Below are positions 1 through 64,000 of a DNA stretch of 64,000 bases, piece after piece (the first letter of the stretch is position 1; every line of letters begins with the position of its first letter). The stretch is from Prevotella sp. (lineage in GTDB: Bacteria > Bacteroidota > Bacteroidia > Bacteroidales > Bacteroidaceae). The notes beneath the pieces were generated by a model. That model ran no database searches and had not been told where the DNA came from. It was given only the letters and a program-made list of their open reading frames with translations. Made by a program: the position numbers and the translations under genes. The DNA lies in NCBI GenBank assembly GCA_017623155.1, contig JAGAPR010000098.1:6601-70600 (forward strand), given 5' to 3'.

Positions 1-2
1 GG

Positions 3-1022
3 GATCCACAGCCTGAAGGGTACACAGCTCTGGAGCTTACCGCCGAGGATGAGTGTGTGCCCGTGGCACGTGTCAACAACCTCTATACCGAGGGAAATTT
101 CATCAATGACATGGCTCCGTTGTACCTATTCGGGGCGCGCCATTATCACAGCTATATCAAGGGTAGCGAGAAAGACGAGAAAGACGGTAGCGAGACACCG
201 TTGGCTTTCATGTTTGCCTATACACTCCAGAGCGGCACGATAGGCCGTCTTAATGGCGAGGGCATGGATGGCAAGCTTATTGTGTTGTCTGATGGCACAT
301 CTCCCACACTGTCATTATTGTTTCAATTCAAGGATGGTTTGTTCGCTCGATTCTGGGCCGGTTATGATGAAATATTAAGGCATGGCAACCGTGTCGTGGA
401 AGCCAAAGCGAGGATTAATAAAATCGACCTGAACAGGCTGAATTTGCTTGATACAGTATCACTGAGAAATGTGAGGTGCCTTATTGACACGGCCACTTAC
501 ATGTTGCCGGCGTCACGGGAGGTATCTGTAGAACTGAAGCTGAGAACCATCCAGCCCCATGGCAACTATGACATCAAAAAGGAACAGGCCATACCCGACT
601 TCTCGGCTGCGGCCCGTCATCTACAGTGGCGTCTCAAGAAAGATTGTTACACTACCGAACTTGATACAGTGGATGCTCGCCGCCAGGCCATAAATAACTT
701 TAAGACTGATACAGGATATAAAGATCATGGTGCCGAGGGCGATATGTATTACTTGAGCACCACAGCTGTCAGGTGTCGATCCTCGGAACGCCTGTTACCG
801 ACGTGGCAAATTGACAAGACTCTCCCGATACCACCATGGCGAGGTGCCGAAATCCACAAAACTTATAAAGCACGTTTGACCTATGACATATATGAAGTAC
901 ATGATATGTCTACACCGTTGACCCATGGGGATGACATCCAAATATCGGAAGCCCCCATAGGACAAGGCTCAGCAACGGTCGATTATGATGTTTATCTGGT
1001 AGCCCGTTGGGTAATGGATTAG
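3..1022 (+). CDS. Phage structural/tail protein, 5'-truncated by window edge
   Basis: Frame is open from nt 3 through ORF 57..1022; lies among tail-type genes. Confidence 0.45.
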   Translation, partial: DPQPEGYTALELTAEDECVPVARVNNLYTEGNFINDMAPLYLFGARHYHSYIKGSEKDEKDGSETPLAFMFAYTLQSGTIGRLNGEGMDGKLIVLSDGTSPTLSLLFQFKDGLFARFWAGYDEILRHGNRVVEAKARINKIDLNRLNLLDTVSLRNVRCLIDTATYMLPASREVSVELKLRTIQPHGNYDIKKEQAIPDFSAAARHLQWRLKKDCYTTELDTVDARRQAINNFKTDTGYKDHGAEGDMYYLSTTAVRCRSSERLLPTWQIDKTLPIPPWRGAEIHKTYKARLTYDIYEVHDMSTPLTHGDDIQISEAPIGQGSATVDYDVYLVARWVMD

Positions 1023-1060
1023 TCCTTTGATAGTAATAGTTTAATACCGAGCTTTGTGTT

Positions 1061-1264
1061 ATGAAAACTGAAAATATCATATCGGCACCGCGAGTGGAAG
1101 GAGTCGAGGACGTGTTTGAAAAATGGAAACAAAACCATTTGGGAACGTTCTCAGACTTCTACAGGTTTATAACCACGCCATCGGCCGAGCGTGACGAATT
1201 CCTGAAAACCTTGCATAGCGAGACGGGAATACATGGCTCGGCAGTATCTGTAACTTATAAGTGA
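1061..1264 (+). CDS. Hypothetical phage protein (67 aa)
   Basis: ORF with AT-rich leader, tightly packed with neighbours. Confidence 0.6.
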   Translation: MKTENIISAPRVEGVEDVFEKWKQNHLGTFSDFYRFITTPSAERDEFLKTLHSETGIHGSAVSVTYK

Positions 1265-1273
1265 TTAATAATT

Positions 1274-2455
1274 ATGCCTTTGCTTAATATACCCTCAGGT
1301 TATGGTTTTACACGTAACCCGATAGTAATAACAGACGGTTTCCCGGCTACTGCCTATGATAGTCGCGGTGGACGTTTTGTTGTGACTCTCGATGGACTGG
1401 AGGTCTATGTCGGTAGGTTTTATCCCCCGACCAGGATTGACATATCGGAAATACTTGATGCCTATATTGCTCCATTTACCGAACTCAAGGCTGATGAGCC
1501 GGGTATATATCCGATGGAGTGTATTGAGGATATGATGAATCTGTCTTGTCGTCGGGTGTCTATTGAAATGGAATATGACGGACATGAAGGTGTGATGAAT
1601 CTTACAGCTGTATACGGGGGCGTATCACGGCAGAATTACCGACACTACGTCAATGCAGGCACTGATGCGTTTAAAGCTCGTTTTCTTAATCCCAAAGGTA
1701 ATTTTTTCCTGACCACACGTACAGCCGGGTGGCGCATCGTTGTAAAGGAGACAGAGCTGTATCCGTTTTATTTCATAGCTCCTAACGGATGGGGAGATTT
1801 TGAGCTGAAGGATGTCGTCACCGGTGATGTGTGTAGTATGGGAGGACAAGATGGCGGTGTGTGGACCCTGGATCTAAATAAGGTCAGACAGACGTTTATG
1901 AGCGAGTATAGTACAATCCCCTCGATTATTGATGTGTATGTCGAGGGCAATTTCTCGTGTCGAATCATTATCGAGCAAGCCGACAATGTAAGAGAGCGTT
2001 ATCGGTTGAAGTTCCGCAACTCGTTAGGCGTGTTTGAAATTATCGATATTACGGGAATGGCTCGATTGTCACCGGTATATGATAGCGATGATGATACAGC
2101 TTTTAAGCGATATGATCGAGTTACAGGGTGTTTTTATTCTGATCGTGAACGTCTCGAGATGGGGAAATACATGGAGATTGATACATTGGTAACAAGTATT
2201 GATAGGTTGTCTTTCCTTGAGGATATGATATCGAGTGATGAGGTCTATCTTGTAGATGTATACAGTGACCCGGTGAAGGTTATCCCGTCGATAGAGAATA
2301 TGTCCTATAATTTTAATCTTGACGAGCCGGTACCGATAACTTTAAAACTCGAGATGGATCAGTATGAGATTAATATATTACCGGATATATCCTCGACAGA
2401 TGTTTGTCATAAACCACGGGTATTCTCCAAGCAATTCAGTAAACAATTTAAATAG
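1274..2455 (+). CDS. Putative phage structural (tail/baseplate-type) protein
   Basis: 393-aa beta-rich ORF in tail cluster; function from context only. Confidence 0.45.
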   Translation: MPLLNIPSGYGFTRNPIVITDGFPATAYDSRGGRFVVTLDGLEVYVGRFYPPTRIDISEILDAYIAPFTELKADEPGIYPMECIEDMMNLSCRRVSIEMEYDGHEGVMNLTAVYGGVSRQNYRHYVNAGTDAFKARFLNPKGNFFLTTRTAGWRIVVKETELYPFYFIAPNGWGDFELKDVVTGDVCSMGGQDGGVWTLDLNKVRQTFMSEYSTIPSIIDVYVEGNFSCRIIIEQADNVRERYRLKFRNSLGVFEIIDITGMARLSPVYDSDDDTAFKRYDRVTGCFYSDRERLEMGKYMEIDTLVTSIDRLSFLEDMISSDEVYLVDVYSDPVKVIPSIENMSYNFNLDEPVPITLKLEMDQYEINILPDISSTDVCHKPRVFSKQFSKQFK

Positions 2456-2461
2456 ATAACA

Positions 2462-3589
2462 ATGTCAGTCACTTTAACACAAACCGATATTAACACCTTG
2501 ATTAATGTCATCAGAGACGCTGAAGCTCCCGAAAGCGTTACTAACGCTATGGTAGCCTCGGTCCTCGACTATCTCAACATATCACAGAAGACCAATGCGG
2601 AAAATCTTGAGACCGAAAAGTTAAATCGAGTGGCAGCGGTCTCTACCATCGATCAACGTTTAGACCGCTTATTGGGCGATAATGCCTCGTCAGCCATCGA
2701 TAACTTTAATGAGGTAATAGCATTTTTGGAAGGTATCAAAGACAGCGAGACATTGACCGCCACACTAAATAAATTGCGTGAGTCGATAGCATCTACGTTA
2801 TTGTTGGCCGAAGATGTAAATAATACCCTGGAGACACATACCGGCAATAGTGAGCAGAAGTTTAGTGATATGTCAACCGACATCAAAAATAAGCAGGCTA
2901 AACTTAAATCCTCAACCGAGATTACTGTTAATGCTGACAGCTCCTTATCGCTGACAGACAAGGCAAAGCTCGCCCTGTTGATAGACGAGTGGATAAATGA
3001 GATTGGCACCGATGGTGGCTATAACGAGGACACGGGTAAGTTTACCGCTTATGACGTCACGGACCTGACGGCAAGCGAGGTCATGTCGATACTCGGGTGG
3101 CGCGGTGCATACCTGATGGAGAGCGGCATGGCACATTATCGCGAGAGAGTGACGCCTCGGACGGTGGTATCGGCTGAGGGAACGTGGTCGCTGAAAGAGT
3201 GCTGGTTAAATGACAACAACCTTGTGGTTATCTCAAATATCAGAGGTTATAATTACATCACACCTCAGAGTATCGATAGGGCGTGGGCTTATTGCTCGGC
3301 GTTGAGGGCGATTAAGCCGGTGATATATTGCAGTCAGATGTCGTCGTGTAATGATGCGTTTAAGGGTTGTACGGCCTTACAGGAGGTCAAGATTGAGCTA
3401 CTGGACCGGTCTATCTCGTTTGGCGACTCCCCAAATCTGAGTACCGAGTCTGTGGAGTATCTAATCGACCATGCGGCTAATACATCTCCAATAACAGTGA
3501 CGCTTAATGAGAGTGTTACGATAACTCCTACTATAATTAATAAGGCTAAAGATAAGCAAATATCAATAGCGTGGCAAATGAATGAGTGA
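2462..3589 (+). CDS. Putative tail fibre / receptor-binding protein
   Basis: N-terminal coiled-coil with AIDNFNEVIAFLEGI; C-terminal BspA/LRR-like units (AWAYCSAL, AFKGCTAL); followed by a chaperone-like ORF. Confidence 0.5.
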   Translation: MSVTLTQTDINTLINVIRDAEAPESVTNAMVASVLDYLNISQKTNAENLETEKLNRVAAVSTIDQRLDRLLGDNASSAIDNFNEVIAFLEGIKDSETLTATLNKLRESIASTLLLAEDVNNTLETHTGNSEQKFSDMSTDIKNKQAKLKSSTEITVNADSSLSLTDKAKLALLIDEWINEIGTDGGYNEDTGKFTAYDVTDLTASEVMSILGWRGAYLMESGMAHYRERVTPRTVVSAEGTWSLKECWLNDNNLVVISNIRGYNYITPQSIDRAWAYCSALRAIKPVIYCSQMSSCNDAFKGCTALQEVKIELLDRSISFGDSPNLSTESVEYLIDHAANTSPITVTLNESVTITPTIINKAKDKQISIAWQMNE

Positions 3590-3613
3590 TGAGACTATAT
3601 AAATAATAAAATT

Positions 3614-3958
3614 ATGATAACAATCGAGAATAACCAAGTTTACAGCACCGAGGGGAAGATGGTGCATCGTATCGGTGAGGACATTTATTTCCACCGCGCG
3701 ACTGTGTTAACCGGCGAGACAGCCGAAGTGTTTGAAGAAATCGAGGAAGCGCCACGGATGACGCGCCACGAGTATGAGTCCAAGGTCGCCGAGCTGATAA
3801 GGCGTCGTTACAGTACAACCGCCGAGACGGCCCTTATCAACAACTATCTCGACCCCAACCACACCGAAGCCCAAGTGTCGGAGTATATGGAGTATCAAGC
3901 CTACCGCCGCGACTGCAAGGCCAAGGCCAAGACGGATTTGTTCAGAGAACACCGTTAA
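3614..3958 (+). CDS. Putative tail-fibre-associated (chaperone-like) protein
   Basis: ELIRRRYS..TAETALINNY..EYQAYRRDCKAKAK; aligns by eye with 50557..50931, which also follows a fibre gene. Confidence 0.45.
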   Translation: MITIENNQVYSTEGKMVHRIGEDIYFHRATVLTGETAEVFEEIEEAPRMTRHEYESKVAELIRRRYSTTAETALINNYLDPNHTEAQVSEYMEYQAYRRDCKAKAKTDLFREHR

Positions 3959-5105
3959 AATGTATTGTTTCGCTGTGTATAGGGGTGTTGCGGCCTTGAA
4001 GATATTTATTGGTGGTTGATATATCGGTGTGACGTGCCTGGTCTCGGGCGATAACGATACCTTCGGCATTTGCAAGATCTCTAAGCCCTGAGTCTTTGAG
4101 GCTGTAAAATTGGTATTCTTTACTCCATTTAAGAGCTTTGCGTATTTTCTTCCACTCTCGCCGGAAAATCTCACTTGACATTCTATTTTTACCGGGTCTC
4201 ATGCCATCACTAAATAGATAGTAATCGCCGGGGTGATTAAACACTCCTAGGTCAAGCATAAGTTTTACAATCTCATCATTAAGACCAACAAGACCATCTC
4301 GACGGTTTTTTGATACTTCGCCCGGAATAAACACAGTTTGGTTTTTGAGCGATATGTCGCTGATTTTAAGATAGCTTAACTCGGTAGGACGGATAAAGGT
4401 ATAATATTCCATCCGACAAGCCAAAAGATAGTGTAAATTTTTCTCGCTAAGGTATTGAGATAGCTGTCTTAACATCCTTCCGGATAGTGGTTGTCTGATT
4501 TTGGGAGACTCTGTGAGGTTCTTGATTTTTTCGGTCGGGTTAACTGCTATATATTCTCTTTCGATGAAAAAGCTAGCCAAAGAGCTACACCATCCACGGT
4601 AGTTGTTGCGGGTTCTAGGGCTACAGTCCCTATCGAGATGTATCCAATCGAGAAAATCTGAAATAAGCGCTGTGTCGTACTGGTATACATATTTAGGAGT
4701 GACAACTCGAGTTTTTAAGAACTCTCTAAAAATCGTTAGGCGTGAAGAATAGGATTTACGAGTTTTATCCTTATCCATCTTATTGATGTATGCTTGGTAT
4801 TTATCCAATGCGTCGTTAAGGTCTGTATAGCCTCGATTGTCATCTACATTTACCCAAGGAGACCAACCGGCGCGTAGTCGTTTAGTGAGTGCTTCTATAA
4901 GTTCAGTAGCCCGTTTGCGTCGATCAGATATCTTCGAGATGCTGTTGATCATGTATTTTTTACGACGCATCTCTCCGATTGCGGGGTCATAACTTGTAAA
5001 ATCTACATACCATGATTTACCGGTATGCAAACGCGGATAGGTAAATTGTAGTATTATACTACGTGGACGAGAATCGTTTTTGTAGGGGTACATTTTTTTT
5101 AACAT
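3942..5105 (-). CDS. Tyrosine recombinase/integrase of element 1
   Basis: FIRPTEL, YSLKD (variant of HxxR), ARHTDISTTNKY catalytic region; adjacent to att core. Confidence 0.9.
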   Translation of the reverse strand: MLKKMYPYKNDSRPRSIILQFTYPRLHTGKSWYVDFTSYDPAIGEMRRKKYMINSISKISDRRKRATELIEALTKRLRAGWSPWVNVDDNRGYTDLNDALDKYQAYINKMDKDKTRKSYSSRLTIFREFLKTRVVTPKYVYQYDTALISDFLDWIHLDRDCSPRTRNNYRGWCSSLASFFIEREYIAVNPTEKIKNLTESPKIRQPLSGRMLRQLSQYLSEKNLHYLLACRMEYYTFIRPTELSYLKISDISLKNQTVFIPGEVSKNRRDGLVGLNDEIVKLMLDLGVFNHPGDYYLFSDGMRPGKNRMSSEIFRREWKKIRKALKWSKEYQFYSLKDSGLRDLANAEGIVIARDQARHTDISTTNKYLQGRNTPIHSETIHFNGVL

Positions 5106-5193
5106 TCTTTACGTTCCAAAGAATGTTACATTACCAAAATTTATATGTCTATCTCTTATTTTTTTGTCCCGAATTTGTCCGAGTAAAATTTAA

Positions 5194-5238
5194 AAATCGA
5201 GTCTAAGTGGCTGTTGTACTGTCGCTTAGACTCGATTT
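5194..5238. repeat. 14-bp perfect inverted repeat abutting the att core
   Basis: AAATCGAGTCTAAG (5194-5207) / CTTAGACTCGATTT (5225-5238). Confidence 0.85.
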
Positions 5239-5239
5239 G

Positions 5240-5252
5240 GCGGAGAGAGAGG
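5240..5252. repeat. att core, distal copy (3' end of tRNA-Ser)
   Basis: GCGGAGAGAGAGG, identical to 52795-52807. Confidence 0.85.
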
Positions 5253-5348
5253 CTCTCGACCTTTGATTTTAGGCTATTTCAGACAGTATCAGAGCACACA
5301 AGCCGCCTGCGATTTAGGCCTCCCGGCTTTAACGCCATGCAACGGCGA

Positions 5349-6716
5349 TTATTTATTATTTTCGGCTTTTCCGGGTACGTTTTCGGGTACTTCTCCGGAA
5401 GGAGCCACGCCGAAGGAATTAAAGCGCTCCATGTTTTCGACCTTCGACTCGTCCACGATTTTTATATAAGGCTTCATAGCCTTAAAATCGCTGTGCCCAG
5501 TCCAGGACATAACAACGGCCGGAGGGATCCCCAGGCGAAGCGCATTAACTACGAAGGTACGGCGGCCGGCGTGAGTAGTCAAGACTTCATATTTAGGCAC
5601 CACCCGCTCCTGGCGCATATTGCCGGCGTAGGCGACAATATTAACCGGCTCGTCGATACCGGCCGCTTCGGCGGCGTCATGTAGGTGCTCGTTCATTTTC
5701 TGATTACTTATTACCGGCAGGGCTTTATCGCCAGGGAAGCCGACCCCCGCGTATTTTTCGAGTATGGCCAGCGCGTATTTATTTAGCTCGATACGTAGCC
5801 GGTCAGTAGTTTTTTTAGTTACGATAGACATATAAGGCGCCTTCGCGTCCAGATGGATATCCGACCGCCGGAGCTTCGCCGCGTCAGAGTAGCGAAGGCC
5901 GGTAAAGCAGCAGAAGCAAAACACATCACGAACCTGGCCGAAGGAGGGACAGCCCGGCTCAAATTCAAACGTAAGGAAGTGCTGGAGCTCCTCCCACGAA
6001 AGAAATATAACCTCTTTGCAGTCGAGACCCTTAAAACGCGGCCTATAGCTTTCATGAGCCTGGCCGGAGTAGTAACCGTTAGCGGCCGCCCATCGAAGGA
6101 ACCAGCGCAAGAAGGCGACATTTTTAGCCACCGTAGTATTTAATAGCTTCGCCGTATTCTGCAGGTACGACACCCAGCTGGCAAAGTCAGCTTTATCGAA
6201 GTCAGCCAGGGAGACCCCGGCGCGCCACCCTTCTACATGCTTCCGGATCGCCTTAAACTTTGTAAACGTCGCCGGCGTCCAGTTATTAGTAATACCCATC
6301 TCGGCCGTAAATTTGTCGAAGACCTGGAAGAAGCCAGGAGCCGCCGGCGCTTCTTCGGCCGGCTTCGCCTTCGCCCTTCCTTCGGCTTCATCAAAAAGCG
6401 CCTTAAATTCGGCGACCGTAGGAGCCGCGCCGGCGTGATCGAGCTCGAAGCGCGTTAATACTTCTTCCACCGTCGAGGCCTGCCGAGTAAGCGCCCGGTT
6501 AATTTCGCCGGCCGTCTGCCGATAGCTATTTTTAGCGCCGAGCCGGACGCAGGAGTTAGCGGCGTCCCATTTGCCCGGGGCGATAACATAGCCAGAGCGC
6601 AAATCGCACCGGCGCCCAGCCCAGGAGACCCGGAGCCGGATGCCTACCTCGTCGGCAACTTCCTGGCCGGCGTTATTCGGCTTTACGTGCAGACCTATTT
6701 TAATAGAGAACTTCAT
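5349..6716 (-). CDS. Tyrosine integrase of prophage 2
   Basis: TGLRYSD, HAGRRTF, WTGH...MKPY catalytic motifs; N-terminal arm-binding-like region. Confidence 0.93.
   Translation of the reverse strand: MKFSIKIGLHVKPNNAGQEVADEVGIRLRVSWAGRRCDLRSGYVIAPGKWDAANSCVRLGAKNSYRQTAGEINRALTRQASTVEEVLTRFELDHAGAAPTVAEFKALFDEAEGRAKAKPAEEAPAAPGFFQVFDKFTAEMGITNNWTPATFTKFKAIRKHVEGWRAGVSLADFDKADFASWVSYLQNTAKLLNTTVAKNVAFLRWFLRWAAANGYYSGQAHESYRPRFKGLDCKEVIFLSWEELQHFLTFEFEPGCPSFGQVRDVFCFCCFTGLRYSDAAKLRRSDIHLDAKAPYMSIVTKKTTDRLRIELNKYALAILEKYAGVGFPGDKALPVISNQKMNEHLHDAAEAAGIDEPVNIVAYAGNMRQERVVPKYEVLTTHAGRRTFVVNALRLGIPPAVVMSWTGHSDFKAMKPYIKIVDESKVENMERFNSFGVAPSGEVPENVPGKAENNK
5372..5392. promoter_or_regulatory. Putative integrase arm-type sites (left arm)
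   Basis: CGGGTACGT (5372) and CGGGTACTT (5384), 12-bp period; same pair at 52742/52754. Confidence 0.6.
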
Positions 6717-7021
6717 GGCCGCAACGTTAGGATCCGGCCGCGCCCAGTCAGAAGCCAGGAGGCCGAAACCGGATATTTAGACGCCAGCACGGCCAGCGCA
6801 TCGACTTCGACGCCGCTATAGGGACAGACGTAGCCCTCTTTAGGCGTCAACCCATAAGCCAGGCGAAGCGCCCGGTAACGAGGCGCCGAGAAACCATGCT
6901 CGGAGCAGAACGCCGACAGCGACGCCAGCCGCCCGGCGTCGACCAGAGCAGCCACGGCGGCAAAGAACCTGCGGCTCGTCGCCTGCCATACTTCCGAAGG
7001 GGCTGGGCTCATTCTGGCCAT
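6713..7021 (-). CDS. Small HTH-like DNA-binding protein
   Basis: C-terminal YPVSASWLLTGRG typical of Cro/CI-type HTH; 4-bp overlap with integrase start. Confidence 0.55.
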   Translation of the reverse strand: MARMSPAPSEVWQATSRRFFAAVAALVDAGRLASLSAFCSEHGFSAPRYRALRLAYGLTPKEGYVCPYSGVEVDALAVLASKYPVSASWLLTGRGRILTLRP

Positions 7022-7185
7022 ACTTCGGCGGGGGCTTTTTGCTTCATACTATTAAAGTCTGCTTCGGAGACTTCGGCACAGCTACAGCCGGCAAGCCAGG
7101 CGGCCTCCAGAGCGTCAAACAACGGCCGGGGCATATACGGATAAAGCGCCTGGCAGTGGTAGAAGGTATTTACATCTATTTTCAT
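7009..7185 (-). CDS. Hypothetical protein (58 aa, MKIDVNTF...)
   Basis: ATG at 7185 after A-rich leader; overlaps next gene. Confidence 0.55.
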   Translation of the reverse strand: MKIDVNTFYHCQALYPYMPRPLFDALEAAWLAGCSCAEVSEADFNSMKQKAPAEVWPE

Positions 7186-7358
7186 AGTTATTTTTCTCAA
7201 ATTTTGCGCCTACGGCCTTTTCGGGCTTAACTGGTACACTTTATTACCTCGGGGCAAAGAAGACCAAAATAAGGCCATTTCTGCGCGTTTTTCGCGTACC
7301 ACCATAATACGCCGATTTTACTCACGCGGGCGCGCGTACATATCTCTATATATGGGAG

Positions 7359-7925
7359 TTAACGGATAAAACAAGCCCAGGTAAGGAAGATGGCAAATAT
7401 TAGCATAAGCAGGAATGTAATAACAACACCGGAGGTGCTGGCCTTCACCGGAGCTGCCGGCGTAGGAACCGGCGCAATCTCTGGGGCTGCTTCCGCACGG
7501 TCAAGGCAGCGGCTAAGCTCCTTTGCATATAACTCCCAGCTATCTGCGCTGCCTTCAGCCCCAGGGGCTACGACTTTATTTATATCGAAACCGCAAGAAT
7601 TAGCCCGCAAACGAAGCCTCTTTAACGCACCCCTAACATCGTCAAGCCGCGCGACCTGGTCAGCCCAATAAGCATGGCACTCGTTAATTAATTCTGCCGG
7701 GACTTCTTCGGGTATATAGTAATAAAAATTATTATCGTCGTAGCCTTCGGTTACTATACAGCCGCGCCCCAGTAGCCAAACAGCAGCCTGGGAGTTTACA
7801 GCCTTCGGGGCTTCCACCGTCCCGCCTTCCGTTATAGCTTTATCCAGAAGCCCACGTACCTGGCTATCCATCCGCATAGCATTACGCCAGGCTTCAAAGA
7901 TAGGATCGTTATTAAATTCCTTCAT
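7359..7925 (-). CDS. Membrane-anchored hypothetical protein in the lysogeny operon
   Basis: C-terminal hydrophobic helix GVVITFLLMLIFAIFLTWACFI after a Pro/Ala linker. Confidence 0.65.
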   Translation of the reverse strand: MKEFNNDPIFEAWRNAMRMDSQVRGLLDKAITEGGTVEAPKAVNSQAAVWLLGRGCIVTEGYDDNNFYYYIPEEVPAELINECHAYWADQVARLDDVRGALKRLRLRANSCGFDINKVVAPGAEGSADSWELYAKELSRCLDRAEAAPEIAPVPTPAAPVKASTSGVVITFLLMLIFAIFLTWACFIR

Positions 7926-7973
7926 TACTTCAGTTATTACAAATTTCCGGGAACAAGAAGCCTCCTATTATTG

Positions 7974-8486
7974 TCAGTCTACATCCGCAGGGGCAAGAAT
8001 CCCCGGCGCTTCTACTGATACTTTTTTAGAGCCTTCGGCAAGTTTTTCGATTGTTATAGCCTGGCGGGATATTGTAGCCGCCTGCTCGGAGATTGTTTGC
8101 TGTTGCGACTTCGCTAAAGCTACCAAGTCGCGCCTCTCAGAGGCAGCCTCTTTTAATTCATTTTGTAATTCTGTTATTCGCTCGAGGATCGAAACAATAT
8201 TTTCATTAGCCGCTAACAACAGAGCTTCTTCTTTAGACACGAGGCCATCTTTATTTATAAACATGCTTCCATCGCCCTGATGTAACCAAAGGGGATTAAG
8301 GTCTGGGAACAGCTTAAATAATCCCTCTGATAGATTTCCTGACAGAGTTTTAGTCGTCCCTTTTAGTATTTCACGGATAGCCTGCGGCGTCTTTGCACCG
8401 ATAGCCGCTGCAAATTTTGGTATGGTTAATTTGGACGCATCTATTAGAAGCTGGATCCTTTCGGCTAAAGAGATATTTGAAGTCAT
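7974..8486 (-). CDS. CI-like phage repressor
   Basis: N-terminal HTH (IPKFAAAIG...DLNPLWLHQGDGSM), coiled-coil C-terminus, divergent from early operon. Confidence 0.75.
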   Translation of the reverse strand: MTSNISLAERIQLLIDASKLTIPKFAAAIGAKTPQAIREILKGTTKTLSGNLSEGLFKLFPDLNPLWLHQGDGSMFINKDGLVSKEEALLLAANENIVSILERITELQNELKEAASERRDLVALAKSQQQTISEQAATISRQAITIEKLAEGSKKVSVEAPGILAPADVD

Positions 8487-8514
8487 ATAATATTTATATT
8501 ATTAAAAAATGTTA

Positions 8515-8591
8515 ATATTGCAATACTTATATTGCAATACCAAATATTTATATTACCTTTGCATTGTGTTCAAGGAGATAGCGCAAAGTTA
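8515..8591. promoter_or_regulatory. Lysis/lysogeny switch: tandem operators and face-to-face Bacteroidetes -7 boxes
   Basis: ATATTGCAATAC at 8515 and 8529; TACCTTTG (+, 8554-8561); TAACTTTG (-, 8584-8591). Confidence 0.65.
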
Positions 8592-8643
8592 GCGATTTTT
8601 GCCGAGGCACACAATAACAAAAAACACTTAAATAGAAGACAAG

Positions 8644-8874
8644 ATGATTAAAAACTACACAGTAACAGAGATTAACCGTAATTGGCTTATTAAAGTCTAC
8701 GGCGTCGACCAGAACGGCAACCGCATTAACAAGCTCGTAGGCGTTAGCGGCCTTCTGGAGCTTATAGGCCTCGACCTGGCCGCCAAATTCATAGCCCGCG
8801 CCTTCCGCGACATGCTCGACAAGGTAGTATGCAAGCTGCGCCGCGGCCTTAAAATAACCTTCTACGCTCACTAA
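8644..8874 (+). CDS. Hypothetical early protein
   Basis: First ORF after rightward promoter; phage-typical codon usage. Confidence 0.7.
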   Translation: MIKNYTVTEINRNWLIKVYGVDQNGNRINKLVGVSGLLELIGLDLAAKFIARAFRDMLDKVVCKLRRGLKITFYAH

Positions 8875-8889
8875 TAAAACGACACGACC

Positions 8890-9282
8890 ATGCAAGTAGT
8901 AAAAGTAAAAGCCCCGGGACACTTCGCCGCCTTCTGTGTAGCGATTAACGAACCCTTCTATTACCTTAACGGCGCCTTCTACCTTCTTCAGTGGAAGGAC
9001 GCCGAAGCCGCCAAGACCTTCTGCGGCGACAACGGAGTAAGAGCCTGCGACCTCCAGGCGATGACCTTCTCGGAAGTCGAGCTGGTAAACCTGGACGGCA
9101 CCCCGACAGAGTACAACCCCGCCGACGTCTACGCCGAACTCGACGCCATAGGCGGCCGCGAGTATAAGACCGCCCTGGAGCGCGAAGCCCTGGCCGCATA
9201 CCGGAAGGAGCTCAACGAATACGGAGAAGTAGGATGCAGCCGCGAAGCCTTCATAGAAGACTACATCTGCCAACATAGTTAA
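8890..9282 (+). CDS. Hypothetical early protein
   Basis: Packed ORF, phage codon usage. Confidence 0.7.
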   Translation: MQVVKVKAPGHFAAFCVAINEPFYYLNGAFYLLQWKDAEAAKTFCGDNGVRACDLQAMTFSEVELVNLDGTPTEYNPADVYAELDAIGGREYKTALEREALAAYRKELNEYGEVGCSREAFIEDYICQHS

Positions 9283-9303
9283 ACCCAATAACACCCCAAG
9301 ACA

Positions 9304-9606
9304 ATGAACAGCAACGTAACGATTATAGGCCACGCCGAACCCACATATATAACCGCCGGCTTCTTCGCCCGCATTAAAAACGCCTTCAGCGCCTGGCGTA
9401 AACGTCGCCAGGCCGCCCAGGCCGAGACCCGCGCCCGGGAGCTTAAATGGCGCTTCGCCGTCAAGGAGCGCGACGGCCGCCTCTTTTTGACCTGCGACGG
9501 CGTAGCCTTCCAGGAGATAGACCCCAGCCAGCCGGCCGGAACCGTCTGCGAACTTCTTAACGCCGCCCGCTGCGACGCCCAAGCCTACAACAGTATTAAC
9601 CAATAA
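9304..9606 (+). CDS. Hypothetical early protein
   Basis: Packed ORF. Confidence 0.7.
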   Translation: MNSNVTIIGHAEPTYITAGFFARIKNAFSAWRKRRQAAQAETRARELKWRFAVKERDGRLFLTCDGVAFQEIDPSQPAGTVCELLNAARCDAQAYNSINQ

Positions 9607-9617
9607 AGCCAGGAGCC

Positions 9618-10076
9618 ATGACAAAGACCGCAACCGCAACCCGCACCGCCTTCGACTACGTAGAAGGCCAGATTAAAGCCGAGTATAACCGCCACGCCTC
9701 CTGGGTAGACCACTACAGCGAGATGGAAGGCATGGCCACCAGCGAAAAGGGAAAGAGCAAATGGCGCCACTGCCGCCGGCTCGCCCAGAAGCTGAAGGAC
9801 GACACCCTGGCGATACTTTACGCCTACCAGGAAGGCCGGAGCCTTCGACGCCTGGCCGACCAGGTACACGAAGCCCAGGAGGAACGCCGCAGCCTTATAG
9901 CCTGGCTCGCCGGCCGTCCCCAGGAGGATCCCGAGCACAGCCGCAGAGCACAAAGCGAAATTAACTACCTGGGCGAGTTTTTAACCGACATTCTACACCA
10001 CCTCAAGCAGAACAACCCAGGCACCCAGCTGGCCTCCGAAGCCGCCTACGTCCTGGCAACCATAAAGACTACATGA
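9618..10076 (+). CDS. Hypothetical early protein (helical)
   Basis: Packed ORF. Confidence 0.7.
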   Translation: MTKTATATRTAFDYVEGQIKAEYNRHASWVDHYSEMEGMATSEKGKSKWRHCRRLAQKLKDDTLAILYAYQEGRSLRRLADQVHEAQEERRSLIAWLAGRPQEDPEHSRRAQSEINYLGEFLTDILHHLKQNNPGTQLASEAAYVLATIKTT

Positions 10077-10230
10077 CCAGATAGGAGGCAACGGAGCGGG
10101 AAGCACCCGCGCAAGCCCTTAAACCGGTGATGGGAGGGAACAACACCTCCACCGCGTAGGCGCCGACAGCGCCAGCCAAGCCCGAAGCGCCTACGCCTTC
10201 TTCTTTGATAACATATAACTCAGCATAAAG

Positions 10231-10563
10231 ATGACCCACACAAATAAAAGATTTACTGGAGCGCTGCCAGCCGGAGACCTGGCAGGAACGACCTCAGTAA
10301 TAGAGAAGCTGACCGGCACGACAGCCCCGGCGCCGGTATTGACTACGGCGCTCGAATATAAAGGCTTTAACCGCGGGCTCGCCCAGGTGCTCCACGTCGA
10401 TTATAGCCAGGTAATAGGCGAGCTTCGAGAAGCCCTCGGGATAACAAGCCGCAGCGGCCTCAGCGCCTACCGTAACGGCCAGGTAAGACTGAGAGCCGAC
10501 CAGGCCGCCAAAGTGCAGCAGGTTTTTAACCGTCGAGGAATAACCGAGATATGGGACGCCTAA
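10231..10563 (+). CDS. Cro-like HTH protein
   Basis: LREALGITSRSGLSAYRNG HTH-like segment. Confidence 0.5.
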   Translation: MTHTNKRFTGALPAGDLAGTTSVIEKLTGTTAPAPVLTTALEYKGFNRGLAQVLHVDYSQVIGELREALGITSRSGLSAYRNGQVRLRADQAAKVQQVFNRRGITEIWDA

Positions 10564-10955
10564 ACCTTCGAGCCGAGCTGACCAGGAGGGAGACGCAGAT
10601 CGCCGAGCTCTTAGCCTGGGGCGCCGCTAAAAAGGAAGTCGCCGACCTTCTACGCATAAGCCCGCGCACCGTCGAGAACACCGCGCGCCACATATACGAG
10701 AAGATAGGGATCCAGAAGGCCACCGAGCTCTGCGTTTACTGGTTTTGTGCCAAGTGTGGAGTAAGCCCCAGCAAAGACCCGCTAAAGCGCGCGTTTATTG
10801 CCCTGGCGCTGCTATTTATACTTCTTCCTTCCGAGCTTCAGCCACGGCGCGACGACCAGACGGCGATGCGACCCGCCCGCACTACCAGAGTAGTAACCCG
10901 CACCATCCGAGGCCGCAGATCCGAAGACAATTTATTTAACCCCTTAGACTTTTAA
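10551..10955 (+). CDS. LuxR/GerE-family HTH regulator
   Basis: ELTRRETQIAELLAWG..KEVADLLRISPRTVENT. Confidence 0.85.
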   Translation: MGRLNLRAELTRRETQIAELLAWGAAKKEVADLLRISPRTVENTARHIYEKIGIQKATELCVYWFCAKCGVSPSKDPLKRAFIALALLFILLPSELQPRRDDQTAMRPARTTRVVTRTIRGRRSEDNLFNPLDF

Positions 10956-10959
10956 CGCC

Positions 10960-11277
10960 ATGCCCGCCAAGATAAACGACGCCACCAGGATAATAGACCT
11001 CACCGTAGGCCAGCTGGAAGACTTAACCCGCGCCTGGGTACGTAGCGAGATGGCCAGCGCCAAAGCCGGCGAAGACCACCAAGACAAGCGCCACGTTTAC
11101 GGCCTTAAAGGCCTCGCCAAATTGTTAGGCTGCAGCGTAACCCGCGCCTGCCAGATAAACACCAGCGGCGTAATAGAGCCGGCGCTGACCAGACTGGGAA
11201 ACCTTCTGATCTTCGACGCCGACATGGTTTTAGCCCTTCTTAAAGAGAACAACGACGGCCGCCCGGCCAATAAATAA
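10960..11277 (+). CDS. DUF3853-like protein (excisionase-like HTH)
   Basis: DLTVGQL...YGLKGLAKLLGCS...IFDAD. Confidence 0.65.
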   Translation: MPAKINDATRIIDLTVGQLEDLTRAWVRSEMASAKAGEDHQDKRHVYGLKGLAKLLGCSVTRACQINTSGVIEPALTRLGNLLIFDADMVLALLKENNDGRPANK

Positions 11278-11300
11278 CCCCACTTAAAAGCATCAGCAGC

Positions 11301-13337
11301 ATGAGACAACTGATTATTAACCGCCTCGCCCTTTACAACTTCAAGGGCATACGCCAGGCCGAAGCTCGCTTTAGCGATACCGGCGCCACCATAACCGGCG
11401 ACAACGGCGTAGGCAAGTCAACGATGGCCGACGCCTTCTCCTGGCTTTTCTTCGGAAAGAACGCCGCCGGAGTCGAGCAATTCAGTATTAAAACCGTCGA
11501 CGAGGCCGGCAACTTCATACCGCACCTCGACCACACCGTAGAAGCCGACTTTACCCTGGTAGACCACGAGACCGGCGAAGTCAGCCAGACCCGCGCGCGC
11601 CGAACCTACGCCGAGGACTGGAAGAACGCCGCCGGCGATACCGACCAAAAGCTGGCCGGCCACCATACCGACTACTTCTGGAACGATATCCCGGTAAAAA
11701 AATCGGAGTACGACGCCAAAGTAGCCGAGACGATACCGGCCGACATCTTCAACGTAATAACGGACGCCTACGCCTTCCTGGCGCTCCCCTGGGACGTCCA
11801 GCGCAACAAGCTGACCGAGATAACCGGCGAAGTCAGCGCCGCCGATATCGCCGCTGCTAATCCCGACTACGCCGCCCTTCTTCAGCGCGCGAAGGGAGCG
11901 ACCCTGGAGCAGTACTGCACCAGCCTGGGCGCCCAGCGCAAGAGGATAGCCGCCGAGCTCGACGCGATACCCACCCGCAAGGACGAGCTCCAGCGCGCCA
12001 CCCCCATAACCCCCGACTACGCCGCCCTGGAGATCCGCAAGGCCGAGCTCGAAAAGACGATAGCAGAACTCGACGCCGCGGCCGGAAGCATAGCCGAGCG
12101 AAACCGCCTACAATACCAGAAGGCCGCCGAGATACAGAGCCAGATCAACGAGCAGGAGAAGCTCCAACAGCAGGCAATCCACGCCGCCGAGATGTCGAGG
12201 CAGGATGCCAACCACCGCGCCCGCAAGAGCCACGACGAAGCCGCCGCCCGCGTCAGCGAGATAAAAGAGCGCATCGCCCAGAACGACCGCGGCCGCATGG
12301 CGCTGGAAGGCTTAAGAAGGGACGCCGAAAAGATAGGAGCCGAGGCCGACCGGAAGGACACCGAGCTCGTAGCCTTCCGCGAGCGCTTCAGCCAGCTATA
12401 TAACCAGACCTACACCCCCGGCTCGTTAGTCTGCCCCCGATACGGCCACCAGTGCACCGACCCGACAGCCTGCTCGAAGGGCGAGGCCGAATTTAACGAC
12501 GGCCAAGTAGCCACCCTCACCCGCTGGCAGGAAGAAGGCCGCGCGAAGGCCGCCGAAGTCAAGCGCCTACGCCAAGAGGCCGCCGACATGTTAAAGACCT
12601 ACGACGCCGGGATCGCCGAGAACGACGCCAAGAAGGGCGCCCTCGAGACCGAACTGAGCCAAGCCCAGAACCTTCTGGCGAACCTTCCGGCCGTCGCCCT
12701 TCTTCCGGAGATTAACCCGGCCGACCTTCCGAGCTGGCAGGAGGCCGCCACCAAAATAGCCGAGCTTCGCCAGCAATACCAGGCCGCCCTCCAGCCGTCG
12801 ACCGGAGACAGCACACCGGCCACCCACCCGGACGCCAAGCGCCACGCCCAGATGGAGCTCGACGAAGTAAAGCGCAAGTTAGGCCTCCGCACGATTATAG
12901 AAGCCAACGAGCGCCGCCAGAAGGAGCTCGACAACCAGGCCGCCAAGTTAGCCCAGGAGAAGGCCGACATCGAGCGAGAGCTGAGCCTGGCCGAATCCTT
13001 AACTATTGCCATAATGGACGCCGTAGAGCAGCGCGTTAACGCCCACTTCGCCCTCGTCCAGTTTAAGATGTTCAAGACCCTGGTAAACGGCAACAAGCAG
13101 CCCGCCTGCATAGCCACCGTTAACGGCGTCGCCTATAAGGACGTCAACACCGCCGGCCAGATCAACGCCGGGCTCGACGTGATACAGACGTTAACTCGCT
13201 TCTACCAGTTTGCCGCGCCTATTTTCGTAGACAACTGCGAAAGTGTAGCCGAGCTCAAGACCCCGGACGGCGCCCAAGTTATACGCCTTCAATTTGTCAA
13301 GGGGATGCCCTTAACCATAACCCCGGACGAAGCATGA
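11301..13337 (+). CDS. SbcC/Rad50-like coiled-coil ATPase
   Basis: LYNFKG, Walker A GDNGVGKS, long coiled coil, NTAGQ signature, IFVDN Walker B. Confidence 0.85.
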   Translation: MRQLIINRLALYNFKGIRQAEARFSDTGATITGDNGVGKSTMADAFSWLFFGKNAAGVEQFSIKTVDEAGNFIPHLDHTVEADFTLVDHETGEVSQTRARRTYAEDWKNAAGDTDQKLAGHHTDYFWNDIPVKKSEYDAKVAETIPADIFNVITDAYAFLALPWDVQRNKLTEITGEVSAADIAAANPDYAALLQRAKGATLEQYCTSLGAQRKRIAAELDAIPTRKDELQRATPITPDYAALEIRKAELEKTIAELDAAAGSIAERNRLQYQKAAEIQSQINEQEKLQQQAIHAAEMSRQDANHRARKSHDEAAARVSEIKERIAQNDRGRMALEGLRRDAEKIGAEADRKDTELVAFRERFSQLYNQTYTPGSLVCPRYGHQCTDPTACSKGEAEFNDGQVATLTRWQEEGRAKAAEVKRLRQEAADMLKTYDAGIAENDAKKGALETELSQAQNLLANLPAVALLPEINPADLPSWQEAATKIAELRQQYQAALQPSTGDSTPATHPDAKRHAQMELDEVKRKLGLRTIIEANERRQKELDNQAAKLAQEKADIERELSLAESLTIAIMDAVEQRVNAHFALVQFKMFKTLVNGNKQPACIATVNGVAYKDVNTAGQINAGLDVIQTLTRFYQFAAPIFVDNCESVAELKTPDGAQVIRLQFVKGMPLTITPDEA

Positions 13338-13528
13338 TTTACGAAGTATATATAACCGAGACGCTCTGCCGAACCGAACAGATCGAGGCCGACAGCAAAG
13401 CCGAGGCGATAGCCAAAGCCCGCGAGGCCTACGACAAGGAAGAAATAGTATTAGACTACAAAGACTTCATCGAAGTAGACTTTAAGGCCGTCGCAGACGG
13501 CGACGAAGCCAGCGACGACGAAGACTGA
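13334..13528 (+). CDS. DpnD/PcfM-like small protein
   Basis: YEVYITETL...IEADSKAEAI...Y..EEIVLD..DF. Confidence 0.6.
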   Translation: MIYEVYITETLCRTEQIEADSKAEAIAKAREAYDKEEIVLDYKDFIEVDFKAVADGDEASDDED

Positions 13529-13627
13529 CCCAGGGAGGCCGGAGAGAGCTCCGGCGCCCTTCGCCGGGAGGCGAGAACCCCTCTATTTAAGTGTAAGGCC
13601 GGCGTAATTGCAAGCCGCCGGCTGTTT

Positions 13628-13715
13628 GCCCGAGTAGCTCAGACAGCGAGAGCGCGCCGGAAGTCGCAAGAGCGACCAGCACGGCGGAGGGCTGGTGCAA
13701 GTCCAGCCTCGGGCA
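13628..13715 (+). ncRNA. tRNA-like RNA with anticodon loop replaced by a 22-nt hairpin-bearing insert
   Basis: Acceptor GCCCGAG/CTCGGGC, D stem GCTC/GAGC, stem CGCCG/CGGCG, T arm GCTGG-TGCAAGT-CCAGC. Confidence 0.65.
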
Positions 13716-13764
13716 CAAAGTTTTAGTTAACCCAATTATTAACCCCTTCTAAACCCACAGCTAT

Positions 13765-14196
13765 ATGGAACAGAAGACCAACCCCAGCGGCGAGCAGGCC
13801 GCAACCCAGGCACCCCAGCCAACAGCCTGGATCGAGAGAGTAAGAGCACTGGCCGACGAACTCGGCAACGAGCTCGACAACCGCAAATCCGGAGAAGAAG
13901 ACCGCCGCGGCTTCATTCTCGTAGCCGTAGACGGCACCAACGCCAACGACGGCAAGCCAGTAGTATCAATGGGAGCCACCGCCGGCCACAGCATAGCCCT
14001 CGGCATGGCAGTTAAACACGTGCTGACCGGCGAACCATTTGCCAAGCACATGCAAACCGCCGCCAAGATGATGGCTATAGACACCCTCGCCGGAGACGGC
14101 AAAGGCACCGTAGTAATCGACCTCCGCGACAACGAAGGCGACGACGGCCAGGCCGACGACCAGGAGCAGACCCAGGAAGAAGCCGATGGAGAGTAA
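13765..14196 (+). CDS. Hypothetical acidic protein
   Basis: Packed ORF; N-terminal layout (W...ALADE...LDN...ILVAV) shared with next ORF. Confidence 0.7.
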   Translation: MEQKTNPSGEQAATQAPQPTAWIERVRALADELGNELDNRKSGEEDRRGFILVAVDGTNANDGKPVVSMGATAGHSIALGMAVKHVLTGEPFAKHMQTAAKMMAIDTLAGDGKGTVVIDLRDNEGDDGQADDQEQTQEEADGE

Positions 14197-14509
14197 CAAC
14201 AGACCAGACTGGATGGCAGCCCTGGCCGACGAAGTAGAAGCCGCCCTGGATAATTCCGGGATAGACACCGACCCCCGCGCCGCCGTGATATTTATCGCAG
14301 TCCACCCGAACCCCGACGGATCTAAGCACGTCGTACACGAAATTAGAGGCGGGAACGCACCCCTGGCCGAAGCCATAGGCGCCCTGGTTTATAACCGCGA
14401 CCTCCCCGCCATACTTCACCTCGCAGCCGCCGCGGCGCTTCAAATGAGGCACCTGGAGAACCGAGCAGCCAACAAGAACCATAAACCCCACAACAAAAAA
14501 CGCAAATGA
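14186..14509 (+). CDS. Hypothetical protein, possible paralogue of 13765..14196
   Basis: WMAALADEVEAALDN..VIFIAV. Confidence 0.65.
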   Translation: MESNNRPDWMAALADEVEAALDNSGIDTDPRAAVIFIAVHPNPDGSKHVVHEIRGGNAPLAEAIGALVYNRDLPAILHLAAAAALQMRHLENRAANKNHKPHNKKRK

Positions 14510-15336
14510 GCACAACACCCCAAAACCCCACGACCCTGCCGGCGACCATAGAGAACGCCCGCAAACAATTCGAGCTCGCCTGCAAGAGCGCAGAAGGGCT
14601 CCAGACCCTTAACAACTTCGGCGCCGCCTTCCAGGCCGTAAACGTCGTTAGCCTTCTTCGCCAGGCGCTGACCGACGAAGTAATGGACGCCGTATTTATG
14701 CCGCTGATGAACACTAAAATCGGCTTTTTGACCGACCACACCGGCAAAGCCCGCGGCAACCGCCCCCCGCTTCAGCCCTACGGCCGCGAGATCGTCAGAG
14801 ACGCCATCATCGACGCCGTAACAGTAGGCCTCATGCCGACCGGCAACCAGTTTAACATCATAGCCGAAAGGATGTACCCGACAAAAGAAGGCTACACGGC
14901 GCTCCTGCGTCGCCTCGGCGTTAAATACTTCATCGAAACCGGCTACGACAAGAGCCAGGCTGAAGGCTTCGCCGAGATACCCTGCAAAATTACCTATAGC
15001 TACGGCGGCGAGCGTAACGCCTTCAGCATAACGGCCACCGTCAAGAAGGACAGCTATAGCAGTCCCGACCAGATACGAGGCAAGGCCGAGCGCCGCGCCA
15101 AAAAAGCGCTCTACGAGTATATAACCGGCTGCGACTTCGGCGACGCCGACGAAGACAGCTCGACACCTATAGACGTAGTAGCCGAGGAAATCAGCGGCGA
15201 AGCCAACCAGGGAGGCCAGATCGGCCGCAAGGCGCCGAGCCAGCAGGCACAGCAGCCCCAGCAGGCACAGACCGCCCAGGCCAGCGCCCAGGCCGCGCCG
15301 AAGTCGAACCCGGCCAAACCCGAAATGGATTTTTAA
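14506..15336 (+). CDS. Putative ssDNA-annealing recombinase
   Basis: Between Rad50-like ATPase and MBL hydrolase; GLMPTGNQFNII..YPTKEG; disordered tail. Confidence 0.5.
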   Translation: MSTTPQNPTTLPATIENARKQFELACKSAEGLQTLNNFGAAFQAVNVVSLLRQALTDEVMDAVFMPLMNTKIGFLTDHTGKARGNRPPLQPYGREIVRDAIIDAVTVGLMPTGNQFNIIAERMYPTKEGYTALLRRLGVKYFIETGYDKSQAEGFAEIPCKITYSYGGERNAFSITATVKKDSYSSPDQIRGKAERRAKKALYEYITGCDFGDADEDSSTPIDVVAEEISGEANQGGQIGRKAPSQQAQQPQQAQTAQASAQAAPKSNPAKPEMDF

Positions 15337-15350
15337 CAGACCCGGCAAGG

Positions 15351-16118
15351 ATGGAATTAACGGTAATTGCATCTTCATCAGAGGGGAACGCCTACGTAAT
15401 TCAGAACGAAGGCGAAGCCCTTCTGATTGAAGCCGGCGCCAACTTCAGCAAGACCCTCGAGGCGCTCGGGCATAACGTAGCCAAAGTTAACGGCTGCCTT
15501 ATTACCCACGAGCACGGAGACCATGCCGGACACGTTAACGAAGTCCTTAGCTACGGCCTCCCGGTCTACGCCAGCAGGGGAACCTGCAACGCTATAGAGA
15601 ACAAAATCCGTAGCGCCTACAAGCCCCGCGTTTTAGACTTCGATAGCGTAGGCAACTACTTCGACCTTCAGTTAGGCCGCTTCGAGGTTTACCCCTTCGC
15701 CGCCAAGCACGACGCCGCCGAGCCTTTAGCCTTCTACATCTGGCACCCGGAGACCGGCGGGATCCTATTTGCTACCGATACTTACTACATCCGGCCGACC
15801 TTCGCCGACCTTCGGACAGTGATGATCGAATGCAACTACGCCGCCGACATTTTAGCGGCCAACGTCGAAAAGAGCGCCAACGGCATGACCTGGCAGCGCG
15901 CCCAGCGAGTACGAGCCAGCCACCTAAGCCTCGACACCTGCCTGGCCGCGTTGAAGGCCAACGACCTAAGCCACGTAAATAACGTAGTGCTTATCCACGT
16001 CAGCGCCGGCAACGGCGACGCGCGCCGCTTCAAGAAGGCCGTAGAGCAGGCAACCGGCAAGCCGACCCACATCGCCCGCCCAGGGCTTAAAATAGACTTA
16101 AATATTAACCCCTTCTAA
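15351..16118 (+). CDS. MBL-fold metallo-hydrolase (phage exonuclease-type)
   Basis: SSSEGN, THEHGDH, HD, ATDT, IECNY, SHLS. Confidence 0.9.
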   Translation: MELTVIASSSEGNAYVIQNEGEALLIEAGANFSKTLEALGHNVAKVNGCLITHEHGDHAGHVNEVLSYGLPVYASRGTCNAIENKIRSAYKPRVLDFDSVGNYFDLQLGRFEVYPFAAKHDAAEPLAFYIWHPETGGILFATDTYYIRPTFADLRTVMIECNYAADILAANVEKSANGMTWQRAQRVRASHLSLDTCLAALKANDLSHVNNVVLIHVSAGNGDARRFKKAVEQATGKPTHIARPGLKIDLNINPF

Positions 16119-16128
16119 CAACGACAAC

Positions 16129-16611
16129 ATGGCTCTATATTTTGAGTGTAAAGTTAGGTACGAGAAGATGGGAGAGAACGGCCTCGTTAAGAAGGTTAAC
16201 GAACCCTACCTCGTCGACGCTTTAACCTTTACCGAGGCCGAAGCCCGAGTAACCGAAGAAGTCAAGCCCTTTATTAGTGGAGACTTCGACGTAGCAGCGG
16301 CCAAGAAGACCAAGATAGCCGAGATCTTCTGGGCAAGCATAGACATCGCCGACCGCTTCTATTTAGTAAAAGTCAACTTCATCACGATAGACGAGAAGAC
16401 CAGCCAGGAGAAGAAGGCCGCCAACCTTATACTGGTGCAGGCTTCAGACTTCCACGGAGCGCTCAACCGCTTCGAGGAAGGGATGAAGGGAACAATGGCA
16501 GACTACGAGATAGCCGCCATCAGCGAGACCCCGATCGTAGACGTATTTAACTACGTCGCCAAAGAAACAACCGAACAAACCAATAACCCCCAAAAACCCC
16601 AACAACAATGA
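16129..16611 (+). CDS. DUF4494-like protein
   Basis: FECKVRYEK..KKVNEPYLVDALTFTEAEAR. Confidence 0.75.
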   Translation: MALYFECKVRYEKMGENGLVKKVNEPYLVDALTFTEAEARVTEEVKPFISGDFDVAAAKKTKIAEIFWASIDIADRFYLVKVNFITIDEKTSQEKKAANLILVQASDFHGALNRFEEGMKGTMADYEIAAISETPIVDVFNYVAKETTEQTNNPQKPQQQ

Positions 16612-16898
16612 CAAAAGACGAATTAGTTAAGGCCGTACAGACAAGCCTCCAGGACACCGCCTGCTGCAACTTCGGCAAGGAAGACATCGCCACCGTGATA
16701 ACCCACACCCTCGGCGTAATAAAAGACGTCGTATATAACGGCCAGGAAGTAACCCTCCGCGGCTTCGGCACCTTCAAGCCCAAGCAGCGCAAGGCGAAGG
16801 CCGCCCGCAACATCAGCAAGGGCACCACGGTACTGATCCCCGCGCGCAAAGTCGTAGCCTTCAAACCGTCTAAAGACTTTACCACCGTCCAGGACTAA
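16608..16898 (+). CDS. HU-family DNA-binding protein
   Basis: MTKDELV..VTLRGFGTF..RKAKAARN..IPARKVVAFKPSK. Confidence 0.9.
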   Translation: MTKDELVKAVQTSLQDTACCNFGKEDIATVITHTLGVIKDVVYNGQEVTLRGFGTFKPKQRKAKAARNISKGTTVLIPARKVVAFKPSKDFTTVQD

Positions 16899-16956
16899 AC
16901 GGAACCACCAACCAGGGACGCCGGCACCGACCGGCGCCCCTTTAACCCAACCGCCG

Positions 16957-17934
16957 ATGATGCAGAAGCGCACATATATAAACCTTATAAACGACTTCTG
17001 GGACAGACAAGCCCAGGAGCCGCTCAGCGCGCCAGCGTCGATGGTATATTTTTACCTCCTAAACCGTATCAACCGCAACCGCTGGAAACCGGTATTTATA
17101 AGCAATACAGAGCTCGCCGACGGTGCCAGAGTATCGCGCCGCGGCCTTCCTTCATACAAAGCCGAGATAGCCGACGCCGCCCTCCTTTGCATACAAGACC
17201 AGGGCGAAGGACGCCTGGCCAGCACCGTTTACAGCCTTCCAGAAGAAACCGCGCAAAAAGGAACAGTTAAACTGCGCAAATTTACGCAGATAAACCGCGC
17301 AAAAAAACGCAGTTTATCAGAAGAAACCGCGCAAAAAGGAACAGTTAACCGCGCAAAAAAACGCAGTTTAACGCCCGCTACACCTTATAATGTATATAAT
17401 AAGACATCTATAAGACCATCTACTACGACTAAAGACAGCGCCGAGGCGCTTAACGTCGTCGTCGAAGTTGAAGCTGAAGAAGTCGAGATTTTAGGAGATA
17501 AAAAAGCCACCCAGATAACCGGCGCCGCCGCCGAACTCAAAAGAAAAAAAGAAATAGCCGCCGCCCAGGGCGCCGAGGTATTAAAAGCCTTCTTCGACCC
17601 CTCGAACCAATACATCCTGGAGGCACTTTGCATGCAGAACCACGTAACAGCCGACCAGCTCCGAGGCATAGCCGAAAGGATAATAGGCGACTGGACGCAG
17701 GACGGCAAGATCCACGACGACTATAAAGGAAACTTCGACATCGGCGAGGCTGTTAAACACCTTCGCATGACGATACCGAAGAAGGCCGCCGCCGAAGCCC
17801 GAGGCCAGGCAGCGCCCAAGACCCGCGAGCAGAGCCGCCAGGACTTAATGGCCGGCGCGATGCTTAAACTACGCAACGCAATAGAAACTGATGGCCAGCC
17901 CCGCCCGGACGGCCAACAAGATAACCCCTTTTAA
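16957..17934 (+). CDS. Phage replication initiator
   Basis: N-terminal wHTH-like region; internal iterons. Confidence 0.7.
   Translation: MMQKRTYINLINDFWDRQAQEPLSAPASMVYFYLLNRINRNRWKPVFISNTELADGARVSRRGLPSYKAEIADAALLCIQDQGEGRLASTVYSLPEETAQKGTVKLRKFTQINRAKKRSLSEETAQKGTVNRAKKRSLTPATPYNVYNKTSIRPSTTTKDSAEALNVVVEVEAEEVEILGDKKATQITGAAAELKRKKEIAAAQGAEVLKAFFDPSNQYILEALCMQNHVTADQLRGIAERIIGDWTQDGKIHDDYKGNFDIGEAVKHLRMTIPKKAAAEARGQAAPKTREQSRQDLMAGAMLKLRNAIETDGQPRPDGQQDNPF
17240..17402. repeat. Putative replication origin: five iterons + AT-rich tract
   Basis: AAC(C/T)GCGCAAA..CAG units at ~17246, 17269, 17292, 17324, 17346; TTATAATGTATATAATAA follows. Confidence 0.75.
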
Positions 17935-17945
17935 CGACCTACGCA

Positions 17946-18716
17946 ATGGAACTAATACCGAGCCGCCGCGATACAACGGCGTTAACAACCATAAGCCAGG
18001 AACCCTGGGCGCTAGCCATACGCGAGCAATACGGATCCCTTCCGGCCTTCGCCGCCAGGTTTACGCCGCAAGTCCAGAAGTACTGCGCGCAAAACATGGT
18101 TAAGGCCGTCGAGAATAACCTGCCGACCTTCGGCCGGATCGTATCGACCTACGGCGAAGAAGGCATAGGCGCCATCGTCGCCACCCACATGACCGACGCA
18201 ATACTCCGCATGGGCGAAGACCGGGACGTAGACCCCTACGACGTCCAATTTATAGCCAGCGCCATCTGCGAAAGTGAGAGATTTAAGACGCTACGATTTA
18301 CCACCGTGCTGGGCTTCTTCCACCTGCTTAAATGCGGCGAATTTGACATCTACGGCAAAGTAACCCCGCGCAAGATATTAGAAGCCTTCCGCAAATACGC
18401 GATAGAAGCCCAGGCCAAAGAGAACCGGATCGCCTACGAAAAGAAATGCCGGGAGCAGGAGGCCGAGCGAGACAGAAGCAGAGCCAACGCCGTAAGCTGG
18501 GAAGAATTTGCAGCCAGCAAAGGAATCCCCGACGCCAGCTTTATGGCATACGCTGCCCGCCTGGCACGAGAGGAACAAGCCCGCAAGGACTTCTGGAAGA
18601 ACTTCGCCGACCTGCTTTATACCTTAGTCTCGATAATAGCTTTTATAGCCGACTGGCAGCAACGCGACAAGAAGGCCGCCCAGAAGGCCAGAAACGCCAC
18701 AAATTTCGACGGCTGA
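17946..18716 (+). CDS. Replication-associated protein (DUF6633-like)
   Basis: Directly after initiator; FFHLLKCGEF..YGKVTP. Confidence 0.45.
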   Translation: MELIPSRRDTTALTTISQEPWALAIREQYGSLPAFAARFTPQVQKYCAQNMVKAVENNLPTFGRIVSTYGEEGIGAIVATHMTDAILRMGEDRDVDPYDVQFIASAICESERFKTLRFTTVLGFFHLLKCGEFDIYGKVTPRKILEAFRKYAIEAQAKENRIAYEKKCREQEAERDRSRANAVSWEEFAASKGIPDASFMAYAARLAREEQARKDFWKNFADLLYTLVSIIAFIADWQQRDKKAAQKARNATNFDG

Positions 18717-18807
18717 CCCTTCGACGGTTAATTTACCGTCTCCGACACGACGACGCGCCCAGGCGCCAAAATAAAACAAAATAACAACCCAATCCGTATT
18801 ACTAACA

Positions 18808-19419
18808 ATGGAACAGACTCCAGCCACTACACCCAAGCCGACAATTTACATCAGCGGCGGGATCAGCGGCCGACCACCGCAAGAGTATAACGCGCACTTT
18901 GCCTCAGCGGCCACAAGGCTGAAGGCACAAGGCTACGAAGTGATTAACCCCCTTTACAACGGCCTCCCGGAGGACGCCTCCTGGCACCAGCACATGCGCG
19001 CCGACATAAGGCTGTTAACCTATTGCCACGAGATTTACATGCTCGCCGGCTGGGAGCGCAGCACCGGCGCCAGCGCCGAACACGCCCTGGCCATAGCTTT
19101 AGGCATGGCCGTACACTACGAGCAGCCGCCGAGACACCCGGAGCTCAAGCACGCGATCCAGACAGCCCTCGGCGTGACCTTCCGGGATATTTGCCGCCGG
19201 GGACGTAAGCGCGCGATAGTCTACGCCCGCTTCATTTACTGCCACTTCGCCGCCCTGGCCGGCGACACGGCTACGACCATAGCCCAGGAGCTCGGCCACA
19301 AACATAGTAACATCTGCTACTATCTTCGACAGTACGACCCCGAATTTAAGTATAACCGAGAATTTAGGAACGCGGCGCGCGCCGTCTCCGACCTTCTCAA
19401 AATAATTCAGACAGTATGA
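18808..19419 (+). CDS. DUF4406-like domain fused to DnaA-C-like HTH
   Basis: IYISGGISG..VINP..GWERSTGA..E; then RKRAIVYAR..IAQELGHKHSNI. Confidence 0.7.
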   Translation: MEQTPATTPKPTIYISGGISGRPPQEYNAHFASAATRLKAQGYEVINPLYNGLPEDASWHQHMRADIRLLTYCHEIYMLAGWERSTGASAEHALAIALGMAVHYEQPPRHPELKHAIQTALGVTFRDICRRGRKRAIVYARFIYCHFAALAGDTATTIAQELGHKHSNICYYLRQYDPEFKYNREFRNAARAVSDLLKIIQTV

Positions 19420-19583
19420 CAATTAACAACCTCGAAGGCTACCGTAAGAACATGGAGCCTGCCCGCCCCGACGACATTATCCAGATAACCACCGACCGCA
19501 AGACAGCCGAATGGATAGCCGCCGCCAGGGCTAAGGAAGCCGCCGATAAATTTATTAACATTATGCAAGACAACGACAAATGA
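19416..19583 (+). CDS. Hypothetical protein (55 aa), not in ORF track
   Basis: MTINNLEGYRKN...QDNDK; ATGA overlaps with both neighbours. Confidence 0.65.
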   Translation: MTINNLEGYRKNMEPARPDDIIQITTDRKTAEWIAAARAKEAADKFINIMQDNDK

Positions 19584-19924
19584 AGAAGAAATTAGCCAAC
19601 CTTCTACGCCGCTGGGCTTCAAAGTTAAGCCCCGACAACACCACCAGCGACCGAGTATTAACCGCCGCCATGACAAGCCGCACGACGGCTGACGTTAAGA
19701 TCTTCAGAGCCGCCCACCACTACACCCGCCGCGACCTTCAAGCGCTGGAACACGACCCCGACCTGGCGCCAGTGATGGAGATGGACGCCCGCCGCAAGCT
19801 ACTCCACGACATAGCCCTGGCCATGTACCAGGCCGGCGCTATAACCTTCCACACGGAGCCGGAAGGCTGCCCCGATAGCCACGACGTTTTAATAGCCACC
19901 TGCCGCGCCGTCGTCAAGAAATGA
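19580..19924 (+). CDS. Hypothetical protein
   Basis: Overlap-coupled ORF. Confidence 0.65.
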   Translation: MKKKLANLLRRWASKLSPDNTTSDRVLTAAMTSRTTADVKIFRAAHHYTRRDLQALEHDPDLAPVMEMDARRKLLHDIALAMYQAGAITFHTEPEGCPDSHDVLIATCRAVVKK

Positions 19925-20217
19925 AGCGCTGCCCCTACGACCACCGCCAGAAGATGGCCTATTTAACGGCCGCCGCCAAGTGTAAAAAAAGCGACCGCGG
20001 CCGCGTCCACCTACACGAGCTGGAGGAAGCGCTGTCCAAGTGCAAAGACGCGATATTTAGCTGGATGCAATGGAGCGACGCTAAAAACTTCTTCCACGGC
20101 GGCAACGATACCGAAGGCGTCTACTACTACCTCCGGCCAGAGTACGAAGCGGCGCCCCTGGCCAAAGTCTACCGAGATATCCACAAATTTTTTAACCCCA
20201 ACTACGATGGAGAATAA
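19921..20217 (+). CDS. Hypothetical protein
   Basis: Overlap-coupled ORF. Confidence 0.65.
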   Translation: MKRCPYDHRQKMAYLTAAAKCKKSDRGRVHLHELEEALSKCKDAIFSWMQWSDAKNFFHGGNDTEGVYYYLRPEYEAAPLAKVYRDIHKFFNPNYDGE

Positions 20218-20605
20218 CAACACCCCCCAGGCCAACGAGGCCACCAGCGAAAAGAAAGCCAGCACCGATGCCGAGCGCTACCCCTTAATCGAAAGCCCGA
20301 TTTACCGGCGCTGTCTCGAAGACGTAATTACACACGTCAAAATGAGAATAGCCAGCCTCGGCGGCGTCAACAGCTTAAAGAGCTCGCCAATCACGCAGCT
20401 GGAGAAGGCCGGCAACCTTAACGCCGACTTCATGCTGCGCCACTTCGCCGGCATTTTCGACCATAACAGCCCGCTGAGCTCCGGCCAGCGTCGAGCCGTC
20501 AAGGCGATATTAACCGACGCCGCCGGCAAGATGGCTATGCTCGCCGAATCAGTGCACGCCGAATCCGTAAAAGAGGACATAAAGCGCCAAGTCAAAAACG
20601 CCTAA
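20207..20605 (+). CDS. Hypothetical protein
   Basis: Overlap-coupled ORF. Confidence 0.65.
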   Translation: MENNNTPQANEATSEKKASTDAERYPLIESPIYRRCLEDVITHVKMRIASLGGVNSLKSSPITQLEKAGNLNADFMLRHFAGIFDHNSPLSSGQRRAVKAILTDAAGKMAMLAESVHAESVKEDIKRQVKNA

Positions 20606-20616
20606 AAATAGCAAGA

Positions 20617-20901
20617 ATGAAGCCTATAAAATTCCCAGAGCATAACGCCACCTTCGGCGAAGGCCAACCCCAATATGAGCCGCTGCCGGTGCTTCTTTTC
20701 ACGGACGGCCAGGTTATATCCTGCTGGCAGCTTAGCGACGAAGAAAAAGCCCGCGTAGCAGAGACCGGCCAGATCTGGCTCAGCCAGCTAACATTTAACC
20801 GCCCGCTTCAACCGGTATTTATGACCGTCGACAAGGCCGAGCTGATTATAAAAGCGCCGGCCGGCGACCAGCCCCAGGAGGGAGCGCCCGATGGCCGATA
20901 A
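20617..20901 (+). CDS. Hypothetical phage protein
   Basis: MKPIKFPEHN..QPQYEPLP..SCWQLS..PLQP. Confidence 0.7.
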   Translation: MKPIKFPEHNATFGEGQPQYEPLPVLLFTDGQVISCWQLSDEEKARVAETGQIWLSQLTFNRPLQPVFMTVDKAELIIKAPAGDQPQEGAPDGR

Positions 20902-21343
20902 ATTAACCTTCGAGGAACTCCTGGCCAGAGCCAACGCCAGCCCCAAGCGCCGGCCACCGGCGCACCCGGAGGAAGACCTCCAGAAGGCCTGCTGCCAGTG
21001 GTACGACCTACAATGGGGCGAGCGCCGGATTAACGGCGTAAAGATAGGCCGCCTCCTGCACCATAGCCCCAACGGAGGCAAGCGCTCGAAGAAGGAGGCC
21101 GCCCGCTTCAAGGCGATGGGCACCCGCGCCGGCTTCCCGGACTTCTGGCTCGGCATACCGGTAAACGGCTGCCCCTACCTTTGCGTCGAGCTAAAGACGC
21201 TTAACAAGGGCTCCGGCCAGAGCGAGAACCAACGAGACTACGAGCGACTCGTTACAGCAATGGGCGCCCGCTACGTCGTCGTCAGAACCCTCCAGGAGTT
21301 TATTAACGCCGTCAACGACTACCTGGCGCCGCTTCGATTATAG
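20891..21343 (+). CDS. VRR-NUC (PD-(D/E)xK) nuclease / resolvase
   Basis: E..LQ, HHSPNGG, GFPD, ELK, QSENQ. Confidence 0.85.
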   Translation: MADKLTFEELLARANASPKRRPPAHPEEDLQKACCQWYDLQWGERRINGVKIGRLLHHSPNGGKRSKKEAARFKAMGTRAGFPDFWLGIPVNGCPYLCVELKTLNKGSGQSENQRDYERLVTAMGARYVVVRTLQEFINAVNDYLAPLRL

Positions 21344-21354
21344 CCCAAGACAAA

Positions 21355-21415
21355 AAATTACTCATAACTTTAGCGTAGAAACGTACTATCATAGTACATT
21401 TTTACGCTAATTTTG
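21355..21415 (+). promoter_or_regulatory. Late promoter 1 with palindromic operator
   Basis: AAATTACTCATAACTT box; GTACTATCATAGTAC (21383-21397); TAATTTTG -7 box (21408-21415). Confidence 0.65.
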
Positions 21416-21465
21416 CGCTGGCGGCATACGTCGCCCAAGAGATAAACAATTTAACACCCTTCGAC

Positions 21466-21759
21466 ATGAAGATAGCCACCGACAAAAAATTACACTTCCT
21501 GGCGTGCCTGGTAATTGCTTTTATAGCTTCAGCCCTGGCCGCTAATATTCTTTACCCCTTATGGCCGGCAGGCCGAGGATGGCCACACGTAGCAGCCGCC
21601 TACGCCTTCGGCGTCATAGCCGCCCTGGCCATAGGCATAGCCAAAGAAGCCCGCGACCGCAAGCAGGCCGGCAACCACTTCTGCTGGCTCGACCTTATAG
21701 CCGACTTTTGCGGCGCCCTTCTGGGAGCCTTCGCCGGCTTCTTCGCCCTGCTTCTTTAA
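21466..21759 (+). CDS. Small membrane protein (VanZ/YfiM-like)
   Basis: DKKLH..KE..D..DLIAD pattern with three hydrophobic helices. Confidence 0.55.
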   Translation: MKIATDKKLHFLACLVIAFIASALAANILYPLWPAGRGWPHVAAAYAFGVIAALAIGIAKEARDRKQAGNHFCWLDLIADFCGALLGAFAGFFALLL

Positions 21760-21807
21760 GCCCGACCACCGTACACCCATATAGCTGATGCCTTCCAAGT
21801 GAAGACC

Positions 21808-21839
21808 GGGAGCGGGCACTGCACCCGCTCCCAATTTTT
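21808..21839 (+). terminator. Hairpin, possible terminator
   Basis: GGGAGCGGG/CCCGCTCCC followed by AATTTTT. Confidence 0.45.
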
Positions 21840-21853
21840 AACCAGATACCGCA

Positions 21854-22615
21854 ATGGTAAAGAAGAAGACCCAGGACACCGACGACCTCGCCGACTTAAA
21901 AGTAGACTTCGGAGACATAGCGATCCCCGAAGTTAATTTAGCGGCTTTAGGCTTCGACACCGACGAGGCCGGAGACCCCACGCCCGCGATGGAAACCCGC
22001 TATATAGCGCCGAAGCCACCGGTAAAGGGCATGCCGGTATTATACGACCGAGCCAAAGACCTCGCCCGCGACCTTCGAGTAGGCAACGGCGAGCGCTTTA
22101 ACGTCATAGTATCCGGTAACTTTGTTTTCGGCGACTTCCTACACGCCTACCTCACGCAACACCATATCCGCGCCGAGCGCATGACAATAACCACGCTGAG
22201 CCTCAGCGCCCGCAATATTGACAGCTTAAAGCGCCTTATGGAGCTGGGCTATATAGGCACCCTCGACATGGTATTAAGTATTTATTTTTACGGCCACGAG
22301 CGCTGGCAGCTTATACCGCACCTCTACAAGAGCCTGGACAAAGATAACCGCTTCCAGTTAGCCATCGCCGGGATCCATACTAAAATAATTTTCTTCGAGA
22401 CCAACGAGGGGCAAAAGATAGTTATCCACGGCTCGGCCAACCTTCGCTCCTCCGTCAACGTCGAGCAATTCACGATCGAAGAAAACCCCGAGCTCTACGA
22501 CTTCTACGGCGAATGCTTCAGCAAGGTAATGGAGCGATACGCGACAATAAAAAAGCCCCTTCTGGCCAACGACCTCTGGAAGGTAATGACGACAAAGCGA
22601 TTTTATAACCCTTAA
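21854..22615 (+). CDS. Phospholipase D (HKD)-superfamily protein, probable nuclease
   Basis: IHTKIIFFE..IVIHGSANL..NVEQ. Confidence 0.75.
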   Translation: MVKKKTQDTDDLADLKVDFGDIAIPEVNLAALGFDTDEAGDPTPAMETRYIAPKPPVKGMPVLYDRAKDLARDLRVGNGERFNVIVSGNFVFGDFLHAYLTQHHIRAERMTITTLSLSARNIDSLKRLMELGYIGTLDMVLSIYFYGHERWQLIPHLYKSLDKDNRFQLAIAGIHTKIIFFETNEGQKIVIHGSANLRSSVNVEQFTIEENPELYDFYGECFSKVMERYATIKKPLLANDLWKVMTTKRFYNP

Positions 22616-22628
22616 ACCCCCAACAACT

Positions 22629-22733
22629 ATGCCCGACTACAACCCCTTCGAGGCTCCAGCCGGAACCGGCGACAGCACCTCCGGAAACGAGAACGACAAC
22701 ACGACGATCCCAGAAGAAGACCTCCCATTTTAA
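22629..22733 (+). CDS. 34-aa acidic peptide ending EEDLPF, not in ORF track
   Basis: MPDYNPFEAPAGTGDSTSGNENDNTTIPEEDLPF*; A/C-rich leader like other phage genes; 13 bp after PLD stop. Confidence 0.55.
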   Translation: MPDYNPFEAPAGTGDSTSGNENDNTTIPEEDLPF

Positions 22734-22793
22734 CACCCAGGCGGCGCCGACGTAACCAGCGCCAGGCGTCGCCGATAATAAACCAACCGAGCA

Positions 22794-24179
22794 ATGGAAC
22801 CGAACCCAAGCGAAAAGAAGGCGCCGGCAATAGTGCAGAGCCAGGAGATCCCGCTGTCGGAGATAACCCCCAACAAGGGACAGATCCCCGGCGTACCCAA
22901 GAACCCGCGCGTAATAAGAGACCAAAAATTTAGGCTTCTTAAAAAGTCGATAGAAGAAGACCCGGAGATGTTAGGCCTCCGCGAAATACTTCTATACCCA
23001 TACCAGGGCAAGAACATAATCATCGGCGGAAATATGCGCTACCAGGCGCTTAAAGACCTGGGCTATACTACGGCGATCGTCAAATTTTTGCCCGCCGACT
23101 TCACGGCCGAGAAGCTCCGCGCCATCGTCATAAAGGATAACAGCGGCTTCGGCGAGTGGAACTGGGACGACTTAGCAAACGAATGGGAGGTCGCCCAGCT
23201 CGTAGACTGGGGCGTAGACGTCCCGGAGCTTAACAACGTCAAGACAGACGACGAGGCCGAAGAAGACGACTACAACCCCAGCGACGACCTGGAAGCGCCG
23301 GCCAAGACCCGCGAAGGGGATATTTACGCCCTGGGGCGCCACCGCCTTATCTGCGGCGACAGCACGGATCCGCAAATAATTGACATCCTATGCGGCTCGA
23401 CAGTCGTAGACCTATACCTCACCGACCCGCCCTATAACGTCGATTATGCCAGCAAGAACAAAGCCCTAAACGCCGCCGAGAAGGGCAACCGCATACAGAA
23501 GGAAATCGCCAACGACCGAATGGCCGACGGCCAATTTAGGGAGTTTTTGAACAAAGCCCTAAACGCCGCCGACCGCCACCTCAAGCCCGGAGGCGTTTTT
23601 TACATCTGGCACGCCGGTACCGAGGGCTTCAACTTCATAAGCGCAGTAAGGGACGCCGGCTGGGAGTTTAAGCAGGTATTAATCTGGAACAAAAATAACA
23701 TGGTATTAGGCCGCCAGGACTACCAATGGAAGCACGAACCCTGCCTCTACGGATGGAAGCCAGGCGCCGGCCACTACTTCATCGACAGCCGGAGCCAGCT
23801 AACAGTATATACCAACGAGGCCGGCGAATTTGATCCGGAGAAGATGACGAAGGCCGAGCTCGTAGACCTGGTTAAAAAAATAGGCAACCTTCCCACCGAC
23901 CTAATTAACGAGGATAAGCCCCTCCGGAGCGCCGACCACCCGACCATGAAGCCACTAAAGCTGATGGGGCGCTGCGTCAAGAATAGCACCCGCCCCGGCG
24001 AAGTCGTATTAGACAGCTTCGGCGGCAGCGGCTCCACGCTTATGGCATGCGAGCAGTTAGGCCGCGTCTGCTTTACAGTCGAGCTCGATCCCCACTACGT
24101 AGACGTCATTATTAAGCGCTGGGAGGAATACACCCAGGAAGAAGCCCAGTATTTAGGCAATATCAACGACAACAAATAA
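22794..24179 (+). CDS. ParB-like domain + N6/N4 DNA methyltransferase
   Basis: NPR..IGGNMR; TDPPY; HPTMKP; DSFGGSGST. Confidence 0.9.
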   Translation: MEPNPSEKKAPAIVQSQEIPLSEITPNKGQIPGVPKNPRVIRDQKFRLLKKSIEEDPEMLGLREILLYPYQGKNIIIGGNMRYQALKDLGYTTAIVKFLPADFTAEKLRAIVIKDNSGFGEWNWDDLANEWEVAQLVDWGVDVPELNNVKTDDEAEEDDYNPSDDLEAPAKTREGDIYALGRHRLICGDSTDPQIIDILCGSTVVDLYLTDPPYNVDYASKNKALNAAEKGNRIQKEIANDRMADGQFREFLNKALNAADRHLKPGGVFYIWHAGTEGFNFISAVRDAGWEFKQVLIWNKNNMVLGRQDYQWKHEPCLYGWKPGAGHYFIDSRSQLTVYTNEAGEFDPEKMTKAELVDLVKKIGNLPTDLINEDKPLRSADHPTMKPLKLMGRCVKNSTRPGEVVLDSFGGSGSTLMACEQLGRVCFTVELDPHYVDVIIKRWEEYTQEEAQYLGNINDNK

Positions 24180-24212
24180 CAGCGATAAAAAACCGGCAAA
24201 ACACCGATAGCG

Positions 24213-24662
24213 ATGGCAAACCCGAACCCCAACACGAGCGGGCTAAAAAAGCCCTGGGAGCCTGGCCAGAGCGGCAACCCCAAAGGGAGACCCCGCGACC
24301 CGGCTAAGGAGATGCTGGAGGCCGCCCTGGGCAAGAAGGGCGCCCGGAAGTTTGCGCGCCTAACCAAAGCCAACAAAGACGACATAGACAGCATCCTCGA
24401 AAGCGCTACGACAGATTTTTTAATGTTTGTCGCCAAATGGGACGGCGCCACGACCTACGCCAAAGGCCGCGCCCTGGCGCTTCTTAACGACATGAAGAAG
24501 GGACAGACCACCCAGCTCGACAAGATAAGCGCCCGCCTTCACGGCCAGCCCGCCCAGAAGGTAGAACTCACCGGCAAGGACGGCGCAGACCTTATACCCG
24601 CAAGGATCCTAACAAAAGACGAAATAGGCGACCTTCTTAGCCAGCTCGAAAAGGACTACTAA
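24213..24662 (+). CDS. Terminase small subunit (probable)
   Basis: WEPGQSGNPKGRP; ELTGKDG; immediately upstream of large subunit. Confidence 0.7.
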   Translation: MANPNPNTSGLKKPWEPGQSGNPKGRPRDPAKEMLEAALGKKGARKFARLTKANKDDIDSILESATTDFLMFVAKWDGATTYAKGRALALLNDMKKGQTTQLDKISARLHGQPAQKVELTGKDGADLIPARILTKDEIGDLLSQLEKDY

Positions 24663-24665
24663 CAG

Positions 24666-26135
24666 ATGACGACCAACGTAATAAGGGACATAGACGTAAT
24701 TAAGACCTGGACGTTAAGCTCGACGCTCAATTTTACGCGCTTCTTCTTTAAGCAGCTATATAAGCGTAAATTTGTCGTCGGTCGCCATCATATACGCATA
24801 GCCCAGGCGCTCGACCGCGTTTTTAGGGGCGAAGTTACCAGGCTTATAATTAACATCGCGCCCCGCTTCGGCAAGACAGAGCTGGCCGTTAAGAACTTCA
24901 TAGCTATGGGGCTCGGCATTAACCCGGCGGCCAAGTTTATCCACCTCAGCTATAGCGACGGCCTGGCGCGAGACAATAGCGCCGGCGTGCAGGCCATTAT
25001 CCGCGACCCCGAATTTACCCGGCTTTTCCCCGGCACCATACCGACCAGCCGCAACACCCAGAAATGGAGCACTACGGCCGGCGGCGGCCTTTATGCCGTA
25101 TCTTCGGCCGGCCAGGTTACTGGCTTCGGCGCCGGCCTGGTAGACCTGGAGGAAGAAGACCAGGACGACGAGCTAATAAAGGCCGTCGAGGAACTGGCCG
25201 CCGTCAACCCCGGCACCTTCGGCGGGGCTATTGTCATAGACGACCCGATTAAGCCGGACGACGCCCGCTCCGAGCTGATACGCACGAAGGTAAACCAAAA
25301 ATTTGAGACCACCATCCGAAACCGCGTAAACAGCCGCAACACCCCGATTATAATAATCATGCAGCGGCTCGACATGGACGACCTCTGCGGCTACCTTCAG
25401 CGAGTAGAGCCGGAGGCCTGGGAGGTGCTGAGCCTGCCAGTATTAGAGCAGGACGAGAACGGCAAGGACGTAGCCCTCTGGCCGTTTAAGATGGATCTGG
25501 CCGAGATATACAAGACCCGCGAGTTAACGCCCTGGATATTTGAAACCCAGTACATGCAGAACCCCCAGCCGTTAACCGGCCTCATGTACGAGCGAGAATT
25601 TAAGACCTACGACGTTATCCCGGTAACACGCAAGCACACGGTAAAAGCCTACGTAGATACGGCCGACACCGGCGCTGACTTCCTTTGCTCTATAGTCTAC
25701 GTCGAGACGGAAATCGGCAACTTTGTAACCGACGTAATCTATACCGACGCGCCGATGGAAGTAACCGAGAGCGAGACCGCCCGCCAGTTTACCCGCTGCC
25801 AGGTACAGAAGGCCGTTATCGAGAGCAACAACGGCGGCCGCGGCTTCGGCCGCACCGTCGAAAGCCAATGCAGGATCCTGGGCAACAAGTTAACGGCCTT
25901 TACCTTCTTCCACCAGACCAATAACAAGGACGTAAGAATCTTTAGCCACTCCAACGAAGTACAAAATTTAACCTACTTCCCGACCGGCTGGGAGCACCGC
26001 TGGCCGCACTTCTGGAGCGCTATAGTACACTACAAGAAGGACGGAGGCAACGCCCACGACGATGCCCCGGACGCATTAACCGGCACCGTCGAGAAGCGAG
26101 CCGACACCCCCCAGAACTTAACCCGATTTTTTTAA
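24666..26135 (+). CDS. Terminase large subunit
   Basis: APRFGKT Walker A, IVIDDP, YMQNP, DTA, HDDAPDAL. Confidence 0.93.
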   Translation: MTTNVIRDIDVIKTWTLSSTLNFTRFFFKQLYKRKFVVGRHHIRIAQALDRVFRGEVTRLIINIAPRFGKTELAVKNFIAMGLGINPAAKFIHLSYSDGLARDNSAGVQAIIRDPEFTRLFPGTIPTSRNTQKWSTTAGGGLYAVSSAGQVTGFGAGLVDLEEEDQDDELIKAVEELAAVNPGTFGGAIVIDDPIKPDDARSELIRTKVNQKFETTIRNRVNSRNTPIIIIMQRLDMDDLCGYLQRVEPEAWEVLSLPVLEQDENGKDVALWPFKMDLAEIYKTRELTPWIFETQYMQNPQPLTGLMYEREFKTYDVIPVTRKHTVKAYVDTADTGADFLCSIVYVETEIGNFVTDVIYTDAPMEVTESETARQFTRCQVQKAVIESNNGGRGFGRTVESQCRILGNKLTAFTFFHQTNNKDVRIFSHSNEVQNLTYFPTGWEHRWPHFWSAIVHYKKDGGNAHDDAPDALTGTVEKRADTPQNLTRFF

Positions 26136-26155
26136 CCCTCTAAACCCATACAACA

Positions 26156-27670
26156 ATGCCCCCCGAGTTATTAGAACTTCTGCAAGCCGGAGACTTCGGC
26201 GCCGTAGTAAACGAACTCCGCAACGGCCGCCTGGAGCCTTCGCCCGCGGCCTCCACCAACGTCGCACAGTACGACCCCAAGCTACACGACATTAACGACC
26301 GGATCAAGCGACCCGACAAAATGGTAGTAGTAGACAAGAACTCCACCGAATACGGCGAAGTAAAGAACGTTAACCCCAACGTCGAGCTGACCACCGACCA
26401 GGGATTTAGGCTGGAGCCAGTAGCCCGCATCGCCCTGGCAATTCAGAAGCTGATCGTAAAGCGCGCCGTAGCCTTTACCTTCGGCCACCCGGTAACGTAC
26501 ACCAGCGACGCCGAGACCGACGCCGAGAAGGAGACCCTCAACCGGCTAAAGCGAGTATTAGCCGACGTCAAGGAGCGCACACTGAACCGCCGCGTAGCCC
26601 GGAGCCTTTACAGCGCCCAGGAAGTAGCCGAATGCTGGTACCCGGTAGAACAGCCGAAGCCCCACAACCGTTATGGCTTCCCGACTAAATACAAATTCAG
26701 AGTAGCTCTCTTTTCGCCGGCTTTAGGAGATAGGCTCTGGCCATACTTCGACGACAACCGCGACCTCATAGCCTTCAGCCGCGAATTTACCAAGAAGGAC
26801 GGCGACCTGCAAACTCGCACCTACTTCGAGACATACACGGCCGACGCCCACTATTTATGGACGTGCCAGGGCAACAAGAGCGCCGGCCAGGCCAACAACA
26901 ACTGGGAGATGGTAGAAGGCTACCCGAAGCAGAACCCTATCGGCAAAATCCCCATCGTCTACGCCAGTCAGCCCCAGGTAGAATGGGCAGACGTCCAGAA
27001 CCTAATCGACCGTCTGGAGAAGCTGCTGAGTAACTTTGCTGATACCAACGACTACCATGCCAGCCCTAAAATTTTCGTCCAGGGCACCGTTAAAGGCTTC
27101 GCCCGGAAGGGAGAGGCCGGCGCCATCATCGAGGGCGAAGACGGAGCGACCGCCAGTTATTTAAGCTGGGCGAGCGCCCCGGAGAGCGTAAAGCTGGAGA
27201 TAGACACCCTCCTGCGGTTGATTTATACCATCACGCAAACACCGGATATCAGCTTCGACACGGTTAAAGGCATAGGCGCCGTTAGCGGCGTAGCCCTTCG
27301 CCTTCTGTTCATGGACGCTCATTTGAAAGTCCAGGATAAATGCGAAATATTTGATGAATACCTCCAGCGCCGCTGCAGCATTATAGCCGCCTTCTTAGCC
27401 CTGGCCGACGTCAAGAACGCCGCAGCGGCCGAGGCCGTCATCGTACAGCCGCAAATAACGCCCTACATTATCGAAGACGAGTTAAGCAAGATAAACATCC
27501 TCCAGGCGGCCAACGGCGGCAAGCAGATAGCCAGCCAGGCCAGCACCGTAAGACGCCTGGGCTGGGCAGACGACCCGGACGCCGAGCTCGCCGAGATCCA
27601 GGCCGAGGAAGACCGCGCCAACAGCTACACCGAAGGCGAACCCACCTACGAAGGCGAGCCGCCGCTGTAA
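26156..27670 (+). CDS. Portal protein (SPP1-like)
   Basis: Position; IGKIPIVY, SGVALRL. Confidence 0.88.
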   Translation: MPPELLELLQAGDFGAVVNELRNGRLEPSPAASTNVAQYDPKLHDINDRIKRPDKMVVVDKNSTEYGEVKNVNPNVELTTDQGFRLEPVARIALAIQKLIVKRAVAFTFGHPVTYTSDAETDAEKETLNRLKRVLADVKERTLNRRVARSLYSAQEVAECWYPVEQPKPHNRYGFPTKYKFRVALFSPALGDRLWPYFDDNRDLIAFSREFTKKDGDLQTRTYFETYTADAHYLWTCQGNKSAGQANNNWEMVEGYPKQNPIGKIPIVYASQPQVEWADVQNLIDRLEKLLSNFADTNDYHASPKIFVQGTVKGFARKGEAGAIIEGEDGATASYLSWASAPESVKLEIDTLLRLIYTITQTPDISFDTVKGIGAVSGVALRLLFMDAHLKVQDKCEIFDEYLQRRCSIIAAFLALADVKNAAAAEAVIVQPQITPYIIEDELSKINILQAANGGKQIASQASTVRRLGWADDPDAELAEIQAEEDRANSYTEGEPTYEGEPPL

Positions 27671-27680
27671 GTCAAAATAA

Positions 27681-27714
27681 GCAGGTTTAACCGGGCTTAA
27701 CCGGTTAAATCTGC
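27681..27714 (+). terminator. Hairpin after portal
   Basis: GCAGGTTTAACCGG/CCGGTTAAATCTGC. Confidence 0.5.
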
Positions 27715-27862
27715 CTAAACAGCTCAGCCCCTGCTGATTATAAAAGTAAATTAAGCGATTTTAAGCCGTTTTAAGCGCTCTTTTTCTTCGGCTGGATAAA
27801 GTACCCACCGAGAGCCGCAAACGCCGCCATACGCAAAATTAGCTCAAAATAACTATAACAAT

Positions 27863-30421
27863 ATGCCAAAGCCAGACCGCCGCTCGCTAACTATACGCAT
27901 AGAAGGCCTCGACCGCAAGCACTACCAGGCTACCGACCGCTACGCCCGCCAGGTTAAACGCCTCTACGACGAAGCCGCCCAGGAATACGCCAGCCTGGCC
28001 GGTACCATCTTCGAGCCGGATCCTAACAAGCCCTTCTCCTTCGCCGACTATCCAGCCACCAGGAAGAAGGCCACCAAGATAGCCGCCGACTTAACTAAGA
28101 ACGTCCAGAGAGTAATCGAGGCCGGACAGCGCAGCGAATGGCTGGCCGCCACCTATCGCGCCGACGAATACCTGGCCGGCATATTAGACCGTAGCAAGCT
28201 GACCCGCGCCGAGCTGGAGCAGTACGAAGACCGCAATATAGAAGGCCTGGCCGCCTTCCAGGGGCGAAAAGTCCAGGGGCTTAACCTTAGCGACCGCGTA
28301 TGGAGGTGCACCGACCAATTTACCGAGCACATGGAGCTCGCCCTGGACGTAGCCATCGGAGACGGCCGGAGCGCCCAGGAGTTAAGCCGGGACGTTAGAG
28401 GCCTTCTGAACGAGCCTAACCGGCTTTTCCGTCGAGTAAGGGACAAATACGGCAACCTTCGGCTCAGCAAGGCCGCGGCGGCATACCACCCCGGCCGCGG
28501 CGTCTACCGCTCCAGCTACCAGAACGCGATGCGCTTAGCCCGCACCGAGATTAACATGGCCTACAAGACGGCCGACTGGGAGCGATGGCAGCGCCTCGAC
28601 TTTGTTGTAGGCATACGTATAAGCCTAAGCAACAACCACACCATCATCAACAGCAAGGGCGAACCGGAACCGTTAACCGACATTTGCGACAAGCTGGCCG
28701 GCGACTACCCTAAAACCTTCAAATTTGTAGGCTGGCACCCGAACTGCCGCTGCATGGTAACGCCGATCCTTCAAAGCCCCCAGGAGATGCACCAGGCACG
28801 CCGGGAGCGCCTTCGCGCGATTATGAACGACGAAGCCTATAAGGCGCAGCCTTCGGCTGCCACCGTTACCGACGTCCCGGCCGCCTTTACGGCGCACGTC
28901 AAGGCCATAGCCGAGCGAAGCAAGGGCTGGAAGTCCCAGCCCTTCTGGATCCGCGACAACTTCAAGGGAGGCACCATCTCCGGCGGGCTGTCGCCAGCGA
29001 TACCCCACAAGCTACCAATCGGAGGCACGACGGCGAAGCCGCCCCAGCCACCGAAGCCCTGCACAGACTTCGACGGCTGGATAGACGACCTCAAAACGCA
29101 GGCCTACAGCCTGGGGCTCGATATAAGCCGCCTCGACCCGCTACGAGCAGCCGGCCAGAGGGAGCCGTTAAAGGCCGAAGTAGACCGGCTCCGAGCTTTA
29201 GCCGACGACCGCAGCGCCGAATGGTTGGCCGCGAACCTGGCGCTCCGTAATTTTGTAAAGTCGTGCAAGGACGCCCCGGCCGACTTCCGGAGTAAATACA
29301 CCGATATAGCGAAGGCCAACGCCTACAGTAATAAAAGCTACTACGAGACCTGCATCGCCACGCTAAACCAGGCGCTGGCCGACGCCCAGGCCGAATGGGA
29401 GCAGATCCAGAAGGCGAAGGAGAAGGCCGAGGCCGACAAAAACATGATGACAAAGAAGGAGGCCAGGAAGGAGCTCGCTAAACTTCAGAAGGAGGCCGAC
29501 GAGCTTATTAAAATCTTCCAGAGCATAAGCCCGGGCAAAGCCAGGACGTTAGAACACGCCCTCTATGGCGTCGAAATGGCGCTCCGGGGCAACGACATAA
29601 ATTTAATTAAAGAGCGCCTGGCCGAAGTCAAGCGCTGGCTCTTTACCTACCAGAACCCCAACATGCCCCGCGAGCTTCACCCCGGCGGCGACTACCTAAA
29701 GAAGCACGGCGACGACTACGAATTTAATACCGACTTCTTCAAACTTCTGGACGAGCAGCCGACCCTCCAAATTATAGAAGACGCCGGCGGCAGCTACGAG
29801 AGCCACGCCGGCAAGCTGGTAGTATTAGACAACGGAGGCCGAAACGCCCAGAGCCAATACCATCGCCGCGCCGTAGTCTACCACGAATTTGGCCACGCTA
29901 TAGGCGACCAGCGAGGGCTGATTTATTCCCAGGAGTTAAAAGACCTCCGAGAAAAGCAGCGCGACCGACTTCGTACACGTCAAAAAGATTTTTACTGGAC
30001 TACCGAGATCGAATCGAACTATAACCCGGAGACCGGCAAATTTACAATCGTCAAAAAGAAGGTTAAGACGGAAGTTAACCAGATGCGTATTTTAACGCTG
30101 TCTAAGAAGATAGAAGCTATTTATAACAAGATAGTAGCTAAGAAGGCAGACGACCCGATATTTAAGCGCTATGGGATAACGCAGAAGGACGCCCGCGAGC
30201 AAATAACCAGCCTTATGGATACCCTGCGAAGCCTCGTTAACCGCAACGACGTAGGATGGGGGCACCACGTTAGCTACTTCAAACAAAGGACGCACCCAGA
30301 ACACGAATATTTAGCCCACTGCTTCGAGAACGCATTTTTAGGTAATAGATGCTTCCAGCTCCTTATGCCGTTAGAATACCAGGAGATGATCGACTATATT
30401 AGGACGTTAAAGCCGAGTTAA
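27863..30421 (+). CDS. MuF (gp7-like) minor head protein with C-terminal HExxH metallopeptidase-like extension
   Basis: RLARTE, ICD, WHPNCRC MuF motifs; YHEFGH (HEFGH at 29882-29896); HEYLAH near C-terminus. Confidence 0.8.
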   Translation: MPKPDRRSLTIRIEGLDRKHYQATDRYARQVKRLYDEAAQEYASLAGTIFEPDPNKPFSFADYPATRKKATKIAADLTKNVQRVIEAGQRSEWLAATYRADEYLAGILDRSKLTRAELEQYEDRNIEGLAAFQGRKVQGLNLSDRVWRCTDQFTEHMELALDVAIGDGRSAQELSRDVRGLLNEPNRLFRRVRDKYGNLRLSKAAAAYHPGRGVYRSSYQNAMRLARTEINMAYKTADWERWQRLDFVVGIRISLSNNHTIINSKGEPEPLTDICDKLAGDYPKTFKFVGWHPNCRCMVTPILQSPQEMHQARRERLRAIMNDEAYKAQPSAATVTDVPAAFTAHVKAIAERSKGWKSQPFWIRDNFKGGTISGGLSPAIPHKLPIGGTTAKPPQPPKPCTDFDGWIDDLKTQAYSLGLDISRLDPLRAAGQREPLKAEVDRLRALADDRSAEWLAANLALRNFVKSCKDAPADFRSKYTDIAKANAYSNKSYYETCIATLNQALADAQAEWEQIQKAKEKAEADKNMMTKKEARKELAKLQKEADELIKIFQSISPGKARTLEHALYGVEMALRGNDINLIKERLAEVKRWLFTYQNPNMPRELHPGGDYLKKHGDDYEFNTDFFKLLDEQPTLQIIEDAGGSYESHAGKLVVLDNGGRNAQSQYHRRAVVYHEFGHAIGDQRGLIYSQELKDLREKQRDRLRTRQKDFYWTTEIESNYNPETGKFTIVKKKVKTEVNQMRILTLSKKIEAIYNKIVAKKADDPIFKRYGITQKDAREQITSLMDTLRSLVNRNDVGWGHHVSYFKQRTHPEHEYLAHCFENAFLGNRCFQLLMPLEYQEMIDYIRTLKPS

Positions 30422-30701
30422 CCAGGTAAAGCGCGCCGTCGGGCACCTGACACACCTCCCGCGCGCCTTCGGGCGCCTTCTGATTAAGTCGAGGATAGAC
30501 GACCACCAGGGCGCCACCGTCGAGAGCACACCGGAGCACCGCGCCGGCATACTCGGCATCGTCCAGGCTATAGAGATACCGCGCCAGCTCTTTATCTTCG
30601 GGGCTGGCGTCGCTGTTCATATAGGCCGCCAGGAGGTATTTATTAGACACAACCGTAATAGGCTGACGGCCGGAAAGCGTATTTATTTTCGGGACGTACA
30701 T
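30399..30701 (-). CDS. Hypothetical protein, candidate immunity protein
   Basis: 100 aa; convergent, overlaps MuF 3' end by 23 nt. Confidence 0.55.
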   Translation of the reverse strand: MYVPKINTLSGRQPITVVSNKYLLAAYMNSDASPEDKELARYLYSLDDAEYAGAVLRCALDGGALVVVYPRLNQKAPEGAREVCQVPDGALYLVNSALTS

Positions 30702-30703
30702 AG

Positions 30704-30925
30704 TTAGCGATTTTTGATTTTAGAGCGGCGCTCGGCTAATTGCTTCCTGGCGCCGAAGGCATTATTTAAGACTTTACGATCGGAGCGAGAGAGACAGCAG
30801 CACAGCCCCAGCTCCTCGGCAGGGGAGACCGCCACCGGATGCGGCGGAAACAGAACGGCGACGTAATGATTAATCGAGGCCGCCGCGTAGCCCAGGGGCA
30901 CGTTATTAAAATCGTCGATACTCAT
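30704..30925 (-). CDS. Hypothetical protein (73 aa, MSIDDF...)
   Basis: ATG 30925 downstream of minus-strand TATCTTTG (30956-30963); 2 bp from next gene. Confidence 0.45.
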   Translation of the reverse strand: MSIDDFNNVPLGYAAASINHYVAVLFPPHPVAVSPAEELGLCCCLSRSDRKVLNNAFGARKQLAERRSKIKNR

Positions 30926-31097
30926 AACTATATAACGCTTTAGGTTAACTTTTTGCAAAGATACGCAGAACCGGCGACCCCACCAAATAGCGCCCCAGGA
31001 GCACCCCGGCGGCGCTTTAATACTTTGCAATAAATTGTAATAGTATGCAACGACCCCTCCGGCCTTCATATTACAACCTTCTACAGAGACATAGCAA

Positions 31098-31192
31098 AAA
31101 TTACTCATACCGGCGCCAACCGGTTAACAATAAATTACTCATAACTTCGGCCTTCTTCTTTGCTACCGTACTATGATAATACGCTAAATTTG
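31098..31192 (+). promoter_or_regulatory. Late promoter 2
   Basis: AAATTACTCATA boxes at 31098 and 31132; GTACTATGATAATAC (31168-31182); TAAATTTG (31185-31192). Confidence 0.6.
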
Positions 31193-31234
31193 CCATCGAT
31201 AATACCAACAAGAAACCAAATAACCGACATTATC

Positions 31235-31948
31235 ATGCCCACGATAGAAGAAATTTTAGCGCTACTGCAGGCCAAATTTGCAGGCGCGCGCAAAGACGGA
31301 CTCGAGAACCTGGCAGGCGCCATCGCTTTACAGTGCTCGACCAAAGAAGAAGCCCAGGCCATTATCGACAAGCTCAGCGACGAGAAGGTTAAAGGCTTCA
31401 TAACCGACTGGCGCAAGAAGGCAGACGCCGAGATCAGCAAAGCCACCGCCACCCACGAAAAAGGCCTCCGCGAAAAGTACGACTTTTCGGAGAAGTCTGC
31501 CGGGGGCGAAGGAGGCGGCGCTGGAGAAGGCGGCGGCAAAGGGCAGCCAGCCGGCGGCGAATTAACCCTGGAAGCCATAGGCAAACTCATCGACCAGAGA
31601 CTGGAGGGCGTAGTTACTACCTTCAGCGCGAAAGAGGCGGCCAAAGGCTACCGCGCAACCTTCGAGCAGGCGCTGGACAAGGCCGGCGTTAAAGGGCGCT
31701 ACCGCGATATGATGCTGCGCAACTTCGATCGCGTTAACACCTTCAAGACCGCCGACGAGTTTAACACCTACCTCACGGAAGCGCAGGGCGACATCGACGC
31801 AATCAAACAAGAGCAGGCCGACGCAGGCCTCGGCAACCAGGCTAAGCCCCTTTTTGGAGCCGTGAACAAAGAGGGAGTAAGCACCGCCGTAGCCGACTAC
31901 CTGGCCTCCCAGAAACCCGAGAACACGCTGAGCGGAAAAGAAATTTAA
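31235..31948 (+). CDS. Capsid scaffolding protein (probable)
   Basis: Helical/charged, upstream of capsid genes; ATG 31235 preferred over TTG 31160. Confidence 0.6.
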   Translation: MPTIEEILALLQAKFAGARKDGLENLAGAIALQCSTKEEAQAIIDKLSDEKVKGFITDWRKKADAEISKATATHEKGLREKYDFSEKSAGGEGGGAGEGGGKGQPAGGELTLEAIGKLIDQRLEGVVTTFSAKEAAKGYRATFEQALDKAGVKGRYRDMMLRNFDRVNTFKTADEFNTYLTEAQGDIDAIKQEQADAGLGNQAKPLFGAVNKEGVSTAVADYLASQKPENTLSGKEI

Positions 31949-31967
31949 CTAATAACCCCACAGCCTT

Positions 31968-32549
31968 ATGAGCTTAAAAATCGACCGTAAGCAGGATGTA
32001 CGCACAGCACACGCCTGCACCCACAACCTGGCCGACATTCCCAACGGCGTAACCGTCAGCGCCGCCGACCTCGTAGCAGGGGGCATCCTTCCCGAAGGCG
32101 CCTATATAGGCGTCGACGAAGCAGGGCTCTACCACCTCGTCAAGACCGCCAAGCTGACCGAAGCCGCCGGCGCTACGGCCACCACCTACAAAGTAGCAAA
32201 AGGGCACCACTTCAAGCCCGGAGACTTCATCGCCTCCGACGCAGGCGCGAAGGCCTACGCTATTACTTCCATCGACACGAGCAGCGATCCCACCTACGAC
32301 ACCATCACCGTAGGCACCACCCTGGGCGCTTCCCTTAAAGCCGGCGACGCCCTGGTGCAGGCAAAAGCCGAAGCAGCTAAAGCCGAATTTAAATACGTGC
32401 CTAAAGCCGTGCTGGGCGACTCCTACCCGGTAGAAGCCCTCAGCAACCACCTGGCCGCCGCCGTAACTATCGGCCAGTTTAAGGCCGCACTGTCGCCCGC
32501 CGCACCCGCCGGACTTCGCGCCGCGCTGCCTACCGTCAACTTCATTTAA
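31968..32549 (+). CDS. Head decoration / capsid-associated protein
   Basis: Between scaffold and capsid. Confidence 0.55.
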   Translation: MSLKIDRKQDVRTAHACTHNLADIPNGVTVSAADLVAGGILPEGAYIGVDEAGLYHLVKTAKLTEAAGATATTYKVAKGHHFKPGDFIASDAGAKAYAITSIDTSSDPTYDTITVGTTLGASLKAGDALVQAKAEAAKAEFKYVPKAVLGDSYPVEALSNHLAAAVTIGQFKAALSPAAPAGLRAALPTVNFI

Positions 32550-32573
32550 TAACCCCAAGACACAGCAACGCCA

Positions 32574-33671
32574 ATGATACCCACGTTAATGAAGGGGCTC
32601 AACGAGAAGGACATGACCGCCGTAATTAACAGCTACGACCTCAAACCCTTCTATTACCCCACACTTTTCCCGCTGCGCGAGAACTACACGCTGACCTGGA
32701 AGACCCTGGAAGCCCAGGCCGGCCTCAAAATTGCGGCCGACCTCGTAGCCCGCGGCGCTTCCATCGACAAGAAGACCCGCGAGGCCATCGCCAGGATCCA
32801 GGGCGACATCCCTAAAATTTCGGTAAAACGCACCAAGAACGACGAGGAGCTCACCGAATACGACGTTATGATCGCCATGACGTCGCAGAACCCCGACCTC
32901 CGCCGTATCGTCGAATTTTGGGCTGAAGATACCCAATTTTGCTGGACGGCCGTAGCCGCCCGCATCGAGTGGATGGCGCTGACCCAGATCAGCCGCGGCG
33001 GCAAAATTCCGGTAACAAAGGACAATAACGTTAGCGTTATTTCCGAGTACGAAGTCGACTACCAGATCCCCGAGAAGCGCAAGCTCGGCACCAAGCTGAG
33101 CTGGAAAAACGCCCAGACCGCGAAGCCCTTCTCCGACTTCAAGGCAATAGTTAAGGCCGCGAAGGCCGAAGGCATAAGCCTTAAATTTGCCTTCATGAAC
33201 CTCGACACCTTTGCCGACATGGTAGAGACCGCCGAAGTACAGCAGGCCTGCGCCAGCTTCGCCGCCAACGCCCTCAACATTCAGCAGACCCCGAGCCTGG
33301 AGCAGGTTAACGCCGCTATGGCGCGCCTTCCCTACCTCCGCGGCCTTCAGATTGTAGTTATCGACCAGGACATCACTATCGAGCTCGCTGACGGTACCCG
33401 CCCCTTCAGCGGCAACCCCTTCGCCAACGACGTAGTAATGTTCAGCGAGACCAAAATCCTGGGCAACACCTTCTGGAAGCGCCCGGCCGACGCCAACGTA
33501 GCCGGCTCCGTATCCATCAAGGCGATGAACGGCCACACCCTTATCAAAAAATTTGCGGAAGAAGAACCGCTCGAAGAAGTCACTATGGGCATCGCCAACG
33601 CCTTCCCGGCCTGGACGTCAAGCCAGCGTAGCTACTTCCTCGACACAGCCCACGAGAACTGGAGCCTCTAA
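32574..33671 (+). CDS. Major capsid protein (gpE-like)
   Basis: 365 aa; LFP, RIEWMA, VDYQIP; terminator follows. Confidence 0.8.
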   Translation: MIPTLMKGLNEKDMTAVINSYDLKPFYYPTLFPLRENYTLTWKTLEAQAGLKIAADLVARGASIDKKTREAIARIQGDIPKISVKRTKNDEELTEYDVMIAMTSQNPDLRRIVEFWAEDTQFCWTAVAARIEWMALTQISRGGKIPVTKDNNVSVISEYEVDYQIPEKRKLGTKLSWKNAQTAKPFSDFKAIVKAAKAEGISLKFAFMNLDTFADMVETAEVQQACASFAANALNIQQTPSLEQVNAAMARLPYLRGLQIVVIDQDITIELADGTRPFSGNPFANDVVMFSETKILGNTFWKRPADANVAGSVSIKAMNGHTLIKKFAEEEPLEEVTMGIANAFPAWTSSQRSYFLDTAHENWSL

Positions 33672-33676
33672 CAAAC

Positions 33677-33712
33677 AGCCAGGGGCGACACCATCACGCT
33701 GCCCCCGGCTTT
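33677..33712 (+). terminator. Hairpin after capsid gene
   Basis: AGCCAGGGGC/GCCCCCGGCT-TT. Confidence 0.45.
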
Positions 33713-33725
33713 AACCCTTATAGCT

Positions 33726-34037
33726 ATGACCTACAGAGAATGGATGACCCAAACCGCTAACCGCTTCGGAATAGGAGCGGGAGACGTCGAGCTGATACTG
33801 TGCAACCGCGCCGAGCTTATCCCGGATCCGGACGCAGTAGTTAACCCGACCGTCGCCAAGCGCGCCCTCGTCGCCGAGTTTGCCACCGTCATACCCCTGG
33901 CCAACGTAAGCGAAGGAGGCTACAGCGTAAGCTGGAACTGGGAGGCCATTAAATTCTGGTATAACCAGACCTGCGGCGAGCTCGGGATAACACCCCAGGG
34001 CAAGCCAAAGGTAAGAGACCGCAGTAACACATGGTAA
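33726..34037 (+). CDS. Head-tail connector (probable)
   Basis: NVSEGGYSVSW; synteny. Confidence 0.6.
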   Translation: MTYREWMTQTANRFGIGAGDVELILCNRAELIPDPDAVVNPTVAKRALVAEFATVIPLANVSEGGYSVSWNWEAIKFWYNQTCGELGITPQGKPKVRDRSNTW

Positions 34038-34444
34038 ACCTCGCCGACGTCATAAATAACCAATACCCCCACCGGCTTTATTACAGAGCCAACGAGGGCG
34101 AAGCTACGCAAGACGACCACGGAGCCTGGCGCGAAAGCGAAGCAGGCTGGATGCTATACGGAGCCTGCCGGGAGGAAACAAACGGCAAGGGCGCCACTAT
34201 AGCGACCGCCGGCGGCAAGTTTACCACCTTCTCGGCGCTTATTCAGATACCCCAGGGAGCCGGCACCAGGATCCCCGAGGGCACCGAAGTAATAGCGACC
34301 GATAAGGAGCTGGATGCGGCCACCGTCGCCCGCCTGGACGACGCTAACCTGGTGCAGGAATTAGTTAACGAGGGCACCGTTAGAGTAGCCGGCACGTGCC
34401 TAAAGTTTGACCTCGGCCGACTTCATAGTAGATTATGGGTATAA
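34031..34444 (+). CDS. Head closure protein (probable)
   Basis: Synteny. Confidence 0.5.
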   Translation: MVNLADVINNQYPHRLYYRANEGEATQDDHGAWRESEAGWMLYGACREETNGKGATIATAGGKFTTFSALIQIPQGAGTRIPEGTEVIATDKELDAATVARLDDANLVQELVNEGTVRVAGTCLKFDLGRLHSRLWV

Positions 34445-34905
34445 AACCACGCTTTAACCCCGCCGACGTCGCTAAGAAATTCGACGCCCTTCTCGACTTC
34501 ATACAAGACGAGACTGTTAGAGCGCTCCAGTACGTAGGCGAGCAAGCCGTTACCTACGCCCGGAGTATCCCAGATCCCGACCACGGCGGCCTGGGCTTCA
34601 AAGACCACACCGCCAACCTGCGCTCGTCGATAGGCTACGCAGTCTATTACAACGGCGAGCAGATAACCGGGAGCTACGAAGGCACCCCCGAGGGCACACA
34701 GCAAGGCCAGAACTTAGCCAACAAGGCTGCGGAAGGTACCCGCGGCTTCGCTTTAGTCGTTACAGCGGGCATGTACTACGCCGTTTACGTCGAGAGCAAA
34801 GGCCGCGACGTATTATCCAGCGCCGAGCAGAAGGCCGCGCAATGGCTACAAACAGAGTTAGACGACATCAAACAAGCCGTAATAGAATACTGGAAACAGA
34901 TATGA
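34435..34905 (+). CDS. Neck / tail completion protein (HK97 gp10-like)
   Basis: DHTANLRSSI..GMYYAVYVE. Confidence 0.65.
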   Translation: MGIKPRFNPADVAKKFDALLDFIQDETVRALQYVGEQAVTYARSIPDPDHGGLGFKDHTANLRSSIGYAVYYNGEQITGSYEGTPEGTQQGQNLANKAAEGTRGFALVVTAGMYYAVYVESKGRDVLSSAEQKAAQWLQTELDDIKQAVIEYWKQI

Positions 34906-35318
34906 AGACCTGCAGCACCATAGACACCGACGACATGCTCTATAAACTTCTTCGCCGCGCCGTCGACGAAGGCAAAATAGGCATTAACGGCGTAGTCTGC
35001 CAGGAGACCGACCGACCGGCCGACAGTCAGACCGAGGACATCGTAATAAATACGATAGCCTTAACGCACGACAAGCCCCAGGACGGCACCTCCAACGTAA
35101 ATATTTACGTACCCGACCGGCGCGTAAAGATACGAGGCCAGGAGCAGCGAAAAACCGACTGGGCGCGCCTTAAAGAGATAGGCGACGCCGTAGTTAGCTT
35201 TATTGAAGCCCAGAATTTACCCGACTTCGAGATGTGGATCGAAAACGACACCACGATCCAGGAGCTGACACCAGGCCAGCACTACCGCAATATTAGAATT
35301 AAATGGAATATTCACTAA
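34902..35318 (+). CDS. Tail terminator (probable)
   Basis: EDIVIN..NVNIYVPD; ATGA-coupled start at 34902. Confidence 0.55.
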   Translation: MKTCSTIDTDDMLYKLLRRAVDEGKIGINGVVCQETDRPADSQTEDIVINTIALTHDKPQDGTSNVNIYVPDRRVKIRGQEQRKTDWARLKEIGDAVVSFIEAQNLPDFEMWIENDTTIQELTPGQHYRNIRIKWNIH

Positions 35319-35336
35319 AACCCCACCAATACCACC

Positions 35337-35879
35337 ATGTCTAAAGTAACTTTAGGCCTTTCGGCCATCTTAGGCAGCAGCACCGAGCTCACGAAGGCCG
35401 CCGACGCCTTCAAGACCGAGGGCTACACCCGCTTCGGCCTCACCTACCAGGACACAGCCAACATGACCCAGGAGGACGGCGAATCTACTGAGTTTTTCGC
35501 CGAGGAAGAAGACGACGCCATCGACGAAATCACGAAGCAAGGTAAAACTACCTTCAACTTCTCGGTTATGGATCCCTCGCTGGACACCATAGCGCGCCTC
35601 TTTGGCGGCGAAGTAGCCTCTGACGTTTACGCCTACCCCGACGCCGTAGCGCAGAAGGAGGAAAGCGTTATTATAATCCCGAAGAAGGGGCTCTGCTTCC
35701 ACGTAACCCGCGGCCGTATCAAGGCCAAATTTAACGGCGAATTTAGCAAGAAGGGGCTCATCCTTCTCGAAGTCACCGTTACCGTGATGAAGCCCAACAC
35801 CAGCGGCGTAAAGAAGATCTATATCAAGAAGCTGAGCGCCGAAGAGATAGACTCCACCTTTGCCGACATCGGCAAGTAA
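35337..35879 (+). CDS. Major tail tube protein
   Basis: Synteny; beta-rich 180 aa. Confidence 0.7.
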   Translation: MSKVTLGLSAILGSSTELTKAADAFKTEGYTRFGLTYQDTANMTQEDGESTEFFAEEEDDAIDEITKQGKTTFNFSVMDPSLDTIARLFGGEVASDVYAYPDAVAQKEESVIIIPKKGLCFHVTRGRIKAKFNGEFSKKGLILLEVTVTVMKPNTSGVKKIYIKKLSAEEIDSTFADIGK

Positions 35880-35907
35880 GCCACAACCCCACGCAGACCT
35901 CCAACCG

Positions 35908-35940
35908 TAAAGCCCCCTAAAATTGCTTAGCGGGGCTTTA
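35908..35940 (+). terminator. Hairpin after tail tube gene
   Basis: TAAAGCCCC/GGGGCTTTA. Confidence 0.55.
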
Positions 35941-35959
35941 CATTTAACCAGCCACCCCA

Positions 35960-36538
35960 ATGACTACAGACGACACCAAAATAGCCAGCTTAGAGCAGGA
36001 GCAGAGCGAGCTCCGGCACATGATTAACCAGGGGCTGACCTTCGACGTAGAAGTAACATACAGCCGCCGGCGCCCTGGCTTCTTCGGCTTCTTCCGGAAG
36101 CGCGAGAAGGTAAAAGAAAAGCGAGTATTTACAATCCAGGAGCCGACCCTGGCGACCTTAGACCGGCTTAGCGCCTTATGGCTTCAGATGGAAATCGACG
36201 AGACCCGCCTGGGCGACGCCGACTATTTAGCCACCGCCCGCCAGATGGCCAACAAGGAGGCCAAGCGCCTGGCCGAAGTCGTAGCCGTCGCCGTCCTGGG
36301 CGAAGACTACTACGACACCACGGAACACCGCGGCGCCTTCAGCTACAAGCCCAACGAAGCCCGGCTCCAGCGCCTGGCCGCTACCTTCTTCCACGCCGTT
36401 AAGCCCTCCGACCTATTTACGCTGGCCGTACTTATTACCAACGTCAGCAACTTAGGGGATTTTATAAGCTCTATAAGATTGATGAGCGCGACACGCACCA
36501 GCGACCCGATGGGCAATCTTATAGAACAACCGGCTTAA
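35960..36538 (+). CDS. Tail assembly chaperone (G)
   Basis: Between tail tube and tape measure. Confidence 0.7.
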   Translation: MTTDDTKIASLEQEQSELRHMINQGLTFDVEVTYSRRRPGFFGFFRKREKVKEKRVFTIQEPTLATLDRLSALWLQMEIDETRLGDADYLATARQMANKEAKRLAEVVAVAVLGEDYYDTTEHRGAFSYKPNEARLQRLAATFFHAVKPSDLFTLAVLITNVSNLGDFISSIRLMSATRTSDPMGNLIEQPA

Positions 36539-36753
36539 AAAGCCCCCACGGCCGCCGGGGATCGGTATGCGCGCACTTCGGCTGGCCTTTAGACTACCTC
36601 CTCCACGGCATACCCTGGGGCACCGTGCAAAGGATGCTAATCGACGCGCCCGGCGTCGAGGATATAGACCCCAAGACCGGCACCGGCGACATCGTTTTAA
36701 CCGACGACAACGCCGACCAAGTATTAGCAATGATTAACCGCATAAATAGATGA
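36457..36753 (+). CDS. -1 frameshift extension of tail chaperone (GT)
   Basis: -1 frame open 36403-36753 (..GLKSPHGRRGSVCAHFGWPLDYLLHGIPWGTVQRMLIDAP..); G GAT TTT at 36457-36463. Confidence 0.65.
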   Translation, partial: GFYKLYKIDERDTHQRPDGQSYRTTGLKSPHGRRGSVCAHFGWPLDYLLHGIPWGTVQRMLIDAPGVEDIDPKTGTGDIVLTDDNADQVLAMINRINR

Positions 36754-39700
36754 ACGTAAGCAGCGGCGGGCTGTCGTTTGACTTCTCCGCAACCAACGAC
36801 AATTTAGTTAGAATAGTCGAGCAGAGCAAGCAGGAAATCCAGACGCTCGCCGACGCTTCTAAGACCGGCGGCAAGGCTATGGACGCAGCATTTAAGCAGG
36901 CCGCCGACCGGCTCGACGCACACGCCGAGCAGATGAGCAGCGCCCTAAGCACCCAGCGCCAGGCCGTCATGGCGCTCGAAAAAGAGATGGAGCAGCTGAA
37001 GGCGAAGGCCGGCCAACAATTTGAGGCCGGAGACCTCGCCGCCTCCCAGGCTTCTATGGAAGTCTACAGAGCTAAGGAACGCGAGCTCCAGAAGCGCCGC
37101 GAGTGCATACAAGCCTGCTATGATGGCTTCGACGTATTAGAGCAGGAGCGCCAGCGCCTCGAAGGGCTACGCCAGTCGAGCGAGACCGCCGGCAACGCCC
37201 AGGCTTCCCTGCGCTCCCAGCTTCGCCAGGTACGAGAACAGCTCGCACAGTTAGAGGCTACCGAAGGCGTAGGCGTCAGACAGACGGAGAAATTTAGAGA
37301 GCTCCAGGCCGAGGCCGGACGCCTGGCCGACGCCCTGGCCGACGCACAAGCCCAGGTAAGAATCTTTTCCGACGATAACGCGACAATAACCGGAGCGATC
37401 GCCGGCCTCAGCGGCGTAGCCGGAGCCTTCAGCGCCGCCCAGGGCGCTATGTCGCTTTTCGGCGTCGAAAACGACAAAGTACAAGAGGCTATGCTCAAAG
37501 TCCAGAGCCTTATGGCCATAACAACCGGCCTCCAGCAAGTAGCCAACGCCTTAAACAAAGATAGCGCCTTCCAGCTTACAATCGTAAGGAAGGCAAAAGA
37601 CCTCTTAGCCGCTTCAACCAACAAATTATCCGTAGCTTTAGGTATTAGCACCGTCGCCGCCAAAGCGCTAATGGCTACTTTAACCCTGGGCTTATCCGTC
37701 GCAATTACGGCGCTGGTTATGCTGTGGGACAAGTACACCAACAGCACGAAGGAAGCAGCCGCCACGACCGACGAGACCCGCAAAGCCTTCGAGGAATACC
37801 ACGACAGCACGGCCAAAAAGTCTGCCGACCTGGTAAGTAAATACGAGAAGCTACGGCGCGAGTATAGCCGCCTAAAGACGGAGGCCGACAAGACGCAATG
37901 GATCAAAGATAACGCCTCCGCGATGGATAGCCTCGGTTTAGCCGTCGATGGCGTAACGTCGGCTGATAATATTTTCGTCAAAAATACCGCCAAAGTCATA
38001 AAAGCCCTGGAACTTCGAGCGAAGGCAATGGCGCTCCAGGAGCTACAAACGAAGGCCTACGAAGCCTACTACAGCAAAATTATAAACGCCGACCAGACCG
38101 TAGCCGGCGGCGGCTATTATACCCGCGTATCGGGCACAGTAGCGCCGGGCAGTCAAGGCGCTAAAGACCTGGCCGCCGCCATGAAGGCGGCTGGCGCTGT
38201 CACCAGAACCGGCGACGCCTACAACGATGGCTCCTGGTACAGCATGAGCGGCGGCAACTTCAAATTAACACAGAAGGCAATCGACGCCATAAACAATTAT
38301 AGGCAACAGCAGGCACGAGCCACGAACCAAAAGATCCACGCCGAAGCACAGACCGAACTCGACAAAACCGTTAACTACACCAAGCAACAGCTCCAGCTGA
38401 CCGAAGACGAAATAGCCTCCCTTAACGTACTAAGAGCCGGAGGCGGCGGATCCGGCGGCGGCCGTAACGGCGGGGGAACCGGCGGCGGGAGCCAGAAGAC
38501 CGAAGCCGAGTTATACGCCGACGACTTAGCCAAGAAAAAAGCCCTTTACCAGAAATATCTGGCCTGGGTAACGTCGAGCGACGCCACCGTAAGAGAGGCG
38601 GCCGCGCAGGAATTTGCTCCCCTTCTGGAGCAGGGGAGCACCTACCTCGACTATTTACAGCGACAGCAGGAAGCCCTGCTGTCCGTAGCCCCGACCGAAG
38701 CCGTTAAGCAGAAGCTCCTGGTAATTCAGAACGAAATCGCCGACGCGACCAAAGAAGCTACGTTAAGAAACTTCCAGAGCCAGCTGGAGGCCGACCTGCA
38801 GGCCTGCACGACCCTGGGCGCCATGCTTGATTTATTAGAACAACGCCGCCAGGCTATAGCCGGCGACGACACCGAAGTAGGAGACCGCGAGCGCGAGATG
38901 ATTAAAAGCCAGGAGGACGACGTTAAAGCGCAGGTAAAAGCAGAGACAGAAGCCCTGCTCCAGGAATACGCCAGCTATGAGCTGGAGCGCCTCAAATTTG
39001 CCGAGAGCTACGCCAGGAAGAAGGAACTCCTGGAGCGCAACCTGGCCGCCGCCACGACCGACGAGCAGAGATCCACCGCCAAGACCGCCCTCGCAGCACT
39101 GGAGGAAGAAAATCAGAAATGGCAAAAGAGCAAAACCAGCCTTTACGCCAGCCTTCTGGAAGAATACACAACCCACCAGCAGAAGCTGGCCGACATACAA
39201 GCCAAATATGCCAAGCAGCGCGCCGAGGCCGAGGCCAACGGCAATATTAGCATGGTGCAGCTCATAAACAAGAAGGAGCAGGAAGAAATCAGTAAATTAG
39301 CCGCCACCCAGCTGATGGCCAGCGACAGCTGGAACAAGCTATTTACAGACATGGAGCGCCTCGGCACCACCACCATCGCCAGGCTAATAAAGGAAGTCGA
39401 GGCCAACAAGGTAACGCTGTCGGCACAGCTTAACCCAGCCGACCTTAAAGCCGTCAACGACCAGCTGGAGCGCGCCCGCCAGGAGCTTCAGCAGCGTAAC
39501 CCCTTCTTAGCCCTTCGGGACAGCCTGGCCGAGCTTCGCCGCGCCATGACCGAAAAGAAGCTGTTAGCCGACAAAGACGACCCGATTATAGCCGAGCTGG
39601 AGGAACGAAAAAAAACATACGAGACCATCGCAGCGAAGTTAGCCGACCCCAAGACCGCGCCGACCGTAGCCGTAGACTTCAAGAGCACCCTGGACGAAGG

Positions 39701-40991
39701 CGCTGACTTTACCGACTACTTAAAGAAGCGCATCGAGAAGCTCCAGGGGCTAAAAATAAAGCTGGGCGCCGAGTTTACCGGCCAGCACGAGCTCGACGTT
39801 TTAATAGCTATGCTTAACAAGGTGCAGGGCACCGGCAAAAGCGTAGGCCAGGGCTTAAAAGACAGCTTCAGCGACGCCGCCTCGAGTATTCAGTTTATAT
39901 CCGGATGCTTCGACGCCGTAGTAGGCGGCATGAAGAAGATGGGCATAAGCATGGACGAGGAAACCGAGGCAATCCTGGGCGACATAGGCGGCATTATGGA
40001 AGGCGCCCAGAACGTAGCCCAGGGCATAGCCACCGGCAACCCCCTAAGCATTATCCAGGGCTCTATTACCCTCTTTTCTTCAGCCTTCGACCTTTTCAAC
40101 AGTCGAGACCGCAAGGCCGAGAAGTCAATCAAGAAACACGAGCAAGCCCTGGGGCGCCTTAAAAACGCCTACAACGAGCTGGAGCACGCAATTAAAACCG
40201 CCCTGGGCGAAGAAGTCTACCGCAACCAGACCGCACTAATAGGCAACCTTCGCAAGCAGCAGGCCGAGCTCACCGGCATGATGGCCGACGAGCGAAGCAA
40301 GAAGCACACCGACAACGGCAAGATCCAGGAATGGCAAGAGCAATATGCCGAACTCGGCCGCCAAATTTCGGACATTATGGACGAGATAACGCAGAGCATA
40401 ACCCAGACAACAGCACGAGACCTGGCGGGCAACCTGGCCGACGCTCTGGTAGAAGCCTTTGAGGGAGGCGAGGACGCCGCTAAAGCCTTCGGAGAAGTCG
40501 CCGACGACGTAATCAAGAAGGCCGTAGTTAATGCCCTTAAACTTCAACTCCTGGAGAAGCCATTGCAGAACGCTATTAAACAGCTTCAAAGAGATATGGG
40601 CTTCGACTCAGAAGGTAACGGCACCTTCGACGGACTGACCGAGGCCGAGCAAAAGCGATTTAAGCAGGCCGTAGAAGCCGCCGGCGCCAACTTCCAGCGC
40701 GCGATGGATATGTATAAAGACCTTTTCGCCCAGCTGGACGAGAGCGACCCGACCACCCTCAGCGGCGCGATCAAGGGAGCCAGCCAGGAGAGTATCGACC
40801 TGCTGGCCGGCCAGACCAACGCCGTAAGACAAAACCAGGTAACACAGCTGGCGCTCTTTAGGCAGCAGCTTATCCACGTCAGCAACATAGACAACAACGT
40901 AGGCGTAATCGCCACCCGCCTGCTGTCAATTCTTAACGCATTAACCAGCCCCGCGGGCACCAGTCTACGCTCCCAGGGCATAACCGACTAA
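36750..40991 (+). CDS. Tape measure protein
   Basis: 1413 aa, Ala/Gln-rich helical with hydrophobic segments. Confidence 0.9.
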   Translation: MNVSSGGLSFDFSATNDNLVRIVEQSKQEIQTLADASKTGGKAMDAAFKQAADRLDAHAEQMSSALSTQRQAVMALEKEMEQLKAKAGQQFEAGDLAASQASMEVYRAKERELQKRRECIQACYDGFDVLEQERQRLEGLRQSSETAGNAQASLRSQLRQVREQLAQLEATEGVGVRQTEKFRELQAEAGRLADALADAQAQVRIFSDDNATITGAIAGLSGVAGAFSAAQGAMSLFGVENDKVQEAMLKVQSLMAITTGLQQVANALNKDSAFQLTIVRKAKDLLAASTNKLSVALGISTVAAKALMATLTLGLSVAITALVMLWDKYTNSTKEAAATTDETRKAFEEYHDSTAKKSADLVSKYEKLRREYSRLKTEADKTQWIKDNASAMDSLGLAVDGVTSADNIFVKNTAKVIKALELRAKAMALQELQTKAYEAYYSKIINADQTVAGGGYYTRVSGTVAPGSQGAKDLAAAMKAAGAVTRTGDAYNDGSWYSMSGGNFKLTQKAIDAINNYRQQQARATNQKIHAEAQTELDKTVNYTKQQLQLTEDEIASLNVLRAGGGGSGGGRNGGGTGGGSQKTEAELYADDLAKKKALYQKYLAWVTSSDATVREAAAQEFAPLLEQGSTYLDYLQRQQEALLSVAPTEAVKQKLLVIQNEIADATKEATLRNFQSQLEADLQACTTLGAMLDLLEQRRQAIAGDDTEVGDREREMIKSQEDDVKAQVKAETEALLQEYASYELERLKFAESYARKKELLERNLAAATTDEQRSTAKTALAALEEENQKWQKSKTSLYASLLEEYTTHQQKLADIQAKYAKQRAEAEANGNISMVQLINKKEQEEISKLAATQLMASDSWNKLFTDMERLGTTTIARLIKEVEANKVTLSAQLNPADLKAVNDQLERARQELQQRNPFLALRDSLAELRRAMTEKKLLADKDDPIIAELEERKKTYETIAAKLADPKTAPTVAVDFKSTLDEGADFTDYLKKRIEKLQGLKIKLGAEFTGQHELDVLIAMLNKVQGTGKSVGQGLKDSFSDAASSIQFISGCFDAVVGGMKKMGISMDEETEAILGDIGGIMEGAQNVAQGIATGNPLSIIQGSITLFSSAFDLFNSRDRKAEKSIKKHEQALGRLKNAYNELEHAIKTALGEEVYRNQTALIGNLRKQQAELTGMMADERSKKHTDNGKIQEWQEQYAELGRQISDIMDEITQSITQTTARDLAGNLADALVEAFEGGEDAAKAFGEVADDVIKKAVVNALKLQLLEKPLQNAIKQLQRDMGFDSEGNGTFDGLTEAEQKRFKQAVEAAGANFQRAMDMYKDLFAQLDESDPTTLSGAIKGASQESIDLLAGQTNAVRQNQVTQLALFRQQLIHVSNIDNNVGVIATRLLSILNALTSPAGTSLRSQGITD

Positions 40992-40994
40992 AGC

Positions 40995-41489
40995 ATGGAA
41001 CTAAAGCAACTACGCAAAGAGCTCGCCGCCGAGGCAGAAAAGGCCGGAATTTGCAAGGAATGGCTCGGAAAGATATTAACGGCGCCTTCGCGCGAATACC
41101 TTCTCCAGCTTTTCATCAAGGGGCTGGACTTCTCAATCCTTCACGACTTCCCCAGCAACCGCCTGGCCGACGAGTTTAGCGACATAGCCCCGCACTTCGG
41201 CATTTTCGTAAACCGGGAGGGCACCTGGCCGGCGGCGAACAAAAAGCGCGTTATAGCCCGCGACGCGATAGTAATGCCGGCCACCTTCGACGGCTTCAGC
41301 GTCGGCGAAGTCTACGCCCTTCACGGCAGCGGCGTAGAAGTAAGAGCCTCCGGCCGCGCGATAGTCTCCGTTACCGTCGAGGACGGCGCCCAAGTCGAGG
41401 CAACCGCAACAGAATACGCCCAGGTTAAAATCTTCCACCACGGCGGCCAGATTGTAACCCACGGCAACGTAACAGTAATTAACCCTTAA
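40995..41489 (+). CDS. Hypothetical tail-region protein
   Basis: Packed ORF after tape measure. Confidence 0.65.
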   Translation: MELKQLRKELAAEAEKAGICKEWLGKILTAPSREYLLQLFIKGLDFSILHDFPSNRLADEFSDIAPHFGIFVNREGTWPAANKKRVIARDAIVMPATFDGFSVGEVYALHGSGVEVRASGRAIVSVTVEDGAQVEATATEYAQVKIFHHGGQIVTHGNVTVINP

Positions 41490-41500
41490 CACCTACCGCA

Positions 41501-42724
41501 ATGGCAGCCAACGAAACCGACTTAATATTAAATCTCCCCTTCGACGAGAGCAGCGGCTCCCCGAAGGCCTACGACTACGCTCGCGATCGCCACGACGCAA
41601 CAGTAGAGGGCGCCGACTTCATAGCCGGCCGCCAGGGCAACTGCATACACTTCGACGGAGCAGGCAGCGCCACCATCGAAGACAGCTTTCTGAACCTTAA
41701 CGGCGACTTTACCCTCCTGGCCTGGATAAAGCCGGCGACATACCCGGACGGCGTAACCGGCAAGAACCGGCTCGGCTTCTTCTTCAATACCGCCGCCCTG
41801 GACGGATCCCGCGCCGCCTGGCTCGACGTGCTACCCGATACCTGGGGCTATTACACCATACGCAAACGCGGCACCATTATAGACATCTTCGCCGACACCC
41901 AGCACCGCGAGACCCTCAGCCTCCCCGGAGCCTTAACCGGCCTGGCGATACTTCAGGACATCTATAGCACCGGCCTGGCCTACGCCGACGTCGACGAAGC
42001 CAAAATTTACGGCGTAGCCCTCACGGACGAGGATATCGCCGAGACCCTTAACGACGTCAGACAGCTGGAATATTATATTAACGGCGTCAACTTCAAGGAC
42101 TACGACATCCGCGTAAGCAGCTCCGAAGGCGTGCTCGACCTTCCCAAGCTAAAGACACCGTTAAGCGTCGACTGGCCGGACTACCACGGCGAAATCGTAG
42201 ACCTCGACGACAAGCGCGTAGAAGCTCGCACGATAAAGCTAAACTGCTGGATGCGCGCCAAAGGTAAAATCGACTTCGCTACAAAGGCCTTCGACTTCCA
42301 GCGCCATTTTATGGCCAACGGCACCGCCCGGCTGATGATAAGCATCCACCCGACAAAGCCCCTGGTTTACGAAGTCTATAACGCCGACGGCATAGCGCAC
42401 GACAAGCGCTGGCACGACGACAAGATGATAGGCACGTTTACTCTGACACTTCGAGAACCCGACCCAGTTAAGCGAGTGCTCCGCCACCAGCGCTCCAGCG
42501 CAGCCACGGCCGAAGTTACCGTAGGCTTCAAGAGCGACAAGATGGTAACAATCTACTGGGGCGACGGCACCGCCGACGTAGACCTCTACGGCGACTACAC
42601 CGGAGCCAACGCCGTAAAACACACCTACACGACCGACGGCACCTATTACCCAATCGTCGCCGGCATAGTCGACAAAATTAAAGAGTTTACCACCAACGCC
42701 ATCATCGTATGGGACATGATTTAA
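41501..42724 (+). CDS. LamG-like domain + distal-tail-like protein
   Basis: LPFDE..FDG..FTLLAWIK..VDEAKIY..ALT; VDWPDYHG; IYWGDG. Confidence 0.65.
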   Translation: MAANETDLILNLPFDESSGSPKAYDYARDRHDATVEGADFIAGRQGNCIHFDGAGSATIEDSFLNLNGDFTLLAWIKPATYPDGVTGKNRLGFFFNTAALDGSRAAWLDVLPDTWGYYTIRKRGTIIDIFADTQHRETLSLPGALTGLAILQDIYSTGLAYADVDEAKIYGVALTDEDIAETLNDVRQLEYYINGVNFKDYDIRVSSSEGVLDLPKLKTPLSVDWPDYHGEIVDLDDKRVEARTIKLNCWMRAKGKIDFATKAFDFQRHFMANGTARLMISIHPTKPLVYEVYNADGIAHDKRWHDDKMIGTFTLTLREPDPVKRVLRHQRSSAATAEVTVGFKSDKMVTIYWGDGTADVDLYGDYTGANAVKHTYTTDGTYYPIVAGIVDKIKEFTTNAIIVWDMI

Positions 42725-45700
42725 CAATTTACGACCGACGCGGAGAGAGGAAATTTAACCTCCTATCCCGCGCCGCCGTTAGCGGCGTCAGTCGAGCCAG
42801 CCAGAAGACCAGCCTCCTGGCCGACGACACTATTACCGTAACCGTCGAGAGCGCCCGCCCCCTGGATATATCCATCGGCGACAATATCCGGATCTTCGGC
42901 AAGCGCTACACCTTCAACCAGCTCCCGCAGCCAACCAAGAACGGCGAGCGCGTCTATAGCTACGAGCTGACCCTGGAGGGGCTACAGTACGATTTAATAG
43001 ATGTTCACTATCACCTGCCCGAAGACGCCTACGGCGAAACCTACTACGCGAACCTTCAGCGCCACCTGGAGATCCTCGAATGGAACATTAACCGCATACA
43101 CCAGGGCTGGCGCGTCATAGTCGACGCAGACGCCTACGACCCCGACAACTACCAGAACATCACGACCAGCGAAAAGAACGCACTGGCCATGCTTCAAGAC
43201 CTTTGCTCGCTTTTCGGCGTCGAGTTTGAACTGACCGCCCAGGGCAACGGCGGCCTGGTACACGTCAAGAAGAAGGCCGGAGTAACGCACCCCTTTACGC
43301 TTCAGTATGGCCGCGGCAAAGGCCTCTATAAGCTAAGCCGCGCCAACGTCAACAACGCCGGGATAACTAACCGGCTTTACGTCTACGGAAGCCAGGAGAA
43401 CCTCCCGCGCAACTACGGCCACACCAAGCTCTGCCTGGCCGATACCAGCCGCTTAACTTCATACCTGGAGGACAAAGACTCTATAGACGCCTACGGAGTG
43501 AAGGAGGGCGAAAAGAACTACCCGGACATCAAGGCCGAGCGCGTAGGCGTTATTACAGCCCTGGGCGCCGACCGCATAACCTTCATCGACACCAGCGGCG
43601 ACCCGGACGACCCCGAGAACCTGCCGATGTTCGACCTCAACGAGAAGGCCGCCGACGGAAGCACAAAGTATCTGATAGACGGAACCAGCGCTAAAATTAA
43701 ATTCCAGACCGGCAACCTGGCCGGCTACGAATTTGAGCTGCACAGTTACGACCACGGTACAAAGACCTTTGTAATAAACCGCTTCACGGACGAAAACGGC
43801 CTCATCTTCCCCAACGACGAGCAAGACGCCTTTACCTTCGCCGTCGGCGACAAGTATATTATTACCGATATCCAGCTCCCCGACAGCTACGTAAGGCAAG
43901 CCCAGGGGCGCCTGGAGGCCGCCGCGCGCGCCGACTTCCCGCCAATGACCCAGCCCCAAGTTAGCTATAAATTAGGCTTAACCGAAGGCTTCTTTGCGTC
44001 GATATGGGGCAAGGAGGTAGAGACCGAATTTTTACACGTCGGCGACTATATCCACATCGTCGACAAAGAAATCGGCGTAGACAAGGAAGTAAGAATAACA
44101 GCTATTACCCGCGACCTCCTGCGGCCGCACAGCTACGAGCTGACGCTGAGCGACACCGTAGTAAAGAGCAGCATAGTAAAAGTAATTAACGACATTCAAG
44201 ACATCCAGGACGCTATCAGCTATAACTCGGGCTTCACGGATCCGAGCAAAGCCCGCCGCCGCTGGATGGCTACGCAGGAGCTATTAAACCTCGTTTTTGA
44301 CCCCGAAGGCGACTACTATAGCGAGAAGATAAAGCCGCTGAGCATAGAGACCCAGATGTTAAGCGTCGGCGCCAAGTCTACGCAATTCACGCTCAACAAC
44401 GTAACAATCCAACCGAACTATAACGGCGACCCCAATACGATAGCCTTCTCCGACGGCCTTCTGGTACACTACGGCATCGACCCGGAGCACACCCGCCCCT
44501 GGGTAATGGGCGCTACAACCTTCAGCGGCCTTAACCCAAACCAGCCCTATTACATTTATGCCCGCTGCCCCCGCGAGGGAGGCAACGGCTCCTGGCTTAT
44601 AAATACCCAGGCGATACCCTGCGAGGCCGAGGCCGCTAATTATTACTTCCTCGTCGGCGTACTTAACAGCATAAGCACCGACAACCACGGAGGCAACCGC
44701 GCCCGCCTTATTTCGCTGACCTACGGCTCCAGCACCATTAACGGCCGCTTTATCAGATGTGGCAGGATAGAGAGCAGCGGCGGCGGCGCTACATACTTCG
44801 ACCTCGATACCGGCGTTATTTCCGGCCGTATTCTTTTCAGAAGCTCCGACGGCACTATTAAGGAAGTCTCCGACCTGGAGAGCAAGACCCAGGAAATCGA
44901 AGACTATATTAACGGCACCCTTCAAGGCACCCTGGAAGGAATCCAGGGACAGCTCGACGGCGTAATAGAGCAATATTTTGAGACCGTAGACCCAAGCCCG
45001 AACCAGGACGCCCCGCTGGCTGACCCCAACGAGCCGGCCAGCACCTGGACGACCAACGAGGACAAAGAGAAGCACGCCGGCGACCTCTACTATAACACCG
45101 AGAGCGGCAAAGTATGGCGCTACGTCAAGGGGCGAGTAATCCCGCGCCCCGGCGCTGTGCCCGGCTACCGATACTTCTGGCGCGAGCTTCAGGACACCGA
45201 GCTGGCCAAAGCCCTACAGTTAGCCCAGGACGCGATGAACGCCGCCGACGACAAGGCGCGAATCTTCTACGTAACACCCTACGCCCCCTACGATCCGGGA
45301 GATTTATGGGTACAAGGCACGACCGGCGACATCATGGTATGCAAGACCGGACGAGCCGCGGACGCCGTGCCCAACTTCGCCACAAGCGACTGGGAGAAGG
45401 CCAGCAAATACACCGACGACAGCGGGCTACACGATTTTATTTTGAACCAGTATGCCTCCGACATGGCCGACCTTCTTAACCAGGTAGACGGCAAAATAGA
45501 ATGCTTCTACACGTCGGCCAACCCGGCCAACAACTGGGACGAAACCGACTACGACCGCCACATAGGAGACCAATGGTATAACGTCAGCACTAAAAATCTC
45601 TACCGATTTGTAAAGGCCGCCTGGCTTAACTCCGCTTCGGGATGGACAAAGCCTATTATACCAAGCACCGCTGTAGGTAAAATAGACGCCAACAATGCCA

Positions 45701-47034
45701 CTTATTACTGGCTTAAAATAGAGAACGCTGACGCGATAGCAGCCGCAGCAGCCGCAGCAGCCGCCCAGGACACGGCCGACGGCAAGCGCACTGTTTTTGT
45801 AACAGAGCCTAAAGCGCCTTACTACGTCGGCGACCTATGGCTCAAAGGTATAGACAGCACCGGCAAAGCAAGCGGCGGCCTCTGGCGCTGCATTAAAGAC
45901 AATACAACAAAAGGCAGCTTCAACACTAACGACTGGGTAGAAGCCACCTACTACGACTGTACCCAGACCGCAATCGACGGCGGAATAGTAACAGCCGGCA
46001 CAGTCCAGCTGGCCAACGAGCACACCGGCTCAATCGTCGCCGGCATAACCGGAGGCTACGGCAAGACCTTCAAGGAAACGGCCAGCACGCCCGAAGAAGA
46101 AAAGGTAAGAATATGGGCTGGAGCCAGCGAAAGCAACCGGCGAACCGCGCCGTTTAGAGTGCTTCAGAACGGCAAAGTATATGCCACAAACGCCGAGATA
46201 GAAGGCAAGGTTACGGCGACCGACGGCTCATTTACCGGAACCGTCAACGCCAACGCCGGCAGGATAGGCCGCCTGGTAATTATGGGCAACGACCTGGCAG
46301 GCCTCGACGACAACGGAGTAGAGCGCGTTAGAATAGGCGTCGGCACCCTTCCCTCCGTTAATACGGCTTTTTCCCGAGTAGGCATCTCCTTCTCGCTATC
46401 TTCTTCGGATGGCGAGGCGTCATGGCCGGAGGACGCCGGCGGCTACTATACGGCCAACGTCATAGGCAGCGGCCGCGAAATATCCACGAACCGCGACGAC
46501 GGTAACTATACCGATAATGCCCATGTCACCGCGGTCGTCAAATTTAGCCTCAGCCAGACCGCCAGAACCGTAACGTTTGGGCGCTGGGACGCCGGCTATA
46601 GAACCAGCAACGCCAGCGCCGGAACCGTAACCGCCAAAGGAACGGCTACGTTATATCGAGTAGTAGGCACGGCAAGAACCAAAATCGGCTCCTGGGAAAT
46701 TGAGGAACAGAGTTATGATGTAGACTTTGACAGCCTCAGCCCCGGAAATTACGAAGTACATGTTACTACCTACGTCGAATTTAGCGGAGAGTACTGGTTT
46801 GGAGACGTCGAATTTTGGATAGGAGGCGGCATCTGGATAGAGACAGCCGCCCAAAGCACCAATATAACGACCATCGCCAAAGACGGCATTTTAACAATGC
46901 ACGCCGCCGACAAATATCTATTTTATTCAGCCTCCCAGGGCTTCGAGACCCGCTGGGGCAACTACGGTCTAAAGGTCGACTCCGGAGGCGCCCAGACGCT
47001 TGTTAACGGCAAATGGGTAAAGATTAAGACATAA
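42709..47034 (+). CDS. Tail tip / host-specificity protein
   Basis: 1441 aa; YGRGKGL, TNRLYVYG; two internal repeats with GDLW; APFRVLQNG. Confidence 0.75.
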   Translation: MGHDLTIYDRRGERKFNLLSRAAVSGVSRASQKTSLLADDTITVTVESARPLDISIGDNIRIFGKRYTFNQLPQPTKNGERVYSYELTLEGLQYDLIDVHYHLPEDAYGETYYANLQRHLEILEWNINRIHQGWRVIVDADAYDPDNYQNITTSEKNALAMLQDLCSLFGVEFELTAQGNGGLVHVKKKAGVTHPFTLQYGRGKGLYKLSRANVNNAGITNRLYVYGSQENLPRNYGHTKLCLADTSRLTSYLEDKDSIDAYGVKEGEKNYPDIKAERVGVITALGADRITFIDTSGDPDDPENLPMFDLNEKAADGSTKYLIDGTSAKIKFQTGNLAGYEFELHSYDHGTKTFVINRFTDENGLIFPNDEQDAFTFAVGDKYIITDIQLPDSYVRQAQGRLEAAARADFPPMTQPQVSYKLGLTEGFFASIWGKEVETEFLHVGDYIHIVDKEIGVDKEVRITAITRDLLRPHSYELTLSDTVVKSSIVKVINDIQDIQDAISYNSGFTDPSKARRRWMATQELLNLVFDPEGDYYSEKIKPLSIETQMLSVGAKSTQFTLNNVTIQPNYNGDPNTIAFSDGLLVHYGIDPEHTRPWVMGATTFSGLNPNQPYYIYARCPREGGNGSWLINTQAIPCEAEAANYYFLVGVLNSISTDNHGGNRARLISLTYGSSTINGRFIRCGRIESSGGGATYFDLDTGVISGRILFRSSDGTIKEVSDLESKTQEIEDYINGTLQGTLEGIQGQLDGVIEQYFETVDPSPNQDAPLADPNEPASTWTTNEDKEKHAGDLYYNTESGKVWRYVKGRVIPRPGAVPGYRYFWRELQDTELAKALQLAQDAMNAADDKARIFYVTPYAPYDPGDLWVQGTTGDIMVCKTGRAADAVPNFATSDWEKASKYTDDSGLHDFILNQYASDMADLLNQVDGKIECFYTSANPANNWDETDYDRHIGDQWYNVSTKNLYRFVKAAWLNSASGWTKPIIPSTAVGKIDANNATYYWLKIENADAIAAAAAAAAAQDTADGKRTVFVTEPKAPYYVGDLWLKGIDSTGKASGGLWRCIKDNTTKGSFNTNDWVEATYYDCTQTAIDGGIVTAGTVQLANEHTGSIVAGITGGYGKTFKETASTPEEEKVRIWAGASESNRRTAPFRVLQNGKVYATNAEIEGKVTATDGSFTGTVNANAGRIGRLVIMGNDLAGLDDNGVERVRIGVGTLPSVNTAFSRVGISFSLSSSDGEASWPEDAGGYYTANVIGSGREISTNRDDGNYTDNAHVTAVVKFSLSQTARTVTFGRWDAGYRTSNASAGTVTAKGTATLYRVVGTARTKIGSWEIEEQSYDVDFDSLSPGNYEVHVTTYVEFSGEYWFGDVEFWIGGGIWIETAAQSTNITTIAKDGILTMHAADKYLFYSASQGFETRWGNYGLKVDSGGAQTLVNGKWVKIKT

Positions 47035-47109
47035 GGCCAAGCCCCGGCAACACGGCGCCGGGGCTCCTTCCTTCGCTTCATACCTGGCGCCGCGACACGG
47101 CCACGGCAA

Positions 47110-47167
47110 AAGTTATGAGCGAGTTTTTGACAACGTACTATCATAGTACATTAATTAACTATATTTG
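47110..47167 (+). promoter_or_regulatory. Late promoter 3, upstream of fibre-DGR-lysis block
   Basis: 21 bp (47132-47152) identical to 21380-21400; inverted CTCATAACTT box; TATATTTG (47160-47167). Confidence 0.65.
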
Positions 47168-47184
47168 CAAACAAACTAACGACC

Positions 47185-47445
47185 ATGCTCAATAGACAAG
47201 GCGACACAGTAAGCGCGCAGATCAGCGAGATGGGCGCCGTTACCTTCAAGAACGGCCAGCCCTTCAGCCTGGGGCGTCCCTTCAACCTCAAGAACGACGG
47301 CGAGGCCGCCTGCTTCTTAGAAGTCAACCTCTGGGGAATGCCCCGGGGGCAATACGTTACCACCCGCTTCGAGACCGGATGGAACCCCGAGATAATTAAC
47401 GAGATTAAACCCAGCAGCGCCCCCGGGCTGCTCTGGGGCAACTAA
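47185..47445 (+). CDS. Hypothetical protein
   Basis: TRFETGWNPEIINEIK; first gene after promoter 3. Confidence 0.7.
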   Translation: MLNRQGDTVSAQISEMGAVTFKNGQPFSLGRPFNLKNDGEAACFLEVNLWGMPRGQYVTTRFETGWNPEIINEIKPSSAPGLLWGN

Positions 47446-47460
47446 TAACACCAGTATAAT

Positions 47461-48810
47461 ATGGGACTTATTATCGCCGCGGGCAACACTAAGCCCGTTT
47501 TCCCCTACGATTATTACTATGGCGTCAAGATTAACCTCGCCGTAGCAGACCCGACAGTAGAGCGAGTAGGGCGCCCCGAACTTCATACGAGCCTGCCAAT
47601 CCAGAGCCGCATGCGCCGCTGTATTCTTAAAGATAACGGCGACGTAAACTATTACCTGCACCCGACCGACAGCACCAAGAAGGACACCGGAGCCGCAGCC
47701 AAGCTAGACGGCACCGATGGCATGTATATGGTAGAGCTTCCGGATCACTACGCAAAATTTGAGTTTGATGGCAACAACTACAGCTCGCTAATTAGCGAGT
47801 ATCCGCTGCCCGGCTTCCACAAGGTACGAAAGTGCTACCGTAGCGCCGTCGAGGCCACCATCGACCGAACCGTAGCAGCCACCCCGAAGCTGGCCGCAGT
47901 CTGCAACACTACGGCCAGCTTCAGAGGCGGCAATAACAACGCCGCCTGGGACGGTACCTATAGGAGCCTTCTCGGCCTTCCGGCTACCGTCACGTCGTTA
48001 ACCAACTTCCGAGCCTACGCCCGCAACCGAGGCGCCGCAGGGCTTAACGGCGCCGGCTGGAACTGCGACCTCTACGAAGCCCAGCGAACCACCTACTGGC
48101 TCTTTGTCATCGAATACGCCACCCGCAACTGCCAGGCCGAATTTAACCCCCAGCCGGACGCAAACGGCTACAAGCAGGGAGGCCTCAGCGCCGGCGTCAC
48201 TACGCTCGCTGCGGCTAAGTGGAACACCCTAAACGGCTACTATCCCTTTATCCCCTGCGGCACAACCAACAGCCTGGGCAACGCTACCGGCGTCGTCGAG
48301 TTTACCATGCCCGACGAATACGACCCCGGCGTTACTACCGTCGTCAAGGTACCCAGCTACCGCGGCATAGAAAACCCCTTCGGCCACATTTGGAGCTGGA
48401 CGGACGGCTGCCTCTGCCTAATTCAGAGCAACGAGGCCGGCGGCCGCTCTATCTTCTACACCTGCGACGACCCGGCGCTCTTTGGAAGCGCCGCCGCAGA
48501 CCTGGCCAACTACCAGGAGCGAGGCGACCTCCCCAGGGTAGAAGGCTACGTTAAGACGATGATGGTAGGAGAATACGGCGAGAACATGCCGACCGCCGTA
48601 GGAGCCGGCGCGAGCGCTAATGCCCACTTCTGCGACTACTTCTATACCAACATACCAGCCACCGGCGAAGCTCTTAGGGGCGTGCTCTTTGGCGGGTCTG
48701 CGAATCACGGCACGGGTGCCGGCCTCGCGTCTGCGGCTTCGGATCGCGCCCCCTCGCTTACGACTGCGTACTTCGGCTCCCGGCTTTGCTTTATCCCCGA
48801 AGCAGCGTAA
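47461..48810 (+). CDS. DGR target: tail fibre/adhesin with C-terminal CLec (FGE-like) domain
   Basis: GIENPFGHIWSWTDG; C-terminal FGG...GSRLCF encoded by the VR. Confidence 0.88.
   Translation: MGLIIAAGNTKPVFPYDYYYGVKINLAVADPTVERVGRPELHTSLPIQSRMRRCILKDNGDVNYYLHPTDSTKKDTGAAAKLDGTDGMYMVELPDHYAKFEFDGNNYSSLISEYPLPGFHKVRKCYRSAVEATIDRTVAATPKLAAVCNTTASFRGGNNNAAWDGTYRSLLGLPATVTSLTNFRAYARNRGAAGLNGAGWNCDLYEAQRTTYWLFVIEYATRNCQAEFNPQPDANGYKQGGLSAGVTTLAAAKWNTLNGYYPFIPCGTTNSLGNATGVVEFTMPDEYDPGVTTVVKVPSYRGIENPFGHIWSWTDGCLCLIQSNEAGGRSIFYTCDDPALFGSAAADLANYQERGDLPRVEGYVKTMMVGEYGENMPTAVGAGASANAHFCDYFYTNIPATGEALRGVLFGGSANHGTGAGLASAASDRAPSLTTAYFGSRLCFIPEAA
48677..48790 (+). repeat. DGR variable repeat (VR)
   Basis: 114-nt ungapped match to TR; 21 mismatches, all opposite TR adenines. 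Confidence 0.96.
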
Positions 48811-48831
48811 ACCGCGCCGCCACGATTAACG

Positions 48832-48863
48832 CCTCGGGCGCCCCCGATTTAAGGCGCCCGAGG
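48832..48863. promoter_or_regulatory. Hairpin/cruciform downstream of VR
   Basis: CCTCGGGCGCC-(10 nt)-GGCGCCCGAGG. Confidence 0.7.
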
Positions 48864-48898
48864 TCAATCCAAACCAAACCACCTCAATAATACCGAAG

Positions 48899-49234
48899 AT
48901 GAACAACAAACAAGACGACGGCTCGCTGGCCTTCCTCAACATAGCACCCGACGAGGCTAACAAGCACTTCAACTGCCCGGAGACGACCCAGCAACAGCTC
49001 ATTAACCGGAGCTTCTGGCTGTGCGACTACATAAAGGGACAGCGGACAAAATACGGCGAAGACCGCTACATCGTCCTGGTTAAATTCAACAAGGACGACA
49101 AGATGGCCGACGCCCGCAAATTCTTCACTAATTCAAGAGATATAAAATATGTGCTCGACCAGATAAAACAGCGGAACGCCTTCCCGCGACACGTAACGAT
49201 GCGCGCCAGCGGAACCCGCTACTATTTGGAGTAG
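48899..49234 (+). CDS. DGR accessory-position protein (not Avd-like)
   Basis: 111 aa between VR and TR; mixed beta/alpha pattern. Confidence 0.65.
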   Translation: MNNKQDDGSLAFLNIAPDEANKHFNCPETTQQQLINRSFWLCDYIKGQRTKYGEDRYIVLVKFNKDDKMADARKFFTNSRDIKYVLDQIKQRNAFPRHVTMRASGTRYYLE

Positions 49235-49260
49235 CGCCACGATATACGGCTGTTAGCCCC

Positions 49261-49374
49261 GGGGCGTGCTCTTTGGCGGGAATGCGAATAACGGCACGAA
49301 TGCCGGCCTCGCGAATGCGAATACGAATAACGCCCCCTCGAATACGAATGCGAACATCGGCTCCCGGAATTACT
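49261..49374 (+). repeat. DGR template repeat (TR)
   Basis: 29 adenines; 12 AAY codons in target frame. Confidence 0.96.
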
Positions 49375-49529
49375 GATCAGCCAGGCCGGCCAGCTACCGA
49401 CCCGGCAACAAAATACAACCCAAAGGGCTAAGGCCATACCGATAACAAGGTAAAAAATATTTACCCATTCAAAGGCGGCATAGTAGGCACCAGCCGAACC
49501 GCCGCTGGGAATCAGCAAAGCAAAAGACA

Positions 49530-50579
49530 GTGAAAAGACACGGCAACCTCTTCGACCAGGTTATTAGCTTAGATAACCTTCGAGCTGCGGACGAGACCGC
49601 CCGCAAAGGTAAGCTGCGCACCTACGGCGTCAAGGTACACGACAAACACCGGGAGGAACACATCCAGACGCTACACGAGCAATTAAAGGCAGGAACCTAC
49701 AAGCCCTCGCCCTATACGACCGTTATAATACACGAGCCGAAGGAGCGCGTAATATTTCGCCTTCCGTACTATCCCGACCGCATAGTACACCACGCTATTA
49801 TGAACGTCGTAGCCCCAATCTGGCGGGGACTTTTCGACCGCGATACCTACTGCGGACTCCCCGGCCGAGGGATCCAGGCAGCCGCCGACCGCGTTAAATA
49901 CTTCCTTCGGAACCAGCCGGAAGACTGCCGCTATTGCCTTAAAATTGACATACGCAAATTTTATCCCAGCATCGACCACGACGTATTAAAGAAGCTGGTA
50001 CGATGGAAGATTAAAGACCGGCGCGTAATTGCCTTAATAGACGACCTTATAGACAGCGCCGACGGCATACCCATCGGCAACCACCCCTCTATCTTCTTCG
50101 CCCTTCTTTACTTCGCCAGGTTTATAATGTGGCTTCGCCAGGACTGGGCGAAGGAGCACGGCGTTAAACTGATTATGATAGACTACGCCGACGACTTAGT
50201 ATTTTTTGCGTCAGATAAGAAGATTTTACGCCGGCTTCTGGCCGACATGGAGGACTATCTGGCCAGAGAGCTAAAGCTGGAGATAAAAGCCAATAAGCAA
50301 ATTTTTCCAGTAGCCAGGACGCACCGCGATAAACACGGCCGCGGCGTCGACTTCCTCGGCTACGTATTCTACCTGGAGGGAACACGGCTCCGCAAAGGTA
50401 TAAAAAAGAACTTCGCCAGGGCTATAGGCAACATGCGCAGAGCCAAGAAGCCCATCAGCGAAGCCGACTTTTTACAGCGCTGCGCCTCCTGGTGGGGCTG
50501 GTGCAAACATAGTGATAGTAAACATTTAATCGAGAAACTAAACAAAACCTCACCGTATGAAATCAAATTCAAACGATAG
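49530..50579 (+). CDS. DGR reverse transcriptase
   Basis: GTG start; KER, DRIVHH, KIDIRKFYPSI, GIPIGN, YADD, DFLGY. Confidence 0.95.
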   Translation: MKRHGNLFDQVISLDNLRAADETARKGKLRTYGVKVHDKHREEHIQTLHEQLKAGTYKPSPYTTVIIHEPKERVIFRLPYYPDRIVHHAIMNVVAPIWRGLFDRDTYCGLPGRGIQAAADRVKYFLRNQPEDCRYCLKIDIRKFYPSIDHDVLKKLVRWKIKDRRVIALIDDLIDSADGIPIGNHPSIFFALLYFARFIMWLRQDWAKEHGVKLIMIDYADDLVFFASDKKILRRLLADMEDYLARELKLEIKANKQIFPVARTHRDKHGRGVDFLGYVFYLEGTRLRKGIKKNFARAIGNMRRAKKPISEADFLQRCASWWGWCKHSDSKHLIEKLNKTSPYEIKFKR

Positions 50580-50931
50580 ACCCCAGATTATTCAAGACCT
50601 GGGTAACGGAGCCTTCTATTACAACTACGCGATCACGCCCAAGACCGAGACCGACGAAGAAGGCAACGAGCGAAAAAGTTACGACTACTCCAGCGTAAAA
50701 ATCTGGGGCAAGCCTACCCGCGGCGCCGTCGTTAAGGCCGTCATCAGAGACGAGCTCGACGAAACCGCCGAATTTGACCTGGTAAACAGCTACAACGCCG
50801 CCCAGGAAGGAATGCTCGACGAGGCCGAGGCCGCCCGCGCTATTGCGGACTACAAGGCCTACCTGCGCCGCGTCCAGGAAATCAAAACCAACGCGAAGGC
50901 CGACCTCGCCGCCGCCGGCTACACCGATTAA
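50557..50931 (+). CDS. Putative tail-fibre-associated (chaperone-like) protein
   Basis: Aligns by eye with 3614..3958. Confidence 0.5.
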   Translation: MKSNSNDRPQIIQDLGNGAFYYNYAITPKTETDEEGNERKSYDYSSVKIWGKPTRGAVVKAVIRDELDETAEFDLVNSYNAAQEGMLDEAEAARAIADYKAYLRRVQEIKTNAKADLAAAGYTD

Positions 50932-50945
50932 AAAACCAGACAGCA

Positions 50946-51551
50946 ATGGAAAATTTACCCGCTATTATAAGCGCCATCGGCACCATTATAGCGGCCTACT
51001 TTGCCTATAACCAGTATGCCAAAAATAAACTCACCGACTTAAAGGTACAACAGCTGGAGGCCGAGCAGGCCGAGAAGCAGAAGCGCCGAAGCGACAACTC
51101 CGCCATCGTCCACGGCGAGCTGTGGGAAGTGCTACACGAATTAAAGGCCGATCGCGTCTACATAGTCCAGCCACATCCGCTGGGCAACGAAAGCATGATT
51201 AGCATTTATTTCGAGAGCAAGCGCAAAGGCGTAGAGAGCATGAAGCCCCGGATCCAGAACCTCAAGATGTGCGACGTAGCCAAATTCTGCCAGCTCCTGG
51301 CAAGCCAGCTTTACACGGTTATAACGGACATCGACGCCCAGGTAGAAGACCGCTACGCAAAAAGTCTATTAAGCGCCTGCGGGACGACGCAGGTACTCGT
51401 TAAAAGACTTAGCGACAATTCTCATGACTGGGTAGGTAGTATCTTCTGCGAGTTTACCCACGGCCGCGAGATAGACCCCGAGAGCGCCCGCGCGACGCTA
51501 CACCAGGCCGCGCAAAATATTCAATACATTTTACCCCCATATATCGGATAA
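50946..51551 (+). CDS. Putative holin (one TM helix + soluble GAF-like domain)
   Basis: N-terminal TM; [20 protein letters not shown]; 1 bp before endolysin. Confidence 0.5.
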
Positions 51552-51552
51552 C

Positions 51553-52131
51553 ATGGCTAAAATAGACATCTTAGCCCCCTTTATACTTAGCTTCGAGGGG
51601 GGATATGTAAACGACCCCAGAGACCCAGGCGGCGCCACGAACCGAGGCGTAACAATCGCCACCTGGCGCCAAGTAGGCTATGACAAGGACGGCGACGGAG
51701 ACATCGACGTAGCCGACCTCAAGCTAATAACGCCGGCCGACGCCGTTAACCGCGTCATGAAACCCCACTACTGGGACAGATGGCAGGCCGACCGGATTAA
51801 AAGCCAAAGCGTAGCTAATATCGTCGTCGACTGGGTATGGGCTTCGGGCAAGCACGGAATAACCGGCGTGCAGAAACTTCTCGGCGTCAAGGTAGACGGC
51901 ATCGTAGGCGAAAAGACCTTAGCCGCCCTCAACGCCCAGGATCCCCGCGCGCTTTTCGACCATATCCACCGCGCCCGCGCCAGGTTTATAGACCAGGTTA
52001 TAGCCGGCCGCCCGACTTCGGCATGTTACCGCGCCGGCTGGCTTCGCCGCCTGGACTATATCCGCTTCGGCGCTTTAGTCCATAACGACACCCCGCCCAA
52101 AGTCGTACCCTTCGCCGACCTTCAGCCATGA
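51553..52131 (+). CDS. Endolysin, glycoside hydrolase family 108
   Basis: [20 protein letters not shown]; VDGIVGEKT; GWLRR. Confidence 0.92.
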
Positions 52132-52718
52132 GAACAGCCACGACCCTAATAATAGCCCTTCTTCTTTTCTTCGGGCTTCAGAGCTGCTCCACGGCCAAGA
52201 AGGCCACGACCAAGCAGGAGACCCACCAGGAGACCGCCGCCACCATCAGCCAGGAGACCGCGGCCACCGAGACCGGCGCCGCCTACCTCGACCAGGCGAC
52301 CCTCGAGCAGATACTGCAGCGCTATAACGTCGTCGTCGACTTCGAGCGCTGGGACTTCGACACCACCGGCCAGGAAGGGACCCCGACCGACAGCCTGCCG
52401 ACTTCGGCAGCCTTCAACCAGGAGGGGAGCCGACGAGACAAGCCGCCCGACGCCGGCCGGCCGAAGTCATTTACCAAAGGCACCGTTACTATTAACGCCG
52501 AAGGGAGCCAGACACGAGCCACCCAGACGCGCGCCGGCGCCCAGGTAAACAAGACCGACAGCACCGCCACCGTGGCGGCCGTCCAGAAGAAGGCCGACAA
52601 CAAGGCCGAGACCAAAGAGCAGAAGAAGGCGAGCAGCACACCGACCATCTTAATAATTTTTCTTTGTCTCGGCGCCGGCCTCGTTATTTGGAGGACAATA
52701 GCCCGCTGGAAGGCATAA
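52128..52718 (+). CDS. Unimolecular-spanin-like lipoprotein
   Basis: Signal peptide with lipobox LQSC plus C-terminal TM helix. Confidence 0.7.
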
Positions 52719-52721
52719 AAA

Positions 52722-52762
52722 ACCCGCAAAAGTATCATAATCGGGTACTTTTGCGGGTACTT
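52722..52762. terminator. Hairpin after lysis operon, overlapping right-arm CGGGTACTT repeats
   Basis: ACCCGCAAAAGTA/TACTTTTGCGGGT. Confidence 0.6.
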
Positions 52763-52794
52763 ATTTGCAAATACACTGATTATCAGTGTTAAAT

Positions 52795-52807
52795 GCGGAG
52801 AGAGAGG
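52795..52807. repeat. att core, tRNA-proximal copy
   Basis: GCGGAGAGAGAGG. Confidence 0.85.
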
Positions 52808-52880
52808 GATTCGAACCCCCGGAGGTGTGACCCTCAACGGTTTTCAAGACCGCCGCAATCGACCACTCTGCCATCTCTCC
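52796..52880 (-). tRNA. tRNA-Ser(TGA)
   Basis: GGAGAGA..TCTCTCC-G acceptor, anticodon loop CTTGAAA, long variable arm, GGTTCGAATCC. Confidence 0.96.
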
Positions 52881-52933
52881 TTGCTTGCCCGCCGTGGTGT
52901 CCTTCACCTCGGTTTTGGTGGGTTTTGCGTCGG

Positions 52934-52965
52934 CAAAGGTAGGTATCTTTATTGATACTGCCAAA
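52934..52965 (-). promoter_or_regulatory. Bacteroidetes-type promoter of tRNA-Ser
   Basis: TTTG-N20-TACCTTTG on minus strand. Confidence 0.65.
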
Positions 52966-53171
52966 TTTTTTCGAGGCTTTTTTTGATTTTTTAATCATTT
53001 GCCGATGTTACTCACGTGGTTTTGTCTTAATTTTGCATGTGCCTATAAGGGCTACAAATTGTAATTTATAAACTATTTGATTTAGGGCGGTTCTGCTTAT
53101 TCCCAACTGATGATATCAGTTGGTTGTTTAAGAATTGATAAGATTAAGCTCATAATATAAAAGATAGGATT

Positions 53172-54740
53172 ATGACACGTGAATATGATTTTCTGGTAAT
53201 CGGGTCGGGCATCGCCGGCATGAGTTTTGCCTTAAAGGTAGCCCGCTACGGGCGGGTGGCACTTGTGTGCAAGACCAATCTTGAGGAGGCCAATACTGCA
53301 TTGGCCCAAGGAGGAGTTGCCTCGGTGACCAATCTTGAGGTTGATAACTTTGATAAACACATACACGACACAATGGTGGCCGGTGACTGGCTGAGTGATC
53401 CCAAGGCTGTCGAGGCGGTGGTCAAAGGAGCGCCTCAGGGTATCAGGGATCTTATATCGTGGGGTGTAAACTTTGACAAAAAAGAAGACGGCACCTTTGA
53501 CTTGCACCGAGAGGGTGGTCATAGTGACTTCCGTATCCTGCACCATGCCGACAATACCGGCTGGGAGATACAGCGAGGGCTGAGAGAGTCGGTCTTTGCC
53601 GATGAGAATATTGACGTGTACGAAAATCACTTTGCCATCGAGATTATCACCCAGCATCATCTGGGGCGTATAGTGACTCGTCGCACACCCGATATCACGT
53701 GTTATGGAGCATATGTACTGGACCAGGAGTCGGGACGTGTCGACAAATTTCTGTCTCGTGTCACGGTAATGGCTACCGGTGGCGTGGGTGCAGTCTATCA
53801 GACTACCACCAATCCCTTGGTGGCTACCGGTGACGGTATAGCCATGGTATACCGTGCCAAGGGAACGGTCAAGGACATGGAGTTTATCCAATTTCACCCA
53901 ACGGCTCTGTATCATCCCGGCGACCGTCCCTCGTTCTTGATTACCGAGGCTATGAGAGGCTATGGAGCTGTATTGAGAAACCTCAAGGGCGAGGAATTCA
54001 TGCACAAGTATGACCCACGACTGTCCCTTGCACCACGTGACATCGTGGCCCGAGCCATCGACTCGGAGATGAAGCAGCATGGCGATGATCATGTATATCT
54101 CGACGTCACACATAAGGACCCCGAGGAGACGCGCCAACATTTCCCCAACATATATCAGAAGTGCCTGTCATTGGGTATCGACATCACTAAAGATTATATC
54201 CCGGTTGCCCCGGCGGCCCACTATCTGTGTGGCGGTATCGCTGTCGATACCAACGGTTGCTCGTCCATCAACCGTCTTTATGCTCTGGGTGAATGTTCGT
54301 GTACCGGATTGCACGGTGGTAACCGTCTGGCCAGCAATTCGCTCATCGAGGCTGTGGTATATGCCTCGGCTGCTGCGCGTCATGCTATAGACACCTTTAA
54401 GAACTATGACTTGCGTGGCGATGTTCCCGACTGGAACGATGAGGGCACTTCCCATCCCGAGGAGATGGTGCTTATCACCCAGTCGATGAAGGAAGTAAAC
54501 CAGATAATGGCCACATATGTTGGTATTGTAAGGTCCAACCTGAGGCTTGACCGCGCGTGGAATCGCCTTGACATCCTGTATGAAGAGACCGAAAGGCTAT
54601 TCAAGTGTTCCAAGGCTTCGCGCCAGATATGTGAGCTGAGAAATGTCATCAACGTCGGTTACCTGATTATGCGTCAGGCCAAGGAGCGTAAGGAGTCCCG
54701 CGGTCTTCACTATACGCTTGACTATCCACCGGTCAAGTAA
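53172..54740 (+). CDS. nadB: L-aspartate oxidase
   Basis: GSGIAG, AQGG, REGGHS, QFHPT, LAPRDIVAR, HGGNRLASNSL, ESRGLHY. Confidence 0.96.
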   Translation: MTREYDFLVIGSGIAGMSFALKVARYGRVALVCKTNLEEANTALAQGGVASVTNLEVDNFDKHIHDTMVAGDWLSDPKAVEAVVKGAPQGIRDLISWGVNFDKKEDGTFDLHREGGHSDFRILHHADNTGWEIQRGLRESVFADENIDVYENHFAIEIITQHHLGRIVTRRTPDITCYGAYVLDQESGRVDKFLSRVTVMATGGVGAVYQTTTNPLVATGDGIAMVYRAKGTVKDMEFIQFHPTALYHPGDRPSFLITEAMRGYGAVLRNLKGEEFMHKYDPRLSLAPRDIVARAIDSEMKQHGDDHVYLDVTHKDPEETRQHFPNIYQKCLSLGIDITKDYIPVAPAAHYLCGGIAVDTNGCSSINRLYALGECSCTGLHGGNRLASNSLIEAVVYASAAARHAIDTFKNYDLRGDVPDWNDEGTSHPEEMVLITQSMKEVNQIMATYVGIVRSNLRLDRAWNRLDILYEETERLFKCSKASRQICELRNVINVGYLIMRQAKERKESRGLHYTLDYPPVK

Positions 54741-54809
54741 ACAATGGTGGTGAATAGACCACGGCAGTGACCGGTGGCCTGTATAAGGTTAAACAAGGTA
54801 AAGTTTTTA

Positions 54810-55451
54810 ATGCAGGGATTCCGTTATACATCACGACTGATGATGTTGGCATTGACAATGCTGACAGCCGGGATTGTGACGTATGGTCAGGAAGAAGATA
54901 TGAAATTACCCTCGGCGCGTGAAAAACTTTATGTGAGCTACACCTACACTGTGGCACCCGAGGGGGACACGCTGGTGACATTTAACCTCCGACCGTTGGT
55001 GGTGTATCCGCCGATGAAGTTCAAGAATAAAAAAGAGGAACAGTTCTATTGGAGGACGGTGCGCAACGTCAGGCTGACGCTTCCTTATGCCAAGATGATA
55101 AGGGAGACGTTGGTAGAGACATATGAGTACATCGAGACCTTTGACACCAAGAAAGAGCGAGAGGATTACCTCAAGCGCATGGAGAAGGACCTCTTTAACC
55201 AATATAAACCCGTGCTCAAGAAGTTTTCCAAAAATCAGGCTCAGCTTCTTGTCAAACTCATACAGCGCGAGACCGACCAGTCATCATACGACATAGTCAA
55301 GGCGTTCTTAGGGTCGTTCCGCGCGGCATTCTGGCAGGGCTTTGGCAAGCTCTTCGGTGTGAGTCTTCGTGGCAAATTTAATCCTGAGCGCAACAAGGAT
55401 GATGCCATCATCGAGCGCGTGGCTTCACAGATTGAATTGGGCCTGTTATGA
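54810..55451 (+). CDS. DUF4294-like protein
   Basis: VRLTLPYAK..LLVKLIQRET..G..A.FWQ; start uncertain. Confidence 0.7.
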   Translation: MQGFRYTSRLMMLALTMLTAGIVTYGQEEDMKLPSAREKLYVSYTYTVAPEGDTLVTFNLRPLVVYPPMKFKNKKEEQFYWRTVRNVRLTLPYAKMIRETLVETYEYIETFDTKKEREDYLKRMEKDLFNQYKPVLKKFSKNQAQLLVKLIQRETDQSSYDIVKAFLGSFRAAFWQGFGKLFGVSLRGKFNPERNKDDAIIERVASQIELGLL

Positions 55452-56356
55452 GAAAACTTCCCGATACCGAGCGTCTGCTTAAAGACTATGACGCCTACCT
55501 CAGGCTCGAGCGGGGACTATCTGATAACACCCGCGCGGCATATGGTACAGACATAGCCCGGCTTATCGATGACCTCGATAATGATGATGTGTCATTGGCC
55601 GATGTCTCTGTCGATACGCTACAGGGGTTTCTTGCCGATTTATATGATTTGGAAATATCGCCTCGCTCAATTGCCAGGATTGTGTCGGGTGTGAAATCTT
55701 TTTTTGAGTGGCTGACCATCGAGGGCTATATAGACACTGACCCGGCCATGATGCTCGAGACGCCACGGTTTACATCCAAGTTGCCGACAGTGCTCACTGT
55801 CGAGGATATCGACGACATGATTGGATGTATAGACATGTCTAAAGCCGAGGGTCAGCGCAATCGCGCTGTTATCGAGACGCTATATGGGTGTGGACTGCGA
55901 GTCAGTGAACTCATTGATTTGAGGATTACTTTTCTGGCATTGGATAAAGGATATATGATAGTCAACGGCAAGGGTAACAAAGAGCGCATGATACCCGTGA
56001 GCCGTTATACAGCCGACATTATCTCAGAATATATCGGTGATACCAGGACCCAAGTCCCGATCAAGCCCGGTGCCGAGGATATAGTGTTCCTCAACCGTCG
56101 TGGGCGTCCTCTCACGCGCAATATGATATTTATGATTGTGCGCGACCTGGCGTTGGCCGCCGGGATAAGGGCCCATGTGTCCCCTCACACGCTGAGGCAC
56201 TCGTTTGCGACCCACCTGCTTGAAGGAGGCGCCAACCTGCGAGCCATCCAACAGATGCTCGGTCACTCATCCATAGCTACCACCGAGGTTTATCTCCATC
56301 TCCAGTCATCTACCCTCCATGCCCAGATACTCGCCCACCACCCGAGAAACAAGTAA
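55448..56356 (+). CDS. xerD: Site-specific tyrosine recombinase XerD
   Basis: ERGLSDNT, YGCGLRVSEL, GKGNKER, SPHTLRHSFATHLL, LGHSSIATTEVY. Confidence 0.85.
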   Translation: MRKLPDTERLLKDYDAYLRLERGLSDNTRAAYGTDIARLIDDLDNDDVSLADVSVDTLQGFLADLYDLEISPRSIARIVSGVKSFFEWLTIEGYIDTDPAMMLETPRFTSKLPTVLTVEDIDDMIGCIDMSKAEGQRNRAVIETLYGCGLRVSELIDLRITFLALDKGYMIVNGKGNKERMIPVSRYTADIISEYIGDTRTQVPIKPGAEDIVFLNRRGRPLTRNMIFMIVRDLALAAGIRAHVSPHTLRHSFATHLLEGGANLRAIQQMLGHSSIATTEVYLHLQSSTLHAQILAHHPRNK

Positions 56357-56364
56357 CACACCGG

Positions 56365-57942
56365 CTATGCGGTCTTGTCCTTGTCATTTTTTACGGTGAG
56401 GACTGCAAGGGCAGCGGCGCGGATTTCGGCGCTTTGGGGGGAGTTGCCGGCCAGAAGCTTCAGGACGCGTTCTATATAGGCGTCCTTGTTAGATAGACCT
56501 ACATGGGCGGCGACGTTGGATGCCGAGAGCATCGATTTATGATTATAGACTTTAAGAATGGCCATGTAGTCGCGGTCAGCGACGAGACGGCGGAAGGCAC
56601 GGCATGTGTTTTCGTATACCGAGCGGGGGTTGAGCTCGATGGTGAGGCGGGCTATATGTTGTTCAAACTGGGCAATAGAATTAAACCGGCCGTCGACACG
56701 GTACTCGACGGTGCGTTTGACATGGTGCCGCGTGTGTTCGAGTGCCTGAGCTTTGAGGTCATGGTCAAACATTGTTATGACAGCGTTTTTGACACGACTG
56801 ACAGCGCGCGCCGGGTCACGGCGGGCAGCAGCGGCGACCGCGGCTATAACACGCGGGAGCATGAAGATGTTCTCGATTTCGGCAACCTCAGGCACCATAA
56901 TCTGTCGTGAGCGCAGGTAGGCGACTTCATTCTCATTGCGACGGTCGCGGTCGACGATACCCATGGCCGTGAGGTGGTGGAAGTCGTTAAGAGCGTTGAA
57001 TGTGCGTGTAGCCTCGATGACACGGTTACAGCTGCCCAGTGACTTGACCGTCATATCGGGAAACAGGAGCGGATATAGCTTGGCGTCTATCGAGCGCGTG
57101 GCATCGCCCTCGACAAACAGCACAGGGCGGCGCGCCCCGATGATTGACATATATATGCCCTCGCTGAGAACTGAGTCGGGACCCAACAGTGAGTATTTCC
57201 AGCTTTCCTTATCAGGGTTGTAAGCCTCCACCCACACTATAGTAGAGCCTTGACGAGAAGCCGCGAACTCCAGGTCGTGAGTGACATATATAAAGCGGCA
57301 GTCGTGGCGCATGGTTTCGAGGCGGTTCCACAGAGCCTGGATTGTCGAGGGGTGCAGAAACATTTCGGGGGAGTCCACAACGATATTTGCGCCTTTGGGA
57401 GCATAGCACAGGGCGCAGGCATAGAACAGGACTGCTTTCTCGCCGTCACTCAGCAGTGGCGCGCCGTAACGCTCATTGGAGCCGGGGCCCCGGAAAAGAA
57501 AGCGACCGCTGTCGACGAGCACATGGCTTTGGGGAAACATCCCCTGCCATAAGTCTATGACACGGTCGAGATGGGATGGAGACCGTCGTGGAATCGAGTC
57601 TGTAGCTTGGCGACGGGCTATCTTGTCGGCGAGCAGGTCGATGAGCTCGTCATGGAGTAGCAGACCTAACAGACGTTCAAGGCGTGTCTGGACCAAAGTG
57701 CGGTTGAACTCGGGCATGGTCGAATTCAACACCCGGGCGTCGATGATGTCCCCGGGGTCGGGAGCACCGGTATGGTAAAGGGCCTCAAGGACGTTGAGCC
57801 GCCAACACGTGGCATTGTCGTGGCACAGCCGCGAAGTGAACAACGATTTACCGGCACCGTTGGCTCCGATGATAACCACACGCCTGACATTGTCGTCGAT
57901 GGTGGCGTGGGAGAGGTCGAGGTTGGTCGGGAGAGTGAGCAT
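56365..57942 (-). CDS. ABC/AAA ATPase + TOPRIM-like (DUF4435-type) protein
   Basis: GANGAGKS, LSDGEK, DSPE..LH, VTHD; FVEG, GIVDRD, EIEN. Confidence 0.75.
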   Translation of the reverse strand: MLTLPTNLDLSHATIDDNVRRVVIIGANGAGKSLFTSRLCHDNATCWRLNVLEALYHTGAPDPGDIIDARVLNSTMPEFNRTLVQTRLERLLGLLLHDELIDLLADKIARRQATDSIPRRSPSHLDRVIDLWQGMFPQSHVLVDSGRFLFRGPGSNERYGAPLLSDGEKAVLFYACALCYAPKGANIVVDSPEMFLHPSTIQALWNRLETMRHDCRFIYVTHDLEFAASRQGSTIVWVEAYNPDKESWKYSLLGPDSVLSEGIYMSIIGARRPVLFVEGDATRSIDAKLYPLLFPDMTVKSLGSCNRVIEATRTFNALNDFHHLTAMGIVDRDRRNENEVAYLRSRQIMVPEVAEIENIFMLPRVIAAVAAAARRDPARAVSRVKNAVITMFDHDLKAQALEHTRHHVKRTVEYRVDGRFNSIAQFEQHIARLTIELNPRSVYENTCRAFRRLVADRDYMAILKVYNHKSMLSASNVAAHVGLSNKDAYIERVLKLLAGNSPQSAEIRAAALAVLTVKNDKDKTA

Positions 57943-57951
57943 GGTATTTTA

Positions 57952-59520
57952 TTATTGGTGTTTGGCTGTTAGTGTTATCAGGGGTATGAGCATTTCCTGT
58001 AATGATATACCGCCGTGTTGGAATGTGTCGGTGTAGTACTGGACGTAGTAGTTGTAGTTGTTGGGATAGGCGAGGAAGTCACGGCCGCGGGCAAATATAT
58101 AGGTCGATGAGACGTTGGGCGTTGGTAGACCATAGCGTCGGGGTGTCTTGATTTCATATACCTGACGGGTGTTGTAACCGAGGTTTTTGCCCACCTTGTA
58201 ACGTAGGTTGGTGTTGGTGTTCTTGTCACCCACGACTTTAACCGGATTGGTGACGCGTATCGAGCCGTGGTCGGTGGTCAGGACAATCTTGAAGCCGGCG
58301 GCCGCGGCACGGCGGAACACCTCGAGTGCCGAGGAATGACGGAACCATGACTCGGTCAACGAGCGGTAAGCGGCCGAGGATGAGGCCAATTCGCGTATCA
58401 TCTTGGACTCGGTGCGGGCATGGGACAGCATGTCTATAAAGTTGAATACCACGACACACAAGTTGTCACCGGCATACTGTTTGAAGTCGCGCAACAGACG
58501 CTCACCGCCTGCTGAGTCGTTGATTTTATGGTAGGACATCTTGACCTGACGGCGATAGCGGTCAAACATCGAGAGTATCAGCGGTGCTTCGTTTAGATTT
58601 TTGCCTTCTTCCGAGTCTTCATCGACCCATAGGTCGGGGAACATGCGCTCGATGCTGTCGGGCATGAGGCCCGAGAAAATGGCATTGCGGGCATACTGGG
58701 TTGCGGTTGGCAGGATTGAGGTATATAACTCTTCCTCAAAGGTAAATGTGTCAGCCAGCAGTGGTTTGACCACGCGCCATTGGTCAAGACGGAAGTTGTC
58801 GATGATAACAAACAGAACCTTGTCGCCGTTGTCAAGCAGAGGGAAAACCCTCTGGGGGAAGACACGCGGAGACATCAGTGGTAGAGACTCATCGGTGTTA
58901 TTGGCGGCAAGTGTCGAGGCCCATGATTCATAGTGACGTGTGACATACTTGTTGAAGGCGGCGTTGGCCTCGTTGAGTTGCATATCCAGGAGCTGATCCA
59001 TTTCAGTGCCGGTGAGCTCCATTTCCCAATGGACGAGTCGCGAGTACAGCTCTTTCCAGTCATCGAGCGACGAAGCCGAGTTGATGGCGTCAGTCAGTGC
59101 CAGGAAGTCGCGGCGATAGTCGGTGGTTGTCTGTTGGGCTACCAGGTCTGAGCTGTGGAGATGCTTCTTCAGGGCGATGAGAATTTGGTTGGGGTTGACC
59201 GGTTTGATAAGGTAGTCGGCGATTTTGTTACCGACGGCCTGGTTCATGATGTTCTCTTCCTCGCTCTTGGTAATCATGATTACGGGTATATGGGGCGAAG
59301 TGAGTTTTATATGTTGTAGAGTCTCGAGACCGGTGAGGCCGGGCATGTTCTCGTCAAGGATGATTAGGTCAAAGTGTCGTTCCTTGACCAGGTCAAGAGC
59401 GTCGCGACCGTTGTTGGCGGTGGTGACGTCATATCCTTTTTTGTCAAGGAACAGTAGATGGGGCTTCAGCAGGTCAATTTCATCATCGGCCCATAGTATG
59501 TTAAAACGTTGTTGAGTCAT
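57952..59520 (-). CDS. porX: T9SS response regulator (receiver + PglZ domain)
   Basis: ILWADDEIDLLKPH, LDENMPG, SILPTATQYARN, TTDHG, FQHGGIS. Confidence 0.9.
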   Translation of the reverse strand: MTQQRFNILWADDEIDLLKPHLLFLDKKGYDVTTANNGRDALDLVKERHFDLIILDENMPGLTGLETLQHIKLTSPHIPVIMITKSEEENIMNQAVGNKIADYLIKPVNPNQILIALKKHLHSSDLVAQQTTTDYRRDFLALTDAINSASSLDDWKELYSRLVHWEMELTGTEMDQLLDMQLNEANAAFNKYVTRHYESWASTLAANNTDESLPLMSPRVFPQRVFPLLDNGDKVLFVIIDNFRLDQWRVVKPLLADTFTFEEELYTSILPTATQYARNAIFSGLMPDSIERMFPDLWVDEDSEEGKNLNEAPLILSMFDRYRRQVKMSYHKINDSAGGERLLRDFKQYAGDNLCVVVFNFIDMLSHARTESKMIRELASSSAAYRSLTESWFRHSSALEVFRRAAAAGFKIVLTTDHGSIRVTNPVKVVGDKNTNTNLRYKVGKNLGYNTRQVYEIKTPRRYGLPTPNVSSTYIFARGRDFLAYPNNYNYYVQYYTDTFQHGGISLQEMLIPLITLTAKHQ

Positions 59521-59541
59521 AGTATCTGAATATGGTGTCGT

Positions 59542-62500
59542 TTATTCCAGGAGAGGGTCGTCATCGCCTTCCGAGCCGGGGTCATAAACCGGTAGAGGAG
59601 CGGGTTTGGGGGTAGGTTTGGGTGTAGGAGTGGGCGTTGGTTTAGGTGTCGGTTTGGGTGTGGGAGAGGGGATGGGAGAGGGTGTTGGTTTTGGAGCCGG
59701 GGTGACAACGGGTTGGGTCTCGGGAGCGGGAGTCGGTGCCGGCTGGGGTTGGATATTTGGTTCAGTCTGTTGGGTCGGTTGTTGCTGTTGCTGGTGTTGG
59801 TGGTGTTGGGTCGGTTCAACCGGTTCAGTCTGTTGGGTCGGTTGTTGTTGTTGCTGTTCCTCGCTGTCGTGGGTCTCGCGTTCCTCGAGTTCTTCGATGG
59901 CCTCATAGGGGAGAATGGAGGACTGGGCGTCGCGGTAGTTTTGCTCATCAAGGAAGCGGAAGTAGGAGTCCAGGCTGGCTCCTGAACTCAGCAGGGCGTC
60001 AAAGTTTTTGGCTGAGATAGGCACCGGACGCACTCCACGTGGCAACTTGAATGTCGGCGAGGCGGCCATTACGCGACGGTAGTGGTTGAGCTCGTCAAGG
60101 TTGTCAAATGGCTTGACTACAATCATGCCTAAGCGGCCAAAGTTCATCGGCTCGATGTCAAAGTCCTTGACTACAAACGAGCTGAAGTTGTGGCGGGCAA
60201 TATCAAACAGCAGTTGGTTGGTAGAGACTTTATCGGTGGGGAACACAAATACCAACAACTGAGCGTCATTATCGTTGAGTTCAAACTGAGGCATGTTCTG
60301 GTCGGCGGTCTTAGTAGAGTCGTTGCTCAGTGAAATTTCCCATATCATGCCTCTCATGTTGCGTCCCGAGGTAGAGTGTAGCTGACGTCCCTGTTGCATG
60401 CCTTTGAGCCATGCCGAGGCGATAGGGGCCACGTCGGTGTTGGGATATTTCTCGAGCATTTCCTTGAGCACGGCGTTGAACTTGTCGCTCTGTCGCTCGG
60501 TGGCGTATGCCAGTGCGTCGAGGAACATGAATTTAGGCATAAGTTTGGTCATTGGGAAGCGGTCGGCTACCTCTTCATACATCTTATGTACCTTGACATT
60601 ATTGTTGTCAAGGTAAGCGTCATAGGCTTGTTGGTATAGTTGTTCCTGTTGCCGGTCCATGACACGCAGGTTGTCAATATAGTCGGGGTTGGTCAATGCT
60701 TGTCCATACTTGGAGTCGGGGAAATCATTGACAATCATCGAGCGGTAGCGCTCGGCCATATTGGTGTTACCCTGCCTCATGAATATGAGGTATAGATTGT
60801 AGTACACATCGAGGCGGTATATGTTGTCGGGATAGCGCGTGAGTAACCGGTCAAACTCGTCCATCGCGGCCTGTGGGTCATCGAGTTTATCCTTGAGTAT
60901 CAGGCCAATATTGTACATGCCTTCTTGAATGACGTCGTTACAGGTAGCTCTCTCGGCGTCGGTCGATGGTATCTGTTTGAGGTAATACTCGGGGTAGTGG
61001 GGGTCATCGGCACGTTTGGCGGCCTCTTTATCTTCGGGCTCAGAGTCTGTCGAGTCCTCGTTTGTTTGATCCTCGTTTTCATCGGTAGTCTCGGCGGTAT
61101 CTCCGCCAAATTCATCGAGCGAGAAAGCGTTCTTATTGCGTCGGCGCCAGTTATCCTCGAGACGGCGGGAGCCCCATCGGCGTTGGAATTCGGTCTTGCC
61201 GGCTGTGCGTGTCGCTTGGTTGTAGAAGTACCACGAGTCGTCGGTGTTAATCTGGAATTGCTGGGTAGGCGCTGATGAAGAGTTCTGGAATTGGGACCCT
61301 TGGGAGTTTTTCTCGGCCTCGTAGGCTTCACGTCGGGCAGCCTCGGCTTCTTCTTTTTCTTTTTTCTTGAGTTGGGCTATCAGAGCCTCGACAATCTCGA
61401 GTTGCTGACCTTTTTCGAGGTATGAGAGTTTGAGCAGAGAGTCCTGAAGGTGGACGTTGCCTGAGTATACTGCCAGTTCGTCGAGGACGTCAGAGCGTCG
61501 TTTGAGAACAGCGATATTCGGGTAGTCATCGGGCAACAATGGCACGGCCTCGGCATAGCAAGGCTGAGCTAACTCAAATTCATGCCGGTCATAGTATAGG
61601 TTGCCCAGAGTGATCTGGGAAATAGCCTTATCGATACCTGAGCGTGTTGATTTTTCGGCGGCCAGGCGATAATTGGCGATAGCTTGTGTGGTGTCTCCAC
61701 GCGACAGGTATAGGTTGCCGATGGCATAGTATATCTGGTCAAGGTATTCTTTGTTGCGGCTATAGCGCGTCATGCGTTTGAGAGCCTTGACCTCGCCCTT
61801 GATATCCGGTCCGTCAAATACTTCTGACTGCTTGATACGGGCGTTGAACTTGGTGCGGTAATTGGCCGAAGATGTCGAGCCGGCTTTGTCAAAGGCTTTA
61901 TATGCCAGGGCTTTGTTGCCAAGTCGTGAGTAAACTTGACCCAATAGAAACCACAGGCGTGTCTTCTGGGCCCCTGAGGCATAGTTTATAGCCTGTCTCA
62001 GGAAGGGAGCCGCGGCTTCATAGTCTTTGTTGTGGATACAGTAGTCGGCGCGCACGTAGTTGTACAGGCCGTTAAGTGTTTTGTTGGTAAGTTGGTCAGG
62101 TTTGACGCGGTCGATGATAGTCTCGGCCTCAAACAGCCAGTCCATGGCTATATAAGAACGCGCCTGCCACAGCCGAGCCTCGGTGACAACCTCGGGTAGC
62201 CATGAAAAGTGACGGGAGGTATAGAAGAAAGTGGCGGCCGCACCGGGAAAGTCACCGTTCATATACTGGGAACGTCCCATCATCAGCCATGCGTTATGGA
62301 TAAACGGGTTGTACTCGTCGCGTTTCATCCATTCCTTATACTTAGGGTCGGAGTTACGTCCGGCCTTACGCTGAGGTTTCTTGGTTATGGATCTCAGCTG
62401 AATAGCTTTCTGGGCTTTTTCTATCGATCGGTTGAAATCACCTGTAGGTTGAGGAGCCTTGTCTTTTCCTCGGGCCTCGGCGGGGTGCATGAACAGTGGT

Positions 62501-62724
62501 GACGAGTAGTCGTCCTCATATTGGCGTTCCATATCGGCGAGAGTCTCTTTGTAGTGACGGTCGCCGTTGTAATAGATGTTGTATCGTGTTATAAAGGCGG
62601 TGTACTGACGTGCGGCGGCGGTGTTTTTTTTACGGGCGTTGCACGCCGACAGTACAGTGATTGCCAGCAGTGCAATCACTGAAAGAGTTAGAATGGTGGA
62701 ATATCGTGAGTGTCGGGCTGTCAT
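59542..62724 (-). CDS. porW: TPR lipoprotein, T9SS component PorW/SprE-like
   Basis: Lipobox LSAC; TRYNIYYNG; WYFYN..F.RRWG.R.LEDNWRR; adjacent to porX. Confidence 0.75.
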   Translation of the reverse strand: MTARHSRYSTILTLSVIALLAITVLSACNARKKNTAAARQYTAFITRYNIYYNGDRHYKETLADMERQYEDDYSSPLFMHPAEARGKDKAPQPTGDFNRSIEKAQKAIQLRSITKKPQRKAGRNSDPKYKEWMKRDEYNPFIHNAWLMMGRSQYMNGDFPGAAATFFYTSRHFSWLPEVVTEARLWQARSYIAMDWLFEAETIIDRVKPDQLTNKTLNGLYNYVRADYCIHNKDYEAAAPFLRQAINYASGAQKTRLWFLLGQVYSRLGNKALAYKAFDKAGSTSSANYRTKFNARIKQSEVFDGPDIKGEVKALKRMTRYSRNKEYLDQIYYAIGNLYLSRGDTTQAIANYRLAAEKSTRSGIDKAISQITLGNLYYDRHEFELAQPCYAEAVPLLPDDYPNIAVLKRRSDVLDELAVYSGNVHLQDSLLKLSYLEKGQQLEIVEALIAQLKKKEKEEAEAARREAYEAEKNSQGSQFQNSSSAPTQQFQINTDDSWYFYNQATRTAGKTEFQRRWGSRRLEDNWRRRNKNAFSLDEFGGDTAETTDENEDQTNEDSTDSEPEDKEAAKRADDPHYPEYYLKQIPSTDAERATCNDVIQEGMYNIGLILKDKLDDPQAAMDEFDRLLTRYPDNIYRLDVYYNLYLIFMRQGNTNMAERYRSMIVNDFPDSKYGQALTNPDYIDNLRVMDRQQEQLYQQAYDAYLDNNNVKVHKMYEEVADRFPMTKLMPKFMFLDALAYATERQSDKFNAVLKEMLEKYPNTDVAPIASAWLKGMQQGRQLHSTSGRNMRGMIWEISLSNDSTKTADQNMPQFELNDNDAQLLVFVFPTDKVSTNQLLFDIARHNFSSFVVKDFDIEPMNFGRLGMIVVKPFDNLDELNHYRRVMAASPTFKLPRGVRPVPISAKNFDALLSSGASLDSYFRFLDEQNYRDAQSSILPYEAIEELEERETHDSEEQQQQQPTQQTEPVEPTQHHQHQQQQQPTQQTEPNIQPQPAPTPAPETQPVVTPAPKPTPSPIPSPTPKPTPKPTPTPTPKPTPKPAPLPVYDPGSEGDDDPLLE
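59590..59860 (-). repeat. Low-complexity PT/PK and polyQ tail of PorW
   Basis: 26-bp duplication at 59759 and 59822; (PT/PK)n. Confidence 0.7.
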
Positions 62725-64000
62725 GCCGTTGTGGGGGATTTCTTTTTATTGGGGTCGTCGGGATAGGAAATGCGTGAGTGGTACATAGTCATCAGACGAC
62801 GGGTGAAGGTGTCTTTAATGGTGCTGACATCGCGGAAGGATAGAGCCGAGTCGTTATGCAGGCCATCGGCAATCTGTGAGTCTATGATTTTGTCAACGAG
62901 TGATTTGATGGCTTCGGGTGTATGTTCTTTTAAGGAACGGGAAGCGGCCTCTACAGCGTCGGCCATCATCAGTACCGAAGCCTCGCGGGTGAGAGGATTT
63001 GGTCCCGGATATGTAAATGGCGCGGGGTCTACATTTTCATCGGGATGTTGTTTGCAGTAGGTGTAGTAGAAGTATTTGGCCTGTCCTTTACCGTGGTGCT
63101 GGGCTATAAAGTCTCTAATGACGGCCGGGAGCCCGGCTTTTTCGGCACGTTTGAGGCCTTCAGAGACGTGAGAGATTATAATTTCGGCGCTTTTGATGGG
63201 CGAGAGGCCGTCGTGGGGGGTGACGCCGTGTTGGTTCTCGGTGAAGAAGATGGGGTTCTTGAGTTTGCCTATGTCATGGTAGAGTGCGCCGGCGCGAGTG
63301 AGCGTGGGGTTGGCACCGATGAGGCGGGCGGCCTCGGCGGCGAGGTTGGACACGGCAATCGAGTGTTGGAATGTGCCCGGACACTCATCGGAGAGTTGTC
63401 TCAGCAGTGGATTGTTGGTGTCTGAAAGCTCGACAAGGGTAACGTTGGAGACAAAACCGAACATACGCTCAATAAGTGACATCAACACGTATGCCATGGC
63501 GGTCAATGCACCGCTCAAGGTCAGTGAGCCTATCATTCTCCAGGAGAAGTTGTCAAACGAGCCGTTGGCCATTACGGTCAATGCGGTGTATGAAATGAGG
63601 TAGGCGCCGATTACCATTGCCGAGGTGCGCAGCAGTTGGGAGCGTTGGCTCAGGTCTCGCAGTGAGTATACGGCGATAGACATGGCTACAAATTGCAGGA
63701 AGATAAACTCGAGGGAGTAGATGGCCATTGGAGCCACTAACAGCGTGGTGACAAATCCTGTCATCAGAGCCACGCGACCGTTGAGGTAGACCAGCAACAG
63801 AATGGGAATGATGACAAGCGGAACGATATAGACTCCCTTGCCGGGAATAAAGGCGTTGAGCAGTGCTTCAAAGACGATAAACAGCCCGATCATCGATAAT
63901 AGAAATATCATGGTCTTGACCGAACGGGTTATCATCGGGTCATAGAAGTAGATATATCCAAGCAGAACAGCCATCAACAACAGCACGTAGAATATCTGAC
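62721..64000 (-). CDS. 7TM-HD phosphohydrolase, 5'-truncated by window edge
   Basis: PGTFQHS, YHDIGK, FTENQ, QHHG, YPGP, ADAVEAASR; TM helices. Confidence 0.85.
   Translation of the reverse strand, partial: QIFYVLLLMAVLLGYIYFYDPMITRSVKTMIFLLSMIGLFIVFEALLNAFIPGKGVYIVPLVIIPILLLVYLNGRVALMTGFVTTLLVAPMAIYSLEFIFLQFVAMSIAVYSLRDLSQRSQLLRTSAMVIGAYLISYTALTVMANGSFDNFSWRMIGSLTLSGALTAMAYVLMSLIERMFGFVSNVTLVELSDTNNPLLRQLSDECPGTFQHSIAVSNLAAEAARLIGANPTLTRAGALYHDIGKLKNPIFFTENQHGVTPHDGLSPIKSAEIIISHVSEGLKRAEKAGLPAVIRDFIAQHHGKGQAKYFYYTYCKQHPDENVDPAPFTYPGPNPLTREASVLMMADAVEAASRSLKEHTPEAIKSLVDKIIDSQIADGLHNDSALSFRDVSTIKDTFTRRLMTMYHSRISYPDDPNKKKSPTTA

What the first reader, a model, noticed from the sequence alone, without database searches (positions are those of the whole stretch)
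13628..13715. tRNA-shaped RNA whose anticodon loop is replaced by an extra hairpin
Seen: perfect acceptor (7 bp), D (4 bp), anticodon (5 bp) and T (5 bp) stems with canonical T8-A9 spacing. The 7-nt anticodon loop is replaced by 22 nt, GAA-GTCGC-AAGA-GCGAC-CAGCA. The D loop lacks GG and the T loop is TGCAAGT. Inference: intact pairing argues for selection on shape, not decoding. It could be a tRNA mimic (decoy for tRNA-targeting defences), an RNase P/Z processing signal in the early transcript, or an intron-like tRNA.
Basis: partly seen in the sequence, partly recalled or inferred. Interest (0 to 1): 0.65.

Follow-up and report, generated by a model that had tools for sequence, protein, structure and literature searches.

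The report
Anticodon-less tRNA look-alike in gut prophage
A gut-bacterium prophage carries a conserved gene for an RNA that keeps the body and end signals of a transfer RNA but has a capped hairpin where the anticodon should be, so it cannot read codons and is probably cut out by the host's tRNA enzymes as a tRNA mimic with an unknown target.

Summary
Bases 13628-13715 fold as a cloverleaf with a hairpin in place of the anticodon loop (z -3.85); ARAGORN and the Rfam tRNA model miss it. It is the 3' module of a 236-nt non-coding cassette in the early operon of a Bacteroidales prophage. Twelve orthologous loci keep it at 92-100% identity while synonymous sites nearby fall as low as 55%, with compensatory changes in the extra hairpin and T stem. 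A sister phage keeps the cassette and the scaffold but has a different, GNRA-capped arm. The odd D and T loops are a matched A18/G55 elbow swap, not decay. All copies carry C74, as do 49 of 51 host tRNA genes. This points to a discrete, CCA-matured, non-decoding tRNA mimic cut out by host enzymes. Intron, twister-sister, YrlA and C4-type antisense readings failed their tests. Expression and target are not shown; a decoy role is inference. The family is narrow (one phage clade). The architecture is common in phage contigs, and this scan has noted anticodon-less tRNA look-alikes and the A18/G55 swap many times on other DNA.

The parts
13628..13715 (+). tRNA-like RNA: acceptor, D and T arms intact; A18/G55 elbow; anticodon loop replaced by an internal loop and a capped hairpin; A73
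13660..13681 (+). 22-nt insert in place of the anticodon loop (GAA strand, 5-bp hairpin with AAGA loop, CAGCA strand)
   Evidence: U-A to C-G compensatory change in 3 of 13 sequences; at most 1 of the 12 unpaired bases differs in any orthologue
13716..13718 (+). 3' trailer: C74 invariant, CCA not encoded here (encoded in 4 of 12 orthologues)
   Evidence: 49 of 51 host tRNA genes also have C74
13597..13623 (+). hairpin H3: 8-bp G+C stem with an 11-nt loop holding the palindrome UUGCAA; ends 4 nt before the tRNA-like 5' end
   Evidence: stem changed compensatorily and loop identical in L003; loop shortened in L002
13560..13575 (+). hairpin H2: 6 bp with a GNRA tetraloop, inside a 22-nt block that is identical in the distant L003
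13538..13555 (+). hairpin H1, variable in sequence, just after the upstream stop codon
13719..13764 (+). A/U-rich leader with two TTAACCC motifs ahead of the next start codon
11301..13337 (+). upstream SbcC-like AAA ATPase gene (context; marker used for the tree)
   Evidence: phrog_77, E 6.6e-49
13334..13528 (+). 64-aa DpnD/PcfM-like ORF, absent in some cassette carriers
13765..14196 (+). downstream 143-aa ORF of unknown function, fast-evolving (46-74% identity in most orthologues)

Best explanation
A phage-encoded, non-decoding tRNA mimic released from the early-operon transcript. Step 1 (inferred): there is no promoter of its own, so it is transcribed with the rightward early operon. Step 2 (computed fold plus covariation): it folds with a tRNA acceptor/T/D body and an A18-G55, G19-C56 elbow. 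Step 3 (inferred from end signatures and textbook tRNA processing): host RNase P cuts at 13628, leaving hairpin H3 at the 3' end of the upstream message, and the host's tRNA 3' pathway trims to C74 and completes CCA, giving an RNA of about 91 nt. Step 4 (shown by sequence): it has no U33/anticodon/R37 loop and no long variable arm, and its discriminator varies between A and G, so it does not decode and is probably uncharged. Step 5 (inference, least certain): it acts in trans by occupying a host protein that reads the tRNA acceptor end or elbow, for example a tRNA-modifying defence toxin, while its sealed arm offers anticodon nucleases no loop to cut.
For: Conservation 81-88 of 88 nt against 55-88% at four-fold sites of most flanking genes in the divergent relatives (binomial P 1e-4 to 5e-9). 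99.2% of cells paired, with compensatory changes in the extra hairpin and the T stem. L003 shows two compensatory acceptor pairs and one D-stem pair across about 1.2 substitutions per site of SbcC. D-loop AG tracks T-loop G55 across 331 tRNA-shaped genes (U55: GG 283, AG 4; G55: GG 4, AG 36), including ordinary-length tRNAs. C74 is present in the window, all 12 orthologues and L003 while positions 73 and 75 vary; host tRNA genes have C74 in 49 of 51. A 3'-end signature matters only if the RNA itself is matured. The host has type A RNase P RNA. Unpaired arm bases are also conserved, which RNase P cutting alone would not require.
Against: No expression or end-mapping evidence: RNA-library contigs cover the whole region evenly and may be DNA. 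No target protein was identified. In the 237-nt context the acceptor stem pairs with probability only 0.33 because of a competing pairing with H2. L003 changes the arm and has a non-canonical T loop, so neither is universally required. More distant phages with the same operon have no cassette. The orthologues are close kin, so covariation rests on a few events.
Confidence: 0.45

Rival explanations
1. Cis-acting punctuation: the tRNA fold is only a cutting signal that splits the early transcript between the SbcC-like gene and the downstream recombination/replication genes. H3 protects the upstream 3' end, and the released RNA is a by-product.
For: It sits inside an operon with no promoter found. 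H3 ends 4 nt before G1. L003 keeps the scaffold but swaps the arm. Only the acceptor and T/D body are shared by both types.
Against: Invariant C74 and conserved unpaired arm bases are not needed for a cut in cis. Related phages run the same operon without it.
Confidence: 0.27
2. The functional unit is the whole H2-H3-tRNA-like RNA of about 160-190 nt, acting as a riboregulator or protein-binding leader (attenuation, antitermination, or loop-loop docking of the H3 UUGCA with the T-loop UGCAA) that controls the downstream genes.
For: The 22-nt H2 block and the H3 loop are identical in L003, better kept than the tRNA body. An 11-bp alternative pairing between H2 and the arm/variable region exists. 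The H3 loop and the T loop are complementary over 5 nt (direct reading).
Against: The alternative pairing is broken in L293 and L003 and shows no covariation. L002 has lost the H3 loop palindrome. No terminator on the + strand.
Confidence: 0.18
3. An intron-containing or otherwise spliced tRNA that becomes a decoder.
For: The 22-nt insert equals 7 + 15 nt, and tRNA-Tyr genes with canonical introns occur among viral contigs.
Against: No 15-nt excision gives U33 or a Y32-U33/R37 loop in five sequences tested, and the would-be anticodon varies. There is no bulge-helix-bulge motif, and no splicing endonuclease was found in the 84%-complete host.
Confidence: 0.02
4. A twister-sister ribozyme or a relic of one.
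For: Best Rfam match: 19.4 bits, E 0.089, sharing the GCAAG motif and the GGUGCAAG hairpin; it is the only place in the genome at E <= 10.
Against: Gathering score is 34. P2 does not pair and the GCUNA cleavage strand (PMC5660989) is missing downstream. A permuted fold costs 24 kcal/mol against the cloverleaf. Homologous changes keep the hairpin and break the ribozyme motifs. The control rings in 8 of 14 genomes.
Confidence: 0.03
5. A neutral, decaying tRNA pseudogene.
For: Narrow distribution; it fails the tRNA finders.
Against: Strong purifying selection and compensatory changes; one clade, vertically kept.
Confidence: 0.05

Closest known systems
Canonical class I tRNA (Rfam RF00005), including phage tRNA-Thr genes with the same first 15 nt
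   Same: Acceptor, D and T stems, U8/A14, G19-C56, U54/A58, 5' and 3' flank signatures; many phage tRNA-Thr genes start with the same 15 nt.
   Different: No 7-nt anticodon loop; A18/G55 elbow; G15 faces G48; not found by ARAGORN or Rfam.
Phage T4 species 1 and 2 stable RNAs (rnaC, rnaD)
   Same: Phage-encoded stable non-decoding RNAs in a tRNA cluster (annotation); rnaC has a terminal T arm. Processing by tRNA enzymes is recalled from memory.
   Different: 139 and 119 nt, with long inserts and no comparable four-arm cloverleaf in the predicted folds; the RNA here is not in a tRNA cluster.
YrlA / bacterial Y RNAs (RF02553; PMC4201824)
   Same: tRNA-like domain recognised by RNase P, CCA-adding and modifying enzymes; found in phages; has a 5' structured module ahead of the tRNA-like part.
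   Different: No Ro60/TROVE gene nearby or found in the genome; no YrlA hit at this locus.
C4 antisense RNA of phages P1/P7 (RF01695)
   Same: Cloverleaf RNA cut by RNase P from an early-operon transcript (from memory; the paper was not obtainable).
   Different: No model hit; no complementary target above chance in the prophage; a true tRNA body is kept.
Twister-sister ribozyme (RF02681; PMC5660989)
   Same: GCAAG motif and a hairpin with a UGCAAGU loop.
   Different: Catalytic core not formed; 19.4 bits against a cut-off of 34.
mascRNA / tRNA punctuation elements (from memory)
   Same: tRNA-like fold inside a longer transcript, next to a protective upstream structure.
   Different: Eukaryotic or organellar; mascRNA is a shortened fold, whereas this one has an extended arm.

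Membership tests
decoding tRNA (RF00005) | acceptor 7 bp, D stem, T stem 5 bp with a 7-nt loop | tested here: met
decoding tRNA (RF00005) | 7-nt anticodon loop with U33 and purine 37 | tested here: not met
   22-nt insert with a sealed hairpin
decoding tRNA (RF00005) | elbow G18-U55 and G19-C56 | tested here: not met
   A18/G55 variant with G19-C56 kept; the same variant occurs in ordinary-length phage tRNAs
decoding tRNA (RF00005) | 5' and 3' maturation, CCA addition, aminoacylation | not testable with these tools
   only flank signatures could be checked; RNA contigs uninformative
intron-containing tRNA | excision restores a canonical anticodon loop | tested here: not met
intron-containing tRNA | bulge-helix-bulge or self-splicing intron, and a splicing enzyme | tested here: not met
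   15-nt surplus without a BHB motif; PF01974 not found in the 84%-complete host
YrlA Y RNA | encoded next to Ro60/Rsr and matching RF02553 | tested here: not met
C4/CI antisense RNA | RF01695 match and complementary targets in the same operon | tested here: not met
twister-sister ribozyme | L1 internal loop (GCAAG opposite GCUNA) between P1 and P2, plus SL4 | tested here: not met
   SL4-like hairpin present; P2 and the cleavage strand absent
twister-sister ribozyme | self-cleavage | not testable with these tools
   needs an in vitro assay
T4 species 1/2 stable RNAs | sequence or fold homology, and location in a tRNA cluster | tested here: not met
   no match in annotated phages; different folds
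T4 species 1/2 stable RNAs | accumulates as a stable processed RNA | not testable with these tools

The most novel reading that the evidence does not exclude
The RNA is a dedicated anti-defence decoy: a CCA-ended, uncharged, anticodon-sealed tRNA mimic with a rewired elbow that soaks up toxins acting on tRNA acceptor ends. It would then be one member of a large, undescribed class of phage counter-defence RNAs whose arm is swapped between lineages.
Probability: 0.12. Interest if true: 0.8.

Novelty: new variant of a known kind. Interest (0 to 1): 0.46.

Why it matters
Phage tRNA-shaped genes without anticodons are missed or mislabelled by tRNA finders, yet this one is under strong purifying selection and keeps the host's tRNA end signature. 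If the RNA is made and acts in trans, it is an RNA-only counter-defence or regulator aimed at tRNA-binding host proteins. If it acts in cis, it shows tRNA punctuation in a phage early operon. The set of natural variants (two arm types, and cassette-free sister phages) makes either reading testable. The family itself is small, and similar RNAs recur widely, which lowers the surprise of this one copy.

Tried and rejected
ARAGORN, default and relaxed with introns: no sensible call. Rfam over 20 kb and on six orthologous loci: nothing at threshold. Twister-sister, linear and permuted: rejected. Intron excision: rejected. YrlA and C4: rejected. Antisense targets in the prophage: at chance level. 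Own promoter or terminator: none on the + strand with the sigma-70 scan, and no TAnnTTTG in the cassette. Expression: four RNA-library contig sets cover the region evenly, may be DNA and cannot show ends. Wider homologues: none in 60 relatives by DNA, none in 150 family genomes by covariance model (the one hit is an ordinary tRNA-Asn), none in 400 family and 400 order genomes by pattern except one unrelated A18/G55 tRNA-like gene, and none in annotated phages. The Apyc1 hit on the downstream metallo-hydrolase is below cut-off (25.8 against 50 bits). The downstream 143-aa protein has no family. Literature searches found no description of this RNA type; the library lacks most subscription papers. 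Host genus could not be named.

Full report
Observation. The sequence at 13628-13715 parses exactly as reported. Its minimum-energy and centroid structures are the cloverleaf with an extra hairpin (-43.2 kcal/mol, z -3.85, no shuffle as stable). A looser cloverleaf descriptor hit 24 times in 751 shuffled 64-kb strands, and in the real window it hit only this element and the host tRNA-Ser. ARAGORN and Rfam do not report it as a tRNA.

Context. It lies in a prophage of about 47 kb that runs from an integrase at 5349-6716 to a tRNA-Ser at 52795, with terminase, portal, head, tape measure, reverse transcriptase and endolysin genes. Related phage loci sit in Bacteroidales genomes. The element is in a 236-nt gap of the rightward early operon, after an SbcC-like ATPase and a small DpnD/PcfM-like ORF, and before a fast-evolving 143-aa ORF, a 276-aa ORF and a metallo-hydrolase. 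The gap also holds three hairpins: a variable H1, H2 with a GNRA loop, and H3 with an 11-nt loop, which ends 4 nt before the tRNA-like 5' end. No promoter was found in the gap.

Homologues. Searches through the flanking proteins gave 12 orthologous loci of the same type. They keep 81-88 of 88 nt, while four-fold synonymous sites in flanking genes of the divergent relatives are mostly 55-88% identical and the next protein is 46-74% identical. The excess conservation is significant per pair (P 1e-4 to 5e-9) and extends to unpaired bases. On the named structure 99.2% of cells pair, with a U-A to C-G change in the extra hairpin (3 sequences) and a G-C to C-G change in the T stem (1 sequence). One anticodon-stem pair is broken in 3 sequences. 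These are few independent events. The sister phage L003 has an identical 22-nt H2 block, the same H3 loop on a compensatorily changed stem, and a tRNA-like body with two compensatory acceptor pairs and one D-stem pair. Its arm is shorter and capped by a GNRA loop, and its T loop is non-canonical. A second copy of that type changes GCAA to GCGA, keeping GNRA. On an SbcC tree the 11 cassette carriers form one clade (100/100), and more distant phages with the same operon have no cassette. So the homologues are not ordinary tRNAs and this copy is not a private degenerate.

The elbow. These belong together: A18-G19 faces G55-C56. Among 331 tRNA-shaped genes in the fetched loci, U55 goes with GG in 283 and with AG in 4, while G55 goes with AG in 36 and with GG in 4. 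The set was selected by my patterns and the rows are not independent. Eight ordinary-length genes with A18/G55 are included. All 51 parsed host tRNAs have U55. I derived this before looking it up; the scan has noted the same swap in 21 other findings.

End signatures. The base before G1 is U or A, and position 74 is C in every copy while 73 (A/G) and 75 (A/U/C) vary; CCA is encoded in 4 of 12 orthologues. Host tRNA genes show the same pattern: C74 in 49 of 51, CCA in only 7. The host encodes type A RNase P RNA. From established tRNA biology I infer 5' cleavage by RNase P and 3' trimming with CCA completion. The varying discriminator, the absence of G3-U70 and of a long variable arm, and the sealed anticodon make charging unlikely (inference from known identity rules).

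Rejected readings. No 15-nt excision restores U33 or a constant anticodon, and no splicing endonuclease was found. The weak twister-sister match (19.4 bits, cut-off 34) reflects a shared hairpin; P2 and the conserved cleavage strand described in PMC5660989 are not formed, and a permuted fold is 24 kcal/mol worse. There is no Ro60 gene or YrlA match (PMC4201824), and no C4 match or antisense target above chance.

Mechanism. Best reading (0.45): a discrete, non-decoding tRNA mimic cut from the early transcript that acts in trans on a protein reading the acceptor end or elbow. Anti-phage toxins that pyrophosphorylate tRNAs exist (CapRel, PMC9712102) and would be one fitting target, but nothing here links them to this RNA. 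Rivals are cis punctuation of the operon (0.27) and a larger H2-H3-tRNA riboregulator (0.18). In the full 237-nt context the acceptor stem competes with an H2 pairing (probability 0.33), though that pairing is not conserved. RNA-library contigs cover the region evenly and cannot show a discrete RNA, so expression is not shown.

Novelty. The family is narrow: it was not found in 400 family or 400 order genomes, nor in annotated phages. The architecture is not rare. Two pattern scans of viral contigs returned 94 distinct long-arm tRNA-shaped genes besides intron-type tRNA-Tyr; some are class II-like tRNAs, and many have a hairpin-capped arm. A related phage, L044, has another one next to a tRNA-Ser in its early operon. 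I found no paper describing the type, within a library that lacks most subscription journals. The nearest precedents are T4 species 1 and 2 RNAs, YrlA and C4. The scan's own notes list many similar RNAs on other DNA. Verdict: a real, selected, uncatalogued tRNA-like RNA; new variant of a known kind; interest 0.46.

Noticed in passing
window 13765-14196: This ORF is hypervariable: 46-54% identical in phages whose SbcC is 95-97% identical. It has no family; the nearest named Atlas cluster is DUF2482 at a weak score. The next ORF (14186-14509) looks like a distant paralogue by eye. A candidate arms-race gene.
   Followed up: partly
window 10936-48143: The heptamer TTAACCC occurs 22 times on the + strand of the prophage, often just upstream of start codons, against 118 times in the whole genome; probably a phage translation-initiation or leader motif.
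   Followed up: partly
window 13605-13615 and 13696-13702: The H3 loop holds the palindrome UUGCAA, which is complementary to the T-loop UGCAA; a kissing-loop contact or dimer is possible. It is lost in L002.
   Followed up: partly
L044:780-1740: A related phage has a long structured non-coding region in its early operon, ending in a tRNA-Ser-like gene and a tRNA-shaped gene whose anticodon loop is a GAAA-capped mini-hairpin.
   Followed up: partly
L413:1300-1890: A genome of the same genus has a cluster of odd tRNA-like genes, including an A18/G55 gene with an irregular anticodon arm.
   Followed up: partly
L173, L265, L271, L343, L347, L349, L364, L373, L402: Many unrelated phage contigs carry tRNA bodies with long structured inserts in place of the anticodon loop.
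   Followed up: partly
window 13691-13707: The T arm resembles the SL4 hairpin of twister-sister ribozymes, and the D-stem GCUCA resembles their cleavage strand; a distant link between such ribozymes and tRNA-like RNAs is conceivable but untested.
   Followed up: partly
window 15351-16118: Metallo-beta-lactamase-fold hydrolase with a below-cut-off Apyc1 (anti-Pycsar) hit; probably the usual recombination-module hydrolase.
   Followed up: partly
window 47461-50579: Reverse transcriptase gene in the tail region, which matches the diversity-generating retroelement noted earlier by the scan.
   Followed up: no

Follow-up and report, generated by a model that had tools for sequence, protein, structure and literature searches.

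A clade of DGR reverse transcriptases with SI in place of SQ is probably functional in phages of gut Bacteroidales

[quoted passage not shown] 2012, PMC3521204). The window, meaning the whole 64,000-nucleotide stretch of Prevotella sp. DNA analysed here, encodes an RT that departs from this signature and reads IGNHPSI, in which the I-G and the Ser are kept and the Gln is replaced by Ile. The motif region as a whole is GIPIGNHPSIFFALLYFARFI...IDYADD, compared with GLPIGNYLSQ.LANL...FD...RYADD in canonical kin of ~60% identity. The stretch that had been flagged, from motif 4 to motif 5, translates as GIPIGNHPSIFFALLYFARFIMWLRQDWAKEHGVKLIMIDYADD, a letter-exact match to the RT text quoted in the original prediction. 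Can an RT so altered still direct mutagenesis to adenines, or was the variable repeat (VR) of this element written by some other enzyme?

The altered residues lie in a protein that is otherwise readily recognized. The ORF starts with GTG, matches PF00078 (E 1.3e-14, Pfam) and phrog_1423 (E 9e-109), and has as its nearest solved relative the Bordetella phage bRT (PDB 8ub7, E 4.6e-37). The RT fold, the motif 3 Asp and the YxDD box are all present: KIDI (D140) and YADD (residues 219-222; nt 50184-50195) are unaltered, D140 and D221 are invariant, and Y219 and D222 are nearly so. Adenine misincorporation by bRT is promoted by R74 and I181 (Handa et al. 2020, PMC7826257). Their equivalents in an alignment to bRT, R73 and I182, are invariant in the relatives that share the SI motif, hereafter the SI clade, and R73 is also found in 145 of the best 150 representatives of 10,616 homologues. 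Assignment to other RT classes fails by a wide margin. The group II intron RT/maturase model TIGR04416 scores 106 bits against a cut-off of 300 (NCBIfam), and retron and defence RTs (Drt2, Drt3a, retron St85) score 34-41 bits against NCBIfam cut-offs of 200-390. Furthermore, the protein ends past the thumb at 349 aa, unlike the genome's true group II intron RT (L003), which has 600 aa.

Within the flagged stretch, H185 and P186 are changed along with the four residues listed in the table. The replacement of SQ by SI, AN by AL, Asp by Ile and Arg by Asp falls in columns that are otherwise near-invariant in an alignment of 120 homologues (the best 120 of 4,889 found among 5.8 billion proteins). 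Judged from this alignment, the substitutions singled out in the original prediction can be taken as real departures from near-invariant columns, with chance ruled out.

Features of the DGR and its surroundings (window positions unless a locus or contig is named)
Feature	Position	Strand	Basis or remark
DGR target, 449-aa phage tail protein	47461-48810	+	phrog_5302 'tail protein', E 1.7e-121
Variable repeat (VR)	48677-48790	+	114-nt ungapped match to TR
GC-rich hairpin, 11-bp stem	48832-48863	+	downstream of VR and target stop codon
111-aa accessory ORF in Avd slot	48899-49234	+	phrog_19665, E 9e-29
Template repeat (TR)	49261-49374	+	29 adenines, 12 AAY codons in target frame
DGR reverse transcriptase, 349 aa, SI clade	49530-50579	+	ORF; PF00078; phrog_1423; bRT match
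Codon R73, counterpart of bRT R74	49746-49748	+	retained; alignment to bRT
Flagged stretch, RT motif 4 to motif 5	50064-50195	+	codons G179-D222
I182	50073-50075	+	retained; within flagged stretch
I188 (Q in relatives)	50091-50093	+	changed residue
L192 (N in relatives)	50103-50105	+	changed residue
I199 (D in relatives)	50124-50126	+	changed residue
D218 (R in relatives)	50181-50183	+	changed residue
tRNA-Ser (anticodon TGA)	52795-52880	-	directly past phage lysis genes
Second DGR of the genome (L002, genome G000)	contig C53:40039-43950		RT at L002:1471-2646
TR of second DGR	~L002:1245-1376		core mismatches at TR adenines
VR of second DGR	~L002:978-1109		core mismatches at TR adenines

The RT gene belongs, with the parts around it, to a complete phage DGR. 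The order is a tail-protein target with its VR, a hairpin, a non-Avd accessory gene, the template repeat (TR) and the RT. The VR sits at the 3' end of the target gene, so that the variable region is the last ~40 C-terminal residues of the tail protein. Of the 114 aligned nt, TR and VR disagree at 21, and every one of these is an adenine in the TR (8 A>C, 7 A>T and 6 A>G). The same arrangement, an adjacent TR/VR pair with A-only mismatches and a VR inside the target ORF, is present in 13 further clade members. A DNA fold of 48780-48900 has a free energy of -25.4 kcal/mol (z -4.69), and 0 of 200 shuffled sequences were equally stable; the hairpin within it is presumably the counterpart of the BPP-1 hairpin/cruciform that aids homing. 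TR position 49314 is A (codon AAT) in the window and T (TAT) in four other runs and most clade relatives, a TR polymorphism that gives the window's template one extra variable adenine.

The accessory ORF occupies the slot of Avd, a four-helix bundle protein of the PF05635 family, and no Avd signature was detected in it by Pfam or NCBIfam. It has a weak, sub-threshold match to a Treponema clustered lipoprotein. Members of its family (63-98% identity) lie between VR and TR in the SI clade, in a clade with SP at the signature position and in the nearest SQ clade. In SQ relatives farther away (L046-L083), VR and TR are separated by just ~100 nt, and the fetched flanks of these loci gave no match to the accessory protein.

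Two further observations concern the phage that carries the element. Its lysis genes, a GH108/PG_binding_3 endolysin at 51553-52131 and a 196-aa membrane-anchored protein, are followed by the tRNA-Ser gene, and host nadB begins at 53172, beyond the tRNA; the prophage probably has its attachment site at this tRNA gene, which would also mark its right end. In the target gene, the part at 48300-48660 (+) has ~30 differences from the window that are common to four runs from four studies. These lie upstream of the VR, for example at 48330-48540, though the downstream RT is >99% identical. Similar patches of difference in the body of the target gene are seen in two SI loci, L107 and L108. The tail-protein gene body has the look of a mosaic or a recombinant, and this would be separate from DGR activity.

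How widely the altered motif is shared bears directly on whether it reflects decay. The window's RT and its 16 closest relatives (P0001-P0016, 64-93% identity), whose 90% clusters together hold ~270 member sequences, read IGN(H/Q)(P/T)SI(F/Y)(F/L)A(L/I)L...F(I/L/F)...(D/V/C/I)Y(A/G)DD. Among the best 120 of 4,889 homologues, relatives of 62% identity or less read IGNYLSQ..AN..FD..RYADD, two partial sequences aside. P0069 and P0081, also in the range up to 62%, keep SQ and AN and have FL/LL..DY in place of the Asp/Arg pair; the P0069/P0081/L034 group is placed inside the canonical clade. In all, at least 24 distinct SI sequences (64-93% identical) share the remodelled motif 4. A maximum likelihood tree of 95 RTs (IQ-TREE) recovers the 24 SI rows as a single clade with SH-aLRT 99. 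This clade is nested within DGR RTs of the SQ type, which themselves come with A-only TR/VR pairs, and the window's enzyme is thereby placed inside the DGR RTs.

Sixteen positions separate SI sequences from their SQ relatives. Four of these are in motif 4 (Y185H, L186P, Q188I and N192L), and S108C, C109G and R159W are among the others. S187, I188, A191 and L193 are invariant in the SI clade, and L192 is nearly so. Pairwise comparison of eight genes by the Nei-Gojobori method gives dN/dS of 0.08-0.21 within the clade. Purifying selection has thus long maintained the variant motif, because dN/dS stays low while dS ranges from 0.10 to saturation. A pseudogene, or decay of the RT, was considered and rejected, given the intact ORF and these ratios. 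The two checks that the original prediction had proposed, a search for a clade sharing the changes and an estimate of dN/dS, thus gave a monophyletic, conserved SI clade under purifying selection; the changes are not private to one copy. One SI-clade viral contig (L013:4001-5365) has an RT frame of 455 aa, whereas P0015 and P0016, its nearest relatives, have 341 aa; the longer frame could reflect an extension at the C-terminus, a fusion or a lost stop codon.

Background variation among more distant RTs was gauged from a HMMER search of 1.84 billion representatives, which returned 10,616 homologues; of the best 150 (50% identity clusters), 138 could be scored. No representative in this set is >59% identical to the query, and the set reflects background variation rather than the size of the SI clade. 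Forms other than SQ occur in 16 of the 138 representatives (SP, SA, SG, SS, ST, SN, GS and SR), and the published forms are SP, SH, NQ, PA, AQ and VQ (PMC3521204). SI is absent both from that published list and from the 138 representatives (drawn from the best 150 of 10,616). AN retains its Asn in 135 of the 138. A distant DGR-type RT (P0174) reads IGNYLSQFFALLFL..FD..RYCDD, with SQ and the Asp/Arg pair intact; its own Asn-to-Leu change of AN appears from its sequence to have arisen independently.

The Asp that follows motif 4 and the Arg that precedes YxDD behave as a unit. Both are present in 123 of the 138 representatives, neither in 15, and one alone in 0. In place of the Asp stands mostly M, I, V, C or F (N and G once each), and the Arg gives way to E, N, C, S, A, V, W or I. 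On the tree, each of the two columns changes 8 times, and independent contrasts on supported branches point in the same direction in 6 of 6 cases (p 0.031). This both-or-neither behaviour is clean covariation and predicts a structural contact. The sequence data thus support a coupled change, in keeping with the earlier suggestion that joint loss of Asp and Arg is compensatory rather than decay. On the tree, loss of SQ and loss of the pair are not linked, and the latter recurs in ~11% of related RTs. The worry that these variants might already be common among DGR RTs was accordingly borne out in part: non-SQ forms (~10%) had been published and loss of the Asp/Arg pair is found in ~11% of related RTs. 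SI combined with AL appears neither in the published list nor in the 138 representatives.

Structural modelling, which the original prediction had also called for, yields a bRT-like fold. The AlphaFold2 model, built from 68 homologues, has a pLDDT of 95.9, and its best Foldseek match is the active-state bRT (8ub7_A; TM 0.86/0.92, rmsd 2.5 A). Motif 4 is modelled as a helix (185-210) and the YADD hairpin as strands 215-219 and 222-227. Residues 188, 192 and 199 are in one modelled helix, and residue 218 is in the strand running into YADD. By periodicity (i, i+4, i+11) the three helix residues would share one face. In the SI clade, one face of the motif 4 helix would therefore have turned from polar to hydrophobic through Q188I, N192L and D199I/L/F, accompanied by Y185H and L186P at the start of the helix, and the Arg just before YADD would have gone together with its usual Asp partner.

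Evidence on activity comes from the repeats of SI elements across the clade. Loci of the SI clade were taken from viral contigs, species genomes and assemblies, including the MAGs Bacteroidales bacterium H3 and W2P45.044; L009, L011, L111 and L112, which have too little upstream DNA, fall outside the TR/VR scoring. A TR/VR pair is present in 14 of 14 distinct SI-clade loci with sufficient flanking DNA. Across these 14 pairs, 207 of 401 TR adenines are changed, compared with 5 of 1171 other positions. The TRs are nearly alike across loci, whereas each VR differs from all others: between loci, 55% of shared TR-A columns differ in the VR as against 0.55% of shared non-A columns. Moreover, lineage-specific non-A bases of a TR are mirrored in the element's own VR in 88 of 88 cases. 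The mirrored bases and the VR differences at TR-A columns together indicate that transfer of sequence from TR to VR went on throughout the diversification of the SI clade.

The clearest single case comes from a pair of near-identical elements. L107 and L108, from two samples, have identical RT proteins (with five synonymous differences) and identical TRs, and their VRs differ at 14 sites, 14 of 14 at TR adenines; with 29 adenines per 114 TR positions, the chance of such an outcome is ~5e-9. The window's stretch is present in 18 runs, which come from 7 studies and include gut samples of pig and rat. This comparison was made on assembled contigs, and interpretation was confined to stretches with contig cover. 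Four runs, each from a different study, match the window at >99% identity over the RT region and depart from it in the VR; the VR differences listed (48704, 48730, 48731, 48742 and 48769) are at TR-A sites in 5 of 5 cases. The assembly of run X11 contains two alternative 136-nt unitigs that exactly span the VR (48667-48802), and run X7 has contig breaks at 48696 and 48770. Both patterns, which are properties of contigs rather than reads, are expected if VR variants coexist within a sample.

These footprints also bear on the proposal that the SI-type RT is dead and that the VR was written by another enzyme, either an SQ-type ancestor that preceded the motif change or an RT acting in trans. Such a scenario could draw on the four to six otherwise near-invariant residues altered near the active site, and on the company the element keeps: the window's genome (2.74 Mb, 84% complete) contains two further RTs, a second DGR RT (L002) on another contig and the group II intron RT (L003), and the part missing from the assembly may conceivably encode another. 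The second DGR makes a poor donor, however. It has its own A-only TR/VR pair and a distinct target with the C-terminus ...AAHGSRLLFIP, and no similarity to the window's TR was found in its locus. Its 391-aa RT, which reads LPIGNYSSPWFCNLYLTPLD...VRYADD (also given as LPIGNYSSPWFCN...LD...RYADD), is itself a non-SQ enzyme, with SP for SQ and the Asp/Arg pair kept. An ancestral writer is at odds with VRs that are still changing inside the SI clade under an identical RT and TR, with the complete mirroring of lineage-specific TR bases and with VR heterogeneity within a single run (in assembled contigs). Nor would dN/dS as low as that of the SI genes be expected for a dead gene across saturated synonymous divergence. 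The element is phage-borne and occurs in gut samples of pig, rat and others from 7 studies, and a trans-acting helper would need to travel with it. A dead RT is thus scarcely credible, and a foreign or ancestral writer of the VR is very unlikely because transfer from TR to VR is ongoing, the element spreads with a phage and the TR of the second DGR is unrelated; this part of the original prediction found no support.

The reading that best accounts for these sequences is, with high probability, that the SI element is functional and carries out adenine-specific mutagenic homing with an RT that lacks SQ. This agrees with the other proposal of the original prediction, a divergent RT subfamily producing A-specific mutagenesis without SQ: the subfamily is monophyletic and under purifying selection, and A-only TR/VR pairs occur in every testable member. 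The host would be a temperate phage of gut Bacteroidales, and the RT a lineage-specific functional variant of the DGR enzyme. The element would work like its Bordetella phage prototype: reverse transcription of TR RNA would misincorporate nucleotides at random opposite adenines, and the mutagenised cDNA would replace the VR in the tail-protein gene, a mechanism suggested by homology and by the TR/VR pattern.

Does the remodelled motif change how the enzyme mutagenizes, if not whether it does? Within AAY codons, SI elements have the first adenine changed in 69% of cases and the second in 44%; the nearest SQ clade gives 67% and 45% (p 0.67 and 0.84). The extent of adenine mutagenesis recorded in VRs is indistinguishable from that of the SQ-type sisters; since VRs are seen after selection, equal extent in VRs is not proof of equal enzyme error rates. 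The spectrum is less uniform. Over whole repeats, 14 SI pairs and 67 SQ pairs give A>G at 22% vs 36% and A>C at 37% vs 26% (chi-square p 2.5e-4), counts that include constant differences between TR and VR at the 3' end. Fewer A>G and more A>C changes are likewise seen in the SI clade at AAY first positions (p 0.006). The trend is absent at second positions (p 0.17), where it is partly reversed.

These spectra raise an alternative in which the enzyme is active but altered, the hydrophobic face of motif 4 shifting the misinserted nucleotide, the processivity or the dNTP affinity, with a different amino-acid repertoire in the tail protein as the outcome. There is precedent in bRT, where Q187P leaves the frequency of adenine misincorporation unaltered and shifts the nucleotide bias (PMC7826257). 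However, the failure of AAY second positions to follow the trend and the constant 3'-end differences in the whole-repeat counts both weaken the comparison, selection for receptor binding filters VRs and varies among phage lineages, and the fraction of adenines changed is equal in the two clades. Altered function is accordingly a reading of low probability, well above that of a dead RT. The SI enzyme may not fully equal SQ enzymes, and the spectrum difference is a hint only. It is similarly doubtful that conversion of the Q-N-D polar stripe and its Arg partner to hydrophobic residues left the misincorporation rate intact and shifted the choice of wrong nucleotide; if so, the helix face of motif 4 would be indicated as the determinant of the DGR mutational spectrum.

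For the functional reading favored here, the consequence is that the SQ dipeptide would be a lineage signature and not a requirement for adenine mutagenesis, because R73 and I182 are kept and the extent of VR mutagenesis equals that of the SQ-type sisters. The SI clade thereby offers strong comparative evidence for natural adenine-specific mutagenic homing by an enzyme that lacks the Gln, the near-invariant Asn of motif 4 and the Asp/Arg pair all at once. SQ is widely used in genome surveys, and DGR finders that demand it will miss the SI clade. DGR RTs are also under adaptation as programmable hypermutators, for example in DGRec, and the SI clade supplies natural variants with which to probe what sets the misincorporation spectrum. 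What is new is a sequence variant of a well-known system; there is no new mechanism, and the known DGR mechanism is unchanged by it. Elements without SQ still have adenine exchanges, and it has been noted that SQ "may not be absolutely necessary" (PMC3521204). The novelty implied by the original prediction was overrated, as both non-SQ RTs (PMC3521204) and dispensability of the Gln (PMC7826257) had already been published. No description of the SI/AL variant or of Asp/Arg covariation in DGR RTs was found in the part of the literature covered, which leaves novelty unproven.

Among known systems, the prototype for comparison is Bordetella phage BPP-1. Its bRT (PDB 8ub7-8ubf) has the same fold as the window's RT at ~31-33% identity, and the equivalents of R74 and I181 are retained in the SI enzyme. 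The elements resemble each other in having a phage tail-protein target with a 3' VR, a TR upstream of the RT and A-only mismatches. They differ in motif 4 and its surroundings, where bRT has IGSLTSQLFAN...VD...RYMDD and the SI RT has IGNHPSIFFAL...FI...DYADD, and in the accessory protein, which is not Avd by sequence in the window. Published non-SQ RTs and bRT Q187P are similar to the SI clade in that adenine exchanges or misincorporation persist in them without SQ, but in the SI clade the change of Gln is joined with N>L and loss of the Asp/Arg pair.

The closest comparisons are with other elements of Bacteroidales. Canonical SQ-type prophage RTs (for example P0017-P0068, L012-L045 and L086-L090) are 57-62% identical to the window's RT. 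Their elements share with it a 113-114-nt AAY-rich TR scaffold, the family of the tail-protein target, the accessory family (~69% identity) and an equal fraction of adenines changed, whereas the RTs keep YLSQ, AN, FD and RY and are set apart by the 16 separating positions. The sister of the SI clade is a Muribaculaceae/Barnesiella clade (L091-L093 and P0129; SH-aLRT 97). Loci L091-L093 and L097 of this group come from Bacteroidales, Muribaculaceae, Barnesiella sp. WM24 and Paramuribaculum intestinale. Like the SI clade, the sister clade is without SQ and the Asp/Arg pair, has the same accessory family and shows A-only TR/VR differences (20/0 in L092 and 16/0 in L093). Its motif, G(I/V)MLGSP(I/L)SP..(A/S)N..LC..(D/N)YADD, differs from that of the SI clade in having SP, the group II intron/retroviral form, in keeping the Asn of AN/SN and in having L rather than I before the Gly.
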